DNA of 45,130 bases from Bacteroidaceae bacterium (GTDB lineage Bacteria > Bacillota > Clostridia > Oscillospirales > Oscillospiraceae). Within the stretch, counting starts at the first letter, position 1, and each line of letters starts with the position of its first letter. The DNA lies in the NCBI GenBank assembly GCA_963649625.1, contig CAVJIP010000169.1:1-45130 (forward strand), in the 5' to 3' direction. Shown piece after piece: positions 1 through 45,130 of this stretch. The position numbers and the translations under genes are program-made. The notes under the pieces are model-generated. The model was not told the origin of the DNA. It saw only the letters and a list, made by a program, of their open reading frames with translations, and searched no databases.

Positions 1-554
1 CCGCACCAATAGTCAATCAGCCAGCAGGCATTTTCGTCCGTGCTTACCACCTGCAACTCCCGCAATCTCGCCTTGTCCGCTTCATTAAACTTTCTGCTCA
101 AATCCCGGTAGGAAAGCTGTTTTAGCATTTCACCTGTGCTGCTTTTGACGGCTGCGGCATAGGCGTACAGGGCATCCAAATCAATTTCTCTGGAAAACTC
201 CTCAACTTGTCGCCCTGCCAGCTCGTTCCCTGTGGTGATAATGGGCGGGCCAATTTTGTCCTGATATGTGCTGAATATCTCGTCGTTGTTCTGAATCAGA
301 TCGTGTACAACAATGTCCTCAATTCTGAAAATATGCCAGATAGAATAGGCAATGGTCTTGCTGTGATAGCCGTTTACGTTTGGAAAGGGCATGGCGTTAA
401 AATCCTCGCAGCGCAACTCCCGCTTCATATGAAACAACTCGTCCATGAGAATCTGCCGCAAGGTCATAAGAGTCTTGATTCCATCTGGAAAGGTTGATTC
501 TTTCCTTAGCTGTACCTGAAAGGATTTGTTCAGGTCTGACCATTCCTTATTCAT
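1..554 (-). CDS. DinB-family (DinB_2-like) protein, 3' end cut by the window edge
   Basis: Absent from the supplied track because no stop lies in the window. Hand translation of the minus strand from ATG 554..552 stays open to position 1: MNKEWSDLNKSFQVQLRKESTFPDGIKTLMTLRQILMDELFHMKRELRCEDFNAMPFPNVNGYHSKTIAYSIWHIFRIEDIVVHDLIQNNDEIF... The ATG overlaps the TetR stop (ATGAATAA). The IAYSIWHIxRxED helix resembles DinB_2. The function call is tentative. Confidence 0.55.
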   Translation of the reverse strand, partial: MNKEWSDLNKSFQVQLRKESTFPDGIKTLMTLRQILMDELFHMKRELRCEDFNAMPFPNVNGYHSKTIAYSIWHIFRIEDIVVHDLIQNNDEIFSTYQDKIGPPIITTGNELAGRQVEEFSREIDLDALYAYAAAVKSSTGEMLKQLSYRDLSRKFNEADKARLRELQVVSTDENACWLIDYWC

Positions 555-1122
555 GACTCGTCCCCATATTCTTGAGTAAGCTCTGGAATACTTCCGTCAG
601 CATGCGTTGTGTTTCCTGCTCTGAAAATTGACAGGTTTTCGTTGCACAAAGGCAGGCGATGCCATGGGTATATACCCACAGGTGGCGATACAATTTCTCT
701 GCCGTTTGCTGGTCAGTCGAGGATGAAGACATGAGAGAACGCAGGATTTTATCATAACTTTCGTCAAGCAACGGCAGAATGCAATCCAGAGGTGTGGTTT
801 CCTTTGTTTCGCTCATAAACAGCAGTTGAAACAGCTTCGGCTCATGGATGGCAAAACGAATGTACTGCTCGCCCACTCCACGGAAGGGAAGCTCCTGTGC
901 AAGCCCCACTTCAACATAGCCTTTATAAATAGCCTTTGCCGCTTCCACCATGGCCGCCTCCACGTCCTCCATGCTTGAGAAAACGGTGAATATCGGACAG
1001 GCAGAGCTGCCCATCTTTTTTCCGAGATTTCTGGATGTCAGTTTCTCAATACCCTCGTCTCGGAAAATCTGCAACGCAGCATCCACGATTTGCTGCTTTG
1101 TAAACTTTGCTTTCGGCGGCAT
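547..1122 (-). CDS. TetR/AcrR family transcriptional regulator
   Basis: 191 aa. The N-terminal HTH (QIVDAALQIFRDEGIEKLTSRNLGKKMGSSACPIFTVF) is typical of TetR_N. RBS GGAG lies upstream of the ATG. Confidence 0.9.
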   Translation of the reverse strand: MPPKAKFTKQQIVDAALQIFRDEGIEKLTSRNLGKKMGSSACPIFTVFSSMEDVEAAMVEAAKAIYKGYVEVGLAQELPFRGVGEQYIRFAIHEPKLFQLLFMSETKETTPLDCILPLLDESYDKILRSLMSSSSTDQQTAEKLYRHLWVYTHGIACLCATKTCQFSEQETQRMLTEVFQSLLKNMGTSHE

Positions 1123-1151
1123 GGCATCAATCTCCTTTTGTTTTAGAGCTG

Positions 1152-1173
1152 TCGTTCTATATCAATCGTTCTA
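1152..1173 (-). promoter_or_regulatory. Candidate TetR operator: two direct copies of TCGTTCTA (plus strand), 14 nt apart, just downstream of the -10
   Basis: TCGTTCTA at 1152-1159 and 1166-1173, read directly. The position relative to the predicted promoter suggests an operator. Confidence 0.3.
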
Positions 1174-1202
1174 ATTGTATAGATTTAGGCGCAGAATGTC
1201 AA
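1174..1202 (-). promoter_or_regulatory. Sigma-70-like promoter for the TetR-DinB pair (TTGACA-17-TACAAT on the minus strand)
   Basis: TGTCAA at 1197-1202 and ATTGTA at 1174-1179 on the plus strand, with a 17-nt spacer. Confidence 0.45.
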
Positions 1203-1232
1203 GAGGCAGCCCATTGGGCTGCAAGAAAAGAA

Positions 1233-1270
1233 CTGCCTCAAGGCGCAAAGCCTGAGGCAGTCCCTTTTTT
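1233..1270. terminator. Rho-independent terminator (bidirectional) after the SDR gene
   Basis: Stem CTGCCTCAAGGC / GCCTGAGGCAG with loop GCAAA, followed by TCCCTTTTTTCTTCC on plus and a T-rich tract on minus. Confidence 0.6.
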
Positions 1271-1294
1271 CTTCCTTTTTCCTGGGCCAACGCC

Positions 1295-1999
1295 CTATAT
1301 CACAAAGCCGCCGCTGACGTTTATCACCTCGCCGGTGATAAAGGCCGCCTGCTCCGAGGCCAGATACCACAGGGTATTGGCCACGTCCTCCGGCTGGCCC
1401 AGCCGCTCCAGAGGCGTCTCCTGGCGAAGCTCCTCCATAATCTCCGGGGTGATGGTTTTCATCATATCCGTGGCAATGACCCCGGGGGCCACGGCGTTGA
1501 CCCGAATGCCCGAGGGCCCCAGCTCCTTGGCCAGGGCCTTGGTCAGGCCAATCACCGCCGCCTTGGAGGCGGAGTAGGCCACCTCACAGGAGGCCCCAAC
1601 CAGCCCCCACATGGAGGACATATTGAGAATCACCCCCGCCTGCCGTCGGAGCATAGCCGGAAGGACGGCCTTGGCACAGAGAAAGGCCCCGGTAACATTT
1701 ACATCCATGACCCGGCGGAACACCTCCGGCTCCGTCCAGTTGATGGGGTGATAGTCCGCAATCCCGGCGTTGTTGATGAGTACGTCAACAACGGAAAACC
1801 GGCCAAATACCTCTCCCACATGGGCGGCATCCGTTATGTCACAGGAAATCGCCACGGCACCGGTTTCCTCCGATAGCTGCCGGGCGGCCTCCTCGGACTT
1901 TTCATAGAGGAAGTACACCTGATCCCCCTGAGCGGCAAACCGCCGGACGGCTGCCCGGCCAATGCCCCGGGAGCCGCCGGTGATAATCACGGTTCTCAC
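1295..1999 (-). CDS. SDR family oxidoreductase (FabG-like short-chain dehydrogenase)
   Basis: 234 aa. It carries TGGSRGIG (the Rossmann TGxxxGIG), NNAG, and the S...YSASK catalytic motif. The GTG start overlaps the stop of the upstream ABC gene (GTGA). Confidence 0.9.
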   Translation of the reverse strand: MRTVIITGGSRGIGRAAVRRFAAQGDQVYFLYEKSEEAARQLSEETGAVAISCDITDAAHVGEVFGRFSVVDVLINNAGIADYHPINWTEPEVFRRVMDVNVTGAFLCAKAVLPAMLRRQAGVILNMSSMWGLVGASCEVAYSASKAAVIGLTKALAKELGPSGIRVNAVAPGVIATDMMKTITPEIMEELRQETPLERLGQPEDVANTLWYLASEQAAFITGEVINVSGGFVI

Positions 2000-4026
2000 A
2001 GGGCTGGCTCCTCCTCAGAGGCTCCCGGCCCGCCGCCGGGGAAGCCACCTGGGAAATCGCCTCCGGGAAAACCGCCCGGGAAGCCACCGGGGAAGTCGGC
2101 GGGCTGCTGGGCAGGCTCCTCCTCCGCCGTGGCCCCGATAAACTGGCTGTTGTAAAGGTCGTAGTAGAAGCCCTTCTTTTCCAGCAGCTGCTGGTGGTTG
2201 CCCTGCTCAATAATGGAGCCGTGGTTCATCACCAGAATCAGATCCGCATCCCGAATGGTGGACAGCCGGTGGGCAATCACAAAGCTGGTGCGGCCCTCCA
2301 TCAGCTTCTGCATGGCCCGCTGAATCAAGACCTCGGTACGGGTATCCACCGAGGAGGTGGCCTCGTCCAGAATCAGAATGCTGGGGTCGGACAGGAAAGC
2401 TCTGGCAATGGTCATCAGCTGCTTTTGGCCCTGGGAGATGTTGGTGGCATCGTCGTTGATGATGGTGTCATAGCCGTTGGGCAGAGTCTGGACAAAGTGA
2501 TCCACATAGGCCATCTTGGCCGCCGCCACGATCTCCTCCTCTGTGGCCTCCTTGCCGGACAGGGAATTATAGCCGTAGGCAATGTTTTCCCGGATGCTGC
2601 CAGAGAACAGCCACACATCCTGGAGCACCATGCCGATATGGCTCCGAAGTTCCTCCCGGGGGATTCGACGGATGTCCACTCCGTCAATGGAGATACGGCC
2701 CCCGTCCACCTCATAAAAGCGCATCAGCAGATTGACCAGGGTGGTTTTGCCTGCCCCGGTGGGGCCGACGATGGCAACCTTTTCCCCGGGCCGGACGGTC
2801 AGGTTCAGGTTCTCAATGAGCTTGGTTTCCGGCCTATAGCTAAAGGACACCTGCTCAAAGGCCACCACCTTGGGCTCCTCCAGATGGGCCAGCGGCTCCT
2901 GGTCGGGCACGGCCTCCTCCTCGTCCAGCAACTCAAACACCCGCTCGGCGGAGGCCACCGTGGACTGGATGGTGGAGGCAATAGAGGCGGTTTGGGTAAT
3001 GGGCATCATCAGCTGCTTGGAATAGGAGATAATGGCGGTAACATCGCCCAGGGTGACTACCGTCCCAAAGGGGCCGCCGCCTACAATCCACATACCGCCC
3101 AGCACGCAGACCGCCACATAGTTCAGGTTGTTGATTACCGTCATGGCCGGCTGAATGACCCCGGAGATAAACGCCGCCTTAAAGGAGGACTGGAACAGCA
3201 CCTCGTTTTCCTGGGCGAAGGCATCCATGGCCGCCTGCTGTCGGCCAAAGAGCTTTACCACCGTGTGGCCGGTGTACATCTCCTCAATCTGGCCGTTCAG
3301 GTTTCCGGTGGAGGCCCATTGGGTGGTAAAATATCCCTTGGCCCGGGAGGCAATGACCTTGGTCATCAGAAAGCACAGCACCACGGTCAGCAGACTAATC
3401 AGGGTCAGCAGGGCGTTACGCATAAACATGAAAATCAGCACGCTCACCAGGGTAATCACGGCGGAGAGAATCTGGGTCAGGCTCATTTGCAGGGTCATGG
3501 AGATGTTTTCCACATCGTTGGACACCCGGGAGAGAATGTCGCCCCGGGAGTGGGTGTCAAAGTATTTAATGGGCAGCTTTTTCAGCTTTTGGTCGATCTG
3601 CCGACGCATATCGTAGACCATGCCCTGGGACACGTCAATCATCACAAACTGCTGAATCAGATTGCAGACCACCGACAGGGCGTAGAGAATCCCCACAACA
3701 ATGGCCACATGGCGCAGGGCGGCAAAGTCCATGCCCCCAGTACCGGCCTGCTTGGCCCGATAGCCGTCGGTGATTACGTCCACCATGTCCGCCAGCTTAT
3801 TGGGGGCATAGGTGGAGGCCACCGTGTAGGCAATGGTCATCAGCAGGGTCAGGGCAATCAGGGGGAGCTGGGGCTTTAGCAGCTGCAGCAGTCGGCTCAT
3901 GGTGCCCTTAAAGTCCCGAACGGTTTCTCCGGAGGAGATAAAGCGGCTGCCGGGGCCGCCGGAAAAGCGCTTTTGCCGTTGAAGCTCCAGCTCTCGTTTC
4001 TCCTTCTCCACATCTTCGTTTGCCAT
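1996..4026 (-). CDS. ABC transporter ATP-binding protein/permease (type I exporter half-transporter) with a C-terminal FPGG-repeat tail
   Basis: 676 aa. An N-terminal 6-TM domain is followed by Walker A GPTGAGKTT, signature ISQGQKQ and Walker B ILILDEATS. The C-terminus is PADFPGGFPGGFPGGDFPGGFPGGGPGASEEEPAL. Confidence 0.92.
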   Translation of the reverse strand: MANEDVEKEKRELELQRQKRFSGGPGSRFISSGETVRDFKGTMSRLLQLLKPQLPLIALTLLMTIAYTVASTYAPNKLADMVDVITDGYRAKQAGTGGMDFAALRHVAIVVGILYALSVVCNLIQQFVMIDVSQGMVYDMRRQIDQKLKKLPIKYFDTHSRGDILSRVSNDVENISMTLQMSLTQILSAVITLVSVLIFMFMRNALLTLISLLTVVLCFLMTKVIASRAKGYFTTQWASTGNLNGQIEEMYTGHTVVKLFGRQQAAMDAFAQENEVLFQSSFKAAFISGVIQPAMTVINNLNYVAVCVLGGMWIVGGGPFGTVVTLGDVTAIISYSKQLMMPITQTASIASTIQSTVASAERVFELLDEEEAVPDQEPLAHLEEPKVVAFEQVSFSYRPETKLIENLNLTVRPGEKVAIVGPTGAGKTTLVNLLMRFYEVDGGRISIDGVDIRRIPREELRSHIGMVLQDVWLFSGSIRENIAYGYNSLSGKEATEEEIVAAAKMAYVDHFVQTLPNGYDTIINDDATNISQGQKQLMTIARAFLSDPSILILDEATSSVDTRTEVLIQRAMQKLMEGRTSFVIAHRLSTIRDADLILVMNHGSIIEQGNHQQLLEKKGFYYDLYNSQFIGATAEEEPAQQPADFPGGFPGGFPGGDFPGGFPGGGPGASEEEPAL

Positions 4027-5757
4027 TTACGCCACCTCCTCTGCACTTAGCTGGCTCAGTACGATTTCCCTGTAAACCTGGCAGCTTTCCATTAGCTCTT
4101 TGTGGGCGCCGATTCCGGCCACATGGCCTTCGTCCAGCACCACGATTTGGTCGGCCCCCATTACGGTGGTCACACGCTGGGCCACAATCAGCACCGCAGC
4201 CCCCTGGGTTTCCTTGGCCAGGGCCTGCCGGAGCTTTGCGTCCGTCTTAAAGTCCAGGGCAGAAAAGCTGTCGTCAAAAATATACACATCCGGGCGGCGG
4301 ATAATGGCCCGGGCAATGGCCAGACGCTGCCGCTGACCGCCGGAAACATTGGTGCCTCCCTGGGAAATGGGCGCCGACAGCCCCTTGGGCATTTTGGACA
4401 CAAAGTCCTTCCCCTGGGCCACCTCCAGAGCCTTCCACATTTCCTCCTCCGTGGCATCGGCCTTGCCGTAGCGCAGGTTGGAGGCCACGGTGCCGTCAAA
4501 GAGCAGGGCTTTCTGGGGTACAACCCCCAGATGGGTGCGAAGCTGGGCCTGGGGCAGCTGGCGAATGTCCACGCCGTTGATGAGTATCTGCCCCTGGGTG
4601 GCGTCATAAATGCGGGGAATCAGGTTTACCAAGGTGGACTTGCCGGAGCCGGTGGAGCCGATAATGGCCGTTGTCTCTCCGGGATGGGTCACAAAGCTCA
4701 CGTTCTCCAGAACCGGCTGATCGGCCTCGGGATAGCAGAAGGACACATCCCGGAACTCCAGGGAGGAGAATGCCCCCATGTCCTGCCGATCCGCATCCTC
4801 CCGGTCCTGCACCGAGGGTACATAGTCCAGCACCTGGCTGATTCGCTCAATGGAGGTCATGGCCCGGGGAATCATATTCATCATCATAGAGGAGGCCATC
4901 ACGCTCATGAGAATCTGCATCAGGTAGGTGACAAAGGCCGTCAGGGCACCGATCTCCATGCCCAGGCTGTCAATGCGCAGGGCCCCCATATAGTAGGCGG
5001 CCAGGGTGGCCCCATTCATCACCAGGCTCACCACCGGCATCAGGGCAGTCATGAGCTTGTGGGCGTGGACGGAGATTCGCAGCATTTCCCGGTTGGCCCG
5101 GTCATAGCGCTCCTCCTCGTATTCCGTCCGAACAAAGGCCCGAATCACCCGAATGCCGGAGAGCTTTTCCCGGAGAATCTGGTTGAGCACATCCACCTGG
5201 GACTGCTGCTTCTGAAACCAGGGATGGGATTTTTTCGTGACAATCACCATCAGCACGGTAATCACCGGGACAATCACCAATAAAATCGCCGACAGCTCCA
5301 CGTCCTGCTTCAGGCACATGATAATGCCGCCGATCAGCAGAATGGGGGTGGTGATAATGGTGCGCAGGAGCATCTGCATCATCTGCTGGAGCTGGTTGAC
5401 GTCGTTGGTGGTACGGGTAATCAGAGAGGGGGTGCCAAAGTGATCCAAATCCGACTGGGAAAAGGACTGCACCTTGGTGAACAGGGCCAGCCGCATATCC
5501 CGGCCATAGGCCAGAGAGGCCTTGGTGGAGAAATAGGTGGTACCCAGGGTACATACCCCCACCAGCAGAGCCACCAGCAGCATAATTCCTCCATAGAGGA
5601 GAATGGTTTGAATGTCGCCCTCCATGACGCCCTCGTCGATAATGGTGGCGTTTAGATCCGGGAGATACAAATCGCTCAGGGACTGGAGGGCGATAAAGAT
5701 CACCGTCCACACCACCCACCATTTGTAGGGCTTAATGAACTTGAGAAAATTTTTCAA
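4027..5757 (-). CDS. ABC transporter ATP-binding protein/permease (heterodimer partner of the downstream gene)
   Basis: 576 aa. Walker A GSTGSGKST, signature VSGGQRQR, Walker B IFDDSFSALD. TTG start with RBS GGAG. The stop abuts the next ATG (TAAATG). Confidence 0.92.
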   Translation of the reverse strand: MKNFLKFIKPYKWWVVWTVIFIALQSLSDLYLPDLNATIIDEGVMEGDIQTILLYGGIMLLVALLVGVCTLGTTYFSTKASLAYGRDMRLALFTKVQSFSQSDLDHFGTPSLITRTTNDVNQLQQMMQMLLRTIITTPILLIGGIIMCLKQDVELSAILLVIVPVITVLMVIVTKKSHPWFQKQQSQVDVLNQILREKLSGIRVIRAFVRTEYEEERYDRANREMLRISVHAHKLMTALMPVVSLVMNGATLAAYYMGALRIDSLGMEIGALTAFVTYLMQILMSVMASSMMMNMIPRAMTSIERISQVLDYVPSVQDREDADRQDMGAFSSLEFRDVSFCYPEADQPVLENVSFVTHPGETTAIIGSTGSGKSTLVNLIPRIYDATQGQILINGVDIRQLPQAQLRTHLGVVPQKALLFDGTVASNLRYGKADATEEEMWKALEVAQGKDFVSKMPKGLSAPISQGGTNVSGGQRQRLAIARAIIRRPDVYIFDDSFSALDFKTDAKLRQALAKETQGAAVLIVAQRVTTVMGADQIVVLDEGHVAGIGAHKELMESCQVYREIVLSQLSAEEVA

Positions 5758-5763
5758 AGAGTC

Positions 5764-6312
5764 TCACTCCTTCCCGAAGGGGTCTTGGGTCTCCGCAAGG
5801 ACGGCCCGAAGGTTTCCCTCCACCGTCTCCAGGGTGCGAACCATCCGGTCAAAGTCCTCCCCAGAGATGCCGCCGAAGCAGCGGGCAAAATAGGTACTTA
5901 CTGTTTTTTGCGTTTCCGCATCCGTGGCCTGGGCCAGCTCCGTAGGATAGATCCGGGAGATGCGCTGGTCGTCCTGATCCGGCCTCCGATCCACATAGCC
6001 TGCCTTTTCCATTTTTTGCAGCATTACCGTGGCCGTGGCCCGCTGAATGTGCAGCTTATCCGCCAGCTCCCGCTGGCTGAGCCCCGGATGCCGCAGCACC
6101 TCCTTCATGGCGCCGGCCTGGGCCGGAGGCAGACCGTCCGCCTGGAACAGGGTGCGGAAGGCCATGTGGTGGAGCCGCCCCAGCAGCTCGATTTTCCGAA
6201 TGGCTGCGAACTGGGGCGTGTCCTCCTGGGCCTGCCCAAAGGGGGGCTCATGACGGGGCGGGCCGGGATCAAAGGGAAGCATAGGCTCCCAGTCCTCTGC
6301 CGGTTGTTTCAT
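5764..6312 (-). CDS. MarR family transcriptional regulator (with a ~35-aa Pro-rich N-terminal extension)
   Basis: 182 aa. The winged-HTH core is LSQRELADKLHIQRATATVMLQKMEKAGYVDRRPDQDDQRISRIYPT. It is the first gene of the ABC exporter operon. Confidence 0.9.
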   Translation of the reverse strand: MKQPAEDWEPMLPFDPGPPRHEPPFGQAQEDTPQFAAIRKIELLGRLHHMAFRTLFQADGLPPAQAGAMKEVLRHPGLSQRELADKLHIQRATATVMLQKMEKAGYVDRRPDQDDQRISRIYPTELAQATDAETQKTVSTYFARCFGGISGEDFDRMVRTLETVEGNLRAVLAETQDPFGKE

Positions 6313-6385
6313 GGTGGGACGCTCCTTTCCCGAAAATCATGACGAATGCGGAATGTTACCCAGCGAACTGTCATGTATCTAACAA

Positions 6386-6425
6386 TTAGCGAACTAACAA
6401 TAACCCATTTCAAGGGATTTGTCAA
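6386..6425 (-). promoter_or_regulatory. Promoter of the marR-ABC operon (TTGACA-17-TATTGT) with an overlapping palindromic candidate MarR operator TTAGCGAACTAA
   Basis: TGTCAA at 6420-6425 and ACAATA at 6397-6402 on plus. Palindrome TTAGCGAACTAA at 6386-6397. A second AGCGAACT copy lies at 6362-6369, 26 nt away. Confidence 0.4.
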
Positions 6426-6504
6426 CTGTTTTCTGCGGTTCTTTCCGGAAAATCTATCCCCGCCGGAGAAATTCTGTCGGTTCCATGGCCTCAAAAAATT
6501 TCTC

Positions 6505-6532
6505 TTGCATTTTCAAAATACTATGTTATAAT
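6505..6532 (+). promoter_or_regulatory. Promoter for the FAD oxidoreductase gene (TTGCAT-16-TGtTATAAT, extended -10)
   Basis: TTGCAT at 6505-6510 and TATAAT at 6527-6532, preceded by TGT. Confidence 0.45.
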
Positions 6533-6583
6533 AGATTGGTTTGTCCCAACGAAATTACCAAGCATCCTAAGGAGGCCCCTATT

Positions 6584-8005
6584 ATGCATTATGACGTAGC
6601 AATCATCGGTGCCGGAGAGGCCGGCGTTTTTGCGGGATATGAGCTGTCCCGCCTGCGGCCCGACCTGAAGATTCTGATTCTGGAGCAGGGTGCGGACATC
6701 TACTCCCGCCGCTGTCCCATTGTGGCAGGGAAGGTGAAGTCCTGCATCGGCTGCAAGCCCTGTGCCATTATGGCTGGCTTTGGAGGGGCCGGTGCTTTCT
6801 CGGACGGAAAATATAACTTTACCACGGAGTTCGGCGGCTGGCTCACCGACTATATGGACGGGGAAGAGCTGATGGAGCTGATCGACTATGTGGACACCAT
6901 CAACGTGGCCCACGGTGCCACCAAGGAGGTGTTTTCTACCGACACCCCCCAGGCCCGGGCCATTGAGGTCAAGGCCCTGCAAAACGACCTGCATCTGCTG
7001 AAGGCCCGCTGCAAGCACCTGGGCACAGAGAACAACTTGAAGATTTTGCAGAGCATCTACGAGTCCATGAAGGAGCGGGTGGAATTCCGCTTCCATGCGC
7101 CGGTTCACACCATTGCCCGGGACGAGGGCGGCGAATACACTCTGGGCCTGGACAAGGACAGGGTACACTGCCGGTATCTGGTGGCGGCCCCTGGCCGCAG
7201 CGGCGCAGAGTGGTTCTCGGATCGCTGCCGGGAGCTGGGACTGGAGCTGATCAACAATCAGGTGGATTTGGGTGTCCGGGTGGAGCTGCCCGCCACGGTG
7301 TTTGAGCATATCACCGATGCGGTGTACGAATCCAAGCTGGTCTACCGCACCAAGCTCTACGGCGACCAGGTCAGGACCTTCTGCATGAATCCCTACGGCC
7401 ATGTGGTCTCCGAGAACGTGGACGGCCTGATTACCGTAAACGGACACTCCTATTCCGACCCGGCCCTCCGCAGTGAGAACACCAACTTTGCCCTGCTGGT
7501 GTCCAATCGGTTCACCTCCCCCTTTAATCAGCCCTACGCCTACGGCAAGCACATTGCCTCCCTGAGCAATATGCTGGGCGGCGGCGTGCTGGTACAGCGA
7601 TTTGGCGACCTGATTAAGGGCGTCCGCACCAACGACCACCGGCTGGGAAAGAGCTTTACCAAGCCCACCCTCAGCGCCACTCCCGGCGACCTGTCCCTGG
7701 TGCTGCCCAAGCGGCACATGGACAACATTATCGAGATGATCTACGCCCTGGACAAAATCGCCCCGGGCACCGCCAACCATGACACCCTGCTCTACGGCGT
7801 GGAGGTCAAGTTCTACTCCTCCCGGCTGGAGCTGACCGGGGAGCTGGAAACAAAGCTCCACAATATGTTCGCCATCGGCGATGGGGCCGGCATCACCCGC
7901 GGGCTGGCCCAGGCCGGAGCCTCCGGAGTTCGGGCGGCCCGAGCCATTGCCCAGCGGGAAGGGCAGGACAAGACAAGTAGGGAGACAGCCCCCATGAAGG
8001 GGTAG
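6584..8005 (+). CDS. FAD-dependent oxidoreductase (uncharacterised NAD(FAD)-utilising dehydrogenase, COG2509-like)
   Basis: The track ORF starts at 6419. The real start is probably ATG 6584 (MHYDVAIIGAGEAGVFAG, a GxGxxG dinucleotide fold), preceded by AAGGAGG at 6569-6575. The C-terminus has GDGAG. Confidence 0.85.
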   Translation: MHYDVAIIGAGEAGVFAGYELSRLRPDLKILILEQGADIYSRRCPIVAGKVKSCIGCKPCAIMAGFGGAGAFSDGKYNFTTEFGGWLTDYMDGEELMELIDYVDTINVAHGATKEVFSTDTPQARAIEVKALQNDLHLLKARCKHLGTENNLKILQSIYESMKERVEFRFHAPVHTIARDEGGEYTLGLDKDRVHCRYLVAAPGRSGAEWFSDRCRELGLELINNQVDLGVRVELPATVFEHITDAVYESKLVYRTKLYGDQVRTFCMNPYGHVVSENVDGLITVNGHSYSDPALRSENTNFALLVSNRFTSPFNQPYAYGKHIASLSNMLGGGVLVQRFGDLIKGVRTNDHRLGKSFTKPTLSATPGDLSLVLPKRHMDNIIEMIYALDKIAPGTANHDTLLYGVEVKFYSSRLELTGELETKLHNMFAIGDGAGITRGLAQAGASGVRAARAIAQREGQDKTSRETAPMKG

Positions 8006-8007
8006 AA

Positions 8008-8050
8008 GAAGTCGTGAAAATCCGGGTTTTTGTCGGATTTTCACGACTTC
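8008..8050. terminator. Bidirectional intrinsic terminator between convergent genes (17-bp perfect stem)
   Basis: GAAGTCGTGAAAATCCG - GGTTTTTGT - CGGATTTTCACGACTTC. Confidence 0.7.
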
Positions 8051-8082
8051 TCACCTTTAAGGCGGCCCATTTATGTCGTCCG

Positions 8083-8655
8083 CTATGGCTTAGCCGCCGT
8101 TTCCCTGGAGTCCAATGCCATAAGTGCTTCCCGCTGGGTCTGCACAATAAAATCATGCTTTCCCGCCAGATACCTTGCTCTGCCCCGATCCACCGGGGCC
8201 TGCCGGGCAAGGGATTCCTTTAACGCCTCATAGGCCTTCGCCGCCGACGGGTTGCTGTTCAAATAGTCCCGGAAGTTGATGTAATTCCCCCAATCCTCAC
8301 TGTTGGCACGCACCACATGGATAAAGTGCGTCTGCAAGTCCCCGGTTCTCTCATAGAAGCTGCCGCAGCCAAACAGCAGCTGATTGGGTATGTCCGCCTG
8401 GGGCCTGTAGTAAAAGCCGGCAGCCCGCAGCTCCCGCTCATAGGCCAAAACATCCTGAAAATGATCTACCGCTAGAGCAATGTCTATGATGGGCTTTGCC
8501 TTGATGGCGGGGATAGCGGTGCTCCCTATATGCTGAATGTCCGTGATAACCTCTCCCAGTATCCCACGCAGCCGGGCCATGGTGTTCTGAGCCTCTGTTT
8601 CCCAGGCCTGCTCGTGCTCGCACAGCATCACTGTGCCTCGCTTCAATCCAATCAC
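8083..8655 (-). CDS. GrpB family protein (UPF0157)
   Basis: The IGLKRGTVMLCEHEQAWE N-terminus and HIGSTAIPAIKAKPIIDI motif are typical of GrpB. The track ORF extends to 8844, into the upstream SBP gene. I prefer GTG at 8655, 7 nt after AGGAGG (8669..8664). Confidence 0.8.
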   Translation of the reverse strand: MIGLKRGTVMLCEHEQAWETEAQNTMARLRGILGEVITDIQHIGSTAIPAIKAKPIIDIALAVDHFQDVLAYERELRAAGFYYRPQADIPNQLLFGCGSFYERTGDLQTHFIHVVRANSEDWGNYINFRDYLNSNPSAAKAYEALKESLARQAPVDRGRARYLAGKHDFIVQTQREALMALDSRETAAKP

Positions 8656-8743
8656 TGCCGTACCTCCTATGGGTTGCCCAGGGCGGCACGCCATTCCCAG
8701 TGCGCCGCCCTGGTTTTGGTTTGTTCGGCCAGGAACATCACCG

Positions 8744-10078
8744 CTACTCCGCCAGATAGATGTCCACCCGGTTCTGAATCTTCTCGATGGTGCTGTCCGC
8801 CGATGCGTCCCCGGCGAACAGGGCCTGGGCCTCCTCCAGAACAATGGACTGTATCATCTGGGTAAAATTCGATGCCTGGGAGGCACTGTCAATCAGGGCC
8901 ATGATCTGATCCACCTGGGCCTGGGTGGCCCCGTGATATGCAAAGCCGTCCTGTTCTCCCCGCTGGGTAAACTCCCACTGATTTCCCTCCTCATCGGTAT
9001 CGTACAGGGTGGACATGGACTTTTCCGCCAGAGCCTGTAGTGCGTTTTTATTGCTGGGGAAGGAGGGGAAGGCGGACACCACATATTCGTCAATCTGGTA
9101 TTCCTCCGTAAACAGGAGCCGGATAAAGCGCCAGGCCCCATCCTTGTTTTTGGAATTTGCGTTGATTCCGTACTGGTCGATGATATTGATGAAATAATTT
9201 TTTACCGCCGAGGCACTGGGACAGCCCAAAAACGCTATGGTGTCCCCATAGTATGCCTCGTAATACTGGGTCTCCATAAAGGAGCTGACGGCGCAGTAAT
9301 TTAATATGGCACCGCTTTTGTCCCCATCTGCACCCTGGTCAAACTCTGCGCACAGCTCTAACAGCGCCCGGAAATTGTCATTGTCAAAATCGGCGGTCAT
9401 AGCGCTAAAATCTACAAATTCATCGGAGGCCACCCGCAATACCGTGTCCAGAAAATCCATGGCCGTATAATTCTGTCCAATCAGCCGGGCCACGCCGCCC
9501 CTGTCCTGGGCCAGCTGCAAAAACTCTACAAAGGTGGATGGGCTACAGTCCGCCACCTGGGAGTTGGGGCCGAACATGGTGAAGATACTAAAGGAGGGAA
9601 TCGTCCCATAGAGCTTTCCGTCAATTTCCACAGCATTCAACAAAGATTCCACAAAATCCTCCCGGCTGAGCCCCTCGTCCCCGTCCAGATAGGGCAGCAG
9701 ATCCTCCAGATAGCCCTTCCCCCCATAAATCGCCTGGTTCATGCCCAGCTTCCAGAGGTAGAACATATCCGGCCCCTCTCCGCTGGCCAGCTCTGCGTTA
9801 ATCTGCATCAGGGCATTCTCCTTGGAGATGGTATCGTCCTTGGAATAATCCACAATTTCAATCACATAGTCAGACTGGGAGGCATTAAACTCCTTGACCA
9901 CCGGAATGTTTGTGCCGCCATAGGTGGCCAGGGTCAGCACCACCGGCTCCGAGTGTTCCGCCGTCGTACCCCTGTCTGGGGACTGGCTGTATTCCGATGC
10001 AGTCTCCTTTGACACACCTTCTCCGCAGGCGGTCAGAAAAACGGCCAGTGCCCCCATAAGTGCCAATACTCGCTTCAT
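8744..10078 (-). CDS. ABC-transporter extracellular solute-binding lipoprotein (orphan; no permease or ATPase nearby)
   Basis: 444 aa. Signal peptide plus lipobox MKRVLALMGALAVFLTAC. Its size and composition fit family-1 sugar-type SBPs. Confidence 0.8.
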   Translation of the reverse strand: MKRVLALMGALAVFLTACGEGVSKETASEYSQSPDRGTTAEHSEPVVLTLATYGGTNIPVVKEFNASQSDYVIEIVDYSKDDTISKENALMQINAELASGEGPDMFYLWKLGMNQAIYGGKGYLEDLLPYLDGDEGLSREDFVESLLNAVEIDGKLYGTIPSFSIFTMFGPNSQVADCSPSTFVEFLQLAQDRGGVARLIGQNYTAMDFLDTVLRVASDEFVDFSAMTADFDNDNFRALLELCAEFDQGADGDKSGAILNYCAVSSFMETQYYEAYYGDTIAFLGCPSASAVKNYFINIIDQYGINANSKNKDGAWRFIRLLFTEEYQIDEYVVSAFPSFPSNKNALQALAEKSMSTLYDTDEEGNQWEFTQRGEQDGFAYHGATQAQVDQIMALIDSASQASNFTQMIQSIVLEEAQALFAGDASADSTIEKIQNRVDIYLAE

Positions 10079-10102
10079 GAAAAAGCTCCTTTCTCCCCGG
10101 GC

Positions 10103-12934
10103 TTATCCCCTCTCCAGCATGGGCCGTAAATACCGGCCTGTATAGCTCCTCTCGCAGGCCGCCACCTGCTCCGGTGTCCCGGTGCAAACCAGGCTGCCGC
10201 CGCCGGTGCCCCCCTCGGGGCCCAGGTCGATCAGATAATCCGCCACCTTGATCACGTCCAGATTGTGCTCAATGACCAGCACGGTGTTTCCCTGCTCCAC
10301 CAGAGCCTGGAGCACCTCCACCAGCCGGTGGACATCGGCCACATGGAGGCCCGTAGTGGGCTCGTCCAGAATATAGAAGGTGCTGCCCGTAGACTGGCGG
10401 CTCAGCTCCGTGGCCAGCTTCACCCGCTGGGCCTCGCCTCCGGACAGGGTGGTGGAGGACTGGCCCAGCTTGATATATCCCAGCCCCACCTGGCACAGGG
10501 CCTCCACCTTCCGGCGGATTCGGGGCAGATTCTCAAAGAACTCCAGGGCCTCGTCTGCGGTCATTTCCAGCACATCGGCAATGCTCTTGCCCTTATAGAG
10601 CACATCCAGGGTCTCACGGTTATAGCGTTTTCCCTTGCAGACATCACAGGGCACATAGATGTCCGGCAGAAAGTGCATCTCGATTTTCACCAGTCCGTCA
10701 CCGCAGCAGGCCTCGCACCGGCCCCCCTTTACGTTGAAGGAAAACCGGCCCGGGCCGTAGCCCTTGGCCTTGGCATCGGCGGTGGAGGCGAACAGATCCC
10801 GAATCTCCCCAAAGAGCCCCGTATAGGTGGCCGGGTTAGACCGGGGTGTCCGGCCAATGGGGCTTTGGTCAATGCAGATAACCTTGTCCAAATGCTCAAT
10901 GCCCTCGGCCCGGTCATGCTTTCCCGCCCGCATCCGGGCCCGGTTCAGCTCCGCCGCCAGCTTCTGGTAGATGATTTCATTGACCAAAGAGGATTTGCCG
11001 GAGCCGGACACCCCCGTCACCACCGTCAGGGTTCCCAGAGGAATGGACACGTCAATGTGCTTTAGGTTGTTCTCTGCGCAGCCGTAGAATTTCAGGAACT
11101 CCCCGTTGCCGGGCCGTCTGACCTGGGGCACCGGGATTTTCTTTTTCCCGGACAAATACTGGCCGGTGATGCTTCTGGGCTGGGCGATAATGTCCGCCAG
11201 GGTTCCCTGAGCGACGATCTCTCCTCCGTGAACTCCCGCTCCCGGCCCCACGTCTACAATGTAGTCCGCCGCCCGCATGGTGTCCTCGTCATGCTCCACC
11301 ACAATCAGGGTGTTGCCCAAATTCACCATTTGCCGCAGGGTGTGGAGCAGCTTGTCATTGTCCCGCTGGTGCAGGCCGATAGAGGGCTCATCCAGAATAT
11401 AAAGCACCCCCATCAGGGCGGAGCCAATCTGGGTGGCCAGGCGAATCCGCTGGCTCTCGCCCCCGGACAGGGTGCCTGCGCTCCGGGACAGGGTCAGGTA
11501 TTCCAGTCCCACGCTTTTTAAGAAGCTGAGCCGGGACTTGATCTCCCGGAGAATCTGCTGGGCGATCACCGCCTGAGCCCCGGTCAGCTCCAGCCGGTCA
11601 ACAAATTCCAGAGCCTGGGTCACGGAGAGCTTGCAGAAGTCCATAATATTGATGCCGCCCACCGTTACCGCCAGCACAATGGGAGACAGCCGATCTCCCT
11701 GGCAGTCCGGGCAGGGATGATAGCTCATGCACTCCTCCAGCTCCCGGCGCATAGAGTCCGACTGGGTTTCCCTGTAGCGGCGGCTGAGATTGTTAATGAT
11801 GCCCTCAAAGGCCTGCTCCAGGGTGCCCCGTCCGTTGCCCCGGTCATACTGGAGCTTGAGCTTTTCCCCCTTGGTGCCGTAGAGCAGGGCATCTATGGCC
11901 TGGGGCGTGAGCTTTTCCAGAGGGGTGTCCAGGGAGAAGCCATACTTCCGGCCCAGGGCCTCGTAGTACATCCGACTGATGGTGTCCGTTTTTGCACTGC
12001 CCCAGCCGCTGGCAATGATGCCTCCCTCCAAAATGGACAGGCTGCGGTTTGGCATAATCAGGTCCGGGTCAACCTTTAGCTGATACCCCAGGCCACTGCA
12101 ATGGGGGCAGGCCCCATAGGGGTTGTTAAAGGAGAACATCCGGGGCTCCAGCTCCGGCAGGGAAACGCCGCAGTCCTCGCAGGCGTAGTTCTGGGAAAAG
12201 GACAGCTCCCTGTCCTCCTGAATCAGGTGAACAATCACCAGCCCCCCGGAAAGGCTCAGGGCCGTCTCAATGGAGTCCGTAAGCCGCCGGGCGATGTCCT
12301 CCTTCATCACCAGCCGATCCACTACGATTTCGATATTGTGCTTTTTGTTTTTGCTCAGGGCAATCTCCTCGGTCAGGTCATAAATGCTCCCATCCACCCG
12401 AACCCGGACATAGCCGCTTTTCTTGGCATCCGAAAAGACCTTCAAATGCTCTCCCTTTTTCCCCCGAATCACCGGGGCAAGAATTTGAAACCGGGTTCCC
12501 GGCTCCAGGGTCAATACCTGATCCACAATCTGATCTACGCTCTGCCGGCGAATCTCCTTGCCGCACTTGGGGCAATGGGGCGTGCCCACCCTGGCCCAGA
12601 GAAGCCGGAGATAATCATAGATTTCCGTCACCGTGCCTACGGTGGAGCGGGGATTTCGGGAGGTGGTTTTCTGGTCAATGGAGATGGCCGGGGAAAGGCC
12701 CTCAATGGAGTCCACGTCCGGCTTGTCCATCTGGCCCAGGAACTGCCGGGCATAGGAGGACAGGGACTCCACATACCGCCGCTGGCCCTCGGCATAGATG
12801 GTGTCGAAGGCCAGGGAGCTTTTCCCGGAGCCGGAAAGGCCGGTAAAGACCACCAGCGCATCCCGGGGCAGGCTCAGGCTGACGTTTTTCAGATTGTTTT
12901 CCCGGGCCCCTTGAATGATAATACGATCCTGCAA
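10103..12934 (-). CDS. uvrA: Excinuclease ABC subunit UvrA
   Basis: 943 aa. [54 protein letters not shown], two ABC modules and zinc-finger Cys clusters. Confidence 0.98.
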
Positions 12935-12977
12935 TGTGATTCAGCTCCTGTTTGTTCTGGTTGTGCAAAAATGCGGA

Positions 12978-14195
12978 TTAGCTTTCCGTGTCGCTCTCCG
13001 GGCGGATTCCTCCGTCCAGCAGATCGCTGAGATAGTAAATTCGATCCAGGGTCTGCTGGGCCCCATCGCCGGCAGAGGGGGTAGGGCAATAGGTATTGGC
13101 CCCGCTCTCCGAGGAGGTAGAGCAGGGAATGATCTCATAGGCGGCGTTCTCCTGGGCTTTGCCCCCGGAGACGGTAAAGGTCTGCCGGAAAATCAGGGTG
13201 TCCGTGGGGGCCTCGCTGTCGCTTAAAAAGCTCCCCAGGCTGTAGGCGATATACTTGCCCTTATAGCATTCAATGCCCTGAAGCCCGCCGGGCTGCACCC
13301 CCACCACCAGGTCGGCCCCGGCAGAGATCAGCCTATGGGCCAGCAAAATCTGGTCGTCTGTGGGAATCTCATCCTGGGACTCCGCCCAGCTTATCATCAC
13401 CACAATGATCTGGGCCCCCTGGCTTTGCAGCTCCGCCACGTTGTCCAGGGCCTGACTGGCATAGTCCTCCTGGGAGTCCTCCCAAACGCCGGAAAGGCCC
13501 ACCCGGATGCCGTTGGTCTCCACCAGGGAGCCCTGGGCCGCAGAATCCGCAGTCTCCCCCGCCGACAGCACCAGCACATTGTCATAGCCGAACCGCCCCA
13601 CCTGGGCGTTGTCCAGGTTTGCCAGGGTGTCCACATAGCCCTCGTCCCCGTAGTCCTGGGTATGGGCATTTGCCACGGAAACTGCGTCAATGCCCCCGGC
13701 TGCCAAAATCTGTCCGTAGGAGGGATCTGCCCGGATGGCCTTGTCCAGCTCCTGCCGGGTGTCCGACAGGGTCAGGGTGCCATTCAGGGTCGCCGCCGTC
13801 AAATCGTCCCCCTCAAAGATCGATTTGACGTTCTGAAAAAAATAGGAGGTTCCGTAATTGTCATAATATTCTGCAAAGGAGCCTGTATCCTCCCCATTCT
13901 CGTCCTGTCCCAGAACGCAGCTTCCCACAAGGCTCAAGGTCACTTGGGTGCCTGTGGGCTGGGCGGAGGCCTCCGGGGAGGGCTCGGCGGACAGCTCCGC
14001 CTGGGCCTCTGCGGCCTTCTTGGCCTGAATTTTCGCAGCCAAATCCTCAATAGCCTTTTTGGCAGCGCAGCTTTGGGCTAAGGAAATGATTGACAGCACA
14101 ATGGCCAGGGCGATGGCTCCCATGCGGATGTACCGCTGAATCCGCAGATATTTCTGCCGTTCTGCCCGGCGCTGCCGGGGCGTTTTGTTGTCCAT
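12978..14195 (-). CDS. CapA-family (PGA_cap metallophosphatase-fold) membrane-anchored protein, apparently with degenerate metal ligands
   Basis: 405 aa. An N-terminal basic segment plus one TM (GAIALAIVLSIISLAQ), an Ala/Glu/Pro linker, then a CapA-like domain (GIDAVSVANAHTQDYG, AHRLISAGADLVVG, YSLGSF). Confidence 0.7.
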   Translation of the reverse strand: MDNKTPRQRRAERQKYLRIQRYIRMGAIALAIVLSIISLAQSCAAKKAIEDLAAKIQAKKAAEAQAELSAEPSPEASAQPTGTQVTLSLVGSCVLGQDENGEDTGSFAEYYDNYGTSYFFQNVKSIFEGDDLTAATLNGTLTLSDTRQELDKAIRADPSYGQILAAGGIDAVSVANAHTQDYGDEGYVDTLANLDNAQVGRFGYDNVLVLSAGETADSAAQGSLVETNGIRVGLSGVWEDSQEDYASQALDNVAELQSQGAQIIVVMISWAESQDEIPTDDQILLAHRLISAGADLVVGVQPGGLQGIECYKGKYIAYSLGSFLSDSEAPTDTLIFRQTFTVSGGKAQENAAYEIIPCSTSSESGANTYCPTPSAGDGAQQTLDRIYYLSDLLDGGIRPESDTES

Positions 14196-14212
14196 AGTAA
14201 AACCCTTCCTTC

Positions 14213-16174
14213 TTACTTTGTCCCACGGAGCTGAATAATCTGATCCCGCAGGATCGCCGCATATTCGTACTCCATCATTTTTGCGGCCTTCTTCATTTCC
14301 TTCTCCAAGCGGGCAATCTCCGCCTCCCGCTCGTTCTTGGTGAGCTTTTTGCCGGCCCGGGCCACATCCACCGTCCGGGAAATCTCAATCAGCTCCCGGA
14401 CGGACTTGATAATGGTCTTGGGCACAATGCCGTGGGCCGCATTATAGGCCTGCTGGAGCTCTCGCCGACGTTTTGTCTCGGTGATGGCGTAGTCCATGGC
14501 CGGGGTGACTCGCTCTGCGTACATAATCACCCGCCCGTCGGCGTTCCGGGCCGCCCGCCCAATGGTCTGAATGAGACTGGTGGGGGAGCGTAAAAAGCCC
14601 TCCTTGTCTGCGTCCAAAATGGCCACCAGGGCCACCTCCGGCAGGTCAAGCCCCTCCCGGAGCAGGTTGATTCCCACCAGCACGTCAAACTTCTGCATTC
14701 TAAGATCCCGGATGATCTCCTGCCGCTCCATGGTGTCCACGTCCGAGTGCATATACCGAACCCGGATGCCAGTCTTGGTCAGGTAATCCGTCAGATCCTC
14801 CGCCATTTTCTTGGTCAGGGTCGTCACCAGGGTTCGGTAGCCCTGGGCTGTGAGGGTGTTGATTTCTCCGATCAAATCGTCGATCTGCCCCTCTACAGGC
14901 CGCACCTCCACCTGGGGATCCAGCAGACCTGTAGGCCGAAGCAGCTGCTGGGCCACCTGTCCGGCCCGGCTGAGCTCATACTCCGCCGGGGTGGCGGAAA
15001 CATAGATCACCTGGTTGATCTTTTTCTGAAACTCCTCAAACTTCAAGGGCCGGTTGTCATAGGCAGAGGGGAGCCGGAAGCCGTAGTCCACCAGAGCCTG
15101 CTTTCTGGCCCGATCTCCGTTGTACATGGCCCGAACCTGGGGGACGGTCACATGGCTCTCGTCAATGAACATGAGAAAGTCCTCCGGGAAATAGTCCATC
15201 AGGGTCATAGGCGCAGAGCCTGGGGGCCGTCCGCTGATGATTCGGGAATAGTTCTCAATGCCGGAGCAGAACCCCAGTTCCTCCATCATTTCAATGTCGT
15301 ACATGGTGCGCTGATGGATTCGCTGGGCCTCCAGAAGCTTGCCGTTGTCCTTGAACCATTGTTCCCGATCCAGCAGCTCACAGGCGATCTCCCGGGTGGC
15401 CCGCTCCATCTTCTCCTTGGTGGTGACATAGTGGCTGGCCGGGTAGATGGCGCAGTGGCTGACCACCCGCTCCGCCGCCCCGGTGACCACGTTAAACTCA
15501 CTGATTCGGTCCACCTCATCCCCGAAAAGCTCAATGCGGATGGCCCGGTTTGTCCACCCCGCCGGGAACACCTCCACCGTGTCCCCCCGTACCCGAAAGG
15601 TGTTGCGGATAAAGTTCAGGTCGTTGCGCTCATAGCGAATGTCGATCAGACTGCGGAGCAGGGCATCCCGCTCCCAGGTCTGGCCCTGCCGGATGGACAC
15701 CACCAGGGACTTGTAGTCCTCCGGATCCCCCAGACCGTAGATACAGCTCACCGAGGACACCACGATCACGTCCCGCCGCTCCAGCAGAGAGGCCGTTGCG
15801 GAGTTCCGCAGCCGGTCAATCTCGTCATTGGTGGCAGAGTCCTTTTCAATATAGGTGTCCGTGTGGGCGATGTAGGCCTCCGGCTGGTAGTAATCGTAGT
15901 AGGACACAAAGTACTCCACCGCATTTTCCGGAAAGAACTCCTTAAATTCCGAGCACAGCTGGGCCGCCAGGGTCTTGTTGTGGGCCAATACCAAGGTGGG
16001 CCGGTTCATCCTGGCGATAATATTGGCCATGGTAAAGGTCTTGCCGGAGCCGGTAACGCCCAGAAGCACCTGCTCGTCAATGCCGTTTTCCAGGCCGGTG
16101 GTCAGGGCCTCAATGGCCTCCGGCTGGTCTCCCGAGGGGGCGAAGGGGGCGTGCAGCTTAAAAATCTGTTCCAT
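14213..16174 (-). CDS. uvrB: Excinuclease ABC subunit UvrB
   Basis: 653 aa. GVTGSGKTF Walker A, helicase motifs, and the C-terminal UVR domain [15 protein letters not shown]. Confidence 0.98.
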
Positions 16175-16322
16175 TGCGCTGATCTCCTTGGAGCTTTTCC
16201 AGGGTACAGAGGCTCTCTCCGTACCAGACTGATATGCTATTATACCACCAAAGCCTCAATTACTCAAGCAGTTCTCACGGTCTGATTCTCAGGCGTTTTG
16301 TCAAAGCCTGTGGAAATACAGG

Positions 16323-16351
16323 AAAACCGCTCCGGGAATTGGAGCGGTTTT
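16323..16351 (-). terminator. Intrinsic terminator after the cupin gene
   Basis: An 11-bp stem AAAACCGCTCC / GGAGCGGTTTT with loop GGGAATT. A T-rich tail follows on the minus strand. Confidence 0.55.
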
Positions 16352-16357
16352 TCTGCC

Positions 16358-16702
16358 TTAGTGCTTTTCCTCCGGGAACACCACCGTCAGCAGCATCTTA
16401 AAGTCCTCCTGGGCGAACACTGCGTGGGGCTTTCCCGCAGGCATCACAATGGCCTCTCCGGCACGGCAGATATGCTCCACCCCCGCTAGGGTAAACTTCC
16501 CCGTGCCCTCCAGCACCATCACCATGGCATCTCCCGGAGAGGAATGGGTGCTCAGCTCCTCCCCCTGGGAGAAGGCAAACAGGGTCACACTGACCCGGGG
16601 ATTTTGGGCCAGGGTCTTGCTGACCACCTGCCCCGGCTGTAGGGATACCTGTCCGGCAAAGTCAAACACGGCTTCGTGGGGTACATTTTTAATAAGCGGC
16701 AT
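16358..16702 (-). CDS. Cupin domain-containing protein
   Basis: 114 aa. Cupin_2 motifs: GEELSTHSSPGDAMVMVLEG and GEAIVMPAGKPHAV. Confidence 0.85.
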   Translation of the reverse strand: MPLIKNVPHEAVFDFAGQVSLQPGQVVSKTLAQNPRVSVTLFAFSQGEELSTHSSPGDAMVMVLEGTGKFTLAGVEHICRAGEAIVMPAGKPHAVFAQEDFKMLLTVVFPEEKH

Positions 16703-16844
16703 AACAGCGCCTCCTAAAAAATCAACTTCAGGGCTTCGGCCCTGCTACGGACATAGTATATCACAAAAATCTCGCCTTGTCCGTTGTGGCGGCAACGTAT
16801 TTTCCTCCCGGGGAGAGATTTCTTGGCTGCGTCTCCTCTGACAG

Positions 16845-16873
16845 TTGCAATTCCGTCCCGGGCCGTTTATAAT
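16845..16873 (+). promoter_or_regulatory. Promoter of the MATE gene (TTGCAA-17-TATAAT)
   Basis: TTGCAA at 16845-16850 and TATAAT at 16868-16873. Confidence 0.45.
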
Positions 16874-16910
16874 AGTATCTGCTAGATCACCTACAAGGAG
16901 GTAGGTTCCT

Positions 16911-18296
16911 GTGTCCAAAGCCCAACAGGCAGTCAATGATTTCTCCGTAGGCAGCGTCCGGGGTACCATTCTGCGAATGGCTGTGCCCATTACCCTGGCC
17001 CAGCTGATCAACATCCTATATAACATTGTAGACCGTATGTACATCGGCCATATGCCGGGAGCCGGGGCCCTGGCCCTGACCGGGCTGGGCCTGAGCCTGC
17101 CGGTGATCTCCGTGGTCATGGCCTTTTCCCGGCTGGCCGGCATGGGCGGTGGGCCTCTATGCTCCATTGAGCGGGGCAAGGGCAACCTGGAGGAGGCCCA
17201 GCGAATCATGGGCAACTCCTTTACCCTGCTGCTGATTTTTGCGGTGGTACTGACCCTGCTGGGAGAGCTTTTCCTTCGGCCCCTGCTCTATGCCTTCGGG
17301 GCCAGCACCGACACCATCGGCTATGCCATGGACTATGCCCGCATCTATCTTGGGGGCAATATCTTTGTGCTGATTTCCCTGGGCATGAACAGCTTTATCA
17401 ATGCCCAGGGCTTCGCCCGCATGGGCATGATCACCACCCTGGTGGGTGCCGTGGCCAATATTCTGCTGGATCCTCTGTTTATTTTTGTGTTTGGCTGGGG
17501 TGTCCGGGGAGCCGCCGCCGCCACGGTGATTTCTCAGGCCCTGTCCGCCCTGTGGGTTCTGCGGTTTCTCACCGGGAAAAAGGCAATTCTCCGGCTGCGG
17601 CTGTCCTGTATGGGCCTGCAATGGGCCAGAGTCCGGCGAATCTTGGGCCTGGGCTTCTCCGGCTTTGTGATGGCACTGACCAATTCTGTGGTACAGGTGG
17701 TGTGTAACTCGGTGCTGTCCGCCTTTGGCGGCGACCTGTATGTGGGGGTCATGACGGTGATCAATTCCATCCGGGAAATCGCCTGTATGCCTGTCCAGGG
17801 CATCTCCAATGCCGCCGAGCCGGTATTGGGCTATAACTATGGGGCAGGAAAGCCCCAGCGGGTTCGCCAGGGCATTGCTTTTATCTGCGTGTGCGCCGTG
17901 GGATACTCCGTCCTGATGTGGCTGCTGATCCGGCTGGCTCCTGGCTGGCTGATTCGTATTTTTAACAGCGACCCCGACCTGATTGCCGCCGGCATTCCGG
18001 CCCTGCACCTGTACTTCGGCGCATTCTTTATGATGGCCCTACAGTTTGCCGGACAAAGCACCTTTGTGGCCCTGGGCAAAAGCAAGCAGGCGATTTTCTT
18101 CTCTATTTTCCGCAAGGTCATTGTGGTAGTGCCCCTGACCCTTTGGCTGCCCCATGTGGCCGGGCTGGGCGCCGATGGTGTGTTTTGGGCCGAGGCCGTT
18201 TCCAACGTGCTGGGCGGGGTGAGCTGCTTTCTCACCATGCTCCTTACGGTCTATCTCCCCTTGGGCCGTCAGGGCCCCGGCGGCTCTGATTCCTAA
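16911..18296 (+). CDS. MATE family efflux transporter
   Basis: 461 aa, about 12 TM. The N-terminus (ILRMAVPITLAQLINILYNIVDRMYIGH) is typical of MatE. GTG start lies 9 nt after AAGGAGG. Confidence 0.9.
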   Translation: MSKAQQAVNDFSVGSVRGTILRMAVPITLAQLINILYNIVDRMYIGHMPGAGALALTGLGLSLPVISVVMAFSRLAGMGGGPLCSIERGKGNLEEAQRIMGNSFTLLLIFAVVLTLLGELFLRPLLYAFGASTDTIGYAMDYARIYLGGNIFVLISLGMNSFINAQGFARMGMITTLVGAVANILLDPLFIFVFGWGVRGAAAATVISQALSALWVLRFLTGKKAILRLRLSCMGLQWARVRRILGLGFSGFVMALTNSVVQVVCNSVLSAFGGDLYVGVMTVINSIREIACMPVQGISNAAEPVLGYNYGAGKPQRVRQGIAFICVCAVGYSVLMWLLIRLAPGWLIRIFNSDPDLIAAGIPALHLYFGAFFMMALQFAGQSTFVALGKSKQAIFFSIFRKVIVVVPLTLWLPHVAGLGADGVFWAEAVSNVLGGVSCFLTMLLTVYLPLGRQGPGGSDS

Positions 18297-18337
18297 CCAT
18301 CCCCATAATCCGGGAACACCCGAAAGGAAGAATTTGT

Positions 18338-19243
18338 ATGGAGCATCTGTTCCTCATCAACCCCCAGGCCGGGAAATACGACCACACCCAGGAGGTGACA
18401 GCCGCCGCCCGCAGGCTCTGTAACGCCCTGGGGGAGCCCTGCCGGATTGAGATTTCCTGTTACAAGGGGCATCTTACCCAGCTGGCCCAAGCCGCCGGGG
18501 AAACCGGCCGGGACATCCGGCTCTACGCCTGCGGAGGAGACGGCACCCTCCACGAGGTGGTGGCCGGGGCCTACGGCTATGACAACCTGTCCGTGACCTG
18601 TGTCCCCTGCGGCTCCGGCAATGACTACATCAAGCAGTTTGCCCATCCTGAGTGCTTCTTCCAGATGGAGCGTTTCCAAAGCATCCAGACCCGGCAGGTG
18701 GATTTGATTGACGCAGACGGAAATCTGGCCATCAACGTCTGCTCCATGGGCTTTGACGCACGCATCGGCACCGCCATTGACGCCTATCGCCGGGTTCCCG
18801 GCCTTTCGGGCCACCGGGCCTACTATGCCAGTGCCCTGGTCAACCTGATAAAGGGGGTTGCCAAGCCCTGCCGGGTGGAGCTGGAGGACGGCACCCGAAT
18901 CGACGGCAGCCAGAGCCTGGTCTGCGTCTGCAACGGCAGCTGGTACGGCGGCTCCTTTCACCCGGTGCCCCAGGCCAGCATATTGGACGGGATTTTGGAC
19001 ATTTTGGTGGTAAAGGCGGTTTCCCGGCTGACCGTGGCCCGGGTCATCGGAGCCTATCAGAAGGGCCTGTACGCAGATTATCCCCAATTTATCTCCCATT
19101 TTCAGGCCAAGTCCCTGCGAATCCTCACCCCCAAGCCGGAGCCGGTCAATCTGGACGGAGAGCTGCTCCACAGCCGGGATCTGCATATTCAGGTGCTTCC
19201 CAAGGCGTTAAGCTTTTTCGCTCCCTCCGGGGCCTGGGGATAA
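18338..19243 (+). CDS. Diacylglycerol kinase-family lipid kinase (YegS/BmrU type)
   Basis: 301 aa. LFLINPQAGK ... ACGGDGTLHEVV is the DAGK catalytic-domain signature. Confidence 0.9.
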   Translation: MEHLFLINPQAGKYDHTQEVTAAARRLCNALGEPCRIEISCYKGHLTQLAQAAGETGRDIRLYACGGDGTLHEVVAGAYGYDNLSVTCVPCGSGNDYIKQFAHPECFFQMERFQSIQTRQVDLIDADGNLAINVCSMGFDARIGTAIDAYRRVPGLSGHRAYYASALVNLIKGVAKPCRVELEDGTRIDGSQSLVCVCNGSWYGGSFHPVPQASILDGILDILVVKAVSRLTVARVIGAYQKGLYADYPQFISHFQAKSLRILTPKPEPVNLDGELLHSRDLHIQVLPKALSFFAPSGAWG

Positions 19244-19254
19244 GAAAGGCAGAT

Positions 19255-19887
19255 ATGGACATTTTTATTCTGATTTTAGAGCTGATCGGCACGGTGGCCT
19301 TCTCGGTTTCGGGGGCCATTACCGCCATGAAAAAGGATATGGACATTTTCGGCGTGCTGATTCTGGGACTGACCACCGCCGTGGGCGGCGGCATCCTCCG
19401 GGATCTGATCCTGGGCTATACGCCGCCTGCCACCTTTCGTGACCCACTATATGCCATCACGGCCCTGATTACAGCGGCCATTGCCTTTCTGCCCATGGTG
19501 CGGCGGCTGTTCCGGCGGCATCGCCGGGCCTATGACCTGGTGATGCTGACCATGGACTCCCTGGGCCTGGGGGTGTTTACCGTCATCGGCGTACAGGCCG
19601 CCTTTGCCCTGTCGGACTCCTTTAATCTGTTTCTCCTCACCTTTGTGGGGGTGATCACCGGCGTAGGCGGCGGTCTGCTCCGGGACATCATGGCCGGAGA
19701 TCCTCCCTATATTTTCGTAAAGCACATTTACGCCAGCGCCTCCATTGCAGGGGCACTGGTGTGTGCGGGGCTGTGGTCTGCACTTCCCCACATCTGGGCC
19801 ATGAACCTGGGGGCCGTGCTGGTGATCCTGATTCGGTTTCTGTCCGCCCATTACCGCTGGAGCCTGCCCCGGGCCAAAATGGAGTGA
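19255..19887 (+). CDS. Trimeric intracellular cation channel (TRIC/UPF0126, YadS-like) family membrane protein
   Basis: 210 aa. It has the internal duplication with two GGG(I/L)LRD(L/I) motifs: AVGGGILRDLILG and GVGGGLLRDIMAG. Confidence 0.85.
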   Translation: MDIFILILELIGTVAFSVSGAITAMKKDMDIFGVLILGLTTAVGGGILRDLILGYTPPATFRDPLYAITALITAAIAFLPMVRRLFRRHRRAYDLVMLTMDSLGLGVFTVIGVQAAFALSDSFNLFLLTFVGVITGVGGGLLRDIMAGDPPYIFVKHIYASASIAGALVCAGLWSALPHIWAMNLGAVLVILIRFLSAHYRWSLPRAKME

Positions 19888-19981
19888 GGGCGGTTCTGCG
19901 GCACTTTCAGCAGGGCCCTAGAACGAGTATTGGCACGCTGAGTTTCTGCCACGATATAAATCGTCATGTTTCCCTCCAATT

Positions 19982-20533
19982 CTACCGCACCTGTATATCT
20001 GTCAAAATCTGCGCCGCAGCATCCTCCAACGTCATAGTCTGCGGCAAAATTTTCTCCGGAAGACACCCGATATAGTCATTCTCCTTCCACCAATCCCGCA
20101 TGGCCTCCGGGCCAAAATCAGCCCGGTTGGGCTTTGTCTTGTGGCGGCGCAGCGTTTCCTCAAAGGGAATGTCATAGTAGTAGGCGTGAATATCCTCGGC
20201 GGAATACTCCGCCTGAATGCAGCGGAACAGCACCTCGTAGGTTTCGGAAAACAGAATGCCCTCCAGAATGACATATTCACAGTGCTGCCGCCCATATTGT
20301 ACCAGATTCATCAGCAGGGGCACCGCCGGGCCATCCTTGGTGTCTTTGGCCCAGAGCATATCCCGGCGGATCACGTCCTGAGAGATCACCAGCGTGCCCC
20401 GGCCCAACTTGTGCTGGAGCATATGGGCAAGGGTGGTCTTGCCGCTGCCGGAGTTGCCACGGAGCAGGATGAGCTTGCATTTGTTTGTTTCAATTCTCTT
20501 TGCTGACAAAGTGGATGACCTCCTTTGGCTCAT
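19982..20533 (-). CDS. P-loop kinase-like ATPase (AAA_33-type, uncharacterised small kinase family)
   Basis: Walker A LLRGNSGSGKTT, then VISQDVIRRDML and ILEGIL. The start is uncertain: the track gives 20533, while TTG at 20509 sits 9 nt after AGGAGG (20524..20519). Either start overlaps the 3' end of the NUDIX gene. Confidence 0.75.
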   Translation of the reverse strand: MSQRRSSTLSAKRIETNKCKLILLRGNSGSGKTTLAHMLQHKLGRGTLVISQDVIRRDMLWAKDTKDGPAVPLLMNLVQYGRQHCEYVILEGILFSETYEVLFRCIQAEYSAEDIHAYYYDIPFEETLRRHKTKPNRADFGPEAMRDWWKENDYIGCLPEKILPQTMTLEDAAAQILTDIQVR

Positions 20534-20981
20534 TTACAATATACGGAATCAGCTCTAATGGGTAAACCTTCAACCCGTTTTTCAGATGCTCCAGCGGTAC
20601 CCAGCAATAGTCCAGATCAAAACGTTCATTTTCCATTTCATCATATCCATGAATAATTCCGTCCAAGGGAATGCTGTCCGGATTGACAAGTCTGATTTTA
20701 TAATACAGGCATATCTGATGACATGGTTTATCTCCCCAAGGGAAAAACAGCTCTCCTACAGCAAGCAGCCGGTCAACCTCGATTTCTGTATGAAGCTCCT
20801 CCAAATATTCACGTTTTAATGCTTCAGCGGTGGTTTCCAGTGCCGAAACATGGCCGCCAATGATCGCATAATCGTCGTCCTTGGGCTTTTGGAGCAGGAC
20901 GCTTCCGTTTTGAACCAGCAAGCCGCCTACACGGAGGGAAAACACGAAATCGCTTGTGGGGAAAATAATGTCTCTTTTCAT
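20490..20981 (-). CDS. NUDIX hydrolase
   Basis: 163 aa. Nudix box GGHVSALETTAEALKREYLEELHTEI (Gx5Ex7REUxEE). RBS AGGAGG. Confidence 0.88.
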   Translation of the reverse strand: MKRDIIFPTSDFVFSLRVGGLLVQNGSVLLQKPKDDDYAIIGGHVSALETTAEALKREYLEELHTEIEVDRLLAVGELFFPWGDKPCHQICLYYKIRLVNPDSIPLDGIIHGYDEMENERFDLDYCWVPLEHLKNGLKVYPLELIPYIVNEPKEVIHFVSKEN

Positions 20982-21089
20982 ACGGTAGTCCTCCTAATCC
21001 ATTGCGGGACGCTCCATCAAAATATGTCGCTTCCGCTTCATTGTTTCATCCATATTTTCCTCTATTTCTCCTGAAATTCTTTCGACTTC

Positions 21090-21118
21090 ATCCTATCATA
21101 GAAAGAAAAATCCGTCAA
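21090..21118 (-). promoter_or_regulatory. Candidate promoter of the NUDIX-kinase pair (TTGACG-17-TAGGAT on minus)
   Basis: CGTCAA at 21113-21118 and ATCCTA at 21090-21095 on the plus strand. Confidence 0.35.
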
Positions 21119-21239
21119 TCAAAACAGGCAGAGGATGTCAGCCGAGGAGGCCATACTGGTGTCGGAAACGCACAGAGGCGGCCTTCCCCAGCACCCTTCC
21201 CCTTCAATCTGAACCCATAAAAAATGTGAAAACTGAACC

Positions 21240-21268
21240 TTACGAAGTGTCCAGTTTGTGTGTATACT
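21240..21268 (+). promoter_or_regulatory. Promoter of the ECF-S/pdxK/radical-SAM operon (TTACGA-17-TGtgTATACT)
   Basis: TTACGA at 21240-21245 and TATACT at 21263-21268, with upstream TG. Confidence 0.5.
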
Positions 21269-21281
21269 AGGGAGCAACCAA

Positions 21282-21297
21282 AGATTTGCGCAAATCT
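21282..21297 (+). promoter_or_regulatory. Perfect 16-bp palindrome AGATTTGCGCAAATCT in the leader (candidate operator or leader hairpin)
   Basis: Read directly. It lies 14 nt after the -10 and 30 nt before the ATG at 21328. Confidence 0.4.
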
Positions 21298-21327
21298 CCT
21301 GGAATTGATTCCACAGGAGAGAATCTT

Positions 21328-21846
21328 ATGAACACCACTGAAAAAATCCGTCGGTTGACTCTGGCCGCCCTGGGGGCCGCCCTGGTCTGCATTTCCACCC
21401 GGGTGCTCCAGTTCCCCATTCCACTGGGCTATGCCCACCTGGGAAACTGTGTGCTCCTGCTGTTTGCTGTGTACTTTGACCCCTGGGTGGGGGCCTTTGC
21501 CGGAGGGGTAGGCTCCGCCCTGGCTGACCTGCTGAGCTACCCGGAGTGGGCTCTGCCCACCCTGATCATCAAGAGCCTGATGGGCTTGGCCGCCGCACGA
21601 ATCGCCAAGAAAAGGGGTGAGCGGGCCCGGGTGAAGTCCCCCAGGACGCTGCTGGCGGTGGTCGTTGCTATTTTGATTATGATCGTTGGCTATTTCCTGG
21701 CTGGAAGCCTGCTCTATGGCTCCCTTGTCACCGGGGCCACCCAGATTTCCGGCCTGAGCCTGGAGGGCCTTGTAGGCATCCTGCTGTTTTACGGGATTGC
21801 CGTTGCACTGGAGGCCGCCGGTGTTCTGAAAAAAGTCGGGGTGTAA
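21328..21846 (+). CDS. ECF transporter S component (substrate-specific; probably a vitamin B6 or pyrimidine-moiety type, given the adjacent kinase)
   Basis: The track ORF starts at 21286. ATG 21328 (MNTTEKIRRLTLAALGAALVCIS) follows AGGAGA. It is a ~170-aa, 6-TM protein with the AxxDLL motif (GSALADLLSYP) typical of S components. Confidence 0.78.
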   Translation: MNTTEKIRRLTLAALGAALVCISTRVLQFPIPLGYAHLGNCVLLLFAVYFDPWVGAFAGGVGSALADLLSYPEWALPTLIIKSLMGLAAARIAKKRGERARVKSPRTLLAVVVAILIMIVGYFLAGSLLYGSLVTGATQISGLSLEGLVGILLFYGIAVALEAAGVLKKVGV

Positions 21847-21872
21847 CCAAATGCTCTGGGGAGGAATATCCA

Positions 21873-22703
21873 TTGTCCCACAACAACCAAAAGAAAATCG
21901 CAGTCATTAACGACCTGTCCGGCTTTGGCCGCTGCTCTCTGGCGGTGGCCCTGCCCCTGATCTCCCACCTGGGCATTCAGTGCTGCCCTCTGCCCACGGC
22001 CATTTTTTCCGACCATACCGGCTTTCCCAGCTTTTACTACACCGACTGCACCGACCAAATGGCCCCCTACATGGAGGAATGGAAAAAGCTGGAACTTGAA
22101 TTTGAGGGGATTCTGACCGGCTTTTTAGGCTCTGCCCGGCAGATCGACCTGGTGGAGCGATTCCTGGAGGAGTTTACCACCCAGCGAACCCGGGTCATTA
22201 TTGACCCGGTGATGGGCGACAATGGCCGTCCCTACCGCACCTACACCCGGGAACTGTGTCAGCAGATGAAGCGGCTGGTTCGATACGCCAACATTCTGAC
22301 CCCCAATGTCACCGAGGCCTGTATTCTGACGGATACCCCCTATCAGGACAGATTCTCCGAGCGGGCTTTGCTGGAGATGGCCCGGAGACTGTGCCGTCAG
22401 GGGCCGGAGCAGGTGGTTATTACCGGGGTCTCCAGGGGAGAATTTCTGGAAAACTACTGTTATGACCAAGCATCGGGGCCTGCGGTGCAGCGTACCCGGC
22501 GGGTGGCCCCCCAGCGCTCCGGCACCGGTGATGTGTTTTCCGCCATTGTGGCGGCGGGGGCGGTGCGGCAGGTTCCCTTTGCCAAAAGCGTTCGGACGGC
22601 GGCCAGGTTTATTAAGCTCTGTCTCAACCGCTCGGCAGAGCTGGACATTCCCACCACCGATGGGGTATGCTTTGAAGAGGTCATGGATAAACTTCATTTT
22701 TGA
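21873..22703 (+). CDS. pdxK: Pyridoxamine/pyridoxal kinase (PdxK/PdxY, ribokinase superfamily)
   Basis: 276 aa. KKIAVINDLSGFGRCSLAVALPLISHLG, DPVMGDNG and GTGDVFSA (anion hole) are typical of pyridoxal kinases. TTG start lies 7 nt after GGGGAGGA. Confidence 0.85.
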   Translation: MSHNNQKKIAVINDLSGFGRCSLAVALPLISHLGIQCCPLPTAIFSDHTGFPSFYYTDCTDQMAPYMEEWKKLELEFEGILTGFLGSARQIDLVERFLEEFTTQRTRVIIDPVMGDNGRPYRTYTRELCQQMKRLVRYANILTPNVTEACILTDTPYQDRFSERALLEMARRLCRQGPEQVVITGVSRGEFLENYCYDQASGPAVQRTRRVAPQRSGTGDVFSAIVAAGAVRQVPFAKSVRTAARFIKLCLNRSAELDIPTTDGVCFEEVMDKLHF

Positions 22704-22720
22704 TAAGGAGCAAAATCACA

Positions 22721-23323
22721 ATGGAAATTCTCTATCGGGTACACACCGGCCTTTATGTAAACCTCACCAACAAATGCTCCTCCGCCTGCACCTTCTGCCT
22801 CCGGCAGTCCATGGATCATGTAGGGGAAAGCCACTGTCTGTGGCTGGAGCGGGAACCTACTGCCCAGGAGGTGGAGGCCGAATTTGAAAAGTGGGATTTG
22901 TCCCAGTTTACGGAGATTGTATTCTGCGGCTTTGGAGAGCCCACCTGTGCCCTGCCGGTGCTGCTGGAGGTGGCCGCCTGGTTAAAATCCCGCACCACAC
23001 TGCCCATTCGGGTCAACACCAACGGCCAGGGCAGTCTGATTGCCGGACAGGACATCACCGGGGAGCTGGCCAAGTGCGTGGACACCGTCTCCGTCTCCCT
23101 GAATGACCCGGATCCTGTGAAATACCAGGCCCTGGTGCGCAGCAAATTCGGAGAACGTGCCTTTCCCGGTATGCTGGAATTTGTCAAGGGCTGCGTGGCC
23201 CAGGGCATCCATGTTGTCATGACCACCGTGGACACCACCATCACCCATGAGGAGGAGGCTCAGTGCCGAAAGATCTGTCAGGACATCGGCGCAGACTATC
23301 GAATCCGCCCCTGGGAGGATTGA
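22721..23323 (+). CDS. Small radical SAM protein (resembles the TatD-associated radical SAM family)
   Basis: MEILYRVHTGLYVNLTNKCSSACTFCLRQ carries the CxxxCxxC cluster, followed by GFGEP. About 200 aa. AAGGAG lies 10 nt upstream. Confidence 0.8.
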   Translation: MEILYRVHTGLYVNLTNKCSSACTFCLRQSMDHVGESHCLWLEREPTAQEVEAEFEKWDLSQFTEIVFCGFGEPTCALPVLLEVAAWLKSRTTLPIRVNTNGQGSLIAGQDITGELAKCVDTVSVSLNDPDPVKYQALVRSKFGERAFPGMLEFVKGCVAQGIHVVMTTVDTTITHEEEAQCRKICQDIGADYRIRPWED

Positions 23324-23368
23324 ACCTATAATAGGATTCCTATGAAGTGATTTTGTGCGGAAGGGGCC

Positions 23369-23402
23369 GGGAGGCCAAGGTGCGGGTTCACCTTGGCCTC
23401 CC
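23369..23402. terminator. Bidirectional intrinsic terminator between the radical SAM and LysR genes (14-bp stem)
   Basis: GGGAGGCCAAGGTG - CGGGTT - CACCTTGGCCTCCC, followed by CTTTTTCC. Confidence 0.65.
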
Positions 23403-23475
23403 AGTCCCTGCTTTTTCCGCCTGTTCATCTATTTTTCAAAAACACGCCGCTGCGGCACCATATTAAATGTTTTAA

Positions 23476-24366
23476 TCAGCTTTCCGTATCATACAGCAGC
23501 TCCTTGAGCCGCTGAAAGGCAATGCTTTGTGGCCGGGTGCTTTCGGCCAGGATGATTTGCCTCTCCGGGATAGGCTCCACCAGGCGAATCTCAAACACCT
23601 CCTGCCGGGCCAGGGCCGGTGTGGCCAGAGGCTCCGGCACAAAGCCGATGCCCAGGTTGTACTGAATCATGGGGAGCATCTGATCCATGGCGGTGGCCTC
23701 CATGTCCACATGAAGGGGCAGGCCGTGCTTGGCAAACAGCTGCTGATAGAAGGCCCGGGTGCTGGTGCCGGGACTGAGACACACCAGGGGCAGGGCGGAT
23801 AGATCCTGGAGCCGCCGCATTTTGGAGGCCAACTCCCGGTAATTGCTGCCGCCCACCAAAACCTCCCGAAAGCTGGCCAGCCGGGACACCGTCAGGCTGG
23901 AGGCATTTTGGCAGGGGGTGGTAATCACGGCGGCATCCGCCCGGCCCTGGGCCAACGCAGTGACAGCCTGGGGAGAGGTGTCGTTGGTAATCCGAAGGCG
24001 AATGTTGGGATAGCGGGTGTGGAAATCCGACAGCCGCCGCAGCAGGAACAGATGCAGCGCCGTTTCCGTTGCGCTCAGGGAGATCAGGCCGGTTTCCAGC
24101 CGGCAGCTTTTTTTCAGCTCCGCCTCCCCGGCGGCCAGCTGCTCATAGGCCACCTGCACACGGGCAAACAGCCGCTGCCCCTCCGGGGTCAGTGTGACAC
24201 CCCGATTGGAGCGGAGAAACAGCCGGCAGCCCAGCTCCTGCTCCAGGTTGTTCATACAGCGGGTAATATTGGGCTGATTGTTCTCCAGCATCGCCGCCGC
24301 CCGGGTAAAGCTGTGCTCCTGGGCGACATGGTAAAAAATACGATAGTAATCGTAGGGGACGGCCAT
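23476..24366 (-). CDS. LysR family transcriptional regulator
   Basis: The probable start is M15 of the track ORF (MAVPYDYYRIFYHVAQEHSFTRAAAMLENNQPNITRCMNNLEQELGCRLFLR, the LysR HTH). It is divergent from the PurA-like gene. Confidence 0.9.
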   Translation of the reverse strand: MAVPYDYYRIFYHVAQEHSFTRAAAMLENNQPNITRCMNNLEQELGCRLFLRSNRGVTLTPEGQRLFARVQVAYEQLAAGEAELKKSCRLETGLISLSATETALHLFLLRRLSDFHTRYPNIRLRITNDTSPQAVTALAQGRADAAVITTPCQNASSLTVSRLASFREVLVGGSNYRELASKMRRLQDLSALPLVCLSPGTSTRAFYQQLFAKHGLPLHVDMEATAMDQMLPMIQYNLGIGFVPEPLATPALARQEVFEIRLVEPIPERQIILAESTRPQSIAFQRLKELLYDTES

Positions 24367-24380
24367 GGGTTTGTCCTTTC

Positions 24381-24403
24381 TGCCATATAAAAATAATATG
24401 GCA
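24381..24403. promoter_or_regulatory. Candidate LysR-type (T-N11-A-like) dyad TGCCATAT-N7-ATATGGCA
   Basis: Perfect 8-bp arms at 24381-24388 and 24396-24403. The centre lies about 65 nt upstream of the TSS predicted from the 24445 -10 box. Confidence 0.45.
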
Positions 24404-24421
24404 ATCATGCGAATGATATAT

Positions 24422-24450
24422 TTTACATTTTGCTTTTAGAACAGTATAAT
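24422..24450 (+). promoter_or_regulatory. Promoter (TTTACA-17-TATAAT) driving the PurA-like gene and possibly the atp operon
   Basis: TTTACA at 24422-24427 and TATAAT at 24445-24450. Confidence 0.5.
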
Positions 24451-24529
24451 GTGTCCGATTAAAAAAAGCAACTATAAAAGCGGCGGATTTTTCCAAACGG
24501 GAGCCGCCCGGGCAGAAGGAGGCGGGGCC

Positions 24530-25864
24530 ATGCTCACCGCAGTCGTGGGTATCAACTGGGGTGACGAGGGAAAGGGCCGCATTGTGGATTTGCTGGCAGC
24601 GCAGGCCGATGTGGTGGTGCGCTGCCAGGGCGGCAGAAACGCCGGTCATCGGATGACCACCTCCGCCGGGAACTATGTGTTTGATTTGCTGCCTGCCGGA
24701 CTGCTGCACCCCCGGGTGGTAGGCATTCTGGGCGGCGGCATGGTGGTGGATTTGGATCATCTCCGGCATGAGCTGTCCATGATGTCCTATTTTCAGATAC
24801 CAATCAGTCCCGACAATTTGAAGCTGTCCAGTCAGGCCGCCATCTGTATGCCCTTTCATATCCGGCAGGAGGTACTGGAGGAAGATCGGCTGCGCCAGGG
24901 CGGCGGCTATGGCTCCACCCGGCGGGGAATTGCCTATGCCTACGGGGATAAATACCTGAAAAAGGCCCTCCGGCTGGGGGATCTGCAAGCCCTGGACAGT
25001 CCCGAGGTACGACAGCGTCTCCGGGAGATTCTGGACAGCAAAAACCTGGTACTGACCAAAATTTATGGACAGCAGCCCCTGGGAGAGGACGAGGCCCTCC
25101 AGTGGTGCCGGGATCAGGCCGCCTTCTTTTCCCCCTACATCTGCCACACCGGGGCCTATCTCCGGCAGGCGGTACAGGAAGGAAAAAACATCCTTTTGGA
25201 GGCCCAGCTGGGTGCGCTCCGGGACATTGACTACGGCATCTATCCCTATACCGCCAGCTTTCACACCCTTTCCTCCGATATGCCCCTGGGGGCGGGCATT
25301 CCCGGGGTCCGGCCGGATCATGTGGTGGGGGTCATAAAGGCCTATTCCACCTGCGCCGGAGAGGGCCCCTTCCCGGCAGAAAAGGTTATGCCGGAGCCCT
25401 GGAGTCGGCGGCTTCGGGACATGGGCGGGGAATACGGCCCCGCCACAGGCCGGCCCCGGCGGACAGGGCCCTTTGACGTGGTGGCCAGCCGGTACGGCAT
25501 CCGGTGCCAGGGCCCGGATCAGCTGGCCCTTACAAAGCTGGACGTGCTCAGCGGTCTGGAGGAGCTGCCGGTGATCACCGGCTATCTGCTGGCAGGAAAA
25601 CCCCTGGACAGCTTCCCCACAGGCCCGGAGCTGGAGCAGGTTCAGCCGGTAGTGGAAACGCTGCCAGGCTGGCAGGAGGACATCTCCGGCTGCCAAAGCT
25701 GGCAGAGCCTGCCCCGGCAGGCAAAGGAATATGTTCTGTTTCTGGAGCGGCAGCTGGGCACCCCATTCCACATGATTTCCGTGGGAACGGGCCCGAATGC
25801 CTGGTTTCCCCGCAAGGCGGGCAGCTGGGTGTTCCAAGAGACAGAGGAGAGGAGTAAGCCATGA
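24530..25864 (+). CDS. Adenylosuccinate synthase family protein (divergent PurA paralog)
   Basis: The real start is probably ATG 24530 (MLTAVVGINWGDEGKGRIVD), 7 nt after GAAGGAGG. GDEGKG, NAGH, KAYSTxxGxGPFP, TGRxRRTG and TKLDVL are retained, while several substrate-site motifs are altered (see findings). The stop overlaps the atpB start (ATGA). Confidence 0.85.
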   Translation: MLTAVVGINWGDEGKGRIVDLLAAQADVVVRCQGGRNAGHRMTTSAGNYVFDLLPAGLLHPRVVGILGGGMVVDLDHLRHELSMMSYFQIPISPDNLKLSSQAAICMPFHIRQEVLEEDRLRQGGGYGSTRRGIAYAYGDKYLKKALRLGDLQALDSPEVRQRLREILDSKNLVLTKIYGQQPLGEDEALQWCRDQAAFFSPYICHTGAYLRQAVQEGKNILLEAQLGALRDIDYGIYPYTASFHTLSSDMPLGAGIPGVRPDHVVGVIKAYSTCAGEGPFPAEKVMPEPWSRRLRDMGGEYGPATGRPRRTGPFDVVASRYGIRCQGPDQLALTKLDVLSGLEELPVITGYLLAGKPLDSFPTGPELEQVQPVVETLPGWQEDISGCQSWQSLPRQAKEYVLFLERQLGTPFHMISVGTGPNAWFPRKAGSWVFQETEERSKP

Positions 25865-26682
25865 AGCATAAAAAATTCCTGGTACTCTGGGTTCTGGTGA
25901 TGGCAGGGCTGCTGATTGCAAGCCTGCTGCTCCCCGGCGCAGACAAACAGGAAACCATCCAGGAGGCCATGCGGGACGCAGTGCTCCACGAAAGTGGCCG
26001 CATCCGTCTGTTTGGCCTAAAGAACGTAAATCCCGGGCTGATTTCCGGGCTGGTCGTGACCGGTTTTTTACTGATTGCGGCGGCGCTGATCCGCATCTTC
26101 GCCATTCCCCGGTTCAAGCTGGTGCCCGGAAAATTCCAGCTTCTCCTGGAGCAGCTGGTAAACACCTTTGACGGGCTGGCAAAAAGCAATTCCCCCCATC
26201 GGAACGGATTTCTGGGGGCCTATATCTTCGCCGCCGGCGTGTACATCTTTGTGGGGACACTTTTTGAGCTGTTCGGTGTCCAGGCTCTCAGCATCAGCGG
26301 CAGCTCCGTGACCCTTCCGGCCCCCCTGTCGGATGTAAACGGGGCCATTGCCCTGGGCTGCCTGTCCTATTTGATTATTCTCTCCGGAGGTATCGCCGGA
26401 AACGGATTCCATGGGGTGGGGGCCACCTTAAAGGAGTTCTCCCTGCCCATTTCCATGAGCTTTCGTCTGTTCGGCGCCCTGCTCAGCGGCCTGCTGGTGA
26501 CGGAGCTGATCTACTATTATATTCAGCTGAGCTTCGTGCTGCCGGTGCTGGTGGCGGTGCTGTTTACCCTGCTCCACGCCCTGATTCAAAGCTATGTGCT
26601 GACCATGCTCACGGCTCTGTTCTACGGCGAGGTGTCTCAGCCCAGGGAAAAGAAGAAAAAACAAGTAAAAAAGATTGCGTAA
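25861..26682 (+). CDS. atpB: F0F1 ATP synthase subunit a
   Basis: 273 aa. The essential Arg motif is SMSFRLFGALLSG, followed by the C-terminal helices. There is an N-terminal extension with an extra hydrophobic segment. Confidence 0.9.
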   Translation: MKHKKFLVLWVLVMAGLLIASLLLPGADKQETIQEAMRDAVLHESGRIRLFGLKNVNPGLISGLVVTGFLLIAAALIRIFAIPRFKLVPGKFQLLLEQLVNTFDGLAKSNSPHRNGFLGAYIFAAGVYIFVGTLFELFGVQALSISGSSVTLPAPLSDVNGAIALGCLSYLIILSGGIAGNGFHGVGATLKEFSLPISMSFRLFGALLSGLLVTELIYYYIQLSFVLPVLVAVLFTLLHALIQSYVLTMLTALFYGEVSQPREKKKKQVKKIA

Positions 26683-26700
26683 AAATTGGAGGTCTTTCTG

Positions 26701-27063
26701 ATGAAAAAGCTGAAATTGAAAATCCCCGCTATCCTGATGTTGGTCATTATGGTGATGGCCCTGGCCGTTCCCGTGCTGGCAGCCAACCAGGGGGAAACCG
26801 CCGCCGCCACGGAGACCGTTGAAACCACCCAGGACAGCGGCACCAACGCAAAGGCCATTGCCGCCGCCGTGGCCATCGGTCTTGCCGCCGCAGGCGGTGC
26901 CATCGCCATGGGCATGGTGGCCGGAAAGTCCGCAGAGGGCATCGCCCGTCAGCCGGAGGCCCAGGACAAAATTCGTACCACCCTGATGCTGAGCCTGGTG
27001 TTTATCGAGACTGCGATTATCTATGCGCTTCTGGTTGTTATTCTGATTATCTTCGTACTATAA
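26701..27063 (+). CDS. atpE: F0F1 ATP synthase subunit c with a signal-peptide-like N-terminal extension
   Basis: ATG 26701 lies 8 nt after GGAGG. The C-terminal ~75 aa form the c hairpin ([13 protein letters not shown] loop; carboxylate in FIETAIIY). The N-terminal ~45 aa are [47 protein letters not shown]. Confidence 0.9.
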
Positions 27064-27069
27064 AGGCAG

Positions 27070-27570
27070 GTGCGGATCGTGAACATCCCATTGAATATTG
27101 ACTGGCAGCAGATCCTCCTGCATCTGCTGAACTTCGCCATTCTGGCGGGGGGATTGTATCTGCTGCTGTATAAGCCTGTGAAGGAGTTTATGGCCAAGCG
27201 GGACGCCTATTACAAAAATGAGCATGAGTCCGCCGCCCAGGATCGGGCGGCGGCGGAGAAGCTGAAGGTCGGCTATGAGGCACAGCTAAAGCAGCTGGAG
27301 ACGGAACTTCAGGAAAAGCGAAACGCCGCCCAGCAGGAACTGGAGGCCTATCGTCAGGCCCAGCGGAAGGATGCCCAGGCCCAGGCCGATCAGCTTCTGG
27401 CAGAGGCCAAGACTGCAGCCCAGCGGGAGCATGACAAAATGCTTGCCGACAGCCAGCAGGAGCTGCGGGATTTGGCGGTAACTGCCGCCGAGAAGCTGCT
27501 GCTGGGACAGGAGCAGGATCCCTATGAGCAATTCCTCCGGAAGGCAGAGGAGGGCGGCAAGGATGCATGA
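27070..27570 (+). CDS. atpF: F0F1 ATP synthase subunit b
   Basis: 166 aa. One N-terminal TM (LLHLLNFAILAGGLYLLLYKPV) is followed by a long Ala/Glu/Gln/Lys-rich helix. GTG start (27079 is an alternative). Confidence 0.85.
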   Translation: MRIVNIPLNIDWQQILLHLLNFAILAGGLYLLLYKPVKEFMAKRDAYYKNEHESAAQDRAAAEKLKVGYEAQLKQLETELQEKRNAAQQELEAYRQAQRKDAQAQADQLLAEAKTAAQREHDKMLADSQQELRDLAVTAAEKLLLGQEQDPYEQFLRKAEEGGKDA

Positions 27571-29317
27571 GAAAAAAACGGCTGTGCTAAGCGCAGTCCT
27601 TCGGGGCAGCAAGGCCCCTACGGAGGCCCAGCGGAATCGGTTCCAGACCTTTTTGGAGTCCCGCTATGGCCGCCCTGTCAGGCTGACCTTCCAGGCGGAT
27701 CCCGCCCTCACCGGCGGCCTGGTGCTGGAGGCCGGTGACGATGTATATGACTGGAGCCTGGAGGGCCGTCTGCGCCAGTTCCAGGAGCGTCTGGAGCAGC
27801 TCAGGCCCCAATCGGAGAAAATCATTCCCCTGATGAAGGAGGCCGTGGAGAACTGGGCCCCGGAGGTGCTGGCCCAGGAAACCGGCGAGGTGCTTACGGT
27901 GGGGGACGAAATCGCCACCGTGCGTGGCCTGCCCCATGCGGCCTACGGAGAGATTTTGCTGTTCTCCTCCGGGGTCAAGGGCATGGTGCAGGAGCTGCGG
28001 CGGGAGGAGCTGGGCTGTGTGCTGTTCGGTGACGGCAGCCAGATCGCCCAGGGCAGCATTGTCCGCCGCACCGGCAAAACCGCAGGGCTTCCTGTGGGAG
28101 AGGGCTTTCTGGGCCGTGTCATCAACGCCCTGGGAGAGCCCATTGACGGCGGCGGGGACATCAAGGCAGATGGCTATCGTCCCATTGAAAACCCCGCCCC
28201 CGGCATTATTGACCGTCAGCCGGTGAACACCCCCATGGAGACGGGTCTGCTTTCCATTGATGCCATGTTCCCCATTGGTCGGGGGCAGCGTGAGCTGATT
28301 ATCGGCGACCGGCAGACCGGTAAAACCGCCGTGGCCCTGGACACCATCCTAAATCAGAAGGGCAAAAACGTGGTGTGCATCTATGTGGCCATCGGGCAGA
28401 AGTCCTCCTCGGTGGCTCAGCTGGTAGAAAACCTAAAGGCCCGGGGTGCCATGGACTATACCATCGTGCTTCACGCACCGGCCAGTGCCTCGGCCTCTCT
28501 CCAGTACATTGCCCCCTACGCAGGCTGCGCCATGGGCGAATACTTTATGTATCAGGGGCGGGATGTGCTCATCGTCTATGACGATTTGTCCAAGCACGCC
28601 ATTGCTTACCGGGCGCTGAGCCTGCTGCTGGAGCGTTCTCCCGGCCGTGAGGCCTATCCCGGCGATGTATTCTATCTCCACTCCAGACTGTTGGAACGCT
28701 CGGCCCATCTGTCGGACGCTCTGGGCGGCGGCAGCATGACCGCCCTGCCCATTGTGGAAACTCAGGCCGGTGACGTGGCGGCCTATATTCCCACAAACAT
28801 CATTTCCATCACCGATGGACAGATTTTCCTGGAAAGCGACCTGTTCTTCTCTGGCCAGCGTCCCGCCGTCAACGTGGGCATCAGCGTGTCCCGGGTAGGC
28901 GGCGATGCCCAGACAAAGGCCATGAAGTCCGCCGCCGGGGCCATCCGGCTGGATCTGGCCCAGTACCGGGAGATGGAGGTCTTTACCCAGTTCTCCAGTG
29001 ACCTGGACGATGCCACCAAGCGTCAGCTGCAATACGGTCAGGGGTTGATGCGTCTGCTGCGGCAGTCCCAGTATCATCCCTACAGCCAGCATCAGCAGGT
29101 GATTCTTCTGGTGGCGGCCCTGAATCGGCTGCTTCTTCAGGTGCCGGTGGGAGACATCAACACCAGGGCCTCGGAGCTGCTTACCCATGTGGAGCAGGCC
29201 GCCCCGGAGCTGTGCCGCCGCATTGACGAAAGCGGGGCGCTCAGCCAGGAGGATCGGAGCCAAATCCTCTCTCTGGCCAAGGCCTTCCTCCAGCCTGACG
29301 AAAAGGGCGGTGGCTGA
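27563..29317 (+). CDS. atpA: F0F1 ATP synthase alpha subunit with an N-terminally fused delta (OSCP) C-terminal domain
   Basis: ATG 27563 overlaps the atpF stop by 8 nt. Residues 1 to ~85 resemble the delta C-terminal domain (VRLTFQADPALTGGLVLEAGDDVYDWSLEGRLRQF). The rest is full-length alpha (Walker A GDRQTGKT, ETQAGDV). The frame is continuous, with no stop. Confidence 0.85.
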   Translation: MHEKKTAVLSAVLRGSKAPTEAQRNRFQTFLESRYGRPVRLTFQADPALTGGLVLEAGDDVYDWSLEGRLRQFQERLEQLRPQSEKIIPLMKEAVENWAPEVLAQETGEVLTVGDEIATVRGLPHAAYGEILLFSSGVKGMVQELRREELGCVLFGDGSQIAQGSIVRRTGKTAGLPVGEGFLGRVINALGEPIDGGGDIKADGYRPIENPAPGIIDRQPVNTPMETGLLSIDAMFPIGRGQRELIIGDRQTGKTAVALDTILNQKGKNVVCIYVAIGQKSSSVAQLVENLKARGAMDYTIVLHAPASASASLQYIAPYAGCAMGEYFMYQGRDVLIVYDDLSKHAIAYRALSLLLERSPGREAYPGDVFYLHSRLLERSAHLSDALGGGSMTALPIVETQAGDVAAYIPTNIISITDGQIFLESDLFFSGQRPAVNVGISVSRVGGDAQTKAMKSAAGAIRLDLAQYREMEVFTQFSSDLDDATKRQLQYGQGLMRLLRQSQYHPYSQHQQVILLVAALNRLLLQVPVGDINTRASELLTHVEQAAPELCRRIDESGALSQEDRSQILSLAKAFLQPDEKGGG

Positions 29318-29318
29318 T

Positions 29319-31632
<2,314 letters not shown>

Positions 31633-31633
<1 letters not shown>

Positions 31634-32043
31634 TGGAGCTTTTTCAGGTCCATATTTTGGCGGCGGATGAGGCCTTCTATGAGGGCCCCTGTCAGTCTCT
31701 GTCCGTTCCCTGCTCTACAGGAATGGTGGGGATTCTGGCCCATCACAGCAATATGATCGCCGCAGTGGTGCCGGGGATCCTTCACTATCAGTGCCAGGGA
31801 CAGCCGGAGCAGCTGGCCGCCGTATCCGCAGGACTGGTAAAGGTGGAAAATGGGGTTGTGCTGATTCTGGTGGACTCTGCGGAGCGGCCGGAGGAAATCG
31901 ACGCCAACCGGGCCCAGCGGGCAGCGGATGCGGCCAAGGAGGCCCTGCTCCAGAAAAAGAGCATTCAGGAGTATCGAATGGCCCAGTCCAGTCTGGCCCG
32001 GGCCATCAGCCGGCTCCAGGTCAAGAGCATTTCCAGAAAATAA
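31633..32043 (+). CDS. atpC: F0F1 ATP synthase subunit epsilon
   Basis: 136 aa. A beta-sandwich N-terminus plus a C-terminal helical pair. The start overlaps the atpD stop (TAATG). Confidence 0.9.
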
Positions 32044-32063
32044 TCGTACCGGAGGAAACGACC

Positions 32064-32741
32064 TTGAAGAAAAAGCACGGACAGATGTCCGAGGCCTTTC
32101 TGACGGCTGCCCTGCTGTCGGTCTCCGGCGGCCTACAGGATGCCTATACCTATATGGCTCGGGGCCAGGTATTCGCCAACGCCCAGACCGGCAATATCGT
32201 TCTGCTCAGTCAGAATGCCTTTCTGGGACGCTGGGGCCAAGCGGCCCATTATCTGGTGCCCCTGCTGGCCTTCGGCTTGGGTGTAGCCGTGGCAGAGGGC
32301 ATACGCTGGCGGTTTCAGCGGTTCCGTCGGCTGCACTGGCGGCAGCTGGTGCTGCTGGTAGAGATTCTCCTGCTGTTTGGGGTGGGCTTTTTCCCTGCGC
32401 AGTGGAACGTACCGGCCAATGCGATGGTCTCCTTTTCCTGTGCCATGCAGGTTCAGTCCTTTCGCAAAGTGGAGGGCTATACCTTTGCCAGCACCATGTG
32501 CATCGGCAATTTTCGCAGCGGCATAGAATCCCTGATGGCGGGCATCCGGATTGGGAATCGGCGGCTTCTCTGGCGGGCGGGACGGTATTTTGCCCTGATT
32601 TTGTTGTTTGCCCTGGGGGCGGGGCTAGGTGGCATTTGGGTGGCCCGGTTTGGCCTGCAAACCATTTGGGCCTCCTGCGTTCTGCTGTCCCTGGGCTTTC
32701 TGATTATGTTTATCCAGGAGGAGACGGACGCTCCGGTGTAA
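32064..32741 (+). CDS. YoaK/DUF1275 family membrane protein
   Basis: GGLQDAYTYMARGQVFANAQTGNIVLL is the YoaK signature. TTG 32064 lies 8 nt after GGAGG (ATG 32085 is an alternative). The longer track ORFs overlapping atpC are rejected. Confidence 0.8.
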   Translation: MKKKHGQMSEAFLTAALLSVSGGLQDAYTYMARGQVFANAQTGNIVLLSQNAFLGRWGQAAHYLVPLLAFGLGVAVAEGIRWRFQRFRRLHWRQLVLLVEILLLFGVGFFPAQWNVPANAMVSFSCAMQVQSFRKVEGYTFASTMCIGNFRSGIESLMAGIRIGNRRLLWRAGRYFALILLFALGAGLGGIWVARFGLQTIWASCVLLSLGFLIMFIQEETDAPV

Positions 32742-32746
32742 GTTGG

Positions 32747-32788
32747 AAGGGCCTGATAAAAAGCGGTTTTGCTTTTTATCAGGCCCTT
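32747..32788. terminator. Bidirectional intrinsic terminator (18-bp perfect stem) ending the atp-yoaK unit and hemW
   Basis: AAGGGCCTGATAAAAAGC - GGTTTT - GCTTTTTATCAGGCCCTT. Confidence 0.7.
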
Positions 32789-32803
32789 TGCGTTGCTTGA
32801 ACA

Positions 32804-34012
32804 TCAAAATCTGTGGGGCGAAAGGGGGGTGGATTTCCGCTGGGCCTCAATGAGCTGTCCGATCAGCTGATTGGACACCAGAAAGCCCTGAGGGGTAAAC
32901 CGCCAGCGGTCGTTTACCTGGCGGGTCAGTCCTCGCCCTCCATAAAGGGTCAAGACCTGTTCCAGCGGGTCAAAGGGCATCAGGAAGGTGGACTCATATT
33001 CTTTCCGCTCAATGCCGTAAACCGTGCGCATTCGCAGCATAACGTACTCACCGGCTCGCTCCTTAATGGGGACGTATTCACACTCCGTGGTAATGCTGTC
33101 CCCGGTGCGGATGGCCTTGATATAGCGGGCCAGGTCAGAAGCAAAGGTATAGCGGGTGCCCGCAAAGTCCGAGGCGGCAGAGGGGCCAAAGCTCATATAT
33201 TCCCCGCCCAGCCAATATTTCAGGTTGTGAACGCACTCCCGGCCGGTTTTGGCAAAGTTGGAGATCTCATACTGATGATAGCCGTAGGCCTCCAGGGTGG
33301 AGGCGGCGTAGAGGTACATGGCGGCCTGGGCATCGTCATCCGGCAGCGCCGCCTGGTATCGGTAATTGTACAGCGGGGTGCCGGGACTCAGAGTCAGCCC
33401 ATAGCAGGAGATATGCTCCGGCTTCAGGTCGATAATGGAGCCCAGGGCATCCGCCCACTGCTGGGGACTTTGGGCCGGAAGGCCGTACATAAGATCCAGG
33501 CTGATGTTGCCAAAGCCCGCATTCCGGGCAATGGCTACGGCCCGCTGGGCCTGACGGAAGGTATGAGGGCGGCCCAGAGCCTTGAGAATCTGGTCGTTGT
33601 TGCTCTGCACCCCAATGGAGATTCGGTTAAACCCGGCGGACAGCAGCCTTTGGCAGCCCTTCTCCGTGATGGAGTCCGGGTTGGCCTCCAGGGTCACTTC
33701 GGCGGACTTAGACACATTAAACCGCTTGGACAGGGTGGAGAACAGGCTTTTCAGCCGCTCCGGGCCAAAATAGCTGGGGGTGCCGCCGCCAAAATATACG
33801 CTGTCCACCACATATTTTGTGGCCCTTGCGCCGCCCTCCCGGATATGGGCCTCCAGGGCCTGGACGTAGCGATCCATCAGCTCCGGGGTTTTCTCGCTGC
33901 GGGGCAAACTGTAAAAGTCGCAGTACTGGCACTTGCTGCGGCAGAAGGGAATATGCACATAAATACCCAGGGACTTGCTTTGGGAGGTCAGCTTTTGAGA
34001 GGCTTTTGCCAT
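32804..34012 (-). CDS. hemW: Radical SAM family heme chaperone HemW (HemN-like, oxygen-independent coproporphyrinogen oxidase family)
   Basis: 402 aa. LGIYVHIPFCRSKCQYCDF (CxxxCxxC) and the HemN_C domain. It sits in the conserved lepA-hemW arrangement. Confidence 0.9.
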   Translation of the reverse strand: MAKASQKLTSQSKSLGIYVHIPFCRSKCQYCDFYSLPRSEKTPELMDRYVQALEAHIREGGARATKYVVDSVYFGGGTPSYFGPERLKSLFSTLSKRFNVSKSAEVTLEANPDSITEKGCQRLLSAGFNRISIGVQSNNDQILKALGRPHTFRQAQRAVAIARNAGFGNISLDLMYGLPAQSPQQWADALGSIIDLKPEHISCYGLTLSPGTPLYNYRYQAALPDDDAQAAMYLYAASTLEAYGYHQYEISNFAKTGRECVHNLKYWLGGEYMSFGPSAASDFAGTRYTFASDLARYIKAIRTGDSITTECEYVPIKERAGEYVMLRMRTVYGIERKEYESTFLMPFDPLEQVLTLYGGRGLTRQVNDRWRFTPQGFLVSNQLIGQLIEAQRKSTPLSPHRF

Positions 34013-34030
34013 GATGAAATGTTCTCCTTT

Positions 34031-35839
34031 TTATTCCGAATCCAGCTTCAGGACGGCCATAAACGCCTCCTGGGGCACCTCTACGGAGCCAAAGCTGCGC
34101 ATACGCTTTTTTCCTTCCTTCTGCTTCTCCAGCAGCTTTTTCTTTCGGGTGATGTCGCCGCCGTAGCACTTGGCCAGCACGTCCTTCCGCAGGGCCTTGA
34201 TGGTCTCCCGGGCGATGATTTTAGAGCCGATGGCGGCCTGAACGGGAATTTCAAAAAGCTGGCGGGGAATGGTTTCCTTGAGCTTTTCGCAAATCTTTCT
34301 GGCCCGGGCATAGGCCTTGTCCGCATGGAGAATAAAGGACAGGGCATCCACAATGTCCCCATTGAGGAGAATATCCAGCTTGACCAGATTGCTCTCCCGG
34401 TAGCCGGTGAGCTCATAGTCCAGGGATGCATAGCCCCGGGTACGGGATTTCAGGCAATCGAAAAAGTCAAAAATAATCTCATTCAGGGGCATATCATAGT
34501 GGAGCTCTACCCGGCTCTGATCCAGATAGGTCAGGTCGATATACTCCCCCCGGCGATCCTGGCACAGCTCCATAATGCCTCCCACATACTCCGGCGGTGT
34601 AATGATGGAAGCCCGGACAAAGGGCTCCTCCGCCGTCTGAATCTCCGAGGGGTCGGGATAGTTCAGTGGATTGTCGATCATGTGGACGGTGCCGTCGGTT
34701 TTTGTGACCCGGTAAACCACGCTGGGGGCGGTGGTAATCAAGTCCAGGTTGAACTCCCGCTCCAGCCGAAGCTGAATGATCTCCATGTGTAGCAGCCCCA
34801 GAAAGCCGCACCGAAAGCCAAAGCCCAAAGCAATGGAGCTTTCCGGCTCATAGGACAAAGAGGCATCATTGAGCTTGAGCTTTTCCAGGGCATCCCGAAG
34901 CTCCGGGTATTTTGCCCCGTCGGCGGGGTAGACTCCGGAATACACCATAGGCTGGACATTCTTATAGCCCTGGAGGGGCTCCGCCGCAGGGTTATCATTG
35001 TCCGTGACCGTATCTCCCACCCGGGTGTCGGAGACGTTTTTAATGGAGGCGGTAAAGTAGCCCACCTCTCCGGCTCCCAGAGCCTCACAGGGCTCCATGC
35101 CCCGGGGATGAAGGTATCCCACCTCCACCACCTTATAAATGGCCCCGCCGGACATCATTCGCACGTCCATTCCCTGACGGAGCACCCCGTCCATGACCCG
35201 GAGATAGACGATCACGCCCTTATAGCTGTCGTATTGACTGTCAAAAATCAGGGCCCGCAGGGGCTTGCCCCGATCTCCCGTAGGGGCAGGCAGGTCATTT
35301 ACAATCATCTCCAGCACCGCATGGATATTGATGCCGTTTTTCGCAGAAATCTCCGGGGCATCCTGGGCAGGCAGACCGATAATGTCCTCGATCTCCTGCT
35401 TCACCCGCTGAGGATCCGCCGCAGGCAGGTCGATTTTGTTGATGACAGGAAACACCTCCAGCCCTGCGTCAATGGCCAGATAGGTATTGGCCAGGGTCTG
35501 GGCCTCCACCCCCTGGGAGGCATCCACCACCAGCACGGCCCCTTCGCAGGCGGCCAGGGAACGAGACACCTCATAGTTAAAGTCCACATGGCCCGGGGTG
35601 TCAATCAAATTGAGCACATAGGTCTCCCCGTTGTCGGCGGTGTAAAGGAGCCGTACCGCCCGGGCCTTGATGGTAATGCCCCGCTCCCGCTCCAACTCCA
35701 TATTGTCCAGAATCTGATCCTCCATCTCCCGGGCCTCCACCGCCTGGCAGTCCTCCAGCAGCCGGTCTGCCAGGGTGGATTTGCCGTGGTCAATGTGGGC
35801 AATGATGGAGAAGTTTCTGAGCTTGTCTAAATCGGTCAT
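34031..35839 (-). CDS. lepA: Translation elongation factor 4 (LepA)
   Basis: 602 aa. [28 protein letters not shown] and the LepA C-terminal domain. Confidence 0.98.
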
Positions 35840-35870
35840 AGCTACACCTCATACATTCCATATCCCGATT

Positions 35871-35899
35871 AGTATATGTGATTTTTGTTGATTTGTAAA
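35871..35899 (-). promoter_or_regulatory. lepA promoter (TTTACA-17-TATACT on minus)
   Basis: TGTAAA at 35894-35899 and AGTATA at 35871-35876 on the plus strand. Confidence 0.45.
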
Positions 35900-35926
35900 G
35901 AAATTTTCCATGGAAAGAGAAAAAGC

Positions 35927-35953
35927 GCAGACCAGCCCGGCGGGTCAGTCTGC
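35927..35953 (-). terminator. Intrinsic terminator after the GT2 gene
   Basis: GCAGAC...GTCTGC stem with an inner CCC/GGG pairing, followed on the minus strand by GCTTTTTCTCTTTCC. Confidence 0.5.
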
Positions 35954-35966
35954 ACGCATTCCGGTG

Positions 35967-36926
35967 TCAGGGCTTCTTTGTCTCCTCCCAGGTTCGCTCA
36001 CTGATAATATACCTGGGGCGGGCTTTTGTCTCCAAATAGATTTTGCCGATATACTCCCCGATAATACCCAGGCAGATCAGCTGTACGCCGGAGACAAAGC
36101 AGACTATGCAGGTGGTGCTGGCCCAGCCGGCCACGGTGTTGCCCAGGGCGGCACCGATCAGGGCCCAAAGTACCCCCACAAAGCTCACCAGAGCCACCAG
36201 CACCCCGAAACCGGTAATCAGCCGCAGAGGCTTCACCGACAGGCTGGTGATTCCATCCATGGCCAGGGCCAGCATTTTCGACAGGGGATAGTGGCTCTCC
36301 CCGGCAATGCGCTCATGGCGGGCATACTCCACGGAGGTGCTCTTAAAGCCCACCAGCGGCACCATGCCCCGGAGGAACAGATTGACCTCCCGGAATTGAG
36401 CCAGCTCCCGGAGGACCCGGCTGCTGAGGAGCCGGTAGTCTGCGTGATTGTAGACCACCTGGGCCCCCATGGCGTTCAGGAGCTTATAGAAGCTCTGGGC
36501 GGTAAACCGTTTGAAAAAGGTGTCGGTCTCCCGGGAGGAGCGGACACCGTAGACCACGTCACAGCCCTCCAAATAGGCCTCCACCATGGCATCCATGGCG
36601 TTGATGTCGTCCTGGCCGTCACAGTCAATGGAAATGGTAATGTCGCAACGCTCCTTCGCCTCCATCAGTCCCGCCCAGACGGCGTTTTGGTGGCCCCGGT
36701 TCCGGCTCTGACAGATGCCGATATAGTGGGGATCCTGCCGGGACAGCTCCTGAATGATCTCCCAGGTACGGTCACGGCTTCCGTCGTTGACAAAAAGCAC
36801 CCGGCTGTCCGGGGAGATCTTCCCCTGACCGGAAAGCTGGGTGAGCTTTTCCAGAAACAGGGGTGCGGTAATGGGGAGAACCTCCTGCTCGTTATAGCAG
36901 GGAACGACAATATATAGTACAGGCAA
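35967..36926 (-). CDS. Family 2 glycosyltransferase (GtrB / polyprenyl-phosphate sugar transferase-like, with 2 C-terminal TM)
   Basis: 319 aa. LYIVVPCYNEQEVL, NDGSRD and a DxD (DCDGQDD). The C-terminal hydrophobic helices match GtrB-type enzymes. TTG start lies 8 nt after AAAGGA. Confidence 0.9.
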   Translation of the reverse strand: MPVLYIVVPCYNEQEVLPITAPLFLEKLTQLSGQGKISPDSRVLFVNDGSRDRTWEIIQELSRQDPHYIGICQSRNRGHQNAVWAGLMEAKERCDITISIDCDGQDDINAMDAMVEAYLEGCDVVYGVRSSRETDTFFKRFTAQSFYKLLNAMGAQVVYNHADYRLLSSRVLRELAQFREVNLFLRGMVPLVGFKSTSVEYARHERIAGESHYPLSKMLALAMDGITSLSVKPLRLITGFGVLVALVSFVGVLWALIGAALGNTVAGWASTTCIVCFVSGVQLICLGIIGEYIGKIYLETKARPRYIISERTWEETKKP

Positions 36927-37071
36927 TGATCATGTCCTTTCTTGCGGAAATCTCCATATCCGTAGTATAGACGGTTTTCCTAAAAAAGTAAAGGCAATAC
37001 CGCATAATCCGGTGAGGAACTTTGGCGCAATTGTGTGGTGTTTCCTAAAGGCAAAAGCCAAGAAAACACAG

Positions 37072-37090
37072 CCACCGGCGAAGCCGGTGG
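37072..37090 (-). repeat. Subterminal hairpin (IS200 right end and/or tnpA terminator)
   Basis: CCACCGGC - GAA - GCCGGTGG, followed on the minus strand by CTGTGTTTTCTTGGCTTTT. Confidence 0.5.
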
Positions 37091-37124
37091 TTGTTCATAT
37101 GCGGGCATAGCCCTCTATTCCTCG

Positions 37125-37145
37125 CTTATGCGTAAAACGCATAAG
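37125..37145 (-). repeat. Hairpin downstream of tnpA (IS200 end structure)
   Basis: CTTATGCG - TAAAA - CGCATAAG, a perfect 8-bp stem. Confidence 0.45.
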
Positions 37146-37171
37146 TACGATCTGCCAGCCGCATAGGATTG

Positions 37172-37633
37172 TTACTTGCGGCCCGTAAACGGGCTATACG
37201 ACGGGATTCTTAGCTGTTCGCCCATCTCGTCTTCCTTTAGCTGGTTCTCGACGTACTCTTTAATTCGGCTCGCATTCTTTCCGACCGTATCTACATAATA
37301 ACCCCGGCACCAAAATTCCCGATTCCGGAATTTATATTTGAGTTCGCCGAATTGCTCATAAAGCATGGTACTGCTCTTGCCTTTGAGATAACCCATAAAG
37401 CTCGATACTGCAATCTTCGGCGGAATTTCGACGAATAGATGGATATGATCTGGGCATGCTTCCGCCGCAATCACTCTTACTCCCTTCCATTCGCATAACT
37501 GCCGCAGAATTTTTCCTACTGCTGCTCTCTTTTCGTAATAGAATACCTTCCGACGGTACTTCGGTGCAAACACAATGTGGTATTTGCAATTCCATTTTGT
37601 ATGTGATAAACTGTTGATATCATTCATTCCCAT
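37172..37633 (-). CDS. tnpA: IS200/IS605 family transposase TnpA (Y1 HUH)
   Basis: 153 aa. SHTKWNCKYHIVFAPKYRR, HUH motif DHIHLFV, and the catalytic Tyr region RGYYVDTVG. Confidence 0.93.
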   Translation of the reverse strand: MGMNDINSLSHTKWNCKYHIVFAPKYRRKVFYYEKRAAVGKILRQLCEWKGVRVIAAEACPDHIHLFVEIPPKIAVSSFMGYLKGKSSTMLYEQFGELKYKFRNREFWCRGYYVDTVGKNASRIKEYVENQLKEDEMGEQLRIPSYSPFTGRK

Positions 37634-37641
37634 AATGAATG
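37621..37641 (-). promoter_or_regulatory. Hairpin enclosing the tnpA start codon (translation-repressing structure, as in IS200)
   Basis: On the minus strand: GGGAGG CATTCATT ATGGG AATGAATG. The 8-bp perfect stem has the ATG in its loop and begins right after the RBS. Confidence 0.5.
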
Positions 37642-37725
37642 CCTCCCTGTTATTTTTATTGTGCAGTTGGCAGACCGCTCAATAATTTTAGCAGGGATTT
37701 TTCTTCATCGCCATAGGCTTTTTTG

Positions 37726-37748
37726 AACCACTCGCTTAGCGAGTGGTT
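37726..37748 (-). repeat. Subterminal hairpin (IS200 left end)
   Basis: AACCACTCGC - TTA - GCGAGTGGTT, a perfect 10-bp stem. Confidence 0.5.
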
Positions 37749-37763
37749 TTCGTTATACAAGAC

Positions 37764-37791
37764 CCCGGTGCGGCGGCTACTCCGCACCGGG
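37764..37791 (-). terminator. Probable terminator of the CoA-transferase gene
   Basis: CCCGGTGCGG - 8 nt - CCGCACCGGG, a 10-bp GC-rich stem 36 nt past the stop. The U-tract is weak. Confidence 0.45.
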
Positions 37792-37826
37792 ATCCGGCTA
37801 TCGGCCTTACGGCCAGAGGTATGACG

Positions 37827-39128
37827 TTAAATATAAAACAGCTTTTGGGCCTCCCGGCGCAGTTCCTCCCGGTAATCGGGATGGGCAATGGCAATCAGGC
37901 TCTTGACCCGGTTCTGGACGGTCTGGCCGCGCATATGGGCAATGCCGTACTCGGTGACTACAATGTCCACATAGGGCCGGGGAATGGTGACAACGGCACC
38001 TGGGGTCAGAATGGGCTTGATTTTAGAGGCCCCCTTATTGGTGGTGGAGTGCATAATCAGAATGCTCCGTCCACCCCGGCTGTGGGCGGCACCATAGGCA
38101 AAGTCGAAGGCGCCGCCCGGGCCGGAATACTGCCGGGTACCAATGGTTTCGGAGCACACCTGGCCGGTCAGGTCGATTTCCATAATGGCGTTAATGGAGA
38201 CCATATTGTCGTTCTGCTTGATAATCATAGGGTCGGTCACATAGCTGGCTGGCCGGATTATGCAGTCGGGGTTCTCATGGAGCATATCGAACAGGTGGCT
38301 GGTGCCGCCGGCAAAGCAGAAAATGTGCTTGCCGGGATTCAGATTCTTCCGGGCCCCGGTGATAATGCCCTTTTCCACCATGGTTCCCATCAGGTTGGTG
38401 AACATTTCGCTGTGGATGCCCAAATCCCTTTTATCCATCAGATTCCGGGCGCAGGCGTTGGGCAGAGAGCCAATGCCCAGCTGAATGGTGTCGCCGTCAT
38501 GCACCAGCTCGGCAACATACTGGCCGATTTTATTGTCAATGTCCGAGGAGGGGGCATCGGGAATCTCATAGATGGGATACTCCACCTCATAGAAGGCGTC
38601 CACATCCCGGATGTTGATGTCTACGCCGCCGTGGACGGTTTTCAGGTTTCGGTTGACCTCCAGGATGATCTTTTTACAGGACAGGGGATCAATGTCCCTT
38701 TCCCACATCTGGGAAAGGTTGACCTGGAAGTTGCCCCTTTCGTCCATGGGCGTGACTGCGGCAATATAGGTGTTGCGGGGGTTGGCGGCATTGTACCAGA
38801 TGGGCTGATCCCGCAGGTCGTTGGGCACGAAGGTGCAGTTGCCCAGCTCCAGGGGACGCTCCCAGCCCTTGGCGAAAAAGGCGGACTGGGTGAGAATATG
38901 GCCCTTGATGTCCTCATTCTGGAGAAAGCCGAAGTCGCTGGAGCGGCCCTTGAGCACGGTAACGCCCTCTACCCGATGGGCCACGGTATGCAGCTTCTCA
39001 CAAAACAACTTTGGCTCGTTGCAGTCCTTGCCGAAGCAGATGTGATCTCCGGACTGGATCATGTCCAGACACTGCTCCAGGGTGCGCTTTTTTTCCTCGT
39101 ACAGCTTCTGATAATCGGTGTAAGCCAT
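37827..39128 (-). CDS. Acetyl-CoA hydrolase/transferase family protein (4-hydroxybutyrate / butyryl-CoA:acetate CoA-transferase-like)
   Basis: The probable start is M33 of the track ORF (MAYTDYQKLYEEKKRTLEQCLDMIQSGDHI). It has the LGIHSEMF catalytic-Glu region and the GPGGAFDF oxyanion motif. Confidence 0.88.
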   Translation of the reverse strand: MAYTDYQKLYEEKKRTLEQCLDMIQSGDHICFGKDCNEPKLFCEKLHTVAHRVEGVTVLKGRSSDFGFLQNEDIKGHILTQSAFFAKGWERPLELGNCTFVPNDLRDQPIWYNAANPRNTYIAAVTPMDERGNFQVNLSQMWERDIDPLSCKKIILEVNRNLKTVHGGVDINIRDVDAFYEVEYPIYEIPDAPSSDIDNKIGQYVAELVHDGDTIQLGIGSLPNACARNLMDKRDLGIHSEMFTNLMGTMVEKGIITGARKNLNPGKHIFCFAGGTSHLFDMLHENPDCIIRPASYVTDPMIIKQNDNMVSINAIMEIDLTGQVCSETIGTRQYSGPGGAFDFAYGAAHSRGGRSILIMHSTTNKGASKIKPILTPGAVVTIPRPYVDIVVTEYGIAHMRGQTVQNRVKSLIAIAHPDYREELRREAQKLFYI

Positions 39129-39272
39129 GGATACCTCTTTCCCGGGCAATGGCCCGCATTTCTTGTTCCTTCTGGGCCTATTGTAGTCTTTTCCCGGGGA
39201 GGTCGTAAAGAACAGTTTGCACACTCTTTTTTCAGATTATGTACAGAACTGCACAAAATTTCAGCAATCCTG

Positions 39273-39301
39273 CTGACATCGAGATATTTTTTTGTTATAC
39301 T
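39273..39301 (+). promoter_or_regulatory. Promoter of the PucR-family gene (CTGACA-17-TATACT)
   Basis: CTGACA at 39273-39278 and TATACT at 39296-39301. Confidence 0.4.
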
Positions 39302-39335
39302 ATGCACACAGCAACAGACAAAGGGGAGCGTACAG

Positions 39336-40610
39336 ATGCAGACCAATCACCTGTCACGGGATATTCATGAGCTGATGCGGGGCCGCACCCTACAGGAGCT
39401 GCTGGACACCGCCCGGCGGCACCTGAAAAGCCCGCTGATTTTGGCGGACCTGACTTTTCATGTGCTGGCCATCACCCAGGACAGCTCCATCACCGACCCA
39501 CGTTGGGTTCAAATCAACAAGGAACGCTGTCTGCCCCTGAACATTGTCAACATCGGCCTGTATCACTCGGCCCTTCGGACGGATGCCCCGGTGCTCTCCA
39601 CAGACTCCACGGGGCTGCCCATTGTCCGATGCGCCGTGGCCCAGGAGGAAAAGCTCATCGGCTATCTCCTGTGCCCCGGCTACGGCGGCCCGCCCACCCA
39701 GGAGCAGCTGGATTTAATGCAGGTACTCAGCGATTTATGCGCCCTGCGGATGCAAAAGGATCTGCACTATGCGGAATACCCGGAGAATATGCTGGAATTT
39801 TTTATATCCGACCTGCTCAACGGATCCATCGAGGACGAGCAAAAACTGCTGGATCGCTGCCGGTTCTTCCAATGGAATCTGAAAATGCCCTATCGGGTGC
39901 TGACCATTCGCCCGGTGGGAAAACCGGAGGCGGCGGAGGGGGGAGATTATCTGGAGCTGGAACGGCAGCGGAGTGCGCTCCAGGGAAAATTCCCGGCGGC
40001 CACGGCCTTTCTCTATGGCAGTCAGATCAAGCTGGTGATTCACGTTTACGACCAAACCACCCAGGATGCCCTGATTTTGGGGGAGGTGGGAGCCTTTTTG
40101 AAGGAGCGTCAACTGGCAGCAGGGGTCAGCCAGACGGCCTATCACCTGCGGAATATTTCCGGGCGGCATCAGCAGGCCATGAAGGCCCTGGAGATGGGGA
40201 TGCTGCTGGAGGGAGCGGGGCCCCTGTTTTACTATGACAGCTATTCCATCTACCACTGTCTGGAGCTGTGTGCGCCCCAGGTGAGTCTGCTCCAGCTGTG
40301 TCATTCGGCGGTGCTAAAGCTGGAGTCCTATGACCGAAAAAACGGCACGGAGCTGCTGGGAACACTCCATGCCTATCTTTCCTGCCACAGCAACCTGAGT
40401 GAGGCCGCCGCATCCCTCTATATTCATCGGAACACCCTGTCCAAGCGGCTGGACAAAATCAACGACCTGATCCATGTGGATTTTGGGGATGCGGAGACGG
40501 TGTTCCACCTGATGTTTTCCTATCGGATTTTGGAATACTACGGAGCCACGGTCATGCGGGACTCCTACGAAAACTGGATGGAGCGCAGCCCCACCCTGCG
40601 GCATCCGTAA
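39336..40610 (+). CDS. PucR family (CdaR-like) transcriptional regulator
   Basis: Only the C-terminal 424 aa of the 955-aa track ORF are real. ATG 39336 lies 7 nt after AAGGGGAG. The C-terminal PucR HTH is LSEAAASLYIHRNTLSKRLDKINDL. Confidence 0.85.
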   Translation: MQTNHLSRDIHELMRGRTLQELLDTARRHLKSPLILADLTFHVLAITQDSSITDPRWVQINKERCLPLNIVNIGLYHSALRTDAPVLSTDSTGLPIVRCAVAQEEKLIGYLLCPGYGGPPTQEQLDLMQVLSDLCALRMQKDLHYAEYPENMLEFFISDLLNGSIEDEQKLLDRCRFFQWNLKMPYRVLTIRPVGKPEAAEGGDYLELERQRSALQGKFPAATAFLYGSQIKLVIHVYDQTTQDALILGEVGAFLKERQLAAGVSQTAYHLRNISGRHQQAMKALEMGMLLEGAGPLFYYDSYSIYHCLELCAPQVSLLQLCHSAVLKLESYDRKNGTELLGTLHAYLSCHSNLSEAAASLYIHRNTLSKRLDKINDLIHVDFGDAETVFHLMFSYRILEYYGATVMRDSYENWMERSPTLRHP

Positions 40611-40622
40611 CAAGGGGAAAAT

Positions 40623-40646
40623 GGGGTGCTGCTCCGGCAGCACCCC
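40623..40646. terminator. Bidirectional terminator between pucR-like and groEL
   Basis: GGGGTGCTG - CTCCGG - CAGCACCCC. Confidence 0.6.
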
Positions 40647-40662
40647 ATAACTCTGCATTTTA

Positions 40663-42309
<1,647 letters not shown>

Positions 42310-42320
42310 TTACCTCCAAA

Positions 42321-42605
42321 TTATTCCACTACTGCAAGAATGTCGCTCTGACGAACGATGGTGTATTCTTCCTTGTTCAGCTTGACCTCGGTGCCGGAAT
42401 ACTTGGCAATGATGACCTTCTGGCCAACCTTCACGGTCATTTTGACCTCATTGCCGTCCACCAGGCCACCGGGGCCTACAGCCACGATTTCAGCCACAGA
42501 GGGCTTCTCCTTGGCACTGGATGCCAGGATGATGCCGGAAGCGGTGGTTTCCTCCACCTCTACCATTTTGACAATGACTCTGTCAGACAGGGGTACGAGT
42601 TTCAT
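42321..42605 (-). CDS. groES: Co-chaperonin GroES
   Basis: 94 aa. MKLVPLSDRVIVKMVEVEETTASGIIL. Confidence 0.98.
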   Translation of the reverse strand: MKLVPLSDRVIVKMVEVEETTASGIILASSAKEKPSVAEIVAVGPGGLVDGNEVKMTVKVGQKVIIAKYSGTEVKLNKEEYTIVRQSDILAVVE

Positions 42606-42669
42606 AATGGTTCCTCCTTGATTTAGATGACGGCCCTTGGGGGCCTGTCATGGTTCTACAGTCGTTGTA

Positions 42670-42696
42670 TTAGCACTCTTATCTCCTGAGTGCTAA
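42670..42696 (-). promoter_or_regulatory. CIRCE operator (HrcA binding site) upstream of groES
   Basis: TTAGCACTC-N9-GAGTGCTAA, an exact match to the CIRCE consensus. It lies 7 nt downstream of a possible TTGTAC-17-TATTAT promoter on the minus strand. Confidence 0.9.
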
Positions 42697-42874
42697 CGAG
42701 TATATAATAGCCCAACCGCCGCAAATGTACAAGTGTCAATTTGCACAATATAATGGAAAAAATATTATGAACTTTTTCTAAACACCGGGGAGAGCCTGTA
42801 GAAACCGGGCTTTTGCGGGCAGAGGCAGTAATAGTGCGTACCGCAACCTGTTGTACGGCACGTCCTGATCCAAT

Positions 42875-43744
42875 TTATGGATACGCCAGCTCCGTCCTGG
42901 CCGTATCCAGCAGGAGACGGCCCAGCTCCCCAACATCTGCCTCCTTCAGCTCCAGCTCCCGGAAGAAGGCATAGGCATAAATGGCCTGGTAGACCAGCAT
43001 TCCAATACCGTTGGCGGTGGGGTGGCCCAGCCGGGATGCCTCCGCCAAAAAGGGCGTCACCGCCGGGGCATAGATACAGTCCAGGGCCGGGGCTCCGGGC
43101 TGCAAGGCGGAAAGGAAGGAGAAATCCTGACTGCCTGCCACCCCTTCCATGCCCACGGGGGTGGTGTTGATCAAAATGTCCGTGTCCGGCAGGATGTCCC
43201 GGGCCTTAGCCAGGGCAAAGGCCCCCATGGTGGGTTCTCCGGCGCAGAGGGCCTGGGCCTTGGCAAGGGTTCGATTGACAACCCGAACCTCTCTGGCCCC
43301 CCTGTCCAGGGCGGTCATGGCAATGGAGCGGGCCGCCCCGCCGGCCCCCAGAATGGTCACAACCTGTCCCGGAAAATCATACCCCAGGTCTTGCAGGGCA
43401 CGGCGAAAGCCCATGCCGTCTGTGGAGTGGCCCTCCCACAGGCCCTTCCGAAGCCGGACGGAGTTGACACTGCCTGCCCGGCGGGCCTCCGGAGTCATGT
43501 CCGACAGGAAGGGGAGAATGTCCAGCTTGTGGGGCATAGTCAGGTTAAAGCCGCCCAGGCCTATGGTTCGGGCAGCGGCCAGAAAGTCGGCCAGCCCGCC
43601 CCGGGGAACTCTGACGGCCAGGTACAGGTCGTCCCGGCCCTGCCTGGCAATCATGGTGTTTTGCAGCAGCGGGGACAGGCTGTGGCTGATGGGATCCCCG
43701 ATCACCGCCAGCAGGCCGGTGCCGTTGTGATATTCAACCCGCAT
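42875..43744 (-). CDS. aroE: Shikimate dehydrogenase
   Basis: 289 aa. LLAVIGDPISHSLSPLLQN, NLTMPHK, GAGGAARS. Confidence 0.92.
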   Translation of the reverse strand: MRVEYHNGTGLLAVIGDPISHSLSPLLQNTMIARQGRDDLYLAVRVPRGGLADFLAAARTIGLGGFNLTMPHKLDILPFLSDMTPEARRAGSVNSVRLRKGLWEGHSTDGMGFRRALQDLGYDFPGQVVTILGAGGAARSIAMTALDRGAREVRVVNRTLAKAQALCAGEPTMGAFALAKARDILPDTDILINTTPVGMEGVAGSQDFSFLSALQPGAPALDCIYAPAVTPFLAEASRLGHPTANGIGMLVYQAIYAYAFFRELELKEADVGELGRLLLDTARTELAYP

Positions 43745-44177
43745 CGTCAGCCAGCTTGTCGATCAGATAGCCCATGGCCGCCACATAGCCGAACTGTCCC
43801 AGCCCGCAGACCTGCCCGTCACAGCCGGCGGCGGTGACGGAGGTGTGGCGGAAATCCTCCCGCTTGTGCAGGTTGGACAGATGCACCTCCACCGCAGGTA
43901 GCTCCACCGCCTTGAGTGCGTCCAGAATGGCATAGCTGTAGTGGGTATAGGCCCCGGGATTGATGATAATCCCGTCAAAACCGCCTCTGGCCCCCTGGAT
44001 TTTGTCGATAATTGCCCCCTCATGGTTGGACTGGAACACCTCCACCTCCACGTTCATGCTGGCAGCGGATGTGTGAATCCGCTGCAAAAGGGCCTCATAG
44101 CTGTCCTTTCCGTAGATGTCCGGCTCCCGCTGGCCCAGCAGGTTCAGGTTTGGGCCGTTGATAACAAGAAATTTCAT
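43734..44177 (-). CDS. aroQ: Type II 3-dehydroquinate dehydratase
   Basis: 147 aa. MKFLVINGPNLNLLGQREPDIYG, QSNHEGAIID, INPGAYTHYS. Confidence 0.95.
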   Translation of the reverse strand: MKFLVINGPNLNLLGQREPDIYGKDSYEALLQRIHTSAASMNVEVEVFQSNHEGAIIDKIQGARGGFDGIIINPGAYTHYSYAILDALKAVELPAVEVHLSNLHKREDFRHTSVTAAGCDGQVCGLGQFGYVAAMGYLIDKLADDAG

Positions 44178-44674
44178 GGTCGTACCTCCAGTTGTCTCAA
44201 AATTTCCCCCAGGGTGTCCTCCGGGGTGGGATAGTCTCCGATGATAATATGGGCTGCCGCCCGATAGAGCGGCTCCCGCTGGGCAAAGCGTGCCAGGAAC
44301 GCCTCCCGGCCCTGCTGCCCCAGGGGTCGGCCTGACATATCTCCCTGGTCATAGCTGCGGCCCGGGTCCCGGTTGAGGAAAATCACCGTGCCGCTTTGGC
44401 GGAGCAAACGCCGGTTTTCCTCCCCCAGAGGAAGGCCGCCGCCACAGGCCACAATCAGGTTTTCCCGGACCGCCAGCTCCCGGCAGAGCTCCGTCTCCAG
44501 ATTCCGAAAATATGCCTCGCCGTGCATTGCAAAAATGTCCCTGACGGACATCCCTGTCCTGGCTTCCAGGTACTGGTCGGTGTCCAGCGCCGGTAGATTT
44601 AGCCTTTGGTGAAGGAGCCGGGCGCAGGTGGACTTGCCGCAGCTCATCATCCCGATCAAATAGATGTTCTTCAC
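44174..44674 (-). CDS. aroK: Shikimate kinase
   Basis: 166 aa. Walker A IGMMSCGKST, and GGG in VACGGGLP. Confidence 0.9.
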   Translation of the reverse strand: MKNIYLIGMMSCGKSTCARLLHQRLNLPALDTDQYLEARTGMSVRDIFAMHGEAYFRNLETELCRELAVRENLIVACGGGLPLGEENRRLLRQSGTVIFLNRDPGRSYDQGDMSGRPLGQQGREAFLARFAQREPLYRAAAHIIIGDYPTPEDTLGEILRQLEVRP

Positions 44675-45130
44675 AGAGGTGTCTCCAGATTGGACTTAAA
44701 GTTCCCCAGCACCCGGAAATCCGCAGCGGTCTGGGACAGCTCCCGAAGTACCCCGTCCATCCCCGGGGCCGTCAGGCTGCCGGTAAACTCAACGAAAAAC
44801 ATATATTCCCAGCTTTTCCCCGGAATCGGGCGGGACTCCAGCCGCACCATGTTCAGGCCGTTTACCGCAAAAATCCCCAAAATCTCATGGAGACAGCCGG
44901 ATTCATGAGGGGTTGTCAGTACGGTGCTGATTTTGTCCGCCCCCTCCCGCAGCTCCATCCGGGGAGACACCACCACAAACCGGGTGGTGTTGGTAGCACT
45001 GTAATTGACCCGCTGGGCCAGGATTTTCAGGCCGTAAAGCTGGGCCGCCCGCCGGGAGCAAATGGCCGCCTTGGTGATGTCCCCGGTCTCCGCCACATAT
45101 TTTCCGCTGCCGGCGGTGTCCAGATAGGGC
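44671..45130 (-). CDS. pheA: Prephenate dehydratase, C-terminal part (5' end lies outside the window)
   Basis: The frame stays open from 45130 (hand-checked; no stop upstream of the GTG at 45096). NTTRFVVV and the ACT domain ISTVLTTPHESGCLHEILGIFAVNGLNMVRLESRP with the ESRP motif. Confidence 0.88.
   Translation of the reverse strand, partial: PYLDTAGSGKYVAETGDITKAAICSRRAAQLYGLKILAQRVNYSATNTTRFVVVSPRMELREGADKISTVLTTPHESGCLHEILGIFAVNGLNMVRLESRPIPGKSWEYMFFVEFTGSLTAPGMDGVLRELSQTAADFRVLGNFKSNLETPL

Follow-up and report, generated by a model that had tools for sequence, protein, structure and literature searches.

The window analyzed here, the whole stretch of 45,130 nucleotides from a gut bacterium, contains an ATP synthase operon with the gene order a-c-b-[deltaCTD-alpha]-gamma-beta-epsilon. 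Its features are as follows.

25861..26682, + strand: atpB, Fo subunit a (273 aa; Pfam ATP-synt_A PF00119, E 1.3e-18; position conserved in related loci)
26686..27063, + strand: atpE, Fo subunit c precursor (Pfam ATP-synt_C on residues 58-121 of the 125-aa ORF)
27070..27570, + strand: atpF, subunit b (166 aa, normal length; Pfam ATP-synt_B on residues 15-144)
27548..27553, + strand: Shine-Dalgarno AGGAGG (read from the sequence; 9 nt upstream of ATG 27563)
27563..27793, + strand: delta/OSCP C-terminal (b-binding) domain, fusion residues 1-77 (Pfam OSCP, AF2, Foldseek, dN/dS)
27794..27811, + strand: short linker, residues 78-83, from the end of the delta profile to the start of the alpha profile
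27812..29317, + strand: complete F1 alpha subunit, residues 84-584 plus stop codon (TIGR00962, PDB matches)
29319..30224, + strand: atpG, gamma (Pfam ATP-synt PF00231, E 5.4e-89)
30221..31633, + strand: atpD, beta (ORF and translation; 72-94% identical in related loci)
31633..32043, + strand: atpC, epsilon with C-terminal helical domain (Pfam ATP-synt_DE_N and ATP-synt_DE)

The open frame of 584 codons at 27563..29317 (+) encodes a complete F1 alpha subunit with a delta/OSCP C-terminal domain in frame ahead of it. In Pfam, OSCP PF00213 matched fusion residues 8-77 at profile positions 102-172 of 172 (E 6.5e-12; 46.3 bits against a cut-off of 22.3), and for the delta N-terminal helical bundle the fusion had no match to positions 1-101 of this profile. 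The NCBIfam delta models were matched by the first 86 residues solely at their C-terminal ends, and the fusion reached 38 bits against the full-length delta model TIGR01145, under its cut-off of 57.5. The alpha part carries the Pfam domains ATP-synt_ab_N PF02874 (105-171), ATP-synt_ab PF00006 (228-443), and ATP-synt_ab_C PF00306 (450-575); its residues 84-576 match atpA TIGR00962 at profile positions 4-498 of 503 (725.7 bits against a cut-off of 484.45, NCBIfam), and PDB alpha chains match it down to E 1e-188. Pfam and NCBIfam therefore both agree with the sequence-only reading that the delta C-terminal domain alone is present, in frame with a complete alpha. That reading had also placed SEKIIPLMKEAVENW against the N terminus of Bacillus alpha, and the same alignment was obtained with HMMER against the PS3 sequence.

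The stop codon of subunit b (TGA, 27568-27570) lies beyond the ATG of the fusion at 27563, so that the two genes overlap by 8 nt and coding room for a delta N-domain is absent. Homologues begin at the codon equivalent to 27563. An alternative start, the in-frame ATG at 27524, would lengthen the protein by 13 residues, still without a delta N-domain. The AGGAGG gives the fusion its own strong ribosome-binding site for translation. Subunit b has a conserved C-terminal motif, DPYEQFL, and NCBIfam models detected no delta-like tail on its 166 residues. Subunit c probably starts at ATG 26701 (120 aa), which has GGAGG 8 nt before it; the protein has a signal peptide-like N terminus, then a Thr/Ala/acidic spacer, and then the canonical hairpin. 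This N-terminal extension is found in all delta-N-less loci that have a complete c gene, where c is 111-172 aa long. An Rfam search of the window returned zero RNA families.

The fold of the delta part was analyzed with an AlphaFold2 model of residues 1-105, which has the order strand-helix-strand-strand-strand-helix and a pLDDT of 81-90 across residues 11-70. The 46 best Foldseek PDB matches of this model were all delta, OSCP, or b-delta C-terminal domains, with a probability of 1.00 against delta C-domains. The assignment of residues 1-85 to the delta/OSCP C-terminal domain is thus in agreement with the PF00213 match and with the Foldseek matches. The full-length model of the fusion had a mean pLDDT of 54.8 and was set aside for fold comparison in favor of the 105-residue model; because it was poor, it does not establish the geometry of the junction. 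In the 105-residue model the last delta helix ends at about residue 80 and is followed by coil at about 81-86. Among the 81 sequences compared, the linker is near-constant in length and variable in sequence.

The same arrangement is found in many other genomes. Of the 80 best species-level genomes that were recovered, 77 have the same junction and operon, and the fused ORF was kept in all 80 recovered genome loci. The carriers belong to Oscillospiraceae, Faecalibacterium, Anaeromassilibacillus, and Christensenellales. Some of them are isolates in culture, for example Faecalibacterium sp. An122 and Anaeromassilibacillus senegalensis An867. A GroEL search placed the window itself at the level of "Oscillospiraceae bacterium". 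In the related loci the fused ORF is uninterrupted, with a start that either adjoins the b stop or overlaps it, and the order a-c-b-[fusion]-gamma-beta-epsilon holds in all recovered loci with enough flanking sequence. The 120 best database homologues are 565-588 aa long, and their precomputed Pfam domains include OSCP in all but one (P0149). The window protein itself has a database twin that is 100% identical.

Several searches returned numbers that are not counts of fusions. The genome scan confirmed 572 stretches, which do not equal 572 fusions because one of the two search patterns sits in the alpha barrel; the 80 retained loci were inspected. When 120 residues were used in a word-indexed protein search, all the matches were fragments of <200 aa, which show the conserved junction and are unsuited to counting. 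A search of 1.84 billion representatives yielded mostly fragments, so that its match counts are not an estimate of family size; full-length fusions in this set were probably clustered together with ordinary alphas.

It had been suspected that an assembly indel might join the two parts. This explanation takes the fusion to be an assembly or sequencing artefact in which atpA was merged with a truncated atpH by an indel or by the loss of a stop codon; its sole support is the prior that metagenome-assembled genomes contain errors. The conservation of the in-frame junction in 77 of the 80 best genomes, polished isolate assemblies among them, excludes such an indel; the fusion also occurs in >100 independent database proteins of 565-588 aa, and b and the fusion leave no room between them for a delta N-domain. 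The comparative data refute the artefact, and we assign it essentially no probability.

Selection on the fused domain was assessed from dN/dS, which is 0.04-0.30 in the delta part and shows that this part is under purifying selection. On the alpha side of the junction, P89, L90, and P100 of the N-terminal helix are invariant. Together with the conserved b C terminus, these invariant residues would fit a retained contact between alpha, the delta C-terminal domain, and b.

A second explanation would restore one delta to three alphas through a mixed alpha population, in which free alpha, and perhaps also a free delta fragment of 80 aa, arises by internal initiation or by proteolysis of the linker. 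The window protein does have an in-frame Met at residue 91 and a GTG at residue 95, which a weak AGGA precedes by 4 nt. In many relatives, however, Ile, Leu, or Phe stands in place of Met91, and 11 of 81 sequences have a start codon with a Shine-Dalgarno near the junction, a number inside the range of control windows (5-25 of 81). No conserved internal start with a Shine-Dalgarno was found at the alpha N terminus in this comparison of 81 sequences with control windows, and internal initiation is therefore not supported. No conserved cleavage site is evident, since the linker keeps its length and not its sequence, and an engineered fusion of the same design works uncleaved (PMC12229609). We consider a mixed population quite improbable.

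The sequence-only reading had also stated that the operon lacks atpH, and this holds for the operon ORFs and for the six-frame translation of the 45-kb window, which contains no other delta-like sequence. No delta-like ORF besides the fusion was found in about 1.2 Mb of related loci (<=20 kb around each). A normal full-length delta encoded elsewhere could still be the real stalk cap, with the fused domain an accessory or a remnant, as delta N-domains diverge too fast for easy detection and the search covered the 45-kb window and <=20 kb around each related locus. Against this stand the empty result in the stretches covered, the purifying selection on the fused domain, the conserved b C terminus, and the competition for b2 that a free delta would face from three fused delta C-domains. 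We rate such a second delta as very improbable. Across the related loci the genes flanking the operon are not conserved and include no accessory candidate for replacing the delta N-domain. The best explanation of the operon is that it encodes the housekeeping F1Fo ATP synthase of this organism, with delta cut down to its C-terminal b-binding domain.

The sequence-only reading took this architecture to be undescribed. It has in fact been described, and the window adds a case of the same kind whose lineage is another one and far larger. The same fusion was built in Bacillus PS3 (PDB 9jc1) by Ueno et al. (bioRxiv 2024, Nat Commun 2025; PMC12229609), who also drew attention to natural ones, that of Acidaminococcus fermentans (UniProt D2RLW6) and the entries G4Q3K6 and A0A1I2C5T3. 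The engineered deltaDeltaN-alpha consists, like the window protein, of the delta C-terminal domain (PS3 residues 105-178), a short linker, and alpha from its first residues; both lack the delta N-domain, and the operon and the window lack a free delta. The chains are of similar size (580 aa in PS3 and 584 aa here), and window protein residues 31-565 are colinear with residues 26-564 of 9jc1_I (580 aa; E 7e-180), which also ranks first in the PDB when the first 160 residues are searched, in an alignment that crosses the junction. The window protein, in contrast, is natural, and its linker is not GSGG and is 3 residues shorter than that engineered junction. The window epsilon keeps its C-terminal domain and the window c has an N-terminal presequence, unlike the engineered enzyme. 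Compared by description, the fusions D2RLW6, G4Q3K6, and A0A1I2C5T3 likewise have the delta C-domain joined to alpha in an atp operon and lack the delta N-domain; D2RLW6 comes from Acidaminococcus, in contrast to the Oscillospiraceae and relatives found here. In the literature searched there is no report of the fusion at this breadth (77 of the 80 best species genomes).

Other ATPases resemble the window enzyme in part. Chloroflexus aurantiacus has a natural F-type ATP synthase with two stalks and two a-subunits, in which an altered delta permits more than one stalk (PMC12002316), and among PDB sequences its delta C-domain ranks second as a match to residues 20-77. Unlike the window domain, this delta is free-standing, with a shortened four-helix N-domain that dimerises atop F1 and no fusion to alpha (PMC12002316). 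In the N-ATPases, a long b, AtpF(N), has a delta-like C terminus and there is no atpH (Dibrova et al. 2010), so that here too the delta N-domain is gone and the delta C-terminal region is covalently on a neighbouring stator subunit. NCBIfam TIGR03321 positions 178-244 match window protein residues 10-76, which raised the question of N-ATPase membership. In N-ATPases, however, the delta region is fused to b and the operon is atpDCQRBEFAG with AtpQ and AtpR, and the window alpha scores 621.9 against the N-ATPase alpha model TIGR03324, below the cut-off of 750.5; the operon order and the scores rule membership out. The mycobacterial b-delta (PDB 7jg5 chain d) is the best PDB match of the delta C-domain in both sequence and fold and also has delta covalently joined to another stator subunit. 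It differs in that it keeps the full delta including the N-domain, has b as the partner, and forms a single stalk. In A/V-type ATPases, each stalk docks on the N-terminal region of the non-catalytic B subunit, the homologue of alpha. These enzymes (two or three EG stalks) resemble the window enzyme in that each stalk has its own attachment to the catalytic head and the space above this head is empty (PMC12002316); unlike it, they use the unrelated stalk proteins E and G, have a single a-subunit, and have nothing fused to B.

The results for the engineered enzyme bear on what the fusion would do in the native one. The PS3 fusion carries up to three peripheral stalks with one a-subunit per stalk, contains 2.0-2.4 times as much a and b per gamma as wild type, and has an H+/ATP of 5.9 compared with 3.1 (PMC12229609). 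Its cryo-EM particles fell into one-, two-, and three-stalk classes with canonical deltaCTD-b2 contacts, and the structure shows what the sequence-only reading had proposed, a covalent tether in place of the clamp that the delta N-domain forms with alpha (PMC12229609). The 3:1 stoichiometry, previously put forward as a problem, has a published experimental answer: once the delta N-domain is gone from the symmetry axis, a b2 stalk with its a-subunit can dock on every fused alpha. Ueno et al. predict multi-stalk enzymes for natural fusions (PMC12229609), and Chloroflexus aurantiacus is a natural precedent for an F-type enzyme with two stalks and two a-subunits (PMC12002316).

By analogy with the engineered enzyme, we propose, with a probability of about 0.5, that the native enzyme can have multiple peripheral stalks, three at most, and an a-subunit for each of them, giving a higher H+/ATP and ATP synthesis at low proton-motive force. 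A delta C-domain is permanently tied to the N-terminal helix of every alpha through the linker of about 6 residues. In the proposed mechanism, the delta N-terminal bundle normally sits on the threefold axis and restricts the enzyme to one stalk; with this bundle absent, each of the three alphas would become a docking site for a b2 dimer. Each extra stalk would hold its own a-subunit and so raise H+/ATP, and the raised ratio would allow ATP synthesis at a low proton-motive force, as would suit a strictly anaerobic fermenter.

Some points speak against multiple stalks. The a and b subunits are each encoded once, in an operon of normal order whose sequence has nothing that requires additional stalks. 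The engineered enzyme lacks the epsilon C-terminal domain and was produced by over-expression in E. coli, so that the subunit ratios of the native enzyme could be different, and a part of the engineered particles carried one stalk (PMC12229609). A free full-length atpH beyond the stretches covered would also count against them. The fusion may accordingly be a purely covalent tether in an enzyme with a single stalk, in which one of the three delta C-domains holds b2, two are empty, and H+/ATP is ordinary. The canonical gene set and order, the single a and b genes, and the single-stalk particles of the engineered fusion all suit this explanation, and new assembly rules are not needed. However, in the sole experimental test, removal of the N-domain and fusion of the C-domain to alpha, with nothing else changed, gave about two and up to three b2-a stalks (PMC12229609), and nothing known in the window operon would block this outcome. 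We regard a single stalk as a serious possibility, short of even odds.

A broader version of the multi-stalk proposal can be offered tentatively. The fusion would be standard throughout an order of abundant gut anaerobes, Oscillospirales (including Faecalibacterium), and in Christensenellales, with natively two or three stalks and a-subunits and a high H+/ATP tuned to a very low proton-motive force. Its origin would lie in an intermediate with full-length delta fused to alpha, which survives in some lineages (the L079 type), and it would have co-evolved with the presequence-bearing c. All parts of this version holding together is somewhat doubtful.

Annotation pipelines are inconsistent on the fusion protein, naming it either "alpha" or "delta, partial"; therefore, pathway tools would report atpH missing.

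The H+/ATP ratio has long been held to depend on c-ring size alone. In 2025, extra stalks and a-subunits were found to multiply H+/ATP in one engineered and one natural (Chloroflexus) enzyme (PMC12229609, PMC12002316). The engineered design has a natural counterpart in dozens of gut Clostridia species, some of them culturable and relatives of Faecalibacterium included, and these carriers are accessible native material for testing whether triple-stalk F-ATP synthases occur naturally. If their enzymes are multi-stalked, estimates of the ATP yield of major butyrate-producing gut bacteria would need revision.

An atp operon of canonical F type runs along the + strand of the window, with a single fused ORF between the genes for b and gamma.

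25861..26682, + strand, subunit a
26686/26701..27063, + strand, subunit c
27070..27570, + strand, subunit b (stop codon TGA, 27568-27570)
27563..29317, + strand, 584-codon fusion ORF
29319..30224, + strand, gamma
30221..31633, + strand, beta
31633..32043, + strand, epsilon

The fusion ORF starts with an ATG at 27563, 9 nt downstream of an AGGAGG, and several homologues have their first possible start at the equivalent codon. The operon is surrounded by housekeeping genes (purA, lepA, groEL, and uvrB), and the GroEL shares 93% identity with one that carries an Oscillospiraceae label. The start of atpB overlaps the stop of the adenylosuccinate synthetase gene (24449-25864) by 4 nt (25861-25864), and atpI is absent at this operon.

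Profile searches placed Pfam OSCP on residues 8-77 of the fusion, covering only profile positions 102-172 of 172 (E 6.5e-12), with three Pfam alpha domains C-terminal to it and the NCBIfam atpA equivalog on residues 84-576 (725.7 bits). NCBIfam matches to residues 1-86 were restricted to the final ~70 positions in each of a dozen delta models, with scores under the full-length delta cut-off; fusion residues also matched TIGR03321, the model for the N-ATPase b with its delta-like C terminus. Because the Pfam and NCBIfam matches give those domains, the sequence-only reading of this protein as a delta C-terminal domain followed by a complete alpha was right in every checkable detail; its 8-nt overlap between b and the fusion was confirmed from the sequence, and the match that it drew between the N-terminal helix of alpha and Bacillus alpha was reproduced. 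These data show that each alpha made from this gene bears a delta C-domain and that the delta N-domain is missing from the operon.

The fold of the N-terminal piece was modelled with AlphaFold2 using 105 residues of the fusion N terminus and 32 homologous rows (a poor model of the full-length fusion was left out of the fold comparison). The model contains strands at 9-15, 39-45, 53-57, and 60-63 and helices at 21-35 and 66-80, followed by coil (81-86) and the alpha N-terminal helix (87-96), with pLDDT of 81-90 across residues 11-70. This predicted structure matches the published delta C-domain fold of a four-stranded sheet and two helices (PMC12002316). When it was compared with the PDB by Foldseek, the best 46 matches were all delta, OSCP, or b-delta C-domains (probability 1.00, TM ~0.55-0.61).

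A genome scan with sequence patterns, using one genome per species, retained 80 loci. In every locus with enough sequence, the order is a-c-b-fusion-gamma-beta-epsilon and the window protein aligns over the delta/alpha junction as a single segment. No fused ORF is interrupted; most span 573-624 codons between stops, and their starts lie a few bases at most from the stop codon of b. The delta N-domain is absent from 77 of the 80, the exceptions being L058 (cut by a contig end), L075 (last delta helix only), and L079 (full-length delta-alpha). The carriers are titled Oscillibacter, Oscillospiraceae, Ruminococcaceae, Faecalibacterium, Anaeromassilibacillus, Christensenellales, and assorted 'Clostridia' metagenome-assembled genomes; Faecalibacterium sp. 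An122 (L041) and A. senegalensis An867 (L010) are isolates grown in culture. The possibility of an assembly indel, raised from the sequence alone, does not survive this comparison: the same order and intact fused ORFs recur across loci that include both isolates, and the fusion is neither an artefact nor a one-off. The closest relative of the window's Oscillospiraceae-type operon (70-94% protein identity) is in a record titled Barnesiella intestinihominis (Bacteroidota; L001, CAVJLG010000004.1), likely through bin contamination or a mislabel.

The four-domain architecture is also present in 119 of the best 120 database homologues (565-588 aa; P0149 is the exception), to one of which NCBI gives the plain name 'F0F1 ATP synthase subunit alpha [Ruminococcus bromii]'. 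For the delta part, dN/dS was 0.04-0.30 in 10 of 13 locus pairs (the other three yielded no usable value, owing to a saturated dS or to a zero for either rate), and that of the adjoining alpha barrel was 0.02-0.23. These ratios indicate that the delta part is maintained by selection.

The lesser rival explanations, jointly unlikely, are internal initiation at alpha or cleavage of the fusion, a free delta encoded at another genomic site, and an artefact. Against internal initiation, a possible in-frame start (ATG, GTG, or TTG) with a correctly spaced Shine-Dalgarno core near the alpha N terminus was found in 11 of 81 sequences, within the 5-25 of 81 of control windows, and many relatives have Ile, Leu, or Phe in place of Met91. 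Against cleavage, the linker keeps its length and varies in sequence, which is more in keeping with a structural tether than with a protease site. As to a free delta, six-frame phmmer searches with the full-length delta of L079 and E. coli delta found delta-like sequence only within fusion ORFs in the window and the 80 loci. The sensitivity of such single-sequence searches is limited for the fast-evolving N-domain, and a free atpH may lie farther off in the genome, though this is unlikely.

The sequence-only reading knew of no description of this architecture, but it is already published. Ueno et al. ('Engineering of ATP synthase for enhancement of proton-to-ATP ratio', bioRxiv 2024; Nat Commun 2025, PMC12229609) characterised an engineered version by experiment and pointed to natural examples outside the lineages found here. 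They reasoned that the delta N-domain, on the pseudo-threefold axis, permits one stalk only; they deleted delta residues 2-104 of the Bacillus PS3 enzyme and joined 105-178 to alpha by a GSGG linker. Per gamma, a and b rose 2.4-fold and 2.0-fold; cryo-EM classes had one, two, or three stalks, and every stalk had its a-subunit and made the canonical deltaCTD-b2 contacts; the H+/ATP ratio was 5.9 versus 3.1, and roughly half the normal proton-motive force was enough for ATP synthesis (PMC12229609). They also predicted natural multi-stalk enzymes (PMC12229609), and a full-text literature search found no further mention of such natural fusions. The engineered chain (9jc1_I, 580 aa) is the top PDB match for the first 160 fusion residues and is colinear with the window protein (residues 31-565 to 26-564, E 7e-180), whose junction is 3 residues shorter. 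Other precedents are the Chloroflexus F1Fo, with two stalks, two a-subunits, and a shortened, dimerising delta N-domain (PMC12002316), the N-ATPases, which lack atpH and carry a delta-like C terminus on b (PMC2881411), and the b-delta fusions of mycobacteria.

In the fusion operons, the alpha N-terminal helix and the extreme C terminus of b (DPYEQFL motif) are conserved. In solved structures, these two elements touch the delta C-domain. By analogy with the engineered enzyme, each of the three alphas could dock a b2-a stalk, and the native complex would then probably have more than one stalk and a raised H+/ATP ratio (probability about 0.5). The main rival, somewhat less likely, is a single-stalk enzyme in which two delta domains are idle.

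The 3:1 stoichiometry problem is at its sharpest in L079 (CAJUQO010000018.1, a mouse-gut MAG), where a 675-aa ORF (9734-11761) runs from a full-length delta (OSCP profile positions 22-172) into alpha; the operon, a(228)-c(72)-b(167), is canonical in other respects. Full-length delta and the alpha barrel also share one ORF in four independent fragments from the database (P0205, P0274, P0306, and P0310). Such fusions may be an evolutionary intermediate, in which fusion preceded N-domain loss. In L073 (9830-), L076 (5349-), and L078 (354-), ~50 additional residues precede the delta C-domain; they have no OSCP N-domain match and could be a bundle remnant or a new appendage. L075 (CAVJQN010000142.1, 6689-8263) encodes an alpha of ~525 aa from the first ATG (529 codons stop to stop) that keeps the last helix of the delta C-domain alone, with OSCP not detected in the ORF; either delta was lost altogether in this lineage or the bin has a deletion or misassembly.

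Subunit a of the window (273 aa; median 280 aa among relatives) has an N terminus ~45 residues longer than that of L079. The window's c (26686-27063) has an N-terminal extension of ~50 aa before the normal hairpin, comprising a positively charged start, a ~20-aa hydrophobic stretch ending in a signal-peptidase-like motif (VLA/AN, VFA, AFA), and an acidic Thr/Ala-rich spacer. Wherever the c gene of a delta-N-less locus is complete, the extension is present (c of 111-172 aa); in L079, the locus with the full delta, c is ordinary, at 72 aa. The ion-site positions of Ilyobacter tartaricus c are Q32, E65, S66, T67, and Y70. The window c has Met, Glu, Thr, Ala, and Tyr at these positions in a hand alignment, and the loss of two Na+ ligand positions tentatively suggests H+ rather than Na+ coupling.

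To the published architecture, this analysis adds a new, much broader carrier set, evidence of selection on the delta part and against internal initiation, a possible evolutionary intermediate in the full-length delta-alpha fusion, and a c presequence that co-occurs with the delta-N-less fusion. Public annotation is inconsistent (homologues P0122 and P0157): MDD7645828.1, which is a fusion of full length, bears the name 'F0F1 ATP synthase subunit alpha', and MDD6238665.1, a fragment of another, the name 'F0F1 ATP synthase subunit delta, partial'. Pathway reconstructions would call atpH missing.
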